Assembly: GCA_964016885.1 (NCBI GenBank)
Contig: OZ024740.1
Coordinates: forward strand, 389,174,001 to 389,238,000
Reading direction: 5' to 3'
Source of the DNA: Eledone cirrhosa
Lineage: Eukaryota
Length of the DNA stretch: 64,000 bases
Shown here: one piece after another, positions 1-64,000 of the stretch
How positions within the stretch are numbered: the stretch's first letter is position 1
How the letters are laid out: each line of letters begins with the position of its first letter
The notes under the pieces: model-generated
Told to the model about the DNA's origin: nothing
Seen by the model: the letters and a program-made list of their open reading frames with translations, nothing else
The model's database searches: none
Translations under genes and position numbers: made by a program

Positions 1-1260
1 CATCCACAAACTTATGCAAGGCTTGAATATCGTAGTTTGTCATCTGAAACATTTCTTATGCTCCTTCCATTTCTTCATCTGGCTCTGAGACATCCCACAG
101 ATAGCTAATGTGCTATTCATTGCATGAACAGGATGGGACAAGTCGCAGAGAGCTTGATTGTAAATCTTGGGAGTACGTTCCATAGATACATCATGATGTC
201 TTCAGGCTGTGTATAGATAGTCATCCAACATATTGTTTTTGTTCTCCAACCAGAGTAGATGAGCTTCGTTAATTTCACATGTGAGCATAATAGCAAGCAA
301 CAGTCTTATTTGACTAGCTATGCACCTGAGATACTCAAATGGCATTGGTCCTCAGAAGGCAGTATGCAGAAGTAGCCGTAAATAAAAACACTCTCTGTTG
401 TTGTGGTGGACATTGTAAACAAACCCAATTGCATCACTTGCTTTGACTTCATGACCTTCCACTATATGACCCTGCTTCAATTCTCAGCATACAGGAGGGG
501 TTGAGAAAATTCATCATTCTGGCAGTGTCTAAAAAAAAGCAATTAAAGTAGTGTCGAGTGGTGCTTGTGCCAACTGATGAGCAGTGGTCTCAGTGAAGCA
601 GATGGACTGCTAAGTTGACAATTGTTGGGTGGCATTAGTGGATATCAGATCCAAAGACTTGCTAAATAGCTTCATGGCTGGATATGTATTGACATGTCTG
701 ACAGTGTTTAACATTATCCATCCCACCATCATTGAATTGCTTATCAGTAACAAAGGTAGCCATGTCACTGACCTTGTTGATATCTTTTGTGACATATAGT
801 ATTGATTTGATGGAGCTGCAATGCTCAAAATTGGTATGGGCTTAGTAGATTGTCTATGGCCAGTTCCTCTCCTCGAACTGTTAGGCTTACACTATTGCCT
901 CCATGTCTGATCTATGCCAATGATAAAGGGGATAGCCATCATTGTTCATCTGAGTTTCCTGAATAAAAACTCTAGGATAATTTCTGCTGCATTTTTGATC
1001 TTGCATGCTGGGAGAGCTGGATTGATGCCTCCACATGGACCATGGATGAGAGGCTGGATTGATGATTTCACAGGGACATGGATGAGTTTGGTCTTGATGG
1101 CTTCAAAGAGCTCTGGATTGCCATCTTTATTGGGCAACTTTGCTGAAATGATCTTATCATAATCTAGTCTTATCTTCTCCTTGCATCAGATTAGTGTGAG
1201 AGTGAGGAAGTCCTCTCGTCTGCCATTCAATAATAGTCATCCAGACACTAGGCTCACCAA
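1..1260 (-). mobile_element. Degenerate Helitron Rep/helicase coding remnant (runs off window start)
   Basis: Minus-strand translation across frameshifts gives Helitron Rep motifs: IEWQTRGLPHSH (HUH motif EWQKRGLPHxH), ISAKLPNKDGNPELF, HGPCGGINP..CM..KC..YP..F..ETQMNNDGYPLY, CSSIKSILYVTKDINK and ECFYLRLLL. Confidence 0.85.
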
Positions 1261-1653
1261 AGATTCTTCCTTCTTTAAAGAGACTTTTTTTATTTTGCTT
1301 TCCATGGAACACTCAAGCAATGTGGCCATGTTGGTGGTGTGAGGTTAGGTATGTGTGTGTGCATGTGTTTAGTCGAAAGACTGGTAATGTAATGTGGTAG
1401 TGGTCCGGAATATGGGTTAATGCTAAAAGAATTCAAAATGACAAAAGTTGAGGTATTTAGTCCTGTTGTCTGGTCAGTGGAAGTTGAGGTATTTAGTTCT
1501 GTAGTCTGGTCAGTGTTCACAGTGAAGTGTCAAAGTGCTGTCTTAAGTGTGTCTATGTCTCTGTATGTCTCAGTGTGTTTTGGTGTGTCAGTGTGTGTAT
1601 CTGCATGTGTTTCTCTGTGTGGATGTCCATCAGTGTGTGCCTGTCTGTGTCTC

Positions 1654-1693
<40 letters not shown>

Positions 1694-3401
1694 TTGGTGT
1701 GCCAGCCAAAGGGGAACCATCCATGCAAGCAAGGAAAAATGGGTTTGGTTGCAGAAAATAGATATAAATGTTTGGTTGGAGAGGTTAGGCGTAACACTGC
1801 ATGCATGCCTCTTTTCTTACTTCTAATGTACAGAGTGTCTCTTCTCTATATCTTCTAACAGTGGGACCACCAAAGTGAAAAATGTATAGCAATATCTTCC
1901 ACATGAGAAAAACTGATGTTGCTCCCTTTAAAGTAGTCTACACCCAGCTGGTCTTTGAACTGTTTCTTTGGTCCCACAGATATGTGTTGATTATGGTGTA
2001 TGTAGCTGACCATAAAGGATTCTATGCAAAGAGTGATGCAACTCAGATATAGTGAGCTTCACATTGCCAAGCCATCTCAGTTGATGCCTGTATAGTGTGG
2101 ATTCAATGCTACTTACTGGTCATTGTTCAGAAAATAAATTGGTATGTATAGTCCTATCTTAGCAGGTGACTAAATAGACAGATCTTCAGGAGACACTGGA
2201 AACAGACACATACACACACATACATACACATTTGCATATACACATATATATATACGAACAGAAACACATTCACAAAGAGTGTCAGACACAAAATATTTTG
2301 TAGTATTACTTACTACATCTCTTTCTAAGTTCAAACACCCACCAACCACCCAACTCTACTTCATTTTTCAGCCTTTAGAAATCAATAGAATCGATAAATA
2401 AATACTTATATACTGGTCAATTAAATATGGTAGGTAGGTATTAAAGAAGAAAGAAAAAAAGCATGTTTAAAATATTTAACCTATTATTTACTATATAACA
2501 CTGGTGTCTCTGGAATGTCAAAATTGTTATCTACAAAGCAGTTTACTAATAAATCTGTCTACCAAATAACAAGAGCTCACTCTCACTCCCAGTAAATATT
2601 ATGATGAACATAATCCAGTAACAATTAAGAAAAACCACACTACATAAAATAATATACAACATCAATAATTAGACTATTTAATATCTATGTATATCATCAT
2701 CATCATCATCGTTTGTATATATATATATATTTCTAATGTTCAGTTGAGAGTAGCAAGTCAGAAATGAAGTAACTTTTAAATAGTAAAGCTATTTATTACA
2801 AAATAGCTGAGTATAGCCAGAAGTACTAATTTCATAGAGGTATGTGATACACACAGGCATTAAAACACACACACACACAGTCAACAATGTCCACATACAT
2901 ACACTGTAACATATTGACAATAACAACCTACACTATCATAATAGACAACACATACATTCACAATAGGGAACAACCCACACATTGATAGTCGGTAACATAT
3001 ACAAATGACAGCAACAACAAATACATGAATGTCCTCTTCTGTGGTTGAAGTGGTCCATACCATAGTTTTGCTGGTCCAAGGCAGTTTCATAAGACATCCT
3101 TAATTTTTTTTTTTACATAAGACAATTTCATATCTAAATTATATTTACGTGCATGATTAATTTCTTCAGTTAAAATATTTATGCTCTATTGTGTTACATA
3201 ATGTAATTTTCCTTGCAGATTTTATGGATCGCTTTCTGAAAACAATTTAGGTTATATACTTATTTATTTTAACCACAAGGATATAATGTTGTTGTAGTGG
3301 TTTAGCCCCTGGTCAACCTTAATTGGTCAGGCCCATGATGAAAAGTGTTCCAACCATGATCATCTTGCTTTTTCTTTTTAGACTCATCCATAATCTTTTA
3401 A

Positions 3402-3591
3402 CCCTTTAGCATTTAAACCGGCCATATCCGGCCAGAATTCTCTCACCTCTTTCTCTTCAAATGAGCTATCATCGGCTGCTCATATTGATGTTCTCAAAAT
3501 AAATACTAAAATCTCAGATTTGATATTATGTGAGGTAAAGTCTTTACCATGAAAATAATAGTAAATATAGAGTAGTGTAAATGCTAAAGGA
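3402..3591. mobile_element. piggyBac-type MITE
   Basis: TTAA on both sides (3398-3401, 3592-3595); terminal inverted repeat CCCTTTAGCATTTA / TAAATGCTAAAGGA. Confidence 0.7.
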
Positions 3592-3906
3592 TTAAAACAG
3601 TAGGATGTAATTTGAATCTGATTTTACTGCTATTTCTAGCAAGTTCAGCGACCACATACGAGCTCCCCTTATTTATTTCATATGATTGTCTGACAGTCAG
3701 GCAAAGTTCATATGATGTCATCAGTATAACAGTCCATGATCAATGAATTGAACTGACAACAGCCAAGTTTACTTAAATAAATGTGGGTAGCAGAATGAGG
3801 GAATAGTTCACTGATTATATAGCACAAGCCATATATTGTTAACCCAAATTGCATTGTGTATGAGTAAATATTTTGGAGCTGTCAGTCTTGTACCATTTCA
3901 TGCATA

Positions 3907-4843
3907 CATCATCATCATCATCATCATCATCGTTTAACGTCTATCTTCCACGCTAGCATGGGTTTAGATGGGAATTGTCCCACTTGAGGCAAGATTGGTT
4001 GTCTTACTCATATAAGACTGTCTGGCAGGTGTTCTACGGCTGGATGCCCTTCCTAACACCAACCACGTCTACAGTGTAGACTGGGAGGATTTTACCGTGT
4101 TACCTACACGGCCACATTACAGCGTGGACTGTGTGTTTTTTTGTTGTTGTGACACCTACACAACCCCATTTATTTAGGACTGGATGTTGTGGTACCAACA
4201 TAATTTTACAGAGAAAGGGGTAGTGAGAAGGGGTGTATTTTTGGTTAAGAGGTGCCTACTGACTGTAGGTTTCACTTTGTACTTAGGCAAGGCGGGTCTT
4301 CTGTATTACTGCGTAGCGCCAAAGATCTCGGTCCAGTGACATTGTCTTGGAGAGGTGTAAGTGTGTAAGGTCGGAATTAATCAAATCGTCCCAGGTTTTT
4401 CTGGGTCTGCCTACTCCGTGGCTTCCATCAATTTTGATCGCCCTGCACTTTTTTATACAGCTGTCATCTTTCATGCGCATCTCGTGACCATACCAACGTA
4501 GTCTTCTCTCGAGTAAACAGCATCTTATTCCTCTTATTCCTAATTTCTCACTTAGTTCATTAATGCTTTGCCGTTCACGTATATTACTATTACACATCCA
4601 ACGGAGCATGCAAGCTTTGTTCCTCTCCAGTCTGCACACATCCTCTGCACACAATGCCCATGTCTCACTTCCATGTAACATTGCTGTTCGTATGCAGGCA
4701 TCATACAGTCTGCCTTTCATTTTTAGAGAGAAACCTTTAGCGACCAAAAGTGGTATAAGCTCACTGAACTTTTTCCATCCCGTTCTGACTCTGGCTACTG
4801 TACTTTCAGAGCACCCTCCACCACTGCTGATTTTGTCACCCAG
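3907..4843 (-). mobile_element. 5'-truncated RTE-clade LINE (C-terminal ORF2 + 3' UTR + (GAT)n tail)
   Basis: ORF 4283-4930 contains YLGDKIS..ARVRTGWKKF..LHGSETW..RRLRWYGH..GRPRKTW, typical of the RTE RT C-terminus; (CAT)n on + at 3907-3930 is the 3' tail. Confidence 0.9.
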
Positions 4844-5428
4844 GTACATGTATAGTATCATACCAGGGAGGAAGGCAGTATTGTCAATTGTGTGAGCATG
4901 CATGTGTATGTACATGTGTATGGATATCATCAGAAATCAATGAAAAACTGAGTAGCAGACTACACAGAATCAACATTGAATATTATTTCACTCAATGGTA
5001 CTGAATATTTATTCAATGCAATGTAATTACATCAGTGTGTATATTATATGATCATCATCATTTAACATCCACTTTCCCTGCTAGCAAAGGTTGTAGGGGG
5101 GTCTTCACAGACAGAGTAAGTATTGAAGTGGGTATACTGACCTTCCAGACAGGTCAGAAGTTTGCATCATGCTTACATATGGCCCCACACTTTACTGAGT
5201 GCATTTTATCATGGAACCAACACTAGAACAGACAACTGAAAGGGCCTCCCAAACATTTGTTTGGCAAGTTTTCTCTGGCTGGATGCCTTTCCTATCATCA
5301 ATCATTTTACTGTGTGTACTAGTTGCGTTTAGCACTAGGGAGATTGTCATTATCCTCAACACATCTGAATGGTCCTGGATACCCTACCTATCACCTACCA
5401 CTTTACAGCATATATTAAATTTATAATT

Positions 5429-5477
<49 letters not shown>

Positions 5478-5738
5478 CAAATGTAGAAACAATTATATTA
5501 ATTATATTATATTGTATTATATTATAATATATTATATTATATAAGTATGTATACGTACATACATATATGTATACAGACGTACAGTAGTATGTATATATAT
5601 ACATACATGCACACATATATATGGATTCACCGAACATTTATTATAATGCTCAGTGTGTTTGTAAACAAACATCCCGAATTAATCCGTACAGTGTCTAGCA
5701 ACCATCGTTGCTCATTTGTTCAACACTGACAAAGGAAT

Positions 5739-5777
5739 GCTGTACTAGTTTCAAGCTTATTAGCTATCATCAGCAAC
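5739..5777 (-). ncRNA. Minimal type-I hammerhead ribozyme
   Basis: GTTG-CTGATGA-T-AGCT(AATA)AGCT-T-GAA-ACTAGT-A/CAGC: stem I GTTG/CAGC, palindromic stem III ACTAGT, GUA cleavage triplet. Confidence 0.75.
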
Positions 5778-6169
5778 GTATACCTTCCTGCCAGATGATT
5801 GAACGTCTGAAAGTATATACTTTCCTTATGCATATTAACGGCTGAGAAGCCTAATTTGCATATCGAGTGAGTTAATTGGCCGGGCACACCGAAAACGATA
5901 AACAGAAAAAAATGAAACAAAATTTCATATATATATACATACTACTGTACGTCTGTATACATATATGTATGTACGTATACATACTTATATTTAAGTAACA
6001 GCCGTACTAAGAGTGAGAAATGAAATTTCGTTTCATTTTTTCCGTTTATCGTTTTCGGTGCGCCCGGCCGATTAACTCATTCGATATGCAAATTAGGCTT
6101 CTCAGCCGTTAATATGCATAAGGAAAGTATATACTTTCAGACGTTCAATCATCTGGCAGGAAGGTATAC

Positions 6170-6208
6170 ATTGCTGACGATAGCTAATAAGCTTGAAACT
6201 AGTACAGC
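6170..6208 (+). ncRNA. Minimal type-I hammerhead ribozyme (mirror copy)
   Basis: TTG-CTGACGA-T-AGCT(AATA)AGCT-T-GAA-ACTAGT-A/CAG; the core differs from the other copy only at variable position 7. Confidence 0.7.
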
Positions 6209-6665
6209 ATTCCTTTGTCAGTGTTGAACAACTGAGCAACGATGGTTGCTAGACACTGTACGGATTAATTCGGGATGTTTGTTTACAAACACACTGAGCA
6301 TTATAATAAATGTTCGGTGAATCCATACGTACATATATATATGTGTGCATGTATGTATATATATATACATACTACTGTACGTCTGTATACATATATGTAT
6401 GTACGTATACATACTTATATTTAAGTAACTGCCGTACTAAGAGTGAGAAATGAAATTTCGTTTCATTTTTTACGTATATTATATTATATTATATTAATTA
6501 TATTAATTATATTATATTATATTATATTATATTAATTATATTAATTATATTATTTATATTAATTATATTATATTATATTATATTATATTATATTATATCA
6601 TATAATATATTATATTATATTATATCATATATTATTATATTATATTATATTATATTATATTATAC

Positions 6666-6765
6666 AGAGGTTAACTTTACCTTTCATCCTTACGGGGTCG
6701 ATAAAATAAAGTACCAGTAATGCACTGGGTAATTTGCTGGCCTTGTGCCAAAAAGTAGAAACAAT
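6666..6765 (+). mobile_element. 3' fragment of tRNA-derived SINE
   Basis: CTTTCATCCTTACGGGGTCGATAAAATAAAGTACCAGT central block shared with many copies in the window. Confidence 0.8.
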
Positions 6766-6848
6766 TATATTATATAATATTATATTATAATATATTAATT
6801 ATATTAATTATATTATATTATATTACATTATATTAATTATATTAATTA

Positions 6849-7519
6849 TCATCATCATCATCATCATCGTTTAACGTCCATCTTCCACGCTTGCATGGGT
6901 TTGGACGGTAGTTTTCCCATTGAGGCAAGATTGGTTGTCCTGTTCGTATAGGACTGTCTGGCGGGTTTTCTACGGTTGGATGCCCTTCCTAACACCAACC
7001 ACGTTTACAGTGTGGACTGGGAGGTTTTTACCGTGTTACCTACACGGCCACATTACAGTGTAGACTGTGTGTTTTTTTTTGTCGTGACACCTACACATCT
7101 GGCGGGTTTTCTACGGCTGGGTGCCCTTCCCAACACCAACCACGTTTACAGTGTGAACTGGGAGGTTTTTACCGTGTTACCTACACGGCCTCATTACAGC
7201 GTGGACTGTGTGTTTTTTTTTGTCGTGACACCTACACGACCTCATTAGTTTGGACTGGATGTTGTGGTACCAACATAACTTCACATTTAAGGGGGTGGTG
7301 TGGATGGGGTGGGGGTAGTGGGACGGGGGTGTATTTTTGTTAGAGGTGCCTACTGACTGTAGGTTTCGCTTTGTACTTAGGCAAGGCGGGTCTTCTGTAT
7401 AACTGTGTAGCGCCAAAGATCTCGGTCCAATGACATTGTCTTGGAGAGGTGTAAGTGTGTGGGGTCGGAATTTATCAAGTCGTCCCAGGTTTTTCTGGGT
7501 CTGCCTACTCCGTGGCTAC
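6849..7519 (-). mobile_element. RTE LINE 3' end with ~140-bp internal duplication
   Basis: Homologous to 3907-4420; (CAT)n tail at 6849; 6957-7097 is repeated at 7098-7237. Confidence 0.85.
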
Positions 7520-7873
7520 CAATCCATTACCCCTACCCTATCCTACCACTCCCACCAACACCACCCTCTCTCTATAAAGTTGGTACCACAGCATTCAGTC
7601 CAAATAAATGAGATAATGAGATCGAGATCAAGATCGTGTAAGTGTCACGAGAAAAATGTGGTCGTGTAGGTAACACGGTCAAAAGTTCCCAGTTCCACAC
7701 TGTAAATGTAGTTGGTGTTAGGAAGGGCATCCAACTGTAGAAAACCTGCCAGATAGTCCTATATGAGCGAGACACGGTCACCCGACCAACCTTGCCTCAA
7801 GTGGAACAACTCCCGTCTAACCCATGCTAGTGTGGAAAATGGATGTTAAACGAAGATGATGATGATGATGATG

Positions 7874-7875
<2 letters not shown>
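7520..7875 (+). mobile_element. RTE LINE 3' UTR in opposite orientation
   Basis: Reverse-complement homology to the RTE 3' UTR; ends in (GAT)n at 7855-7875. Confidence 0.8.
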
Positions 7876-7911
<36 letters not shown>

Positions 7912-7917
7912 CACATA

Positions 7918-9215
7918 TGAGGTGTGTTAGAAAAGAAACATGACTAGAGTCGCAAAAAAAGAAATTTCAAATCTAAATAATAAACTACAAGTTTTCTTCA
8001 TCAAAATAATCCTCCACGAGTATAACACCTTCCCATTCTTATCTGCCATTCCTCGACTCCTGGAATGATTCTCCCAGAATTCTCTGTAGCTCCATCATCA
8101 CAGCCCTCTTTATGGCTTCCACATCTAGAAAATGGGTCCATTTGATAATCCACTTGAGCTTGGGGAAAAGGAAAAAAAATCACACAGAGCCAGGTCAGGT
8201 GAGTAGAGCGGTTGCTCCAACATGGCGATGTTCATTTCGGCCAGCAACTGCTGAATGCTCAGAGAATTGTCAGCCAGCATGTTGTCATGGTGAAGCAGCC
8301 ACAAATTGTCCTGCTACAACTCTCACTTCTCATGCACTGAACGAAGCAAACACTACAGGATTTCTTTGAAGACATGTTGGTTGATCATCTGGACTGGTGG
8401 CAAAAACTATGTGGGCGATGCCCCTTACATCAAAGAATGCAATCAACATGGGTTTGACTTTTGACTTCGGCTGTTTTGCTTTCTTCGGCCGAGGTAACTC
8501 TCGACTCATTCACTGATGGCTCTGGTACTTCGTCTCCAGGTTGTACTTGAAGATCCATGACTTCACCGGTGAAGACTCTCCCCAGCAAATCTGATTCAAT
8601 TTCAAGATAGTCAAGGATGTCCTGACACACCTACCTGTACCGCTCCTTCTGGTCATTGTTCAGCAGCTTCAGCACCACCTTAATGCAGATCTTCCACACA
8701 CCCAAATATTCAGTAATAATCTTCTAATCACTGTTACAGTTCCTGCCTAGCTCACTCGTGATCAGTCAGTCAGCTGATGATCAGCATGTGCAACCTGCCT
8801 CACATGCTCAACATTGGCTTCAGTCCTGCTCGTTGAAGGCTTTCTGCTCCTGGGGTTATCTTCCACATCCTCACGTCCCTCTTAATCTTTTATGCCACTC
8901 AAAAATCTGTGAGCGTGACATTGTCTCATCTCCGTACACTTTCTGCAATATTCCAAGTACTTCTGACAGACTTTTCCCCAGCCAGACCAGGAACTTCAGG
9001 CTGGTTTGTTGCTCTGTGCCCATCAGTCGATGGTCTAAAATTGAGGAGCTGTTAACAAAAGCATGTGAAAAAAACATACAATAGCTGCAGAGAGTTGAGA
9101 TAGCAGTTATATTCTCCCAAATATTACACCATATGGTGACATAACCCACTAATCCCTACCCCACTCACAGCTCACAGAGCACACTTTAGTCCTGTTACTT
9201 TTCTAACACACCTTC
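7918..9215 (-). mobile_element. Degenerate full-length mariner (Tc1/mariner) transposon
   Basis: ~29-bp TIRs (GAGGTGTGTTAGAAAAG.. / ..CTTTTCTAACACACCTTC) flanked by TA; ~1.3 kb; minus-strand EQQTSLKFLVWLGKS..LQKVYGDETMSRSQIFEWHKR is the mariner N-terminal HTH. Confidence 0.85.
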
Positions 9216-9306
9216 TATGTACTTATCCATGCAAACATATCAGTATTCATACACACATATGTATACACACATTATATATGTACACACACATGTATATAAC
9301 ACACAC

Positions 9307-9338
<32 letters not shown>

Positions 9339-9525
9339 TGAGTTATCTTCAGTTTATTTTTCATGATAAACAGCAATAAATATTTTAACAAAAATAATAT
9401 TTTGTAACTTTAGATATATTACTCAAATTAGAAGAAAAAATTATGAATGTAGACATTATATCAAGTTGTAAAGAACCATTGTAATAGTGGAACAAAAAAG
9501 CCTTTGAAAGCAGGCCAAACTTTAC

Positions 9526-9799
9526 CCTGTTCCAATTTCTGATAATATAGCAGAAGATAGTTTAAATAGTCTGTTATTGATTGTATCCTTTTGACATAGA
9601 ATTTTCAGAAAACTGCAATTTTTATACAAAGATTCCAGATCCCAGATATATTTGTTGTTGATGTTGTTTAAAAACAAATCAGCATTGACTGAGTGACCTA
9701 TGATCAAAAGAATTCCAACCAACACCATTCCATCATAATCATTTTCTCAGACATTTTTTAATTTAAAACTACAGTATTGAATGTTGTCTTAGATATCTT
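9526..9799 (-). pseudogene. Candidate host exon (unidentified; possibly first coding exon or pseudo-exon)
   Basis: Non-repeat-looking sequence with a pyrimidine-rich acceptor (..cttgctctcattttaaag) and donor GG|gtaaag; frame MVLVGILLIIGHSVNA..EIGTG is open from 9728, with in-frame stops upstream. Confidence 0.3.
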
Positions 9800-10236
9800 C
9801 TTTAAAATGAGAGCAAGTGAGTAAAGAGAAATTTGGCTACTGTTTCTAACAACTCTAACACTCACATAGAGGGTCCTTTGTTGATTAGCACATAAATTGT
9901 GATCTCTAAATACGAGATTATACAGCAAATTATATCTAAATATGGGATTATACAGCAAATATTGCAAGGTATCATTTCACTTTGGCAATTTCCTTTCTCA
10001 GTATAAGCAGACAAGGGAGACTTCACTGTTGCTCCACCTGCAAGAAATAGCAGCCAAATTTCCATCCTTTCAAACACAATCACCTAAAAAATGTAGACAT
10101 ATTTATAGATCAAGATGGTTACAGCTGGAATGCTTTTGATCATTGATCAGAGCAGACTTCAATTAAACAATTCTTTCAAGTTACATTCCGAGTTCAAAAT
10201 ATATGACATATATCATATATATATATATATATATAT

Positions 10237-11492
10237 CATCATCATCATCATCATCATCAACGTTTAACGTCCGTGTTCCACGCTTGCATGGGTTTAGACG
10301 GGGGTAGTCCCACTTGAGGCAAGAGTGATTGTCTTGCTCGCATAGGACTGTCTGGCAGGTTTTCTACAGTTGGATGCCCTTCCTAACACCAACCACATTT
10401 ACAGTGTGGGTCTGGGAGGTTTTTACCGTGTTGCCTACACGGCCACATTACAGCGTGGACTGTGTGTTTTTTTGTCGTGACACCTACACGATCTCATTTG
10501 TTTCGGCCTCGATGGCGCGGCACCAACATAACTTTACATAGAACGGGTGGTGTGGATCGGGTGGGGGTGGTGGTGGTGGGACGGGGTGTATTTTGTTAGA
10601 GATGCCTACTGGCTGGAGTAGGTTTTACTATATATTTAGGTAAGGCGGGTCTTCTCTGTTACTGAGTACCGCCAAAGGTCTCGGTCCAGTGACATTGTCT
10701 TGGAGAGGTGCAAGTGTGTGATGTCGGAGTTTATCAGCTCGTCCCAGGTTTTTCTAGGTCTGCCTATTCCGTGACTACCGTCTATCTTTATTGCCCTGCA
10801 CTTTGTTATACAGCTATCGACTTTCATGCGCATCACGTGTCCATACCAACGTAGCCTTCTCTCGAGTAAACAACATCTGATCCCTCTTATCTCTAATTTT
10901 TTCCTTAGTTCGTTTATGCTTTGCCGTTCACGTATATTACTGTTACACATCCAGCGGAGCATGCAAGCTTCGTTCCTCTCTAGTCTGCGTATATCCTCTG
11001 CACACAATGCCCAGGTCTCACTGCCATGCAGCATTGCTGTTCGTATGCAGGCATCGTACAACCTGCCTTTCATTTTTAGTGAGAACCCTTTAGCAGCTAA
11101 TAGTGGTATAAGCTCTCTGAACTTTTTCCAACCAGTTCTGACTCTAGCTACAGTACTTTCAGAGCACCCTCCCCCACTGCTGATTTTATCGCCCAGGTAA
11201 CGGAAGCTGTCCACTATTTCTATAGAACCCTCTGCGCAATTGAAAGAGCTAGTATTTTGTGGGCACTTGCTGCTACTTATTGCACCAGAGCACCGGCCAC
11301 ATGTAAAATCTATGTTCTTAGTTAGCTTACCTGTGATCCCACTACATCTTTTATGCACCCATACTTTGCATTTAGGACATAAAATGGAGTTTCTACCTAC
11401 GCCTTTCCTACACACCGAGCACGACCATTTCCCAGAAGGGACCGCCGCCTTGTTTTCTTTCCTACAAACTAGTACTTTGGTCTTAGCCAGGT
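10237..11492 (-). mobile_element. 5'-truncated RTE-clade LINE with PHD-type finger inside the RT region
   Basis: ORF 10636-11415 is the RTE RT C-terminus; C4HC3 motif lies between KTKVLV and FRYLG; (CAT)n tail at 10237. Confidence 0.9.
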
Positions 11493-13846
11493 TAATATAT
11501 ATATATAATCATTATCATCATCATCGTTTTACGTGCACTTCTCCCTGCTTGCAAGGGTGGGACGGGTTCTATTAAGTATGGCATCTCTCCATTCGTCATA
11601 TATATATATATGTGTGTGTGTGTATGTGTGAGAGAGAGAAATATGCAACAACAAGAAAAAATCGACTTATATTCAAGGTCAACATTTTGCCAATTTTCAC
11701 CAGCTTTAAATTCTACGTAAACAAGGTGCTACAATAACTGGAATGATTATTTTACAATGAAACATTTTTCTACATTTACTACATCGTCATTAGTATTATT
11801 TATGTATTCCCTTGAAAATATTTCCAATAAATTTTTATAATTTGAACATAAATATTCCCTACACACACACTCACACACACACTCACACACACACACATGC
11901 TGAGTGTTATTCTTAATAAAACTTTTTCTCTCTTATGTAAGATTGAAATCTTACTTCTGACTTGTGTTTTATTGCTCTTACTCTCTCTCCCTTCCCACTC
12001 TTGCCCTCTCTCTCACTCTGTCTCTCATTCTTTCTACTATTCTATGAATTCCTAAGTTCTTTTATTCGATCTGTTGTTTTGAAAGTACTCCCAGCATGTG
12101 AGTCGCCAGAAATAAACAAAAATTCGAGAAACTTGTTGAAACTATAAAACGGATGAAATTGTAGAAAAGCATTATGTACTGGAGTTGTAAAATTATATTC
12201 TAAACAATATTGACAACATTTTAAACATCAAAATATTAAAACTTCATAAACATATTTTATATGCATGAGAATGTCCAAACCACGCCATCTAAATATGTAT
12301 TAATTAGGTGTTTTGGCTTGCAAACTGGGTTTGGATTTTAGCTTATTTCTCAAACATAAAATACAGAGGAGGATGGGGACAGCTTACATTCTGATTGGTT
12401 TATATTCAAGTATATACAGTATATAATATATAAGTAAAAATATATGCCTACATAGGTGTATGTAAGTAAAATGTGGTGCATGTGTGTAAAGCATGGTGCA
12501 CGTATGTGGAACAATGTGTATGTGTATGAAGCTTCATAGTGTGTGTGTATGTGTGTGGATCAGAGTATATGCATGTGCGTAAAAAGCGGTATGTGTATGT
12601 TAAGTAAGAAATGTATATGTGCAAAGTGTCATGTGTGCAAAGCATCTTGTGTATGTATGTGTGTAAAGTATGGTGTGTGCACGTGTGAGTAAAACATGGT
12701 ATGTGTAATGTATGGTATGTGTGTGTGTATAAAACATTGTTTATGTACTTTTGATGAGTAACTGAACTGTATATGTAATTATGTACATATATGTATGCCC
12801 ATTTATATCTATGAATGTATATATATGTATGTAAATATGCATGTGTGCTTACTTGTATGCTTGTATATGTGTGTGCATGAAACCAGTAAGGTCTCTAAAT
12901 AGTGCAATTAAAGTGTTGGATACAAGCATCAGTGAATATGAGAGTATTTTCATTCCATTGGTCTCTGTCTATACAACTAAGCACATAATTATCAGTACCA
13001 ACTCACAATGGAAAAGTATTCACCAACAAAAACAAAAGGACTATATAAAATATCCAACAAGCTTACACCAACGCATCAAAGACTAGCATAAAAATCAGCT
13101 AGCTATAAGCTAGCTATATACCTATTTGCATAGATTCATATCCGAATATGTGCATATATATATATATATATATATAAGACTATAGAACAAGTGAAATGTT
13201 AGTCAATACATGTAAAAGTGTTTATTTGTTTGAGGTTGGAGAAACTTAGAGTATGGCAGGGTGAATCATAATCGTTTATTGAATATCTATCTATGTAGCT
13301 GTCTGTGAGAGGGAAGGAGAGAGAATGTGCAAAATTCTGGATTTGTGAGCATGTGTATCGGTAAGACAATTTGCTATCATAAATTCCTGGGACAGCTCCC
13401 ACTCACTGCATGGCAATTTGCTACCATAACTGCTGATCCTTCCAAACCTTGTGAGTGAAATTGGATACATCCATGATCAAATGTAGTCAAAATTTACAAA
13501 CCCAACCTTTTTCAAAGGATAGTGTATTTAAACCTATATTAACCAATCTGTCTTTCTTTTTTAAGATACATGATTAAAGGGTGATTTGAGGTTAATTTGA
13601 TTGCTACTTTAAGCAGGTTGAAAGGTAACATAGATGCTTTTGTTGTCTCCAAATAAGCATATACTGCCATTCAATCACAAGTCAGCCCTCATGTAGAAAA
13701 GCTATGATATCCTATTTTTTCCTCAACAGAATGTGTCCAGAAGCCCACCAGCCAATATTCTCTTTAAAAAGAGAGTAGGAAGAATTGACTACTATTTCTA
13801 GCAGGGCAAATAATCTAGATGTTCCTGTTTGTTTGAGATAGCATAT

Positions 13847-13847
13847 G

Positions 13848-13912
<65 letters not shown>

Positions 13913-16900
13913 GAAATTATTGTGTACAGTGCTCAGGTGCACTACAACTCATCAAAGGTGCATGTATAGTACATAGAATAATATACAAATGTCAAGGAAG
14001 TGTATGAGTCATTATATACATGTGTGAGTGTGTATGGAGGGGAATATTAGGTGTAGTGTTGGCGAATCTCAGGAAGCATGGAGGTTTTAAAGGATGCAGT
14101 GTCTCGACAGCTAACAACTGATGCAGGTAGTTTGTTCCATGCTTCAGCAACTCTGAGCGTGAAAAAATGTTTCCGAAAAATCATGGGAGCTATGCTGTTT
14201 TCTGACTTTGTGGGCATGCCCATGTGTGTTAGACACATGGAAATCAAAAAGGTACTCAGGGTTGTTGTTGGCAAGATGGTTAATAATTTTGTGGGTGTTT
14301 ACCAAGTCAGTTGCTAGATGTTGGAGATCAATGTCTCCATGCCCAGGGAAGCAAGGCGTTCAGAGTATGGTAGATGCGCTTGGTTGCACATCTCTGAACA
14401 GTTTCCAGGCAGTCAATGTTCTGAGCAAGATAGGGGTTCCAGACTGGTGATGCAAATTCTAAGTGTGGCCGCACCATAGCTATGTACAGCTTTAAATAGA
14501 TAGCTGGAGAGCGGCTGACAAAAGTCTTGCTGAGTGATGCTAAGACACCCTCGGCCTTCTTGACAATTTTAGAGACGTGCTTCGTCCAACGCAAATCGCT
14601 GCTGACCGTAATGCCCAGGTCACGTTCACAAGAAGACTTCTTGCCATAAGTCTTTTGTGTGGCACAGAATTGAAAGCTTTAGCAAAGTCAAGATAAACAA
14701 CATCCACCCATGAGCCATCATCAGTGATCCGGGTGATGTCTTCAAGAAACTCGATAAGTTGATCACAGCAGCTGGAGTTAGAGATAAATCCAAATTGCGA
14801 GGACCGGATAAGACTGTGGGAGCTCCAGAAGTTCCAAAGCGTTTCTCTGACACAGGATTCCATCAGTTTGGCAATGCAGCTAGTAAGACTAACTAGACGA
14901 TAGTTCACAGGTGATGTGCGGTCACCCTTTTTGAACAAAGGAATGACACTGGCAGTTTTCCACTGCTCCGGAGTAGCACTGTTGTTCAGACAGAATTGGA
15001 AGAAGCGTGATAGCTGGTGCAGAAGGATATACCCACCACGTTTGAGAAGCAGGTATGTAACACCATCAAGACCAGGAGAGGCATGGTTGCGTTTATTTTT
15101 AAGGTGACATCGCAGCATTGCAGGTGTAAATTCCATAGTTGTAATAGAATCTGATGTCAGAGGTGGTGGAGATGATACACTCTGGTCTTCAATAGTGAAA
15201 ATGCCTGCATAGCATTCAGCAATGAACTCTGCGTATTCCTTGGGGTCGTCAGTAATCTGGCTTGTGTGGGGATTGCGAAGAGGACCAACTGGAGAGTGAG
15301 GCCTCTGCTTTGAGTGAACATACTTCCAAAACACCTTACTGTCAGGGCTGGTTGCTATGTGCTGTTCAAATTGAAGCACTGTCTTTCTGGCTACCTGTTT
15401 GAGATGGTTGGATGATTTATTTCACTTCTTCCTATTGATAACTGATTTATGCAGTTTGCACTCACGTTCAGCATTACAATGTTCTTTCCTGGCAAGACGG
15501 ACTGCTGCAGTCTCCCAAATTGCACTTTTGGGATGTTTTTTCTGCTTACGTGGCACCGATGCTGCACATGCTGTCCATATTGAGCTCAGGATATTCTGGA
15601 GTACAGTGTTGACATCTCCAGAGTCATAGAACTCAAGCCAGTTTGGATGTTGCAACTCGGTGCAGTAACAGTTCCATCTGCTTTATTCCAGTCAAAGTGA
15701 GCAGTTTGGAGATGGTTGTGGTTTCTGTTACTGCCCATGAGGGATAGATTGGCAATGATCATAGCATGATCAGAGTCACCTAAAGGTTCCTCAGTAGTAA
15801 CACTAATAACCGTTTCAGGAGTAGTGGTGAAGAGTAGGTCCAAAGTGTTGTCACCTCTTGTTGGGGAGGTGACTACTTGGGACCAGTTTAAGTCCAGCAC
15901 TAGCTCAAGGAAGTTATTTGCAATTAGCGGCCAATGAAAGGTTTCCCAGTCAATCTCAGAGTGATTGAAGTCCCCTGCAATAAAAACAAAAGTGGCTGTT
16001 TTCCTGGCAGCAACTCTGAGGATATCACAAAGTTCAGTGTCCTGATGGCAATTTGGGAGACGGCAAACGACTCCAAGTAGTGTTGACAGGATCATACGTA
16101 TATCGCAGAAGAATACTTCCTGCTGCGATTGGTTCAAATCAACACAAGGAATTGTCAAAAAATTTGACCGAACGTAGACCATTACACCACCACCACCATG
16201 ATTAATGCGGTCTTTACGAAACAGGTTGTAGCCAGTTATGCTGAAAACCCCATCACAGAGTAAGGAATGTGCCCATGTTTCCGTGACTGTAATGAAGTCA
16301 GGGTTGATACTTTTGACATAGGAGTCAAAAAGATGAATCTTATTGCATAGACTACGTGTATTCAAGGACAACAATTTGTACCTTGATTCCAGTCTATGAT
16401 TATGTGCAAGGGATGGCAGGTTGTTCTGATTTAGTTTCCCAGAGTTTTTTCAGTTTTTTTATTGTCAGTTGTTGTGGGTACAGTGTTTTCAGACCAGCTT
16501 GTATCTCTTTTCTATGTTTCACCAGCCTTAATAAACTTCCATATCTGCCCATCATCACATAGGCTGAAGCTTTCATGTTCTGCCGAGCTGCGGTTTAAGG
16601 AAGCTGCAGCACGCAGCTTTGGGCGGACATCAGGTGGAAGACCAGAGCATGTTCTGAAGGCAATCTGACTTTCACGCCTAGCTTTATCAGAAGCCAAAAG
16701 ATATGAACGTGCCTCAGTTGAGTTTGAAAAAGACAGTCTAATTAGCCTGGGTTTCGGATCTGGTTGGCCAAGGTGTAGAGCAACCTTCGGGGGAGCACAG
16801 CCCAAGTCTTTGGATGAACTGGCAGCAAATGCCTGAAGATCAACTATGTCTTCTCGTACGCCAATGGCAATCACTTCGTAGTTTACAGATTCAGTGGCAT

Positions 16901-17640
16901 ACTCAATGTGTCTAGATACGGCAAGAGGTACGCGGAGATTTTTTAACAAGTCACTCCGGTAACAAGATCCCTCATTGTGAGGTTCTACACGAACGCTTGA
17001 TTTTATTCCCACTATTTCTCGGCTTAAAGCGGAAATCATTTGCCGTATTTCCTCAAACTCCGTATTGACGGTTAATTTTTGTTGTTCTTCTTATTCAACA
17101 GGCATGGTAGGGGAAGACACAGTCGTCGGTTGTTGTTGTTGAAAAGTAATGGGTGAGGAAGACATGGGTTGCTGTTGTTGGTGAGGTCCTTCAACAGGGG
17201 TAGTAGCAGAAGCTACGATCGTTGGGCTTTTTGGTTTTTGGTTTTTGCTGTTGTTCAGGAACAATGGTAGAGGAAGACACGATCTTCGGTTTTTGTTGTT
17301 ATTGTTCAGCAGCAATGGTAGAGGCAGACATACAAGCCAGGCACTGAAAGGACCAATTTGTTAGCTGGACCATTTCCCAGAGCCCATCCATCATAGAAGT
17401 ATGGTGTCTCTTTTTCTGATCCGGGATCTTTCAAAAGTTTGTGGCACATTGAAGGCAAACAGAAACACGACATTTGCCACATTCGACCCATCGATTTCGG
17501 AAGGAGTTCTCCGGTTCTGTACATAGATGACAGATGTGATTTTCTGGGCAATGTTCTATTTTGGAACATCGCCCAGTTTTGTTGCACACTTCATCCATGG
17601 ATGTCACAATAGCTATTTTGTCCTGCCTGTCCATCCGTAC
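13847..17640 (-). mobile_element. Near full-length but dead CR1-group LINE
   Basis: ORF1 pieces with Cys-rich finger (17431-17634, 16512-17039); APE endonuclease (LNTRSL..ITVTETW..GDFN..LDL..SDH, 15586-16374); RT (SPGLDG..PLFKKG..YRLVSLTS..DFAKAF) and CR1-like end (VRPHLEFASPVWNP; FFTLRVAEAWNKLP); (ATT)n tail; frameshifts and an RT-core deletion near 14642. Confidence 0.9.
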
Positions 17641-18400
17641 AGTAGAACAAGATGTAAATGTAAATAAATAAATATGCTGCGTAAGTTTAGCCCATTTGTT
17701 AATCAGATAAATGTTTGTTTATGTTTCGTTTTTGTATTTCTGTTTGTTTTCCTATGTAATGTGTGTGTGTATGCAAAAAGATCCGCACATGAATATATAA
17801 ATATATATATATATAATTAAAAGGTATGTGGGTTAGAAGTGAAGTCAGTGTTCAGAAAGATTTTACAAATGTACGTAAGATTGGCCAGTATAGTGTCTCA
17901 CACGAAAAAGTGTGGTTTCTTTTCACTTGTGTTTATATGTGTGTGCGGTATGTATCTATATATAAATCTGTGTGTATATTGTTGTTTATAGATTTTGTGA
18001 AGTACTTACTGCGATCCCTAAGGGATGTAGTGATTTTTTTTTCCCCCCGTTCATGTCCACACTTGGTTTGTTGGCGAAAATCAAAAGAGGTGACTACAAC
18101 TTGCATGTGCTATTTTTAAACACATCTTATCTATAATTGTGAACCTATATTACATGAATGACACAGAACTAACTATATGATTTGAGCTGAATTATTAAGT
18201 TTTTATTCATAGCTCCATAGCCATCAGTGCAGAAAGAGTATGTAATCAAAACAGACGGGAAATAGCTGCCTAGCATTCTAGAGATTCAATGCATGTTATT
18301 CAACAAGTGTCTGTAGAACTTTTCAAAAGCTAACACATTTGACTGTAAAAGCATTCATTCCTATTACATACATGCCTGCATACATACATACATTACATAC

Positions 18401-18768
18401 ATGGTGGCTGCCAACTCGTTTTCGAGTACGGCCACTACTTTATATCCATGTAGGAGAACCCCTACCGATGCGCTGAACGAGTGTGACTTTTTAGTCGAGC
18501 CAGCGACTTGAAAACTCTGGTACAAACACTACACTTGTGACAATTATTGACACATAGTGCTGGGCGCATGGTACCATGTGACAAGTGCAGAGAGATCTCC
18601 AGATATAAAGCAATGCCTGTGCCGTGAAGCTTTTCTAGTGAGCAAAGGCACTGTACAAAGCCAATCCCACTCTCTTAACCAAGATGATATTTACCAAAAA
18701 GAAGAACAAGTCAACATCATTGGATACCATCAGGGTTGCAGGTGTTATATCAGAGTTTTCCTTCTCCT
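18401..18768 (-). mobile_element. Non-autonomous RTE-derived element, 5'-truncated copy in (TACA)n
   Basis: Near-identical to 45081-45451; minus strand encodes an RTE-type terminal zinc finger [15 protein letters not shown]. Confidence 0.75.
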
Positions 18769-18808
18769 AATATACATACATACATACATACATACACACA
18801 CACACATA

Positions 18809-19740
18809 CAAGATTTGTCCCCAATGTAAGGGTACTGATGTTTTATTTAAATGTATATTAGATGTACATGATATTATAAGTTATCTCTTTCAAAATATGA
18901 CCCTTGGGAAGTCACATAGTGGTTCCAACTATTTTTTCCATTGATCATAGCAGTACCAGAAGTCATTTTCTGTCAATGTCCTTAGCTCATCAGTTACAAT
19001 TTTTTGTATGTTTTCCACAGTCCTAAAATGATGATCCTTCCAACTTCAGTTTCAACTTAGAGAAGAAGTAAAAATCACACAGAGCTAGATCTGGACTGTA
19101 CGGGGGAGGAGAGAATGGGAATGTTTTTCTTCGCCAGAAACTCTCTAATTAAAAGTGATGTGTGAGCAGGCGCTTTATCCTGGTACAGTGACCAATCTCC
19201 TGCAATGTCCTTTCAGACTCGCTGGACCCATTTCCAAAGTCGCTTCAAGACATCTTTGTAGAAGGTGCGATTAAATTTCCATCCTGGACGTAAACATTCT
19301 TTGTCAACAGTACCACGGTTAGCAAAAAAAAAAAATGATAATCACCGTTTTCATCCTGGATCTGCTCACAGCGTGCTTTCTTTGAAAGAGCAGAATCTTT
19401 CTTGTGCTACTACACACTTTGCCATTTTGTCTCTGGAACATACTTGAACAACCATGATTCATCCCCTATTACTACTTTATCCAAGATATTTGTTGAGTTT
19501 CACACAAAATTTGATCATGTACAATTGTTCGATATTTTCCTGCATCACAAGCATAACAGAGGTTATAAATACCTTTGTACATAAACACCAATAACTCATG
19601 ACTGACTCAATTGGTCATGTTGAAACAATATGTATGTGCAGCCAAAGTCATAACCAATATGCCTATATACATCAATGAGGTGCTACATTACTATGTCATA
19701 CATAGGAAAATCAGTACTCTTACTTTTGGGACATACCTCA
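18809..19740 (-). mobile_element. Internally deleted mariner transposon
   Basis: Imperfect TIRs flanked by TA; minus-strand QDKAPAHTSLLIREFLAKKNIP and decayed YSPDLA.CDF mariner motifs. Confidence 0.8.
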
Positions 19741-19849
19741 TAAATGCATACAACACTGCTGAGGTTGGTATTTCGGACAAATTTGATACTATTTGCCCTT
19801 AATTTGACTTTTCTGTCAATTAGCAAGAAATATTTTTTTGTACCTGAAC

Positions 19850-21680
19850 AACTGTCCAAAGCACTTAGCTAAATAAAAGGAATTTTTAAAAATTACAAAT
19901 ATCAGTCCTCACAAAATTCTTCATCTTAGCTACACAAGATAGCTTTCTTTGAAACAAGTTGTACAAAGAATTTTGGTGCTCTTTTGTCATATTTCACGAC
20001 AGCATTGGAAGATGGTATCCCCACGATGACTTCCAAAGTATTATGGGAATTACAAAACCCCTTGATAAAAATGTATTTTGTTTTTCTTGGTTATATTTTA
20101 CCAGACATTGATGTGCTCAATTTGGTGTTCCAGGCAGATATGTATAGAATTCATAAGTTACGAAACTCCATTAACACCAGAATGAAAGCTATTCTCAGTA
20201 ACTTCATCAAAAGAGAGTTATTGAAACCAAATGATATCAGTAAAGTAAATGTAAATGATCCTTCTACACATCTTAAAATAGAAGACATCTATTATAGTGC
20301 CACTGCAGAAAGTATTTTGATAGAAAACTGCCATTTCCTAAAAGGAGTTCCAAGATTTTCAAGTAAAAATACTGAGTTTCTCTGTGTGCCTTTTAAAACA
20401 ACTGAAGCAATGCTTCTTATGTGATATGTTTTCAAATTTAGAGCTACTTGAAGCCTTAGACCTAACCAATGTTATTGAAGGTACTTTTGGGTCCCAAATA
20501 ATAGGCAAGGTTGGAATAAGCAGGGGAGGGTAGAATAAGTGGAGAAGTTAGAATAACAGCAGGGAGGAATCGATAATCTTTTTAGTTTGTTCCCGTTGAT
20601 TTTAAAAAAACAGAATTAGTCATTTAGTTTACATATTTAGTTTATAACATATGGGATTTCTAGTAATGTACTTTATGATCATGTACGGAGGGGGGGGGGG
20701 GCTTCAAAAAGTTTGTGGAAAAAGTACATAGCTAAAAAATCATATGCAGTGATTTTGATCTCAATGTACCTGTACGTTCTCGTACTAACATATTCTAACA
20801 TGAACTCTTAAATGAATGTTGCAATGCAGCAGTACCAGTTGGCAGTCCACACCCACTCAATGGCTTCCATCAAAACATCAAATTCATGGTGAAGCTAAGG
20901 TGGAAGAGTAGCCAAATCATTGACGCTCTGAAGCAAGCTTATGGGGACAATGCTCCAAAGAAATCAACCTACAAATAGATAAGTCATTATAGAAGTGGAA
21001 GAGATGAGGTTGAAGACAATCTCCAGTCGAAGATGTAAAAAAAAAGCTGCTTTGACAGAGTTTAAATTGCATGGCTCTCAGTCTTACACAGATGTACTTA
21101 AAAGCTGGTATCAATGCTTGCAGAAGTGTATTGACCTAGAGGGAGCATATGTTGAAAATTAAACACCATAACTTAAACCGTTTCTTTCCAACTGTCCTTT
21201 TTCCACAAACTTTATGAAGCCACCTCAGATAATGTTTTTTTAATGGCTAAAGCAAATTAATTGTCACAGGTATGCTACCACTTAAAATGAAATTTCGCCA
21301 GAGATAGATTAACAAAATTAAATAAGCAGAGGGGGTGGAATAAGAGTGGAGTTGGAATAAATCTGAAAAATAAGTGATTGTGCATGAAGACATGAACAAA
21401 TAAATAGAGAATGGGAGGAATTGACTCTGCAAGATGCATCTCTTAATGCACAAAATGAGCTAAAAAAATACTGGTTTCTTGTTTCTCAAGAAAAATGTGG
21501 TGGCATATATTGCTACCTGTTACTATCTAAGTTCATGATGCAACTTCTTTCATTGCTACATTCTTCAGCAACGACAGAAAGAGTTTTTTCCCTTCTCAAC
21601 ATCATATAAACAAAAAAAAAACTGCAATGCTTTAAAAACATCAACATTTAATGCCCTACTAGGATCAGAGTCTCTACTGC
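19850..21680 (+). mobile_element. Degenerate hAT transposase fragment interrupted by nested insertions
   Basis: KILHLSYTRxLSL..VVQRIL, ORF 19984-20424, and C-terminal dimerisation-type LLSLLHSSATTERVFSLLN (21421-21609); 20481-21400 is inserted material. Confidence 0.7.
20686..21228. mobile_element. mariner-derived MITE nested inside another repeat
   Basis: TIR GGCTTCAAAAAGTTTGTGGAAAAA / TTTTTCCACAAACTTTATGAAGCC; the host repeat is also seen uninterrupted at 27084-27330. Confidence 0.7.
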
Positions 21681-22992
21681 AAAATGTTGACTGTACAAAG
21701 AGGCATCCACAACAGCAACTTTGACTCTAACTGTAAGAAAGAAACTGGAACAGCAACAAAAGTGTGGCAGAAGAAAACATTTCTTTTTAATTAAAATATA
21801 TTTTCTGTTAACATTTATGGGGTTTCATATTGATGCTATTGGATTTGGTATGTTTTTGTATATTTTGGTATTATTGAGAAAAAAGAATACAAATAAACAG
21901 AGTGAAAATTGCAATAAAACAAGTTAAATACATATTTCTTAAATCAAGAATAGAGTAGAAAATAACAACACCAAAGGTGAGGTTGAATAAAGATATATAC
22001 TCTGTCAGTAGTATGAATGTGCTTACATATATATATGCTGCCTCATCACTTGAGCTAAAAGTTGTAAAAGAAGTGAGCATGTGTGTGTGTGGGTGTATGG
22101 GTGTGTATGTAACACTTGACCTGATTTAAATACTTAGGAGAAGCCATGTCACTTGATGAGTAATGAACTGTTTTCTGTTGAAAAAACATCGCCTATATAA
22201 TCATTGGATTACTAAGCTTGTAAGAAAATGTTAGTTATCCAAAAACAAAAGGAAAAAATGTCATGCTTCCCAAAATAGGTAAAATATTCAATTCACCTAC
22301 AAAAACTGTCAAGACATGTAAATCATAAAATTCTCAAATTGAATATACACTAGAGCCATGAATAATCTCCCCCACCCCCACCTATGCATATCCATATATA
22401 TCCATATCTATATAGAGAGAGTGAAAGAGAGAGAGATTTAAAATAAGGAGCACACAGAACAAAGACAATGGAAAAAAAAACGAAAAGACGGACAATCCCA
22501 TCTCCTCAGTCAACCTCTAGAAAAGCACGACGGTTTTGGTCCATTACGGTCAATACCATTCATTCCAGTGCACATTGGAACATAAGAAAACAGACAAAGA
22601 TAAATTATACCTTTAGGCAAATTGCACAAATATAGAGTGCACAAGGACTTAGCCAAAGGAGAGAAATAATAAAACAGAAGTGAGCAAGGACTGTTGTCCA
22701 ACATGCAGACAAAGAAGGACACTGAGGCATAGAAAAGGTAAGGGAGGATGGGGAAAACAGGCCGGGTGATGCAATGTGTCTAATATATGATAGTTTCGTA
22801 AAGAGCCCACATGGCTAAATCTTTAGAATATACATCCAAAATAGGGAGCGAACAGGACATTATATATATATATATATATAATTATATTTATATATAATAT
22901 TATAAATAAGATAAGGGTAATATTGTATGTTACCTGATTACCAGAAATCAAGTAGCTCAATGTAAAATATCAAGTATAATACAGAGCAGAAA

Positions 22993-23207
22993 TACAACAT
23001 AAATAAATCAAATTGTGTTTAAAACATTTAATAGCTTACGATCGTTTCATCCAGATATAGCTCTGTAATCATCAGAGCATATAAAGGTTAAAACAAATAT
23101 ATTCCTAATCACTATAACATTTAGCAGCATACAGACCTATATCTGGATGAAACGATCAAAAGCTATTAAATGTTTTAAACACAATTTGTTTGTTATTTAT
23201 GTTGTAT
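22993..23207. repeat. PLE-type fold-back (about 70-bp arms) carrying a hammerhead
   Basis: 22993-23060 is the inverted copy of ~23138-23207; flanked by TA-rich repeats. Confidence 0.7.
23034..23078 (-). ncRNA. Minimal type-I hammerhead ribozyme
   Basis: GCT-CTGATGA-ttaCAGAgctataTCTGgat-GAA-ACGATCGT-A/AGC; palindromic stem III, GUA site. Confidence 0.7.
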
Positions 23208-23299
23208 ATATATTTATATTTGGGGGTGTTCATGTTGCTAATATTGCCAATAAAAAGTAACACAAGCACTATATAATTTTCACTATCTTTATTGCACAT

Positions 23300-24385
23300 T
23301 ATTCATTTGTTTGTCAAAGTTCTTTTGTCACACATTCTGTGACCTCCTCAATGACTGTTGCATGCCTCCTCTTCCTTCTGGTCTTAAACTTTTACTCCAT
23401 CTTGACTTTGTTTTGTGGTGTATTTTTCGTGATTCATGTCTACACATGTTTGCACATGCGCCTTTGCCTGAGTGTTTTTGAATTTAGCCATGGCTCCTTT
23501 GTACACTGTGATCCTGTCTCTTTGGTTATAACCAGAGAAATGCATGCAGTGACTGAAGTGCAAGTGCTGTATGTGTCTCTTTAACTCTGTTGAATCACAC
23601 ACACATGACATTTTTCTCATTACCCTTACCAGGTCCACTATCAAGATATTGAACTTAGCACTATCTGAGATAGCTGAGTTCCGGTGGATCGGGCACTTGG
23701 AGGCCATGGGGTTGGTATAATGTGAATGGAGGATATGAGCTTTATCATTCTTAGTTTCCATCCAGAGTTCTGTGTCTAATAGTCTATGGTTGGGGAAGGA
23801 GGTGGGGGTGGGGGGGGGGGGGGGGGGGGGTTATTTGGATGGTCTACTGTCACTTTAATGTTCTGGAGAATGGAGTTAGCTATTTGTTGGATGTTCTCCA
23901 CGGTGCTAGCTTCTAGTTCATGGGTACTCTCTCATGGAGGTGTTTTAACCACTATATCAGTGCTACTCAAAGTGGTGGTCCGCGGACCGGTGCCGGTACG
24001 TGACCCATCAGCTACTGGTACGCGGCCAATGGCTATTCCTTCCTTTTGAGTGTGTTTTATTATTGAACTTAAACATATGGTTCTTTAGAGTATTGATAAT
24101 ACTCGCTCTCACTGGATGTGCAATCATCCTTCTCACCTAATTGAAGTTTTTCAGGGGTCTGTATGACTCTGGTCCACCCATTCCATCTTTCCATGACGGT
24201 CTTCTTGACCATTGAGATGATGGTGGAAGGCCTACCTCTTACAGGTCTACTAGGACAAAAACAGCTAAGGTTGTATTCATCTAGATATTCTCTATCACTG
24301 GAGTTGACACTGAGGCCATGTTCCTCAGTGTCAACTCCACAGAACTCCACATTATGGGGAGTATGGGCATTGAGAAGAAGTAGGA
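23300..24385 (-). mobile_element. Degenerate Penelope-like RT fragment, Naiad-like clade
   Basis: VEFCGVDTEE..CP.R..RGRP..ERW..W (insertion-in-fingers-like), IQQIANSILQNIKVTVDHP, and HYTNPMAS..HRNSA..KFNIL..LVRVMR..FSGY..R thumb region; a short hAT-like MITE piece lies at ~23958-24030. Confidence 0.65.
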
Positions 24386-24522
24386 GATCCTGTAGTTGCT
24401 GGGGATGTTTGTTCCGCAGACTAGTCTTGTTGGTGGTCATGCTACAGGATCAGTGGTTATTTTATTATCCTTGTGGAGTACATACAACACTGGGATGTCA
24501 TTATTTGAGGCTTGGAAATTGT

Positions 24523-24592
<70 letters not shown>

Positions 24593-25375
24593 GCACGGTG
24601 TCTATTATTTATAACACTTAGGTATGATTTAAGGGAGATTTAGTTGATATTTCCAGTAAACTGAGGCAGGCATGGTGGTAGGATTAAGAAGGTTACTTCA
24701 CAACTATGTTGTTCCAGGTTTGATCCCATAGCATGACACCTTGTGTAAATGCCATGTACCATATTTTCCATTCAACTAAAGCCTTTTGAGTGAAACTAGA
24801 TAAACAGAACCTGTGGGGAAGCCTGTGATAGTCTTTATCCCTCACCCAGTTTGAAATCACTACTTGACTGTTGAGTTCCTTTAGTTGAGTCCACTCTAAA
24901 GCAACATATATGGTATATATATTTACAACTAATTAAAACACTTTTACATTATGAAAATGAAATCAGTGTAAAAGCCACTTTATATGAAAGTGAAAATGGT
25001 GCATTATGCTCCAAATAAGTGAGAAACCTTTCCTTTTTAATCTCAAGATATATAATAGAAATAATTCTAACAAAGCATATTTCCCACTGTCTAATTTTTT
25101 TAAAAACAATTTAGATGAATAAAATTTGTTTTAAATAATTCTATATGGATGTTAAATTCAAATTTAACGTTCTATACAGTCATTAATGTACTCCTTAAGT
25201 TGGTGGTCACTTCTTACAAAATAAATACAAAATACTACAACTCAAATGCTTTTTTTAATAATAATTCATGTGACACCAGCCTTATTTATTGTTTTCTTTA
25301 ATCAAAGTTTATTGTAATACAAAATATCCAGAAACAAAAAAAGGTAAATAAGAAAAATAGTAAGAAAAAAAGAAT

Positions 25376-25600
25376 TAAGCAACGAAAAGGGGGGAAAGGG
25401 AGCGACAGACTCCACACTCCAGTGTGAGCGGTGTTTTAGCTGTGCCCCACCCATAAAATGGCAAAGGTACTGCCACGGAGAATGGCCAGCGATACCCGCT
25501 GCAGTAGCTACTACATCTTATGACTGCTGTCTTTCTGATTTTACGAACGAGATCAGCTGTGTGGGAACCGAGGATGCCTGGGAACTTAGCTTCCCACACT
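25376..25600 (-). mobile_element. 3' remnant of a CRE-like RLE-type non-LTR element
   Basis: GSHTADLVRKI and, in a shifted frame, LQRVSLAILRGS, resembling the QRISxAIQRGN terminus. Confidence 0.45.
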
Positions 25601-27569
25601 CAAAAATATTTCGGATTTCAGATAAAAGATTATTAACTGTATGGAGGTTATGTTCATTGTTCATTCAGATAAGTATCTGCCGAAATTCTAACAGTTAAAA
25701 TACTCATTTATTTAAGAAAGCCCTGTGTAAAATTGAGAGTCGATTCCCATTTTTTTAAAAAGCCGAATTTAAAATCCCCAGCTGCTATTTTTGTTACTTA
25801 GCCACCACCCTCTCATAGGTCAACTCCAATCGAATAGACCTATGCATTTTGTCTTTTTAGTGATATATATAGAATTACGTTATCGAATGAGTCTTCCTTT
25901 TTTAAGGCAACCGGGCGTGATTTGGCTATTATTTTTAGCAGGTGTATTGACCACATAGAGATTCCCAGTGAAAACGAATGGCGCGTACATTTATCATCAC
26001 GAAAAAATCTAGATAAGCCAGCAGGGCCACACACACATTACCAGTCGGCGGTTTTCCGGCAGACTACCCACATATTTACAGAGGATTTTATGTTGCTTTT
26101 AAAGGCTTAAAAAGGTTTAGTGTCCCACCGACATTGTTTCCTCATAACTTTCATGATAATTCATATTTCTTAATAAAATTTTACATAGATATCTTTTGAA
26201 TGTGTAAATTATGATTATCTTGGTGGAATTTTTTTTTTTATTAATTTCTTTTTTCTAAGTTCCTCTAGAAAATCTGATATTATCCTTGATATTATTATTA
26301 TCATCATAAAATTGGAAGGTATAAAGAAAAAAATTCTGCGTTGACGTTTAACCTAATTTAAAATACAGATCGAAAGTATACTATAATGAAAGCATTCAAA
26401 AGTATTGTTTATTTATTTATTATTATTTATTTTTAACTTTCACTACAACAGTCGTAATCTACACCTTCCAAAATATATCTCCGGAAATTTTCTTTCAGAA
26501 AAATGTATTATTAAGAAAGTTATGAGAAAACAAAACCAGCTGTAGTTATGTCGCCCTTAATATAATTTAACAATACAATAATACTTGTTGAACCAACAAT
26601 AGTAGCTCAAATCGTAAAAAAGTTTTTCACACGGTACTTAAAACAGTTCTTGATCATTGACCCGCCCACACACTTACATACCAAATCGATCATCATTTTT
26701 ATATTTTTCAACCATTTCGTTACAATATTTCTAATGAATGGCTATAATTTTCAAATAATTTTGGAAATAACATAAAAGTTCTAACATACAATTGTGAAGG
26801 AAAGTAAATATAAACACTTAAAAAAACAACAACTCAGTATCATTGAACCAAAAGCGATTTAGTATCAAGAGGGTTTTTATATTTATATATGCCTTAGAAC
26901 AATTAAGATTTTAAACATCATGTTAATTAGTGACATAAAATCTTTAGTGCCCGTCACCTAACAATATTTTGTTTGATTTTGTTACAGACACAATTTTAAT
27001 GTGTTTTCATATTTGATAAAGGATAATAGAGAAAGCATAATATGAAAGCATATACAATATGTTTATGTATGATAAACATAAGTACTCTTGGGTCCCAAAC
27101 AATAGAGGGGGGGGTATAAGCGAGTTGGGTTGGTATAAGCGGGCGGCAAGTTCGGTAATTTTTGTAAGCTGTCTCAGCTTATTATCTAAAAAACCAGAAT
27201 TAATCGCTTAGTTTACATATTGAAACACCAACTCATCCTATTTATGTTATAACATGGGATTTCTAGTAATGTACTTTTTTTTGTCATGTATAATGTTTTT
27301 TTTTTTAATGAATAAAGAAAATTGTCACAGGAATTTTGACCGCAACAAAAGAAAAACTCAATCTTGAAATTTTATGACGCTAAAATATAATTATAGGCGT
27401 CCGGTTCATCTTTCCACCTGGCAACATTTCAGTTCTCGTCCTAACTCATGTCAAAACCTTTGTGCCAACTATATTAACACCATTCTCAGTCTTTTAACAT
27501 GTTTCTTGTGTCAGGCATTAAAGACCAGATTTCCAAGTCGTCGTTGTTGTTTAGATAATTCAATAAATA

Positions 27570-27781
27570 ATGGTTCCTACTTTAGGCACAAGGCCAGCAA
27601 TTTGATGGGGGGGGGGTCGATTAAATCGACCCCAGTGACTGGTACTTTATTTTATCAACCCGTTAAGGATGAAAAGCAAAGCTAACCTAGGCAGGATTTG
27701 AACTCAGAATGTAAAGGGCCGTAACTCAATGCCCCGAAGCAGGGTGTCAGACGCTCTACCGTTTCTGCCAATCCACCGCCC
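27570..27781 (-). mobile_element. Full-length tRNA-derived SINE
   Basis: 5' GGCGGTGGATTGGCAGAAACGG (A box), GAGTTCAAATCC (B box), conserved central block, (AT)-rich tail. Other copies near 34230, 34452, 47957, 49836, 53277, 59810 and 61790. Confidence 0.85.
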
Positions 27782-27918
27782 TAAATTCAAGAAATAGTGG
27801 AATGATGAAAGTCAAAGTCGACTACAGCATGATTGGAACTCCGAAGGTAAAAGAGTAGCAACTAAGTAGCGCAAGGCCTTTCGTTCGATGCTCTCACAAT
27901 TCTGCCAATCAACAAAAA

Positions 27919-28154
27919 GTCGAATAAGCTATTTTGTCGGTCCCGGTAAAATAGATCCCCAGTCTATTTTGCAGGTAAATATAAATAGTGTTACGGTTAG
28001 GGGTTAGATTTTAAATTGTCTCAACAATTGGTGGTGAAAGTAAATAAACTTCTGTGTTAAATCTGTATTTTGTTATTTTTAACATTACCTGCTTTCGTAA
28101 TAATAAAAATAGCCTGGGGGTCTATTTTACCGGGACCGGCAAAATAGCTTCTTC
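27919..28154. mobile_element. MITE with 9-bp TSD (MULE-like)
   Basis: TSD CAACAAAAA at 27910-27918 and 28155-28163; ~40-bp TIRs AAGCTATTTTG.CGGTCCCGGTAAAATAGA; internal GGTTAGGGGTTAG. Confidence 0.7.
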
Positions 28155-29705
28155 CAACAAAAATTATATGAGCGCACAAATTCACATACAGAGGTGAGAG
28201 TTGACTTATTGAAATTACATGAGTGAAGATATTCTCAATAGTGAAAGTGAAATACCATGTAAGAAATCGAAATCAGATAAAATTTTAAAGCAGATTTGAT
28301 TGCTAATTCTAGCATGTCGAGCGACTAAATGGAAGATCCCTCGTATTCTTGAATAAAGGCTAAGCCAGGAAGTTGGGAAACCCGTGGTCGATAAGTACAG
28401 CCTTCTAGCAGAAGTCTGGATTTTGCATTTTTTTGTTGATTCCTTGGTATTCAAATATCTATAATTTTTTTAAGAGTCATTAAAAGATCAGGTAATATTT
28501 TTTTTATTTCTTACTTTAATAATTATATTTCCAAAATAATTATAATAATTTTTTTCCGTAAACCTTTGGATATCATCAGAGTGGATTAAACTTGTCTGTG
28601 GTCCCTGCGTATTATTTATAGGAGAAAAAAAATAATTTGGGGCCTTTTAAATTTTGTGGATCCCAATCAGCAACACTGGTGTTCGAAATAACAATGGAAA
28701 TGTGTCGCATTCACTTGATTCATTTCACATGTTTCACTCATATATGATATAAACTGACACGAGCCGACGACAGAACCCTAACCCCATATGTTCCTATATG
28801 ATCCGATGAATCTGACGAAATATTTTCATTTTCTAATTTTGAGCTTTCTTTGATGGGACCTTATTAGTTCATTCAATGTTGCATACAAATAAAAAGGTTC
28901 CCTGCTTTGGCTAAACTATTCGAGCAGTGCCCTTCACAGCACCCCAAAAGCTATCTTAATTTAAAATATTATATTTTTATTATACACCTAATATTTGGGA
29001 CGTGAAACTAAGTAACTAAGTAAAATTAATTGATATAATTTTAAAAGAATAGTTTGGTACCAACCAGCTCAAAACTGCCTTTTGTTTCTATGACACAAAA
29101 CTAAGAATTTTAGATTAAAACTTTCCAAAATAATTTACTGAACATTACATGACATCAACATTCATTCCGTGCTCATATTTTGACACTTTCTTTACCAAAC
29201 CGTCTGTAAACTGCTAGGATTTACCTATATCTACATCCAATATCAATGAATCTCGTTACCGTGTTAATGATAATATTTAAATTTATTTACTAGTTTAACA
29301 GCCCATTCTCTCTCTCTGATCATGTTTCATATTAAGACAAACTAAGTTAAATCACTTCACTGGGTAAGGTTTGCCCAGGTGCAAGATTTTAAACAGTAAA
29401 TGTTTTCAATTTTGTAAATGAAGGGAAGAAAAAAAAACGTTTATACTACGTTAAACACACAACAAGCTCTTTCCATGACATTTGTATGATAGAAATTTCA
29501 TTTGTTTTGTTTTTAAGCCCGCAAGACGTAAGAACATTCCTAATCCAGCCCGCCTCTAAAAGAAGTTTGCCGATAATCTAGTCAGTTGTTTACATACAAA
29601 ACATATTCATCATTAGATTGCTAAGACAACACACACACAGGTGCACACGTATACACACTAACAGGTGTGCGTGCACCTATGTTTATCTCTATATCTTTGG
29701 GTATG

Positions 29706-29739
<34 letters not shown>

Positions 29740-29797
29740 AAGAGAGAGGAGCACATATATGCAATAAATGAACAAATATATAAATAAATCGTCTTAC

Positions 29798-29881
29798 CCG
29801 ATCTAATTCTCGTCGGATTTCGGATTTAAGAGCAATTTCTTCATCACTATTATTGAATCGTCGTTTATTTCGCCCCGGCAT
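29798..29881 (-). CDS. Candidate short host exon MPGRNKRRFNNSDEEIALKSEIRRELDR (unidentified)
   Basis: ATG in ACCATG context, CpG-richer unique-looking sequence, consensus donor CGG|gtaaga. Confidence 0.3.
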
Positions 29882-31621
29882 GGTTCCAGTGTTTAAAATT
29901 AATGAAGAGCAAAAACGTGATATCCTATGATACTTCCTAATTAAGTAGATTTTTTTCACGAAAATATAAACATATGAAAATACATATATTTATATATAGA
30001 TGTATCTGCGTATTTTAAATATAAAAACGCCTCGTAGTGCCAATAATATGTACTTTTTTTACATGTAAATAAATGTAGCGATCAAATACATAAGTTAGGA
30101 GAACTTTTAGAGATAAATATAGATTTTTTTCCCCCTTTACAGGATATAATAATTTGAAATATACTGTGATGTTATTAAATAAATTTGGTCTCTTTTTCTT
30201 TTAACATATATCTAAGTGCTCCGGACTATATACGCATCATAGAGTGTTAGATGATATAAGTTGTACTCGCTCAGTAGCAGTTCGAAGTGTTGAGAGAGAG
30301 AGAAAACAGTAAAAAAAGAAATGTGTACGATGTAAAGTAGACACTGCTTTATACAAGAGGTGATGCGGGTATGTAAGTACGCGCATACATACACTCAGTC
30401 GCATACACACCTACACGCGCGTTGTTGTAGGTTTTGCTTTATAAAATATCCACGACAAAATCTAAAAGATAAATAAATAAAAGTGAACTACATATACTGT
30501 AAATAACAAAATATAGGGTAATTAAATATAAGGAAAAGGAAATGTGATGCCGTGACGTTCATTCTATTTGCAAGAGCTTAAGGTACTATCTATTTACCCT
30601 ACAAATAAAGAGTTAATTTTGCCTCGACGCAATTATTTGAGTAAGGCTTTATGGTCCTAACTCAGAAATAGCTTTACCCAACTAATTCTCTCTCTATCGC
30701 CGGTTACCTTGGAGTAAGAGTTTTAGTATTTGTCTATTTGATAACACTAAAATCTTTGGCCTACACGCATGTGTCCTCTCCCTACTTATTGTATCGTAAC
30801 TACAACGGCTTCTGCTCCTCTGCGCTAGTTTATCATCTAACCTCCTCCCACCAACTCCAGATCCTGCATGAACAATCATGTCCAATCTTTTCTCCCCAGA
30901 ACGTCAACCCCCTGGAATTTCCATTCTGTAAACGAACTCCCTCTAAATTTCGACGTTAATATGTTGAAGCTGAACATAAGGTGCATTGATCTCACCAGTC
31001 TCGGTTGGCCTGTGAACGCCATGAATATAGCCCGTCCTCCTGACTAAACGATAAAAAAATCCCCTTGACCCTATAAGATAAGAGTGCTCAGAGGCATAGC
31101 AAGCGGGTAGGAGAGGCAAACACTCCCCTTCTCTGATTCCTGTGTGAAGATGTGCAAACTTTCCTCTAGTACAAAGGTTCTCAACGGGGGTCATATTCAC
31201 CCCCCCCCCCCGGGGGGGGGTCGGAACTCCAGGGGGCGTTAGGGGGGGGGACTTTGGGAGGCACTGGAAGGCTCTTTACTTTGGTAAGTTTTATAAGCCA
31301 TATTTGTATGTCTTTGAGACAGCCAGTGTGAATGCATTTGAATGAGCATGCAGACAGCATAACTATGGTTTGACCGCAGATGTACAGGCGTGTCTAGACA
31401 TTAACTGGCAATTGAGATCCTAACAATGGAAAAACCCACAGTCAACTGGGTCAAGGACACTTTGAGCACAGCCAGTTAGAATCTTGTCTTCCCTTCACCG
31501 ATAACAATGTATTTCATGTCTGAAATTATTGACTCAACCATAATGAGTTAACACTATGTAAGATTTATTTTATTCCCTACTGTATAAATAATATTACAAA
31601 TAAAAAATTAAAAAAACAGAA

Positions 31622-31872
31622 GCGGGTAGTACATACATCTAGGACCACATACAACACATAAGCAGGTAATACATGCATCTAGGACCACATACAACACATA
31701 TCAGGTAATACACACATCTAAGACCACATACAACACATAAGGAGGTAATACAAGCAGGTAATACATACAGCTGGGACCACATGCAATACATAAGCAGGTA
31801 ATACATACATCTAGGACTACCTATAACACACAGGCAGGTAATACATACCTCTAGGACCAAATACAACACACA
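31622..31872. repeat. ~40-bp minisatellite, about 6 copies, inside the hAT element
   Basis: Unit TAGGACCACATACAACACATAAGCAGGTAATACATGCATC with variants. Confidence 0.9.
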
Positions 31873-31874
31873 TT

Positions 31875-32936
31875 GTATCATGTGCTACGGACGACGCAAG
31901 AGCAATGGTCGGCCAACATAAGGGTTTCGTCACTCTTCTGAAGAGAGAAAATCTATCTGTATTTGTTGTTCATTGTGTCATTCATCAACAGCACTTGGCT
32001 GCGAAGAAACTCAGCAAGCCGCTGAGCAAGTCCTTGCAGGTGGCCCTTGATGTCATCAATTTTATCAAACGGCATTCCCTCAATGAACGAATTTTCCGGC
32101 AACTGTGCCAAGATAATGACGAAGAATTCGTCAAGTTGCTCCTTCATAATGAAGTGAGGTGGCTTTCAAAGGGCAAGTGCCTTACTCACTTCTTTGAACT
32201 GTTCGACTCTATCGTTGAGTTTCTGCGAGGACGCAACACAGAACTGTACAAGAAAACCCTCGATGTGAGGCAAAACTGCGCCTACCTCACCGACATCTTC
32301 GACAAATACAATAGCGTCATTTTGGCTTTGCAGGGGAAGAAGATCACCTTGCTTAAAGCAAGGAATGCTGTGAAAACATTCCTGGCCTAATTGAATGTCA
32401 TCGAAAGGAATCTTTGTTGACGGGAATTCTATAATTTTCCTAGTGTCGCCAATGTTCAAAACATTGTAAGCGATGACCAACTCCAAATTTATACCGCTCA
32501 CCTCCGTGCGCTACAAGACAACACGAGAGAACGGTTTGTCGACCTTTTGCCGATGGACATCCCAATATGGATAGCAGATCCCTTCATAGCTAACGTCAAT
32601 GATTTGGACGTTATATTTCAGGAAGAATTCATTGAACTTCAAGCAGATGACATGATCAAAATTAGATTTCCCAAAATAAGTGAACCCCTTTTTTGGATGC
32701 AAGAAGAAATTCAGCGTCGATTTCCACACCTACATGCAGAGGCTAAGAGATTTGCTCTGTCTTTTCCAAGCTCATACGTAGTCAAGGGGAGGTTTGGTGC
32801 TGTTTCCAGACTGCACAGTAAAGCTCGCAACCGCTACAATGTAAATACACGTGGAGATCTCCGGTTACATCTTACGAAAATTCAGCCTGACATCAAAGAG
32901 TTAGCTAACCTCCATAAAGTTCAAGGGTCCCATTGA
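31875..32936 (+). pseudogene. C-terminal half of a Charlie/Buster hAT transposase with one in-frame stop
   Basis: TDDARAMVG, HCVIHQQHL, LLLHNEVRWLSKG, YLTDIF, FPSSY..GDLRLHLTKIQPDI; ORFs 31905-32390 and 32547-32936 share a frame separated by TAA at 32388. Confidence 0.9.
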
Positions 32937-34150
32937 AATGAGGCCAAAGTTAAAGTAAGTTGATTTATCCGAAAACTTGGATATGCTATTGTTACAAAGC
33001 AAACTAATAATTTTTTTTATTTGTAGTTGCAGTCTGACTGGACTGGAAACCATCTACTACAATTCACTTATTTGTTGTATATATTTTACCATTTACTAAT
33101 AAATATACCCTCCCGCGTGGTCATGAAACCTCTTCCGTGGTCTCTAAGCTCACAAAGCAGAGTGGACATCAAGTTAGATATCAACATTTATTCTGTCCGT
33201 TTCATTAAAGGGAAAATTGGAAAGCTTTGAAATGATGTAATTGCCACTTTCTTCCAGATAAGACCACTCTTTGAATAGACAGAGTTGCTCTTGTATAAAT
33301 GTTCAAAATAGCTGGTATCGCCTGGTGGGAATATAACAAATTCAACTGGTCCTTATTCATAAAAAAGAACATTTATGTTCCTTTTTTTTTTTAATTTATA
33401 TATTTCCTTTCAAGGAATGTATTTATACTCTCAGCTGCCTGCAATGGTATCTTTGGAATATTGTTAATCAATTTTTTAGTAATCTACTGATATCAATATC
33501 AGTAGTATATTGAAAAATGGAAAAATAGGGTAGGGAGGCATTTCGTGATTTCGAGGGACAAAAGGAGGCGTTTGGCCTAAATGGGTTGAGAACCTGTGCT
33601 CTAGTATATCATGTCTCTAAAATAAGTTTGGGGTCTCAAACGAGATTTATGTCCACGGGAGCTGAGAACCTTTGCTTCATCCCTTGTGGTACCATTTAGT
33701 TAGAATAGTCATTTTTTAATTTTTGTTTAATAGTTACTAGCCACATTGTTTTCTAGAGCTGTGCGGTACGAGATTATAAAGATAGTATCAAAGATAACAG
33801 CAACAAGCTGAAATATGATATCGTGACATTTGATACCTTTCTTTGTGACATTTGTTACCTTGCTGTTGTGTCATATTTTAGTTCCTCGGTTGAAATGATT
33901 TCGATCCTTTTCCTCGTTAATACTCTTTAAAAATACTTAAACGACACGACTTTACATTTCGCCTTCATTTGGGGTTTCTTTGTGGCTAGTAAAAAGAAGC
34001 CGAAATCTAAATTAAATCTAACAAAGGGCGTAGAGAAGAGTTAAAGATACTACGAACCAAATCAGCGATTTTATTGCTGTTGTTATTCTTGATGTTTAGT
34101 CCATGATAGCCCCGCCCCGATGGTTATATATATATATGTATATATATATA

Positions 34151-34192
34151 TAACCAAAGATTAGTATGGTTCGTTGATTACTCAACGAATAC

Positions 34193-34231
<39 letters not shown>

Positions 34232-34445
34232 GTTTCTTATTATAGGCACAAGGCCAGCAATTTTGGGGGATGGGAAAGTCGATTAAATCGAACCCAGTGC
34301 GTGACTGGTACTTTATTTTATCGACCCCGTAAGGATGAAAGGCAAAGTTAACCTCGGTGGGACTTGAACTCAGACCGTAAAGGGCTGTAACTCTATGCTG
34401 CAAAGCATGGCGTCCGACCCTCTACCGATACTGCCAATACACCGA
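34151..34445 (-). mobile_element. SINE + (AT)n + 47-bp PLE-terminus chimera, copy 1
   Basis: Same arrangement at 49744-50047; the 47-bp block is identical in both. Confidence 0.7.
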
Positions 34446-35938
34446 TTTGTAATAATTGTTTCTACTTTTGGCACAAGGCCAGCAATTACCCAGTACATTA
34501 CTGGTACTTTATTTTATAGACCCCATAAGGATGAAAGGCAAAGTTAACCTCGATGGGATTTGAACTCAGATCGTAAAGGGACGTAACTATGCTAGAAAGC
34601 ATGGCGTCCAACTCTCCCCCGATTTGTAATAATGATTACTTACTTGGAAACAAGAGATTTATAAAGAAATTTCCAAAGAGAAATAGGTAGAACATGGAAT
34701 CGAAAGTGGATTGCTAACTTGGTCCATGGAAAAGATGCCTGTATACTATTAGGCTTGACCGATTCGTAAATACCTATTTCCTTAGTTGGACATGGCACCT
34801 CACCTTCACTTGCCTTTAGAGAGCCGATTTGAGATGTTGTGATATCCATGCCTTTCTCCAAGGCCATTAGTTCCATCACGGAACATTTTTAAGAATTTGT
34901 CTGTTGATGTTCTTGAATCACTGCAAGTTGATATCTGCAAGAAAAATAAACAGGGACAGGGAGAGAACTGGCGAGAGCCTAAAGTTGAATCAGCTGGGCA
35001 TATGTGGAGGTGGCGTGAGATCAGCTAGATCGAAGGAGTAGAATCTACTACAGTTGCAGCAGAAGAGACAGAATGAGAAAGCAACACATCTATAAGCTAT
35101 TGGTGGGCGACTTCATGTCAATCAGCCAGATGTGGGATGCATTCTAGGGTTTCTGTATGCGTAATAGTAGAATCATTTCAAATATGGTAGCATTACTCCT
35201 TTGTATGTTTCACTTGAACTTTGTATTGTGTTAGTAACTATGGTTACAACTATTACGCTGGAAAAATAATTGCCTTTGTTTTGTTTCATTTTTTTTTTTT
35301 TTTATTGTGGGCAGAGGAACGACGTTTGAGATTTTGAGATGTCTTGGCAACGTGAAATAAGAAGTTGCAACATCAATGCATTATCTAAAGAACTTTCGCG
35401 ATGCACTAGTGAACCAAACTCTATCTAATAGTGTTGTGTTTGACCTACAAACTATGCTCACTGAGGGATTACTTCTATGAAGCAGAAAACTATAAAATAT
35501 TTATTTAATAAACCCTAATAAGCAAGTTCCACATGGTTTACTTTGAATGAAACTCCAACCTGACATCCCACGCGCACATGTCTTTACATGGATATCTAAG
35601 TGTTAACATATGGACGGCGGATATGAATGTTTATGTATATTTTTATACATTACAAACACATTCACAGACACATCTTGTCCACTGCATTGATCTCACCAGT
35701 CTTCGTTGGCATGTGAAAGTCATCAATATAGCCTGTTCTCCTGATTAAACGATAAAAATAATCTCCTTGACCTTATAAGATAAGAGTGCTCAAATGTTTA
35801 TACCGGCTTAAATATTTAAAGGAGCATTGCTTTGATTCGAGGGTGTTCTTGAACAGACACACAGACCTTGTGTCTATATTAAGGAAAGTATAGGTTACGG
35901 GTTAATTAATTGCAGTTGTATGTGAGATAGAGAAAGAG

Positions 35939-36061
<123 letters not shown>

Positions 36062-36587
36062 AATGGAGTATTCCACTATTAATTTTCGTAAGATGAGAGA
36101 AGCTCAATGCACGCTTAAAGTCCTCGGCACATTGGGAATTCAAAACAAACGAAATACTCTTCCAAACGTTAAAGTCCTTACTGTTGAGGACATTGAGAGT
36201 AGAAGAGGATAAATATTTAAAATGAGGGGAACCAAGGTTATCAAAATTAAATCCATTTTTTTAATATCTACGATCGTTTCTATACAGGTGACAATAGTAC
36301 ATGCATAAGTAAACAACAAGTCAATCAGAAACAGTTAATTAGCAATTATTTACACAAAACACATAATACATAAACACTCGCATATCATCAGGAATTATCA
36401 AAAAGGATTGAATTTAACCAAATACATATTTCAAGAACATAAGCCAGTACATGAAAAAACGCAAGCAAAGCAGTATAGAAGTACAAAAATGATAAAAGAG
36501 TGTTTTAGGTTGAGGTAAAAATGTGTAATATGTACCTCAGGAGATGCCTCTCTATTTTAAAGTCTAACTTCACTAAAACAACATTCC

Positions 36588-36619
<32 letters not shown>

Positions 36620-37077
36620 GGGGGGGTCTTAGCTTTTTTTTTGCTCGAAAGTACCTCCAAATTTGGTGCCTAATCACGTGTTCATCAAATTATACTTTAC
36701 ACCTGAGCAACTTCCTGTATAAAACTGAAGGAACTCTGACGCACCTGAATATGGCGCGAAATGATGGAAAAAAAAGTCGATGCCTAATCACGTGATCTTC
36801 CTCAACCTATCAAATTGTACTTCAAACATATAGCAGGCTGTGCCACATTTTTGGCATAAAACTGAAAAAAATACCCAACATCAGTTAGATGTAAGTTGCA
36901 AGTTGGCATAGCCGCACATCTCGCCATTTCTCTTAACTTTTGAAAATACTATAACCTATGAAACCGGTAAAGTTATAAATGATTGTAAATCAACCGTCAT
37001 AAAGATTCCAATTGCATTTTCAACTTCTTTTTCCTATATTTTTACCTGCGTGGAATATATTGAAAAACCTTACTTTC

Positions 37078-37212
<135 letters not shown>

Positions 37213-37315
37213 GAAATAATGTATATATATACGAAATAATATAAATATATATAAATATATATATATATATATACAATATTAAATAAATGGAAAACTATAT
37301 TTATAAAACCATATT

Positions 37316-37381
37316 TATTTCATTATATATATTTCGGGGATATCATATTAACAATATGCTATGCCTTCATCAGACAAAATA
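37316..37381 (-). ncRNA. Type-I hammerhead ribozyme in PLE pLTR
   Basis: TATTTTGT-CTGATGA-stem II-GAA-ATATATAT-A/ATGAAATA; 8-bp stem I with GU pairs. Confidence 0.75.
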
Positions 37382-37744
37382 CAATATAAACAGTTTTATA
37401 GATAAATATATTCGACATACCGTAATAAACATCAACTTCATTTGAAGAGGTTCACTCTAGCAGTGAAAATACAGAGAGAAAGAAAGAGAGAGAGAAAAGA
37501 GGGAAATAAGAAAGAAAGAAAGACGAAACGAAGAAAAGGAAGAAAAAGAAGAAAAAGAAGAAATGCATGGGACAAAATAGAGAGATGGAAAAATAGATAA
37601 AGCGAAGAGCTTCATGTAAAGAGACCGAAAGAGATATATATATATATATAGAGAGAGGAAATAGAGATAGATACATATATAAATATAGATATAGAAAAAT
37701 TAGGTAGTGGGAGGTCATTTTGAGTAAGTGTATCAATGATGCAT

Positions 37745-37779
<35 letters not shown>

Positions 37780-39716
37780 GCTCAAGTATTAATGTAAGGG
37801 AGATATAGAGAGATATAGAGAGATATAGAGAGAGAAAAATTTAAAAATAGCCAGACATATTCGAGGCGTAGAAAACCCTATGTTTTAATGTATTAGTATT
37901 TATAAAACTTACACTATATTGTAAATATCAGTATTCCTGAATGAAACAAGTATTCACAATGCGTGAAAATTCATTATCTTATGTTTAGTTTTTTAAAAAA
38001 TTCATATGTCTATGTGAATCCAACTGATTCACTCCGCAAATTCAAAGTTACCGGAAAACATTCTCAATGTGGTATAAACATTTGAGCGTATTATTATTCT
38101 TGCGATTACTCTACAAGATTATCTATCAAGCAGAAATAGAGAGCAGATTTCAATATACCAATCGAAAATATATATTATATTATAAGCAGAGATAACAATA
38201 ATAATGATAATAAGTAAAAATATATAAAAATATAAAAATATAGAATAGAAAACTAAAAAAGAATATTACGAAAGAATATTACATAATAAAAATATTGCAT
38301 ATTAAAAATACTATGTTTTAAAATTATTACGTATTAAAACTTTACATATAAAAATATTAAAAATAAAAATAAAATAAAATAAAAAAATAAAAAATAAAAA
38401 TATAAAAATATTATAGAATACTACAATACTAAAAGAATAAAAATAAAAATAAAAATAAAAATAAAAATAAAAATAAAAATAAAAATAAAAAATAAACCAC
38501 AAAGAACAACCCTTCAAGGTTAATTGACAATATATTGCCAAGTTCACTACAAGACAAAGCCAAAAATTATCTATCAAATCACATCTAGCAAGGAATATCG
38601 CAAAAAAAAGGTTATGATGTCCAATAATGTCTACATATGTTCCTATATTTAATATATAAGTTTATCAAGTGTAAGGTTAATTCATAAAATTTGGAGCATC
38701 GGCTTTTAGGGTAGCTTAATTTTTCATGAGGAATGTTTAGATAAAAATAAAAATAAAAAATAAAAATAAAAATAAATACAATAAAATAAAACAGTAAAAA
38801 GAGGGAATCAAAGATTTAGGAATCAAAAGATTTATCGGCTAGTTCTCATATAAATATAAATCAAACTAAATATACTACATTTTAAATTTAAATTTATATT
38901 TAAACGTTGAGTTTAATCTATGTTTGCAACAACTGAATAAATTTGTCCGTAGGTTAAGGGAATTTTTAGATTTTAGTATAAAGAATATCTCCTCTGCGCA
39001 GAGGTCACATGTCTCAGAGGATGAATTAAAAGGAATCCCTCTTGAGACTATATTCCAAGCCGTCGAATATCTAACGTTATCTAGCTTAAGTTGCCAGAGT
39101 ACACCTGATAGTGCCGTTGAAGATTTTTTATTTGGATCTGTGAAAGAATTCTTGTTATGTAATATTCTTTCGTAATATTCTTTTATTTGGATCTGTGAAA
39201 GAATTCTTATTATGTAATATTCTTTCGTAATATTCTTTTTTAGTTTTCTATTCTATATTTTTATATTTTTATATATTTTTACTTATTATCATTATTATTG
39301 TTATCTCTGCTTATAATATAATATATATTTTCGATTGGTATATTGAAATCTGCTCTCTATTTCTGCTTGATAGATAATCTTGTAGAGTAATCGCAAGAAT
39401 AATAATACGCTCAAATGTTTATACCACATTGAGAATGTTTTCCGGTAACTTTGAATTTGCGGAGTGAATCAGTTGGATTCACATAGACATATGAATTTTT
39501 TAAAAAACTAAACATAAGATAATGAATTTTCACGCATTGTGAATACTTGTTTCATTCAGGAATACTGATATTTACAATATAGTGTAAGTTTTATAAATAC
39601 TAATACATTAAAACATAGGGTTTTCTACGCCTCGAATATGTCTGGCTATTTTTAAATTTTTCTCTCTCTATATCTCTCTATATCTCTCTATATCTCCCTT
39701 ACATTAATACTTGAGC

Positions 39717-39751
<35 letters not shown>

Positions 39752-40114
39752 ATGCATCATTGATACACTTACTCAAAATGACCTCCCACTACCTAATTTT
39801 TCTATATCTATATTTATATATGTATCTATCTCTATTTCCTCTCTCTATATATATATATATATCTCTTTCGGTCTCTTTACATGAAGCTCTTCGCTTTATC
39901 TATTTTTCCATCTCTCTATTTTGTCCCATGCATTTCTTCTTTTTCTTCTTTTTCTTCCTTTTCTTCGTTTCGTCTTTCTTTCTTTCTTATTTCCCTCTTT
40001 TCTCTCTCTCTTTCTTTCTCTCTGTATTTTCACTGCTAGAGTGAACCTCTTCAAATGAAGTTGATGTTTATTACGGTATGTCGAATATATTTATCTATAA
40101 AACTGTTTATATTG

Positions 40115-40180
40115 TATTTTGTCTGATGAAGGCATAGCATATTGTTAATATGATATCCCCGAAATATATATAATGAAATA
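40115..40180 (+). ncRNA. Type-I hammerhead ribozyme in inverted pLTR
   Basis: Exact mirror of 37316-37381. Confidence 0.75.
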
Positions 40181-40308
40181 AATATGGTTTTATAAATATA
40201 GTTTTCCATTTATTTAATATTGTAAATATACTCCAAGTATTTGTCGAGTGCTTTTATATCAGTTATAAATATTTACTAGTTGTAACCCAACAATTTTAAA
40301 TATAACTT

Positions 40309-40387
<79 letters not shown>

Positions 40388-40460
40388 CGTGCATATAATG
40401 TATATATGTATATATACGAAATAATGTTAAAACATGTTATGCTTATATAATTGTTTTATT

Positions 40461-40547
40461 ACATTATACATATTTCAATGGCATAGTGATTAGTAATCGT
40501 GTAATGGTTACATCATTAACAGACACCATTGTGATATCATCAGATGC
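40461..40547 (-). ncRNA. Hammerhead-like motif with extended stem II
   Basis: GCAT-CTGATGA-..AATGGTGT..ATGCCATT-GAA-ATATGTAT-A/ATGT. Confidence 0.5.
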
Positions 40548-40779
40548 TAACACAATTACGAAAAGTAGTTATGTTGATATGCCGCTAGTACAGTAATACC
40601 ATCCTAGTGTAAAGCGAGAGAATATATGACATACCGTATTTGGCTTCTTACTAGTGTTTAGCAGAAGTATCTACTTTCTGATTGGTGGAATTTGCAGACT
40701 CATTGCTCCCTCTCTTTCTCAGTACCAGGCATCTCTGCTACAGAAAGGCCAGGAGCTTGGCTTTGGTATATATATATAT

Positions 40780-41249
40780 ATTTCTTTTCTGAATTTGTTT
40801 AGCAAGATTCTTTATCTGAAAACGTGTGTTGAAACCGATATTGTTATGCTTTGGGAGCGTCATGTTGCCAATAAGAAACACACACATAGAACAAACAACC
40901 AACCAGTAACATGTAAATAAACAAATAAATAAACAAATATAAACACACACAGACACCCGGATGTAACACATGCGCAAACTAAGCACACAACACACACAAA
41001 AACAAGATGGCGTAGGACAGAACAAAGGAGAGGCACAAAAACAAAGAAAAGAATCCCCAGTCACTGAAGAGATCACAGAATGTGTGACGAAAGAACTTTG
41101 ACAATATATGAACAACCGTCCGGTTGTAGAACCAACCAACCAGCCGGAAATTTATAAATTCTTAAATTTATAAATTTAATTTATAATAAATTGGAGTGAA
41201 ACAACTGGTGCGTGTGCTTCTTATTGGCAACATGACCCTCCCAAAGCAT

Positions 41250-41257
<8 letters not shown>
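40780..41257 (+). mobile_element. Short PLE-type fold-back insertion in (TA)n
   Basis: ~50-bp inverted arms 40838-40886 and 41208-41257; one-sided tail 40780-40837; HHR inside. Confidence 0.65.
41060..41102 (+). ncRNA. Minimal hammerhead ribozyme motif
   Basis: GTCA-CTGAAGA-GaTCACAgaatgTGTGAC-GAA-AGAACT-T/TGAC; stem III is one change from the palindrome AGATCT. Confidence 0.6.
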
Positions 41258-41318
<61 letters not shown>

Positions 41319-41320
<2 letters not shown>

Positions 41321-41623
41321 TAGAAGGGGTATTTAATTTGTTGGAAGTCCAACAAATATAAATGTTTATAACTGATTTAAAGCACTCAACAGTTTACTGG
41401 AGTAAATATTCAATGATATTAAATAAATGGAAACTATATTTATAAAACCATATTTATTTTATTATATATATTTCAAGGGTGCCAAGATAAAATACAATTT
41501 TTATTTTTATAAAACAAACTTTGTATTTTATCTGATGAAAGCGTATCAATGTCTTGGTACCCTTGAAATGTATATAATAAAATAAATATGGTTTTATAAA
41601 TATAGTTTCCATTTATTTAATAT

Positions 41624-41629
<6 letters not shown>
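41319..41629. mobile_element. Hydra-like PLE terminus fold-back (arms ~41411-41487 / 41553-41628)
   Basis: Homologous to the pLTR ends at 40115-40311 and 41699-41830; bounded by (TA)n. Confidence 0.8.
41524..41584 (+). ncRNA. Type-I hammerhead ribozyme
   Basis: TATTTTAT-CTGATGA-AAGCGTATCAA(tgtc)TTGGTACCCTT-GAA-ATGTATAT-A/ATAAAATA; perfect 8-bp stem I, 10 of 11 bp in stem II. Confidence 0.85.
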
Positions 41630-41698
<69 letters not shown>

Positions 41699-41704
<6 letters not shown>

Positions 41705-44473
41705 ATATTAATAAATGGAAACTATATTTATAAAACCATATTTATTCTATTATATATACTTCAAGGGTAACCAAGGCAAATTATGGTGCGCTTTCATCAG
41801 ATAAAATACAGATTTGTTTTATAAATAAATATTGACATACCCGGAAAAAAGACAACCTTAACGGTTGGAGCTTCCTGGATAGTGGAGATAATATTTTATT
41901 GAGGGTAATACAAAGTTATGAGTGAGTATGCAAATGAGTGTCCGAAAAGTTGAAAAGATAACGGTTTGTTTAAATTAAACTGTTGGAAGAAGATGATATG
42001 TAAGGGAGAGAGAAAAGAAAAGGAAGGAGAAAGAGAGAAGAGGAAAGAAAGAACGATTATACATAGTGATAGTGAAGATAGTCAGTGAACGAAGAATGGG
42101 AAAATATACAGAGCGTAAATATATCTAAGTGAAAGAAGAAGTGAAAGAAGAAATAAGATTAACGTGGAAGAATAATATTTAGAATGTAGGGTTCATTACG
42201 TTGTGATTATAATATTTATAATGATAAGTTGAAAAATTAAATTAAAATTAAAAATTAAAAATCAAAATTAAAGATTAAAATTTACCTTAATATTAAAAAT
42301 TTAATTTAATATTAATATTAAAAATTAAAAATTAAAATTAAAACAGAAGTATTTATATTATATTAAGATGTATTAGTAATAATATATTGGTTTAGATGTG
42401 TATGTTATGGATTATAAATTATTTAAATAAATATATAGTATTTTACATTAGAGAAAATCTAGTATAGTTTATTTTATTAAAGTAAGTTTGGCAAAATTAT
42501 ATTTATTAATAGTTGTAAGTCAAAACTTAAACATCCAAATAATTCCAAATTTATGAAAATTTACGAGAGTTTACAAAGGAATAACTACTTAATTATATTA
42601 TAAAAACAGTAAGGAAGTATAAAGGAAGTTAGAAGTGATTTTTTAAGAACTCAAATGACTCCAAGGATACATAAAAAACTTTTAAATATTTTTTTAGAAT
42701 TTTTGAGAAGTCATAAATGTTATAAAGTTAAAAAAATGTTATCTTAAGAATATAATTAAAACATAAACCATATGTTATTTTATAAGAAGTCATAAATTTA
42801 TCTTAAGAGTATAATTAAAATATAAACCATAGGTTATTTTATAAGAAGTCATAATTGTTATAAAGTTTTTAAAAAATGTTCTTAAGAGTAGAGTTAAAAC
42901 ATAAACCTTAGGTTATTCCACATATATATAAAAATCATATGTTATTCCACATATATATAAATATTTGGATATATATTAAAAATGTTTGAAGATATAAAAT
43001 ATTGGAAGATATGAAAATAATGACTTTTCTATATCTTTCAAAGGAACATTCAAAGAATTTTCTAAAACCTTCAGAAAGTCTTTCAAGGAAAATTTTTCTT
43101 AAAAGAATTTCAAGTAGTCATATAAAAAAGGTTATAATCTATTGATAAGTGTAATAATATAAAGTATATTTATGAGGTAGAGATAATAGAAAGTAAATTA
43201 AATATATATGAATCATATCTAGATATAATCTGAAGGATGAAGTTGTAGGTGGTTGGATATAGAAAACATTATGTAGAGGAGATTAACCATATATTACATT
43301 TTATATATATATCTAAAAGTTGAGTTTAAACGATGTTTACAAGAAGTAAATAAATTATTACGTAAATTAATAGAGTTCTTACTTTTTAGTATAAAGAATA
43401 TTTCTTCAACGAAAAGGGAGCAATTTTTGGATAGAGCTGTGTATGATGGAGCTTTGGAGATAATTTCCCAAGATAAAGAATAGTTAATATTCTTGGATTT
43501 TATGTTCCATAATAAGTTGGATAGAGAAGTTGAAGATTTTTTACCAATATTCGTAAAGGAACATTTATGGTTATTGAAACGAGATTTGAAGTCTGTGGAA
43601 GTAGAGCCGACATAGTTAAAGGAATTTTCATTGGTTTTGACATTACAATTGTATACTATATTTTTAACTAAACAGTTATTATTTAGAGGACAGTTAGATT
43701 TATTTCTACAATTACATTTATCTGAATTTATATTATTGGGAGCCGTAACATTATATTGGATATTGCTAGAGGTATTAATGCTATTCTGGTTAGGTTTTAA
43801 GTTTCTATTATTAATTCTATTAATATTCTGCGCTAAATTCATAGTGGTGAAATATGAGAGTTTAATAGTATGTCTATTAAAGATTAAGTAATATCTGTGT
43901 GTCTTAGGAAAACACTTATCTAGAGCTTTAAAAAATAGTTTAGCTATTGGAGTTTTAATACTTAATGAGAAAGGGAGAGCGAACCATAATATATTTCTAG
44001 TTCTATTTCTTCTTTTGATTTTCGAGTTAGTGCTAGGTTTCCTATTATAATTATATTTATAGTTATGGTTAATTGGCACATCCTTATTATCAATGTATTT
44101 AATTTTATTACTATAGCCTGCTCTACTTAACGCTTCGTTATAATATTGTGCCTTATCTTCAAATATATTTTTATTCGCTGAAATTCTAGAAATACGTTGC
44201 TGCACAGAATTTACAATAGTGTTTTTAACGGATCTGGGGTGATTGGAATTAAAGTTAACATAGTTTAAATTCTCATTGATTTTATGAAATGGATAGTAAA
44301 GACCAGTATTAAGGTTTAAAGTTACATCTAAAAAATTAACTATTTTATAATTATTCTCTACTTCTACTTTAAGATTAACGCTATTAAAAAATTGTATAAT
44401 TTCTTTTCTTTTCCTATTTATTTCACAATTATTATTATTTTCAATAAGCAATAGCATATCGTCACGATATAAA

Positions 44474-44477
<4 letters not shown>
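41699..44477 (-). mobile_element. 5'-truncated Penelope-like retroelement, Hydra-like clade
   Basis: RT-GIY-YIG ORF followed by ~1.6-kb AT-rich 3' region ending in an HHR-bearing pLTR end (41743-41808, GAAA changed to GAAG); (TA)n at both ends. Confidence 0.9.
43294..44477 (-). CDS. PLE RT C-terminal half + GIY-YIG endonuclease (open frame, 5'-truncated)
   Basis: [37 protein letters not shown] (CxCx5Cx5C), [21 protein letters not shown], terminal CKH. The N-terminus of the listed 594-aa ORF is translated microsatellite. Confidence 0.9.
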
Positions 44478-44549
<72 letters not shown>

Positions 44550-44591
44550 CATACATACATACATACATACATACATACATACATACATACA

Positions 44592-44623
<32 letters not shown>

Positions 44624-44908
44624 CATACATACATATATATATATATACATACATATACATACATATATATATATACATACATATATATATATATACATAC
44701 ATATATATATATAAATACATATATATATACATACATACATACATACATATATACATACATATATATATACATACATATATATATACATATATATACATAC
44801 ATATATATATACATACATATATATATATATACATATATATACATACATATATATATATATACATACATACATATATATATACATATATATACATACATAT
44901 ATATATAC

Positions 44909-44948
<40 letters not shown>

Positions 44949-45008
44949 ATATATATACATACATACATATATATATATACATATATATACATACATATAT
45001 ATATATAC

Positions 45009-45047
<39 letters not shown>

Positions 45048-45080
45048 CATACATACATATATATATACATACATACATAT
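44478..45080. repeat. Compound (TA)n/(TACA)n microsatellite, about 600 bp
   Basis: Direct observation. Confidence 0.97.
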
Positions 45081-46393
45081 ATGGTGGCTGCCAACTCGTT
45101 TTCGAGTACGGCCACTACTTTATATCCATGTAGGAGAACCCCTACCGATGCGCTGAACGAGTGTGACTTTTTATTCCAGCCAGCGACTTGAAAACTCTGG
45201 TACAAACACTACACTTGTGACAATTATTGACACATAGTGCTTTACCTTTGGTACCATGTGACGACAAGTGCAGGGAGATCTCCAGATACAAAGCAATGCC
45301 TGTGCCGTGAAGCTTTTATAGTGAGCAAAGGCACTGCACAAAGCCAGTCCCACTCTCTTAACCAAGATGATATTTACCAAAAAGAAGAACAAGTCAACAT
45401 CATTGGATACCATCAGGGTTGCAGGTGTTATATCAGAGTTTTCCTTCTCCTAGAATTCTGCCTTGACAAAGGCTAAGGGGTCATCTCTCCCAGTGATTTT
45501 GGATGGCCATTGACTTCTAAGAGCTCCTTTGCCCTTTGACAGGTTTTGTTTTTAGTCCTGCAGGATGTCCAAAGTCACCCTCCTCACCAAGAAACCTTGG
45601 TGGGGTTGCCAGTTTAGTCGCCAACGACCCGACCATGAGACAGGTTGTACTGGGATACATGTTACCAGTAGCACCAAGTGGTGACCTGACATACATATAT
45701 ACATACATACATATATACATACATACATATATATATACATGGTAGCTGCCAACTCGTTTTCGAGTACGGCCACTAATTCATATCCAAGTAGGAGAACCCT
45801 TACCGATGCGCTGAAAGGAGTGTGACTTTTTAGTCCAGCCAGCGACTTGAAAACTCTGGTACAAACACTACACTTGTGACAATTATTGACACATAGTGCT
45901 GGGCCCATGGTACCATGTGACGACAAGTGCAGAGAGATCTCCAGATATAAAGCAATGCCTGTGCCGTGAAGCTTTTATAGTGAGCAAAGGCACTGCACAA
46001 AGCCAGTCCCACTCTCTTAACCAAGATGATATTTACCAAAAAGAAGAACAAGTCAACATCATTGGATACCATCAGGGTTGCAGGTGTTATGTCAGAGTTT
46101 TCCTTCTCCTAGAATTCTGCCTAGATAAAGGCTAAGTGGTCATCTCTCCCGGTGATTTTGGATGGCCATTGACTCTTAAGAGCTCCTTTACCCTTTGATA
46201 TACATACATACATATAATATATATACATGGTGGCTGCCAACACGTTTTCGAGTACGGCCACTAATTCATATCCAAGTAGGAGAACCCCACCGATGCGCTG
46301 AACGAGTGTGACTTTTTAGTTCAGCCAGCGACTTGAAAACTCTGGTACAAACACTACACTTGTGACAATTATTGACACATAGTGCTGGGCCCA
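45081..46393 (-). mobile_element. Three head-to-tail copies of a non-autonomous RTE-derived element (about 610, 460 and 165 bp)
   Basis: Shared 3' end ATGGTGGCTGCCAAC at ~45081, 45739 and 46228, separated by (TACA)/(TA) repeats; terminal C2H2-like finger remnant. Confidence 0.8.
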
Positions 46394-46443
46394 TATATAT
46401 ACATACATACATACATACATACATACATACATACATACATACA

Positions 46444-46496
<53 letters not shown>

Positions 46497-46518
46497 ACAT
46501 ATATACATACATACATAC

Positions 46519-46566
<48 letters not shown>

Positions 46567-46568
<2 letters not shown>

Positions 46569-46905
46569 GGTGTTGGATGCTTAAAGCGTCCATATGCGGT
46601 AGGCCGTATGAGCACTCGATGCTCTCACAGAGCAGAGTATGATATCACAGAAAAAAGAGAATCAGTGTTGCAACGAAAGGATTTTATTGGATATATTACA
46701 ATTGTTTCTCGGGGGACCAGCTCGAGGCACGAACGATATGGAAAATCTGCTTCGTAGAATCGAGACGTATCCGAGGACCGCGCGATTTCAGAGTCAGGTT
46801 TGATCACCATATCGATCGTGCCTCGAGCTGGTCTCCCGAGAAACAATTGTAATATGTCCAATAAATTCCTTTCGTCGCAACACTGATTCTCTTTTTTCTG
46901 TGATA
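46567..46905. repeat. PLE-type fold-back (about 100-bp arms) with only the 3' half of a hammerhead
   Basis: 46642-46741 is inverted at 46807-46906; GAA-ACAATTGT-A in both arms; one-sided tail 46567-46641; (TA)n flanks. Confidence 0.65.
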
Positions 46906-47567
46906 TATATATATATATATATATTTATTCAATCCGGAACCTTTTCACTCCTCCTGGAGGAACCCCTCCCTAATTGGCTTCCACCGTTTTCTGTTTTAGT
47001 TTTGGTCATGTCAGGGGTGTAGCCGTACTTACCACACATGGCCAATTGTGGGTTAGGGAGGCTATTTAACCCATAGTTGGGTAACTCATTTCTACAGCTG
47101 AGTGAACTGGAGCAACGTGAAATAAACTATTTTGATCAAGAACACAACGCAAAGTCCGGTCCGGGAATCGAACTCACAACCTCAGGATTGCACACAGATA
47201 CACACGGAGTTATGTGCAGTTCAGCACATCGGTCTTTCTACATGCGCTATTTCTGATTTCTTTGGACAGTGTATGTAGTATGTCAGATGAGAACCATCTT
47301 TCATTCAACTCGCATCTATTTCTTGGAAGAAAGGGACACTGTAAGTAGCGCTCGTCAGCCCTCTCACAATGAAATGTAGCTGATTCAAGAGAGAGAGAAG
47401 CTGGGGTCGACCCAAGCCTGATAAATTACGTATCGAAGAGTGAAAGGCAAAATCGACTTTAGTTGGATTTGAGATCAGAATACAAAGTTCTGGAACATTT
47501 ATTGTAACGCATATGTCCGTGCATGTTCTACATTTTCTTCAAATAGAGAGAGCAGGTCAATCTCTGC

Positions 47568-47944
47568 CAGTGTGTACGCCAATTTATAAATCTACTGTCA
47601 GTGTGTACGCCAATTTATGAATCTACTGACAGTGTGTACGCCAATTTATAAATCTACTGTCAGTGTGTACGCCAATTTATGAATCTACTGTCAGTGTGTA
47701 CGCCAATTTATAAATATACTGTCAGTGTGTACGCCGAATTATGAATCTACTGTCAGTGTGTACGCCAATTTATGAATCTACTGTCAGTGTGTACGCCAAT
47801 TTATGAATATACTGTCAGTGTGTACGCCGAATTATGAATCTACTGTCAGTGTGTACGCCAATTTATAAATCTACTGACAGTATGTACGCCAATTTATAAA
47901 TCTACTGACAGTATGTACGCCAATTTATGAATCTACTGACAGTA
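47568..47944. repeat. 31-bp minisatellite, about 12 copies
   Basis: Unit CAGTGTGTACGCCAATTTATAAATCTACTGT, contiguous with no spacers. Confidence 0.95.
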
Positions 47945-48277
47945 TATGTGTATTCAAGGCGGCGAATTGGCTGAGTCGCTAGAACGTCGGATAGAATGCT
48001 TTATGGTATTTGTTCTGGCTCTCTGAGTTCAAATTCCACCCAGCTCAACTTTCGTTTTCATCCTTTCACGGTCAATAAAAATATACCAGTTTAGTACTGG
48101 GGTTGATTCGTCTCTCTCTGGAAGAAATCTGCTGTACTCAGGCTTGGGGAGAGATGGGCTCCGCCAGGCTTAAAATGCCAAAGAAATGCCGTATGTTAAT
48201 ACGGTGCCCCTACGACTCTATCAGGAATTACGGGACCATACCAGTAACAATACCAATATGTGCTTTCGCGTGTGTGC

Positions 48278-48311
<34 letters not shown>

Positions 48312-48699
48312 ATGTGTGTGTTTCGGGGAACTCACGCCATCTTCTGGCCATTTAAAGTTTTTTTTCAGTCTTGGGTTTATTTAGTAACTTTTTTCCTCTT
48401 CTTATTTACCAATATTACAATATTTCTGTTTCGTTTGCTAGTATAGTCCTAGTTGTTTGAGAGACTCTACTTATATGTATTTCATGGAGAGCGCCCTCTT
48501 CAGCTTTTTTGGCGCATTATTCCTTTCCTCTCTGCTTTATATATTTCATTACACTTCTGGTGAAGCCAACTTGCTAAGTCAATACGTTTTGCTGCGGAGA
48601 ACCGAAACATGTCCGATGATTTTGTCGAGTTCACAGACACACACACACCCACACCCACACACACATACACACACACACACATATATATATATATACTCA

Positions 48700-49345
48700 A
48701 ATACAAGCGATATTCATTGATATATGTGAATAGATTTGATTTCTTATTTTATCTAGCATTTGAATACAACGGTTTTTTTATATTCCCCTCTATTTGGTGT
48801 TTACTTCTTTTTTTCTTTGTTTTTCTTTACCCCCCTTCGTATCCTTTTACTCTCCCACATCTTCCCTCTCTTTTGTCTTTATTCCTCTTTTCTTTTTATA
48901 TATTTCTTTTCTTCTTTTATTCATTCATCCATTTATTTTTTTTATTTATTTTTTATTTATTTATGTATTTATTTATTTCTTGCCTTTTCCTCTTCTTTGC
49001 ACCCCCTCTTGTATCAATAATTTGCTCTATGTCCTTTTCTTCTTTAAGTTTATCATATTATTTGTGGTATATAAACGTTGAGATTTGATGAAATAAATCA
49101 CTGCCAATAGGAATTGAATAATCAAGACCGTAGCGGTATGTCATACATCAAATCATATATTTTGTCTGATGAAAACGTACTTAAACAACATAGTACCTTT
49201 GAAATATGTATAATAAAGTATATATTTTGATTATGTGAATATTTTTCATTTGTTAACATTTTGAATAATATTAAAAACCACTGTTGAGTGCTTCTAATCT
49301 ATTGTAAAATTGTATTCGTTGAGTAATATATATATATTCGTTTGG

Positions 49346-49347
<2 letters not shown>
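48700..49347 (+). mobile_element. 3' end of another Hydra-like PLE subfamily
   Basis: T-rich 3' region, HHR, and tail motif CTGTTGAGTGCTT shared with the termini at 40240 and 41380; ends in (TA)n. Confidence 0.7.
49158..49220 (+). ncRNA. Type-I hammerhead ribozyme
   Basis: TATTTTGT-CTGATGA-AAACGTACT..AGTACCTTT-GAA-ATATGTAT-A/ATAAAGTA. Confidence 0.8.
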
Positions 49348-49375
<28 letters not shown>

Positions 49376-49379
<4 letters not shown>

Positions 49380-49714
49380 AAAAAGGGATGAAATCGAAAA
49401 TGCAACTGAAGTCTTATTTTTTTTTAAAATATATATATTTATTTGGTTCCTTTACCGGTTTCGCAGTTCTTCTGCTTTTCAAAAGGTGAGTTGAGATGGA
49501 GGGTCTGTGGTTTTTCAAAAACCACAGACCCTCCATCTCAACTCACCTTTTGAAAAGCAGAAGAACTGCGAAACCGGTAAAGGAACCAAATAAATATATA
49601 TATTTTTTAAAAAAATAAGACTTCAGTTGCATTTTCGATTTCATCCCTTTTTCTTTATACTTCCACTCGTGTAGGACACCTCGGTTATTTTTCATTTTGT
49701 AAAAAAAACCTCAC

Positions 49715-49720
<6 letters not shown>
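49376..49720. repeat. Near-perfect ~280-bp palindrome (centre 49516) plus one-sided tail, in (TA)n
   Basis: 49376-49515 mirrors 49517-49657 with a 1-nt spacer; unique tail 49658-49720. Confidence 0.92.
49546..49583 (+). ncRNA. Hammerhead variant with U3:A8 core (mirror at 49449-49486 on minus)
   Basis: CCTT-TTGAAAA-GCAG(aagaa)CTGC-GAA-ACCGGT-A/AAGG. Confidence 0.7.
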
Positions 49721-49743
<23 letters not shown>

Positions 49744-49745
<2 letters not shown>

Positions 49746-49791
49746 ACCAAAGATTAGTATGGTTCGTTGATTACTCAACGAATACAAATTA

Positions 49792-49837
<46 letters not shown>

Positions 49838-50047
49838 GTTTCTTATTATAGGCACAAGGCCAGCAATTTTGGGGGAGGGGAAAGTCTATTAAATCGACCC
49901 CAGTGCGTGACTGGTACTTTATTTTATCGACCCCGTAAGGATGAAAGGCAAAGTTAACCTCAGCGGGATTAGAACTCAGATCATAAAGGGCCGTAACTCT
50001 ATGCTGTAAAGCATAGCGTCCGACCCTCTACCGATACTGCCAATCCA
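49744..50047 (-). mobile_element. SINE + (AT)n + 47-bp PLE-terminus chimera, copy 2
   Basis: See 34151-34445. Confidence 0.7.
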
Positions 50048-50160
50048 CGTGGCTGAGTGGCTAGAGAATTAGATTCTCAATCGTGAGGTTGAGAGCTCGA
50101 TTCCTGGACCGGGCGATGCGTTATGTCTTTGAGCAAAACATCATTTCACGTTGCTCCTTC
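50048..50160 (+). mobile_element. 5' part of a second tRNA-derived SINE family (also at ~47080-47190 on minus)
   Basis: GTGGCTGAGTGG (A box), GCTCGATTCC (B-box-like), TTGAGCAAAACA..TTTCACGTTGCTCC shared block. Confidence 0.65.
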
Positions 50161-50284
50161 TGCCTGGATTTACGACCGATAGATAGTATTAGCACTTGGA
50201 AAGACCGATGGAAACATTGTTCGATTTGACAAGTACCGCCCCACTCGTTTAGCGAATGAAGTCTGGGATCTTGTTGATCGACTG

Positions 50285-50375
<91 letters not shown>

Positions 50376-51085
50376 GAAAATAAATTAGTTCACAAAAAAG
50401 ATTACAACTTTTTGAAAAGAAATAGATTGATTTGCAGAAATAATCGTGGTTACCTAATTTGTTTTTGTACTAATCGGTTTCGCTATGGATAGCTTTTCAA
50501 AATTTAATTTTCAAGATTACATTTGTGCTGGTGTTATGTATCTGAACCCGTCTCGTGGTCAACCACTGGATACTAAACAGACTAAGAGAAAAATAATGGA
50601 TATATGCGTGCGTGTGCGTGTGTGTGTGTGCGCGTGCGTATGTATGTACAGGAATTTGAAACATCTCGTGAGGGGCATGAAAAATTAAAAAGGGATCTGT
50701 GTAAGGGTTTATATGATATTACTTTACCTGGAGTTTCAGATGCTCGCTCAAATCGACTTTAAGTGAAATAGGTGTGGTAGACCAACTTTACTGAGGCAAA
50801 TCAAAGAAGCCATGTACAATATGTGGCCGATTATAGTCTCTTTAGCATTTCTTCTTGTCGGAAATGTGGAAAAGAATATGCCTCGGCCGGTGGAACCCAA
50901 CGTCATTAGAAAGCTCACCAAAACAAAATAGGGAACCAAAGTAGAAGTAATGTTCATCATTGCAGCATATGCAGAAAGGAATGTAAGTCCTTGGTATGTC
51001 CATGTTCGTATCACCCATGTGTGACAGGGGGATCATATGGTGATAATTCTTGAAATTGTGAAGCAGCCATCACGTATGTATGTAT

Positions 51086-52506
51086 GTTTCTCTTTCTCTT
51101 AATTTCGGGTACATTTTTGATCGGCCACCTTCCTGGTGACAAGGTTGTAAAAGAAAAGAAATTGTCATCCTTTGAATCACAAGAATGTATGTATGTATGT
51201 ATGTATGTATGTATGTATGTATGTATGTATGTATGTATGTATGTATGTATGTATGTTATCTCTTTCTCTTAATTTCGAGTATATTTTTTGACCGGCCACC
51301 TTCCTGGTGGCAAGTTTGTAAAAGAAAAGAAATTGTCATCCCTTGAATCGCAAGCATGTTTTGCAAATTTTGAAGGTGCCAGCTATCGCAGCCATTTGTA
51401 GACTATGAATTAGGGAGCTGTGCTCTTTGTCCGCAAATCCAAGTTCAGTCATACTTTGGTCCAAGCGGGTTGGTATATAACCCGTAGTTCCAATAATGAT
51501 GGGTATGAAGATAAAGGTGTATCTTGGATGATGGATTTGTAAACTCCTCATCAATGGTCCGTAGATGTCCTCCTTCTCCTGTATTTTTCTGACAACGTTT
51601 ACATCAAGTGGGCAGCTGATCTCCACAACAGAACACGTTTTCAATGTGTGGTCCCAAACAACAATATCAGGCCGGTTGTGCTTTAATTTGGTGGCAGTTT
51701 TTATTTTCAGGTTCCACCAGTATTCCTTAATCTGTCTCAATATATTCTTCCTCGTTTGTTGTTAATTTTGTTTTCCGAAGTGCGTTCCAGATGGTTCTAG
51801 CTATCCCATCGTGTCTCATGGGGAGGTAGTAGCGAGATGACATTCTTTCGCAGCTGGCAACAATGTGGCTTACATCTTCGATCTTTGTTTTACATAGCCT
51901 ACATTTATTGTCAGCTGATGGCCCTCCTCTTTTGTGCAGCAGATATTTGGTAGGGAGTTCTTGTTCCTGTATTGCATAGCGATATCCCTCAAGGTGTGAT
52001 GTCATAAACTTGTCGGAACTCCATGCCAGGCTTTTTGAGTGGTTTATCCCCTCTATGGTCTGTGTTTTACGTCTCAAGTATCCATGCACAACTTTTTCTG
52101 TAAATTGGTCAATTTTTTCATCTTGTTTGAACATTGAATAGGATCTTCCGATTTCTCTGGGTGAGAGATTTATATCAGGCTTTATTCCATATCTCTCCTC
52201 CAGATCAGTCGCTATTCTAATGATATTTTTTTTTTCATGTCCATAAACCTAGGCAAGATGGTTGCCAACCTTTTTCCTCTGTTGAAGGTGTTGCTTCAGT
52301 GTTACTATCCGGGTCTCATATGTTGTTAATATGGATTTTAGACCCCGGCCACCTTCCTTGCGTGAGAAGTATAGCCTACCCACATCACCATTGATGTTAA
52401 AGTCCCCAGTAACACTGAGAAGTTTGCGAGTTCTAACATCCATCTCACTTAGTTCTTGCAATGACCAGTTCAGCAGACCAAATGTTGGCGTTAGAATTGG
52501 CACAGC
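51086..52506 (-). mobile_element. 5'-truncated Dong/R4-clade RLE non-LTR element with duplicated 3' end
   Basis: DVRTRKLL..RLYFSRKEGGRGL, CRLC..HIVASC..RHD (CCHC), RPDIVVWD..VEISCP..EKEDIY (PD-(D/E)xK RLE); (TATG)n at both ends; 51086-51186 duplicates 51257-51355. Confidence 0.9.
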
Positions 52507-52537
<31 letters not shown>

Positions 52538-53689
52538 TGTATGTATGTATGTATGTATGTATGTATGTATGTATGTATGAGGGAGCTTATAGATTGGACA
52601 ACACACGCTGTCTTTTCGTGGGGTAAGTTTTTAATTAATTTTTGTATTCTGAAACATCAAAATACAACAATTTGTTGGTTACTGGACTCGGGAATGTCAC
52701 GACAGAAGTTTGTGGAAGTTACACAAATATTTTAGTATATTTTAGCAGAGCAATCCTTATTTATATTTTACATTTACTTACATCTCAATATAACATGGCT
52801 AAAATTCAAATTTTGCAAAGAGAAGAAAACGGTCAAATGAACTAGATACATCGCACTGTCCCCCGCCACCACAATAACTTCTACACTCTCTCCCCACCAT
52901 CACATGTCATTACCCTATCTAGACTAAAGTCATCGACCTGTTGTCAAACTCTCTACTCTCTGTTGAATGTGTATATATATATGTATGTATATGTGTGTAT
53001 ATACATCACTCAGTCAAACGACCAGATTTCAACCCCAACATCTACAACAACAACACCGGCACTAATGTTTACAGCAACAACAGCTTCAGAATGAACTGAA
53101 ATGAACATTTACAACAACAACAACAGCGGCATCAAAAGAAGGGGAAAAAAAAAAAATAACAAAACACACACACACACGCACACAACACAACAACAACATC
53201 AACTGCCACCTCCACCACTACTGCCGCCTCCATCACCATCACCAGCGACCGGGCCTTAAGAAAACAACTTTATTAATAATTTTTCTGCTTTTGGCACGGA
53301 TCCAGCGACTGGTCCAACGCATCACTGGTACTCTCTTTTGTTGACTCCGTGGGGATGAAAGGCAAGGTTGACCTCGGCGGGATTTGAGCTCAGAGCGTGG
53401 AGGGCCGTGACTCTATGCTGTAAAGCAATTATAATAATACTGGACTGTAGTACGATCGGCTTCAACTATACAAACTCTTGAAAGTCAACAGTTGACATAA
53501 TCTTGTAATCTTGTATCAGTAATGACGGTAATATATATATATATATATGTGTGTGTATGTGTGTGTGAGTAGAGTAGCGTGTGTGTGTTTGTTTGTATGT
53601 ATGAGTGTTGCTGTGTGCGCGCATATGTATGCGCGTGTGTGTGTGTCGTACGTATAAGTGTCAATAAGTGATTTTTTTTTTTTTTTTTT

Positions 53690-53985
53690 GCGCGGGGACA
53701 TAGAAATAATCGGGCTGGATGCCCGATCGCGCAGTTAAACAACTGGGAGTGAAGAACCCCTAGCCCTTGTCAGGGCATTCTTCTAGGAGAAGGTATCTCA
53801 GGAAACTGGGTTAACTCCGACATAAAACCTGCGGCTCAGGAGTTACCGATGATGTTGATCTTTTCTTCTTTTCGGGTTATAGCTACTGTCGCTCAGAGAG
53901 TGGGATTGGCTCAGTGCACAGTCTTTCCTCACTTTAAAAATATTCGTCACGCACAGGCATTGCACGAGTGCATTAATAATTATTA
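53690..53985 (+). mobile_element. Short interspersed element of uncertain class
   Basis: GC-richer island with hairpin ATCGGGC/GCCCGAT ending in an (AAT)-type tail; class not determined. Confidence 0.35.
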
Positions 53986-54230
53986 ATAGTGTTCTATTAT
54001 TATTATTATTATTATTATTATTGGCGACCTACGTAGTAAATCGTATCATCGTGAGCTCCGCAAAGGTTTGTTATTTCCGTTTGTTAAAAATTGCCATTTA
54101 TGGAAAATTTTATTGTTAACTGTTTATAAGCACACATACATTGTTTTCCGAAAAGGACACCCAAAAAGATTGGGGCCTTGTGCCCAAAATTTTAACTTTT
54201 ATTATTATCAAAAAATTTCTTTGAAAAAAA

Positions 54231-56238
54231 ATGGCTACTTCACCTCTGCACGAAGCAGCTGAAAGCCTTCCTCACAAAATAACACCTCACACCGACACCA
54301 CCATTGTAAATGTTACTACGTTTGCCAACACAAAAAAAAATATAAGCAGTAGCAATATTTTTAATTTGTCTCAGGCAGACATTCATTTCCCGCCATTACC
54401 AATGACTGCAGGTGTTAAAGCCTCCACCACCACCACCACCGCGACAACCACCACCAACACCACCACCACCACCGCGACAACAGAAACAAAAGAAGAAAAA
54501 AATAAATTAACTCGTGATGTCGAAATGAAATCAAGCAAAATGGACTCTTCCCCACCAAAGACGACTGACGTCACCACCACCACAACTGAAACTAAAATTA
54601 ATATTAACGATAGCAACAACAACAACAATGACATTATAACCCCCCCCCCTCAGTTTCGCCAGAGTAGCAAAACAATTCGAAGCATTTACGGTAACTCAGG
54701 AAGATTTAGAAAATGCCAAACAAATGGTAAAGAAAGATGGGTACAGGGTCAGCCTCACCCCCACCCCCCACCCCCCAACCTAATAAAATGGAGCATCGGC
54801 GCCTATGCACCGTGTCGTATAGAACAATAAATGTAAAATCGCGCCGAGTGGAACGGGCATCCGAGTCCCAAATCCAAAAAGCTTTGGGACATGTGTGGGC
54901 AAGAAAAACCCACATCAGACGTGGGCAAAAGTATGGAACCGTGGACGTGTTCTTTGAAACACCAGAGGAGGCTAGAGAACACTCCATGGCCCCATTAAAA
55001 AGTGACGACTTCACACTCGTCCCAAGCTATTGTGGCCAGAGACTCGTAAAGATCAGGGTGACCCACGTTCCACCGGCCATCGAAATTCCCTGGCTAATAG
55101 CGGCCGTCCTCGCCGGCATCGAAGCCAACACGAAAATAATAGCAATAGCAAAAGAAAAGCAGGAAAACTGGTCCGGATCTGGGATGGAGCTCCTGATCCA
55201 AGCGGACCAAAAAAGCATTGAGGAGATCCCAGAGGTAATAGACCTCACTGACGGCAGCCACCTCACGGTAATTGTCGAGGGCAGAAGACCTAGGTGTGTC
55301 GTTTGTGGTGAAGGAACCCACCTAAGGGCTTTCTGCCCTCAGGCTAAAAGGTTGAGGCCACCTCTCCTACCCACCCCAGTGACACAACCATCAACACCAC
55401 CAGTAGCAGAGATGGCAGCAACAACTGTAGCAGCAACAACAGAAGCAACTATAACAGCAACAACCCCAGCAACAGTAGCAAAACCAACACCACCACCACC
55501 ACCAGCAAAACCAACACCACCACCACCCAACGCTTCAGAACTAGCACCGGCGCCTACACCATCCACCACGCCACAACCAAAACTAACGCCTGTGGAGGAT
55601 TTTCCACTCCCCGGCCTATCACAACTGGAGACAGATTGTGACGACGAGGAGTGGGAAACGATATCCGGAAAAAAAAAAAAAGAAACCAAAAAAGAAAAAA
55701 TTCTCTTCCTTCCCCCTCCAAAAACAAAATACAGAGGGAAACAAATAAATTAAGAAACAAAAAAGTTAGGACAGATATGCCACCATCCACACCAGCATCA
55801 CCAACCCCATCAACCCAAACACCAACACCATCACCATCATTAACTCCAACACCACCATCACCTACACCACAAAAGTCACCAAAATGCGAAACAGAAACAA
55901 ACCCACAACAAACGCAAACAAAACAAAACAACCAAAACGATACACACTACACAGCATTAAATTTGAACAACAAGCAATTATTACACTACATCCAACACAA
56001 CACCACCATCACAGAAAAAGACTACACAACAACCCCAAAATTCACACCACCTCCACACATACAAATCACTCGCATCACACAGAAAACGTACATGACACTA
56101 AAACAAAAATTCCCAAAAGACATCGGAGACTTCCGACAAGCACTCTCCAGGAGGATTTATAAGGACATCCTTCCTGAGGAGGCCACAAGCAGTGAAAAGG
56201 ATGGAAAAACCGTCCTTCCCCTACGAGAAGTAAGGTAA
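54231..56238 (+). pseudogene. LINE ORF1 (RRM-like + CCHC knuckle, Pro/Thr-rich), broken by three homopolymer frameshifts
   Basis: CVVCGEGTHLRAFC zinc knuckle; frame changes fall in C-runs (~54640, ~54770) and an A-run (~55670). Confidence 0.75.
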
Positions 56239-56272
56239 GTGGTCTTTCCCATCTTTTCCACTCCTTTTCAAC

Positions 56273-59200
56273 ATGACCTCACTCAGAATAGGCAGCATAA
56301 ATGCGCGTGGCTTGGGGTCGTCATGGAAGCAGGGCCACCTGCTCAACGACCTCAGGTCACTAAACATAGATGTAGTGGCCATCAGCGAGACCAGAATCTC
56401 TGAAGCACAGGCTTTCGCACCGATCTTCGGCGGCTACGATGTGTACGCATCTCCCAGCCGTCCGGGATCGGGGGGAGGAGTTGCTGTGCTTTTTCGGAGA
56501 GATTTGGATCTTGCCATACGGGCCATCTTCCTGGACCCAGAAGGTAAGTTGGTGGTGCTGGACGTGACCAGCGGAGACGGGCAAGTTTTCAGGTTAGTGG
56601 CCGTCTATGCCCCGACAGGAGCAGGGCGGCCTGATTTCTTCCGGCGTCTGGAGACCTTTCTTGGAACGTCCCGCTCTTTAGTGTTAGTGGGCGACTGTAA
56701 CGGGATCTTAGATGCACGCTGGGATTGTGTGGGATTAGTGGATAGGGAAGGAGGGTGCAAGAGTCTCACCAACCTGCTCAGACGTTTTGAACTGTCTGAC
56801 GGGTACCGAATGGATTTCCCGAATGTACCAATGTGGACTTGGACAAATCGCATAGGGTCATCCAGATCATATCTAGATAGAGTATTTTGTAGGGAAATAG
56901 ATAGGTCTAGCATAGGCTGTCCACAATTCAAGATAGTCAGCTACACGGACCACAAATTCGTGATCTGTGTGCTTAACTTAGATAGGCTTCATAGACGAGG
57001 ACCCGGCTACTGGAAGCTAAACGCGTCCTTACCAGCGCGCAAGGCCTACAGAGACCGGATTAGCGAACTAGTTAAGCGGGCGTTGACGGGGGCCATCGTC
57101 AACAACAAGTGGTGGTTTGCTCTGAAAAGAGCAATTAGAATAGAGTCCATTAGGTTTAGTAAGACTTTAGCAATAGAGAAAAATAGAGCAGAGGGAGAAT
57201 TAGTTAGAAAATTAGATGAGGCGCTTAGCAAAGGCATCGCGACCGGCGTACTTGCGGCGAAATTGGCCCTTGACCAATTCTTCAATGCAAAGCACGAAGG
57301 CTGCGTTGTCAGAGCTAGGGTGCGTGCTCTCAGACACGAGGGGACGAAAGCCGTTCAATGGGCCCGAGTGGCGGAGGCGCGTCGTGGCAACAAAGCCACG
57401 ATCCGGTCTTTGGTGGACCACGACGGGCGCATGCTACTCGATCCCGGGAAAATGTGTGAAGCTTTTCAGCGACACTTCGCTCAACTGTTCGGGGGAAGTG
57501 GCGGGCCGGATCGAGGGATGGACTTTAGTGTCTACCTCGACGGACTGCCGCGGCTTTCGGCCACTGAGGCGGAGTGTTGCGAAAAGCCGATAACAACCGC
57601 TGAAGTACGGGATGCAATGACTAGTTGCACAAGGGGTAAATCGCCTGGTTTGGATGGTCTGCCCTATGAACTTTACGTACAAATGCCAAACTTGTTCGGA
57701 GGCCTCTTGGCGGACGTCTACTGCAACTGGCAACAGAACGTGAGAATTCCCAGCTCTGTGAGCCGAGCAGCGGTGGCGCTGCTGAGAAAGGATCCGAACA
57801 AGGGGGATAACATAGATAATTTTAGGCCCATAACTCTGCTAAACACAGAGTTCAAGATTTTGGCCAAGGTGCTAGCAAAGAGGTTGGCGCTTCTCGTTGG
57901 TGGTCTGGTGGACGAGGCACAGACATGCGCCATTCCCGACAGATCCATCCACGACAACCTCCACCTCATGCGATACATCGTAGAGAGGGTAGCTAGGGAA
58001 CCTGGCACGGGTGGGTCTTTGATCAATTTAGATCAGTCGAAAGCCTTCGATAGGGTCGACCATCGTTACCTAGCGGCAGTCCTGAGGGCGGCTGGCTTTG
58101 GGCCCGTCTTCAGAGGCTGGATCGCTGCCATGCACAGCGACATCTGCTCTGTAGTGAGAGTGAACGGTCACCTTTCGGAACCGTTCAACATCATGCGCTC
58201 GGTCCGCCAAGGATGTCCCCTCTCGTCCCTATTGTACGTATTGACTCTCGAGCCATTACTGCACAAACTGGAGACGTTGAGGGGGGTCCCGCGCGAACTA
58301 GGATGCGGAAGATCCGTGTCAGCATATGCCGACGATGTCACCGTAGTGGTGTCGAACGCCAAACACATCGAGGCGATCGGCACTACACTAAGAGAATACG
58401 AAGCGGTGACAGGAGCAATGATCAACCAGGAAAAGTCAGTGGGCCTGCAGCTCGGCACCTGGAGAGGCAGGTCCATGCCGTCCAACAGCGTCGTCGGGCG
58501 CTGGACGGACGGACCGGTTAAATTGCTAGGGGTCTGGTTCGGTCCAGACCTCCAGACGGACAAAAACTGGGACGAGGTGACGAGCAGGGTGGCTTCTCTC
58601 ACCCAGAAATGGGCCGAGAGGAAGCTATCCCTGAAAGGTCGAGCGGAGGTGGCGAATGCGTACATCGCATCCGTCATCTACTACCGCCTGACCGTCGTAC
58701 CTTGTCCTAAGCCCCGCCTGACTGCGCTGGAGCGTTTGCTCTTTCGCTTCTTGTGGAAGGGACGCGCTCCGATGGTCAGGCGGTTCATCTGCTGTCAACA
58801 CCCGCTACGTGGAGGGCTGGGCATGCCGTGGCTGATGATGCGCAGACACGCGCTCGGGCTACGACATCTCCACCTCTTCCTCGACGGTGATCAGGTGTGG
58901 TCGCCGTTTGCGAGACACGTTTTTCCCCAGCTCGTCTCCTTGACGGAGCTGCAGTCCTGGGTCAAGCGAAGACCGAGAGGGAGCGCTTGGAGACTGGAAT
59001 GTCTTCAGGCGCTCACAGCCCTCGACCAATCGGGCAATGTGATCGGTGGAAACTCCACCTTGGCGTTCTATAGGGGATTAGTGGAGGGGAAGAGCGACGA
59101 CGTACTTGGAGAAACTCTAGGCGTCGACGAAAATCAACTAGCCAATCTCTTCGGAAGGACTTTCGGGCCGGGGCCTATGGACAACTTCCAGAAATCCCTG

Positions 59201-59692
59201 GCCTGGCAGTGCTACCGAGGAGCTTTGCCAGTTCGGGATAAACTCTACAGGCATGGAGGTGCCGTCAGCCGGGCATGTCCGAGATGCGCGCAGGGCGACG
59301 AAACCGTCCTGCACGCACTCGTCCAGTGTCCGAGCATTGCTGACTTGTGGGTTTATGTCGAACACCTGCTGTCACGTGTAGGACGGATCCAGCTATCAGC
59401 TGAGTCCATCGTGAGGATTGCCCCGCTCCCTTCCTTTAGCCGGGAAGGGCAGGCAGTTTTTATCTGTCTGGTGGCCATGGCGAAAGAGATAGTATGGTGG
59501 ACACGTTTGAAAGGGCTGAAGACGAGCACTTACCTCTTCGGTGATGCCCTGATTAACTTTTTCAAATTTCATTTGAAAAGGAAAATCAGGGTAGAGAGGG
59601 AAGTGCTCTCTTCCCAGCATTTTGTTGAAAGATGGGTGAGAGAAGCAAGTATGGCCCGAATGAATGGGCCTTCTCTGAGTAATTGTCTGTAA
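56273..59692 (+). CDS. LINE ORF2: APE endonuclease - reverse transcriptase - C-terminal zinc finger (1139 aa)
   Basis: INARGL, ISETR, VYAP, GDCN, YLDR, TDH (APE); KSPGLDGL, FRPITLLN, DQSKAFD, RQGCPLS, YADD (RT); CPRC..ETVLHALVQC. Confidence 0.97.
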   Translation: MTSLRIGSINARGLGSSWKQGHLLNDLRSLNIDVVAISETRISEAQAFAPIFGGYDVYASPSRPGSGGGVAVLFRRDLDLAIRAIFLDPEGKLVVLDVTSGDGQVFRLVAVYAPTGAGRPDFFRRLETFLGTSRSLVLVGDCNGILDARWDCVGLVDREGGCKSLTNLLRRFELSDGYRMDFPNVPMWTWTNRIGSSRSYLDRVFCREIDRSSIGCPQFKIVSYTDHKFVICVLNLDRLHRRGPGYWKLNASLPARKAYRDRISELVKRALTGAIVNNKWWFALKRAIRIESIRFSKTLAIEKNRAEGELVRKLDEALSKGIATGVLAAKLALDQFFNAKHEGCVVRARVRALRHEGTKAVQWARVAEARRGNKATIRSLVDHDGRMLLDPGKMCEAFQRHFAQLFGGSGGPDRGMDFSVYLDGLPRLSATEAECCEKPITTAEVRDAMTSCTRGKSPGLDGLPYELYVQMPNLFGGLLADVYCNWQQNVRIPSSVSRAAVALLRKDPNKGDNIDNFRPITLLNTEFKILAKVLAKRLALLVGGLVDEAQTCAIPDRSIHDNLHLMRYIVERVAREPGTGGSLINLDQSKAFDRVDHRYLAAVLRAAGFGPVFRGWIAAMHSDICSVVRVNGHLSEPFNIMRSVRQGCPLSSLLYVLTLEPLLHKLETLRGVPRELGCGRSVSAYADDVTVVVSNAKHIEAIGTTLREYEAVTGAMINQEKSVGLQLGTWRGRSMPSNSVVGRWTDGPVKLLGVWFGPDLQTDKNWDEVTSRVASLTQKWAERKLSLKGRAEVANAYIASVIYYRLTVVPCPKPRLTALERLLFRFLWKGRAPMVRRFICCQHPLRGGLGMPWLMMRRHALGLRHLHLFLDGDQVWSPFARHVFPQLVSLTELQSWVKRRPRGSAWRLECLQALTALDQSGNVIGGNSTLAFYRGLVEGKSDDVLGETLGVDENQLANLFGRTFGPGPMDNFQKSLAWQCYRGALPVRDKLYRHGGAVSRACPRCAQGDETVLHALVQCPSIADLWVYVEHLLSRVGRIQLSAESIVRIAPLPSFSREGQAVFICLVAMAKEIVWWTRLKGLKTSTYLFGDALINFFKFHLKRKIRVEREVLSSQHFVERWVREASMARMNGPSLSNCL

Positions 59693-59801
59693 ATTAAAGG
59701 TGGAAAACTGGGAGAGGGCACTTGCCCTGGTGGTCAGGGCCACTGTGGTCTTTTAATGGGCTTTCTCCACCAGGGCAAGTGCCCTCTCCCAGTTTTCCAC
59801 C

Positions 59802-60100
59802 TTTAATTAATACCTGAGTTCAAATCCCGCCGAGGTTGACTTTGCCTTTCATCCTTACGGGGTCGATAAAATAAAGTACCAGTAATGCACTGGGTAATTG
59901 CTGGCCTTGTGCCTAAAGTAGAAACAATTATTATTATTATTATTGTTGTTTAATTAATACCTGAGTTCAAATCCCGCCGAGGTTGACTTTGCCTTTCATC
60001 CTTACGGGGTCGATAAAATAAAGTACCAGTAATGCACTGGGTAATTGCTGGCCTTGTGCCTAAAGTAGAAACAATTATTATTATTATTATTGTTGTTATT
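59802..60100 (+). repeat. Exact tandem duplication (~149 bp) of a 5'-truncated SINE
   Basis: TTAATTAATACCTGAGTTCAAATCCCGCC..GAAACAATTATT occurs at ~59803 and ~59950. Confidence 0.9.
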
Positions 60101-60164
60101 AATGTATGTGTGTGTGTATGTGTGTGTGTGTGTGTGTATATGTATGTGTGTATGTATATGTATA

Positions 60165-60196
<32 letters not shown>

Positions 60197-62199
60197 ATTT
60201 ATCATTATTTTTTTTTTTTTTTTCTCGTGCAATGGCCATACTCGATAACGAGGGGGCAGCCATCATGTATGTATGTATGTATGTGTGTGTGCGCGTGTGT
60301 GTGTGCGTGTGTGTGTTTGTATGTATGTGTGTATCGACACACTCTCTCAAACTAGAATATATAAATGTAAACATGATAGTTAGGAAATGTCAAAGAAATC
60401 TAAAATAAAAATAGGAGAGATTGTATGGTATAAATAAACAAACTAGCAAGGCACCAGTAAATCAATTACCACAAAACCGATGTAATAACACCATGGAAAC
60501 TATTTCCAGATTTCCTTTCTTTTTATAAACATAGCATACGTCTCTCTTCAAATTACATAAACAAAAATAAATACTAATTGTTCTTTTAGCCCCAGGTCAC
60601 TGGCCGCTAAACGAAATATTAACAGCAGTAAACTCCTACGTTAAAAGAACGTTTTTCCATTTTAAAGTGGAATTAAATAGTTTAATAAGTATTTGGCTTC
60701 TAATTCTAGCAAATACAACCACAATACTAAGGCCGTCTCGTTAGGTAGAACACTATCCATACCAGTCGGTCAACAGGAACAGTCAATTCCACATTCACGT
60801 AAAAAACAACAGTAAATTCAATTAGTCCAAAACACTGTACTGAGCAAAAGAACAACAGTTGTCATGCTCCGACCGAGAGCATGTGGTTTGGCTCCACCGT
60901 GCCCACCACCAGGAACTAACAAGAAGTATGCAGCATGTTCAGATTGTCACATTATGTCAGAGTAACCAGTATGATTCTTAGCCAAGCGTTATGGCACTGC
61001 TCAATTTGTTTGTGGACCAACGTAGTAGCCACCATGTTGACTGTTGACCGTCTAGAGATAGCAGTCAAATTCTCTCTCACATCACTCACTGTCGCGTTGA
61101 ATAATGCATTCCTTGATTTCCTGCACATAGGAAAATGGTGGAATGGTTACGGCTGACATGTCTTTGATCAAAGATCTGCAGTAACAGAGCTGATCTGAAG
61201 CTAAACAACACAACAAGGCTGTGATGAAACAACAATTATTGCAATGATTCAACTTGTAACTTTTTTTATACCTGCCTTTGTTTCTAGCTTTTGTTTTTAT
61301 CTTATTTATGCTTCTTTTACCTCTCTCTCTCCCTCTCCCTCTCTTGTTTTTGTTTCTTAACTTTAAAACTGTAAAATGTACAAGATGCCTCCTCTATTCT
61401 GCCACAGCACACTAGCTCTATACGGACGTTTGAGTGGAATAAATAAATAAATAAATAAATAAGTTTCATCAAAAGAAAACTATTATCTCGAACCTATTCC
61501 ATTTCAGTACTTCTATATGTTTGTTCGATCAGCAACCAAAACACCACCAAATCACACTCTATTGTCTTAAATAGGGAAAGTACAAATTACACAAGCAATC
61601 ATCAATCATCTCTCTTCTTAACCCGTAACACTCGAGTGAATGTTAGGGGGTGCCATATTGACATATGGCGTTTCTGGGGCATTTTGAAACCTAGCGCAGC
61701 CCATCTCTCCATGTTTGAGTGCAGCAGATTTCTTCGAGGCGAGGATAAGGAGTGAGAGTATGGAAGTAAGAAAGAGATATAGAGCAAGAATCAATCCCAG
61801 TATTAGACTGGTACATTTTTTTTATAGACCTTAAATGGACGAAAGCAAAGTCGACCTCAGCAGGATTTGAACTGAGGGAGCAAAGAATTGGAACGAATAC
61901 TGCAAAGCATTCTATCCGACGTTCTAACGAGACTCCCAATTCACGGTCTCTGAGTGTAAATCTACTGAATCGAATACACTAGGGCGGGGGATAAATAAAA
62001 AGGGTAATTTTTTTACTATTACTCTTGTTTCGCTTTGGAAGTGAAATTTATGTTTTCGGCACTACCATGCTATTAGCTGTCAGAAGTGAAAGTTTCGTCA
62101 ACCTTCTCAATCGTAAACATTGTTTATTTCCGTATTACCACGCATTATTTTAATAAAGCATATCGATGTAAGTGGAGTTACTTAAATGAAAATATAGGT

Positions 62200-62215
62200 G
62201 GCCCTTAAAAGGGCC
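62200..62215 (-). other. Histone mRNA 3' stem-loop motif (left TIR)
   Basis: Minus strand GGCCCT-TTTA-AGGGCC followed by ACC; matches consensus GGYYYU-UYUN-ARRRCC. Confidence 0.7.
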
Positions 62216-62367
62216 AAATTAGAAAACAAATTAAGTTAATTAGAAAACAAGTCATGGTTATCAAATAAATTGGATTTAATCATTTATATTTTCATAGTCA
62301 TGGTTATCAATGTAGAAAACAAGTAATTTTCACCAACAGTGGAGTTAACTTAAATGAAAATATTGGT

Positions 62368-62383
62368 GGCCCTTAAAAGGGCC
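62368..62383 (-). other. Histone mRNA 3' stem-loop motif (internal copy)
   Basis: Same 16-mer followed by ACCAA. Confidence 0.7.
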
Positions 62384-62536
62384 AAATTAGAAAACAAATA
62401 TATGGTTATCAAATTTTTTTCACCAACCCTATACATGAAATTGATAACCATGACTATGAAAATATAAATGATTAAATCCAATTTATTTGATAACCATGAC
62501 TTGTTTTCTAATTAACTTAAATTTGTTTACTAATTT

Positions 62537-62552
62537 GGCCCTTTTAAGGGCC
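62537..62552 (+). other. Histone mRNA 3' stem-loop motif (right TIR)
   Basis: GGCCCTTTTAAGGGCC-ACC on plus strand. Confidence 0.7.
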
Positions 62553-63159
62553 ACCTATATTTTCATTTAAGTAACTCCACTTACATCGATATGCTTTATT
62601 AAAATAACGCGTGGTAATACGGAAATAAATGATGTTTACGATTGAGAAGGTTGACGAAACTTTCACTTCTGACAGCTAATAGCATGGTAGTGCCATGTGT
62701 TTTGAACGAATATGTCCTTCGAAACGTCGGAATTTTTTTTTTTTCCTTGTAGTTAGTGGCGGGAGTAGACACTTGGAGTTGACAAGCTTTGAAGGTGAAT
62801 ATTACATCCGTCTCGCTTTGGAAGTAAATATTATTGTTGTTGTTGTTTTATTTGTTTTGTTTTGTTATTTTGTATTTTGAACGAATCTAACTATCAAAAC
62901 TGTCGGAAAGTATTCGTTCTTAGTTAACAGAGGGGTATTAAGTGTAACATTTACCTCCAAGCCTTAGAACTCAGAGATTGACACCACCCCACCCCGTTAA
63001 CTAAAAAATGAATAATTTCCGACAATTTTAATGGTCAGATTCGTTCAAAACACATCAAATACAATAGGTAAACAAATTTCACCTCCAAACCGTGTCTGAT
63101 TAACAATAAAAATTTACCAGAAAAAAAGTTGTATGATGAACAAGTTACAGCACGCACAC

Positions 63160-64000
63160 ATAAAGATTTTAAAATAAAGCAGAGGACAACTCGTTCGTAA
63201 AACAATTCTTCTTCTCCCGTTTGCCAACAAATGTGCAAACCATACTGGCAAATATAGTCGACACCAGTTCTCTGGACCAAATTGCAGCCTCAGCGGACTG
63301 CATAATGGAATTTTCTCGAGTACCTACTTCGGCAGATCCACACATTGCTTCTTCTACTTTTAAAGCACAGCCTATTCCACCTCGTGAGGACTCTATATTG
63401 AGAGCCATTGACGCGCTAACTCGTCAAGTGACTAAACTGTGTCGGGAACGAACACATTCCAGATGGCGTCCACGAAGTCGTTCTACTTCTTTTCATCGTC
63501 GCGCCAAAACCCCCGCCAACAACTCGTCTTTATGTTGGTATCACGTGCGTTTTCGTGAAAAGGCGAATCATTGTATTCAACCCTGCTCTTTCGGGACTTC
63601 GGAAAACTAAACCTGGAGAATCTGGGCGCGGCAGATCTCTCCACCATTAATTTTCCTTATCGTGCCTTTTTCATAAAAGATCGAATTTCAAACAAATCGT
63701 TTATGGTCGACACAGGATCTAGTTGCAGTATTTGGCCCCTTCGTTTCAGCTGTACCAAGCCAAATTTTTCCGGTATTTCCTTGTATGCAATAAACCAGTC
63801 TCCTATAAAAACTTATGGACAAATATCTCTATCATTGGACCTAGTTTTGCGTCGGGATTTCAAATGGATTTTCGTTGTAGCAGACCTACCCCACCCTATT
63901 CTCGGTGCGGATTTTTTACACCAGTACTCACTGTTAGTAGATGTCAGGAAACAGAAAGTTGTGGATGGCACCACATCTTTATCTACACCTGCTCATAGTT
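63160..64000 (+). mobile_element. Ty3/Gypsy LTR retrotransposon internal region: gag C-terminus and protease (continues past window)
   Basis: Gag LPTNVQTIL..ADCIME..CWYHVRF..KANHCIQPC, stop at 63610; -1 frame open to window end with FMVDTGS, IKTYG and PILGADFL aspartic protease motifs. No LTR seen upstream. Confidence 0.9.
63601..63643 (+). promoter_or_regulatory. -1 programmed ribosomal frameshift signal (gag-pol)
   Basis: G GAA AAC immediately before gag TAA; 6-nt spacer; hairpin TGGAGA-ATCTG(ggcgcgg)CAGAT-c-TCTCCA. Confidence 0.7.

Follow-up and report, generated by a model that had tools for sequence, protein, structure and literature searches.

A Merlin miniature element of Eledone cirrhosa with stem-loops copied from a host histone H4 gene, and likely recurrent co-option of histone 3'-end processing by Merlin transposons

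The histone stem-loop is the SLBP/U7 element that ends replication-dependent histone mRNAs, which are not polyadenylated. It has generally been held to be exclusive to those mRNAs (PMC1924863, in the text available). A transposon with a histone hairpin is nevertheless already known as a kind: Tm1-HH elements of root-knot nematodes are non-autonomous Mutator/Foldback transposons that carry such a hairpin, with its function left open, and for which Pack-MULE-like capture has been proposed (Gross and Williamson, 2011, PMC3169594, in the parts accessible). The same text describes the hairpin only in non-coding elements and leaves the source gene unnamed. Tm1-HH is the sole transposon with a histone hairpin among the literature matches listed, Repbase, Dfam and subscription journals lying outside that scope.

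The Merlin superfamily, to which the element described here belongs, is related to IS1595/IS1016. The accessible sections of PMC8101967 give its characters as GG termini, 8-bp target duplications, an IS1595 transposase of ~300 aa and inverted repeats of 24-462 bp; the present family has the same termini and duplications, such a transposase in its parent, and repeats inside that range. The present family also has a captured histone 3' end, enrichment at histone loci and composites of 25-28 kb, to which those sections make no reference. Octopus repeat annotation includes Merlin, and histones are unmentioned in the portion of that source available (PMC13282606). Like Tm1-HH, the element in our window (the whole 64,000-nucleotide stretch of Eledone cirrhosa DNA analysed) is a non-autonomous DNA transposon with a histone hairpin; it is of another superfamily, and where a Tm1-HH element would have a Mutator transposase, a 9-bp duplication and Tm1 repeats, its family has a Merlin transposase and 8-bp duplications. 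The Merlin case goes beyond Tm1-HH in that the H4 source and intermediates can be traced, and in that a hairpin is placed behind the transposase stop both in the parent and among distant relatives. Hairpins behind transposase stops, a traced source gene and a Merlin bias for histone loci are not reported among the literature matches listed (Repbase and Dfam outside scope).

The miniature element (MITE) is 637 bp long, of Merlin type, gene-less and GG-ended; its arms are 98% complementary and, with one gap, can be extended to ~254 nt. Its features are as follows.

62050..62057 (+): left copy of a degenerate 8-bp target duplication, equal to the right copy at 6/8 bases
62058..62694 (no strand): non-autonomous Merlin element (MITE), composed of shuffled pieces of its parent's ends
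62058..62232 (+): left inverted arm, reaching ~62311 with one gap
62152..62215 (-): H4-derived block, 0 to +64, outward-pointing; stem-loop 62200-62215 (RF00032) and downstream sequence
62338..62383 (-): shorter H4-derived block, 0 to +45, with stem-loop 62368-62383 (Rfam); the version found at the parent's 5' end
62520..62694 (-): right inverted arm, reaching ~62440; 4 differences from the left arm in 175 nt
62522..62536 (+): Merlin subterminal motif, source of the U-rich 5' flank that replaces the H4 gene's own A/C-rich flank
62537..62600 (+): H4-derived block, 0 to +64, with stem-loop 62537-62552; the copy found after the transposase stop in the parent
62695..62702 (+): right copy of the target duplication, equal to the left copy at 6/8 bases

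An earlier, sequence-only reading had noticed three exact 16-mers, each followed by ACC, and these are present at 62200-62215 (-), 62368-62383 (-) and 62537-62552 (+), with 0.01 expected by chance. Its identification of them as true histone stem-loops is upheld, since all three reach the gathering score of Rfam RF00032 (Histone3), at 34, 38.2 and 34 bits; the 6-bp stem, 4-nt loop, G2-C pair, U at loop position 3 and ACC 3' flank of histone ends are all found. It was also right that no histone ORF is nearby (no H2A, H2B, H3 or H4 motif occurs in the window) and that the 5' flank is not A/C-rich, UUU standing beside the hairpin in the Merlin copy. The hairpins were placed in both terminal inverted repeats (TIRs), which holds for the outer two; the one in the middle is left over from the 5'-end block of the parent. 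Two further claims fared worse. That the 16-mer is unmutated although the TIRs differ carries no weight, because the arms differ at 4/175 sites and an untouched 16-mer has a probability of 0.69; and where no clear U7 downstream element had been seen, the host H4 gene's own downstream sequence is present as a candidate. The MITE is without an ORF, and in this gene-less copy the hairpins are likely passengers. Genome-wide there are 608 exact copies of the hairpin plus ACC (a 19-mer) and 403 exact 26-nt family ends.

Other mobile DNA surrounds the MITE. It interrupts a further element with inverted repeats, parts of which lie at 62017-62051 and 62695-63092 (repeat pairs 62871-62921/63004-63054 and 62695-62724/63026-63055). 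Open frames of 340 and 1152 aa occupy 54731-59690 (+) and resemble a LINE ORF1/ORF2 pair, and 63100-64000 (+) reads by eye as retrotransposon gag/protease-like sequence.

Membership in Merlin, which had been proposed, is borne out by GG-starting TIRs, by duplications of 8 bp (8-9 bp being the Merlin character) and by autonomous copies that share these ends and encode a DDE_Tnp_IS1595 transposase. The parent transposase, of 300 aa, is encoded in loci with paired hairpins ~1.25 kb apart; one representative (P0001) matches Pfam PF12762 (E 1.4e-19), residues D152, D213 and E250 are conserved in the transposase alignment, and the nearest named relatives are Octopus proteins (62-85%). One locus (L065) has both ends and the target duplication, and 14 of the 20 two-ended family copies are flanked by an 8-bp duplication that has no more than one mismatch, the window copy matching at 6/8. 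In the 19 family loci obtained by Pfam search, the hairpin lies in sense orientation behind the transposase stop at 21/21 transposase 3' ends, as had been anticipated for the parent, and in antisense orientation at 15/18 parent 5' ends. The distance from stop to hairpin is 115-137 nt in 18/20 segments, rising to 287 nt with insertions; AATAAA lies 44-66 nt upstream of the hairpin in 18/20 parent 3' regions, and in the sense copy a 1-nt deletion distinguishes the downstream block from that of H4.

Merlin ends also bound six giant elements of 25-28 kb (L245-L262), at G000:C1:155773155-155798795, C2:36344524-36369827, C1:72240579-72267247, C1:304002453-304030870, C2:101129692-101155195 and C1:5550636-5578734. 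All six fetched have 8-bp target duplications, one of them within a TA run, and they share a cargo of LINE debris and low-complexity DNA, with a transposase cassette at one end in 2/6. Other Merlin end pairs lie 18-59 kb apart. The 13-nt Merlin end motif has 81,001 exact matches genome-wide, 72,024 of them on one strand, and ~0.3 per Mb on contig C1; the excess is probably a large satellite containing the motif.

The host histone genes form dispersed divergent H3-H4 and H2A-H2B pairs in ~15 small clusters (L228-L244, L283-L327). One of 12 intact H4 genes matches the MITE at 63/65 columns, counted from the first G of the stem. Within the window, the block at 62152..62215 is identical to the H4 gene of L087/L174/L232 at 63/65 columns, and that at 62338..62383 is identical to the H4 gene at 44/46. 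The block is native to H4, because paralogous H4 genes carry it in graded, diverged form, and it extends past the mature mRNA, which implies capture from DNA. These alignments identify the MITE hairpins as copied from the 3' end of a single host H4 gene, in pieces of 46-65 nt. Host H4 and H3 genes were among 29 sites recovered with a TTTC-loop variant. A full-length sister Merlin (L139; 82% at the amino acid level) has the same ends and subterminal motifs, including the motif of 62522..62536, and neither hairpin nor H4 block; the hairpin is likewise absent from 49/49 loci of other Merlin families (70 of 150 Pfam matches examined).

Intermediates of the capture are present in the genome. A sister-type family carrying H4 flank from +28 to +599, without the hairpin, has been amplified; its extra pieces match elsewhere in the same H4 cluster, and 5/19 loci have perfect 8-bp duplications. 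A second group consists of MITEs with the native H4 flank from -7, in whose loci (30 fetched of 146 matches) a transposase is absent. Altogether, the derivatives hold at least 600 bp of one H4 gene's flank in several overlapping pieces, and the capture junctions show microhomology. Gap repair is a mechanism of Pack-MULE-type capture, and the H4 flank may have been copied in by template switching during gap repair of an element at the H4 locus. The amplified lineage kept only the stem-loop and 45-64 nt, which spread to both ends and into MITEs. Patchwork host DNA in a class II element and joins at microhomology are shared with Pack-MULE capture (as cited in PMC3169594, in the part available); unlike in Pack-MULEs, what was kept is a signal for RNA processing, and it entered a lineage with a transposase.

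Two local expansions of native-flank sequence were also observed. Copies of a 620-bp MITE subfamily, whose native-flank hairpins stand back to back, are found mostly on a single contig (G000:C18:4.9-12.7 Mb; L442-L458), where they have spread inside a larger duplicated unit, since several share flanks. Secondly, a 32-50 kb tandem macro-repeat of at least 36 units (G000:C28:124.69-126.05 Mb and beyond; L459-L465, L098) has, in every unit, a 28S rRNA 3' fragment followed ~410 nt later by a piece of the H4 hairpin that is Merlin-derived and keeps its native flank.

Merlin-family sequence beyond the H4 block was found in 4/16 H4-centred 10-kb stretches, four of the 16 being centred on pseudogene fragments and some being neighbours in one cluster, compared with 0/20 control stretches taken ~1 Mb away (Fisher p 0.031); L242, which was found through its hairpin, was left out of this count. 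Only 1/79 loci fetched for other reasons had family sequence. The density of the family is ~62 loci in 322 Mb, from a hand count over the first 100 matches of the end motif, and at a fivefold density the probability of four positives would still be 2e-5. One family element lies inside an H2A 3' UTR, 18 nt after the stop, another lies 61 nt behind an H3 hairpin, and in follow-up stretches, outside the enrichment count, further copies flank H2A-H2B pairs. The hairpin of L077 is that of H2A, not of H1. Insertions are carried by 5 of the ~15 histone clusters seen and represent ~1% of family loci: the family shows a bias, not strict targeting, for histone loci. This bias may predate the capture, because one histone-locus insertion is of the hairpin-less sister type, and it is a plausible route to the capture of H4 sequence.

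Whether the acquired hairpin would work as an mRNA end in this family has to be judged against the host's own histone ends. Both have the stem, the loop, ACC and the H4 downstream sequence (RF00032; SLBP, U7 snRNP), and the TTTA loop of the Merlin hairpin is also used by host histone genes. The Merlin hairpin is unlike histone ends in lacking a histone ORF, in its U-rich flank and predicted seventh pair, in lying 115-137 nt from the stop and in having AATAAA upstream. An A at -3 is found in 45/46 distinct host histone ends against UUU in the Merlin copy, and the seventh pair (U-A) predicted there, between -1 and +1, is possible in 0/46 host ends. Full SLBP affinity needs two 5' adenines according to PMC10388802 (text available in part), while host H4 ends with CACC flanks indicate some latitude in the 5' flank. 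Host hairpins lie at a median of 30 nt from the stop (range 18-114, one H4 at 114 nt); the metazoan median is likewise 30 nt, and 25-60 nt is critical for regulated stability and decay (bioRxiv 2026.10.14.759114, accessible portion), a span that the sense hairpin of the parent misses. Downstream of the hairpin, the Merlin sequence is that of host H4 save for the 1-nt deletion of the sense copy. The idea that this is a good SLBP site is not supported, given the flank, the extra base pair and the upstream AATAAA. Instead of a purine-rich block, the sequence downstream of host histone hairpins contains an AAGT-like core (+15 to +21); no host U7 scored above the Rfam cut-off in the genome search, and one sub-threshold candidate was set aside, its 5' end misfitting the host downstream consensus by eye.

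Selective conservation of the 16-mer within the family, which had also been supposed, did not emerge. Mismatches occur at 43/1696 hairpin sites (2.5%) and 37/1512 downstream-flank sites (2.4%), a weak test in that copies decay neutrally after insertion; 72/106 hairpin copies are perfect in 47 loci not chosen for the hairpin. Loci found via a perfect hairpin (L029-L070) were excluded from the selection tests. One fixed substitution falls in the hairpin, at the variable fourth loop position, where neutrality predicts 0.5. In favour of function are the sense placement in every parent, the retention of exactly the hairpin and downstream block, and the TTTA loop shared with host histone genes. Use of the hairpin as an mRNA end by the parent in this genome is rated as doubtful, because the site is degraded.

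A different picture is given by distant Merlins. Of the 191 metagenome loci, from other organisms, that matched a 20-transposase alignment, 80 were fetched, and a strict hairpin pattern had 8 matches in their 181,096 bases, compared with a mean of 0.05 and a maximum of 1 in 100 shuffles. All eight are sense, single in their locus and 19-114 nt behind a stop codon, in agreement with the expectation that loop and strand should be kept in related families. Four lie behind transposases that share 32-44% identity with one another, at 50, 53, 84 and 114 nt from the stop; neither AATAAA nor ATTAAA intervenes between stop and hairpin in these 4/4 cases, and element ends were not found for them. With enough 3' sequence at hand, a hairpin follows the transposase in 4/64 loci, or 4/27 clusters, and 60/64 are without one. 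The other four lie 19-41 nt after a second ORF (125 aa) in one related group, divergent in three and tandem in one; in L401, 27-nt GG-ended inverted repeats enclose both genes and the hairpin, and L392 has a fifth homologue of this ORF without a hairpin. Loci with a second ORF of ~125 aa are L390, L392, L398, L401, L416 and L369; it has no Pfam match over the cut-off and no usable Atlas match, and 27 unnamed relatives.

The distant hairpins are diverse. Their stems differ by two-sided changes, perfect pairing being imposed by the search pattern, and an AAA-led 5' flank occurs in L349, L358, L369, L390 and L416. The CTTT loop of L349 is that of the C. elegans histone hairpin (PMC1924863, available text). 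Rfam lists 7/8 of them (L365 is omitted), 1/8 at gathering score; a relaxed pattern added no sense match and one non-canonical antisense match, and no histone motif was found in any of the 80 loci. In a quick tree of 79 transposases, hairpin-bearing rows stand on separate branches beside hairpin-less ones. No Merlin relatives were found in the viral or prokaryote collections searched; viral contigs gave 7 matches to the hairpin pattern. It is rather probable, from the placement of these hairpins, that at least some distant Merlin families use them as histone-type mRNA ends.

This genome also has two Helitron families, with 63% identity across the helicase end, that carry host-type sense hairpins behind the helicase gene. 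The hairpins follow the helicase match by ~280 nt or by 430-740 nt, ahead of the canonical hairpin-CTAG end; the flank is A/C-rich in one family, and in the other the hairpins come in tandem units whose loops are CTTY or TTTC. Among 30 PIF1 loci found without regard to the hairpin, 29 are without it.

L071, L072, L075, L078-L082, L084, L085, L096, L219; L083, L090; L074: Helitron loci with hairpin

We lean towards reading the MITE as a Merlin with H4-derived passenger hairpins, and towards a likely role as histone-type mRNA end for the hairpin that stands behind the transposase gene in the parent and in distant Merlins. A Merlin lineage over-represented at histone loci would have had the chance to take H4 flank. 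A sense hairpin behind the stop would direct cleavage 4-5 nt after the stem, the resulting message would be non-polyadenylated, SLBP/U7-processed and S-phase- and oocyte-biased, and this replication bias would favour a cut-and-paste element, which gains copies during replication. Such an advantage would explain the same hairpin placement in unrelated Merlins. Recurrent co-option of histone 3'-end processing by Merlins appears likely on this comparative evidence. The fuller proposal, that Merlins and a Helitron clade repeatedly hijack the SLBP/U7 pathway in a series from histone-locus bias through capture to S-phase- or oocyte-timed transposition, with the family here caught mid-capture, is offered tentatively, as somewhat short of probable.

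The alternative that survives best is passenger capture everywhere, in which the hairpin rides with flanking DNA and has no RNA function in any Merlin family. The lack of excess conservation, the degraded flank and the upstream AATAAA all agree with it, as do the antisense, half and deleted hairpin copies that are common in the family, the free uptake of host DNA up to 25-28 kb and the amplification of the hairpin-less H4-flank family. Passengers should land anywhere, however, and the distant hairpins are 8/8 sense, single and close behind a stop, in loci without histone coding sequence or an intervening poly(A) signal; we regard this explanation as unlikely, while giving it appreciable weight. 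It is improbable that the outward hairpins terminate sense and antisense read-through at both ends, lowering double-stranded RNA or host damage, a role at both ends having been one suggestion of the sequence-only reading. Hairpins point outward at either end in most parents, and outward too in the back-to-back MITE subfamily, which fits such terminators, but the 5' copy is missing in 3/18 parents, the far end is without a hairpin in 3/6 giant copies with target duplications, distant Merlins have one hairpin only, and the symmetry follows from end-to-end copying.

Very little probability attaches to the 16-mer being a palindromic DNA site of the transposase that resembles a histone end by chance: it does lie at the inner edge of both inverted repeats, yet it is accompanied by 49 nt of H4 downstream sequence, and hairpin-less sisters, and giant copies without a hairpin at one end, have transposed with 8-bp duplications, so that this reading is largely refuted. 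That Merlin gave the block to the H4 gene, as the far greater closeness of one H4 gene than of its paralogues to the Merlin block might suggest, is scarcely credible given the diverged block in paralogous H4 genes, the sister Merlin without it and the absence of any Merlin end within 10 kb around the source H4 gene.

If, as we favour, transposases of this superfamily use the stem-loop, mobile DNA would have its activity tied directly to DNA replication, outside the poly(A) pathway, and such transposase messages would escape RNA-seq of poly(A)-selected libraries. The hundreds of dispersed hairpins (the 608 exact 19-mers) confound histone-gene and Rfam annotation. Whatever the function of the hairpin, a histone-locus-biased DNA transposon with capture from one gene is a clean model for the capture of host sequence.
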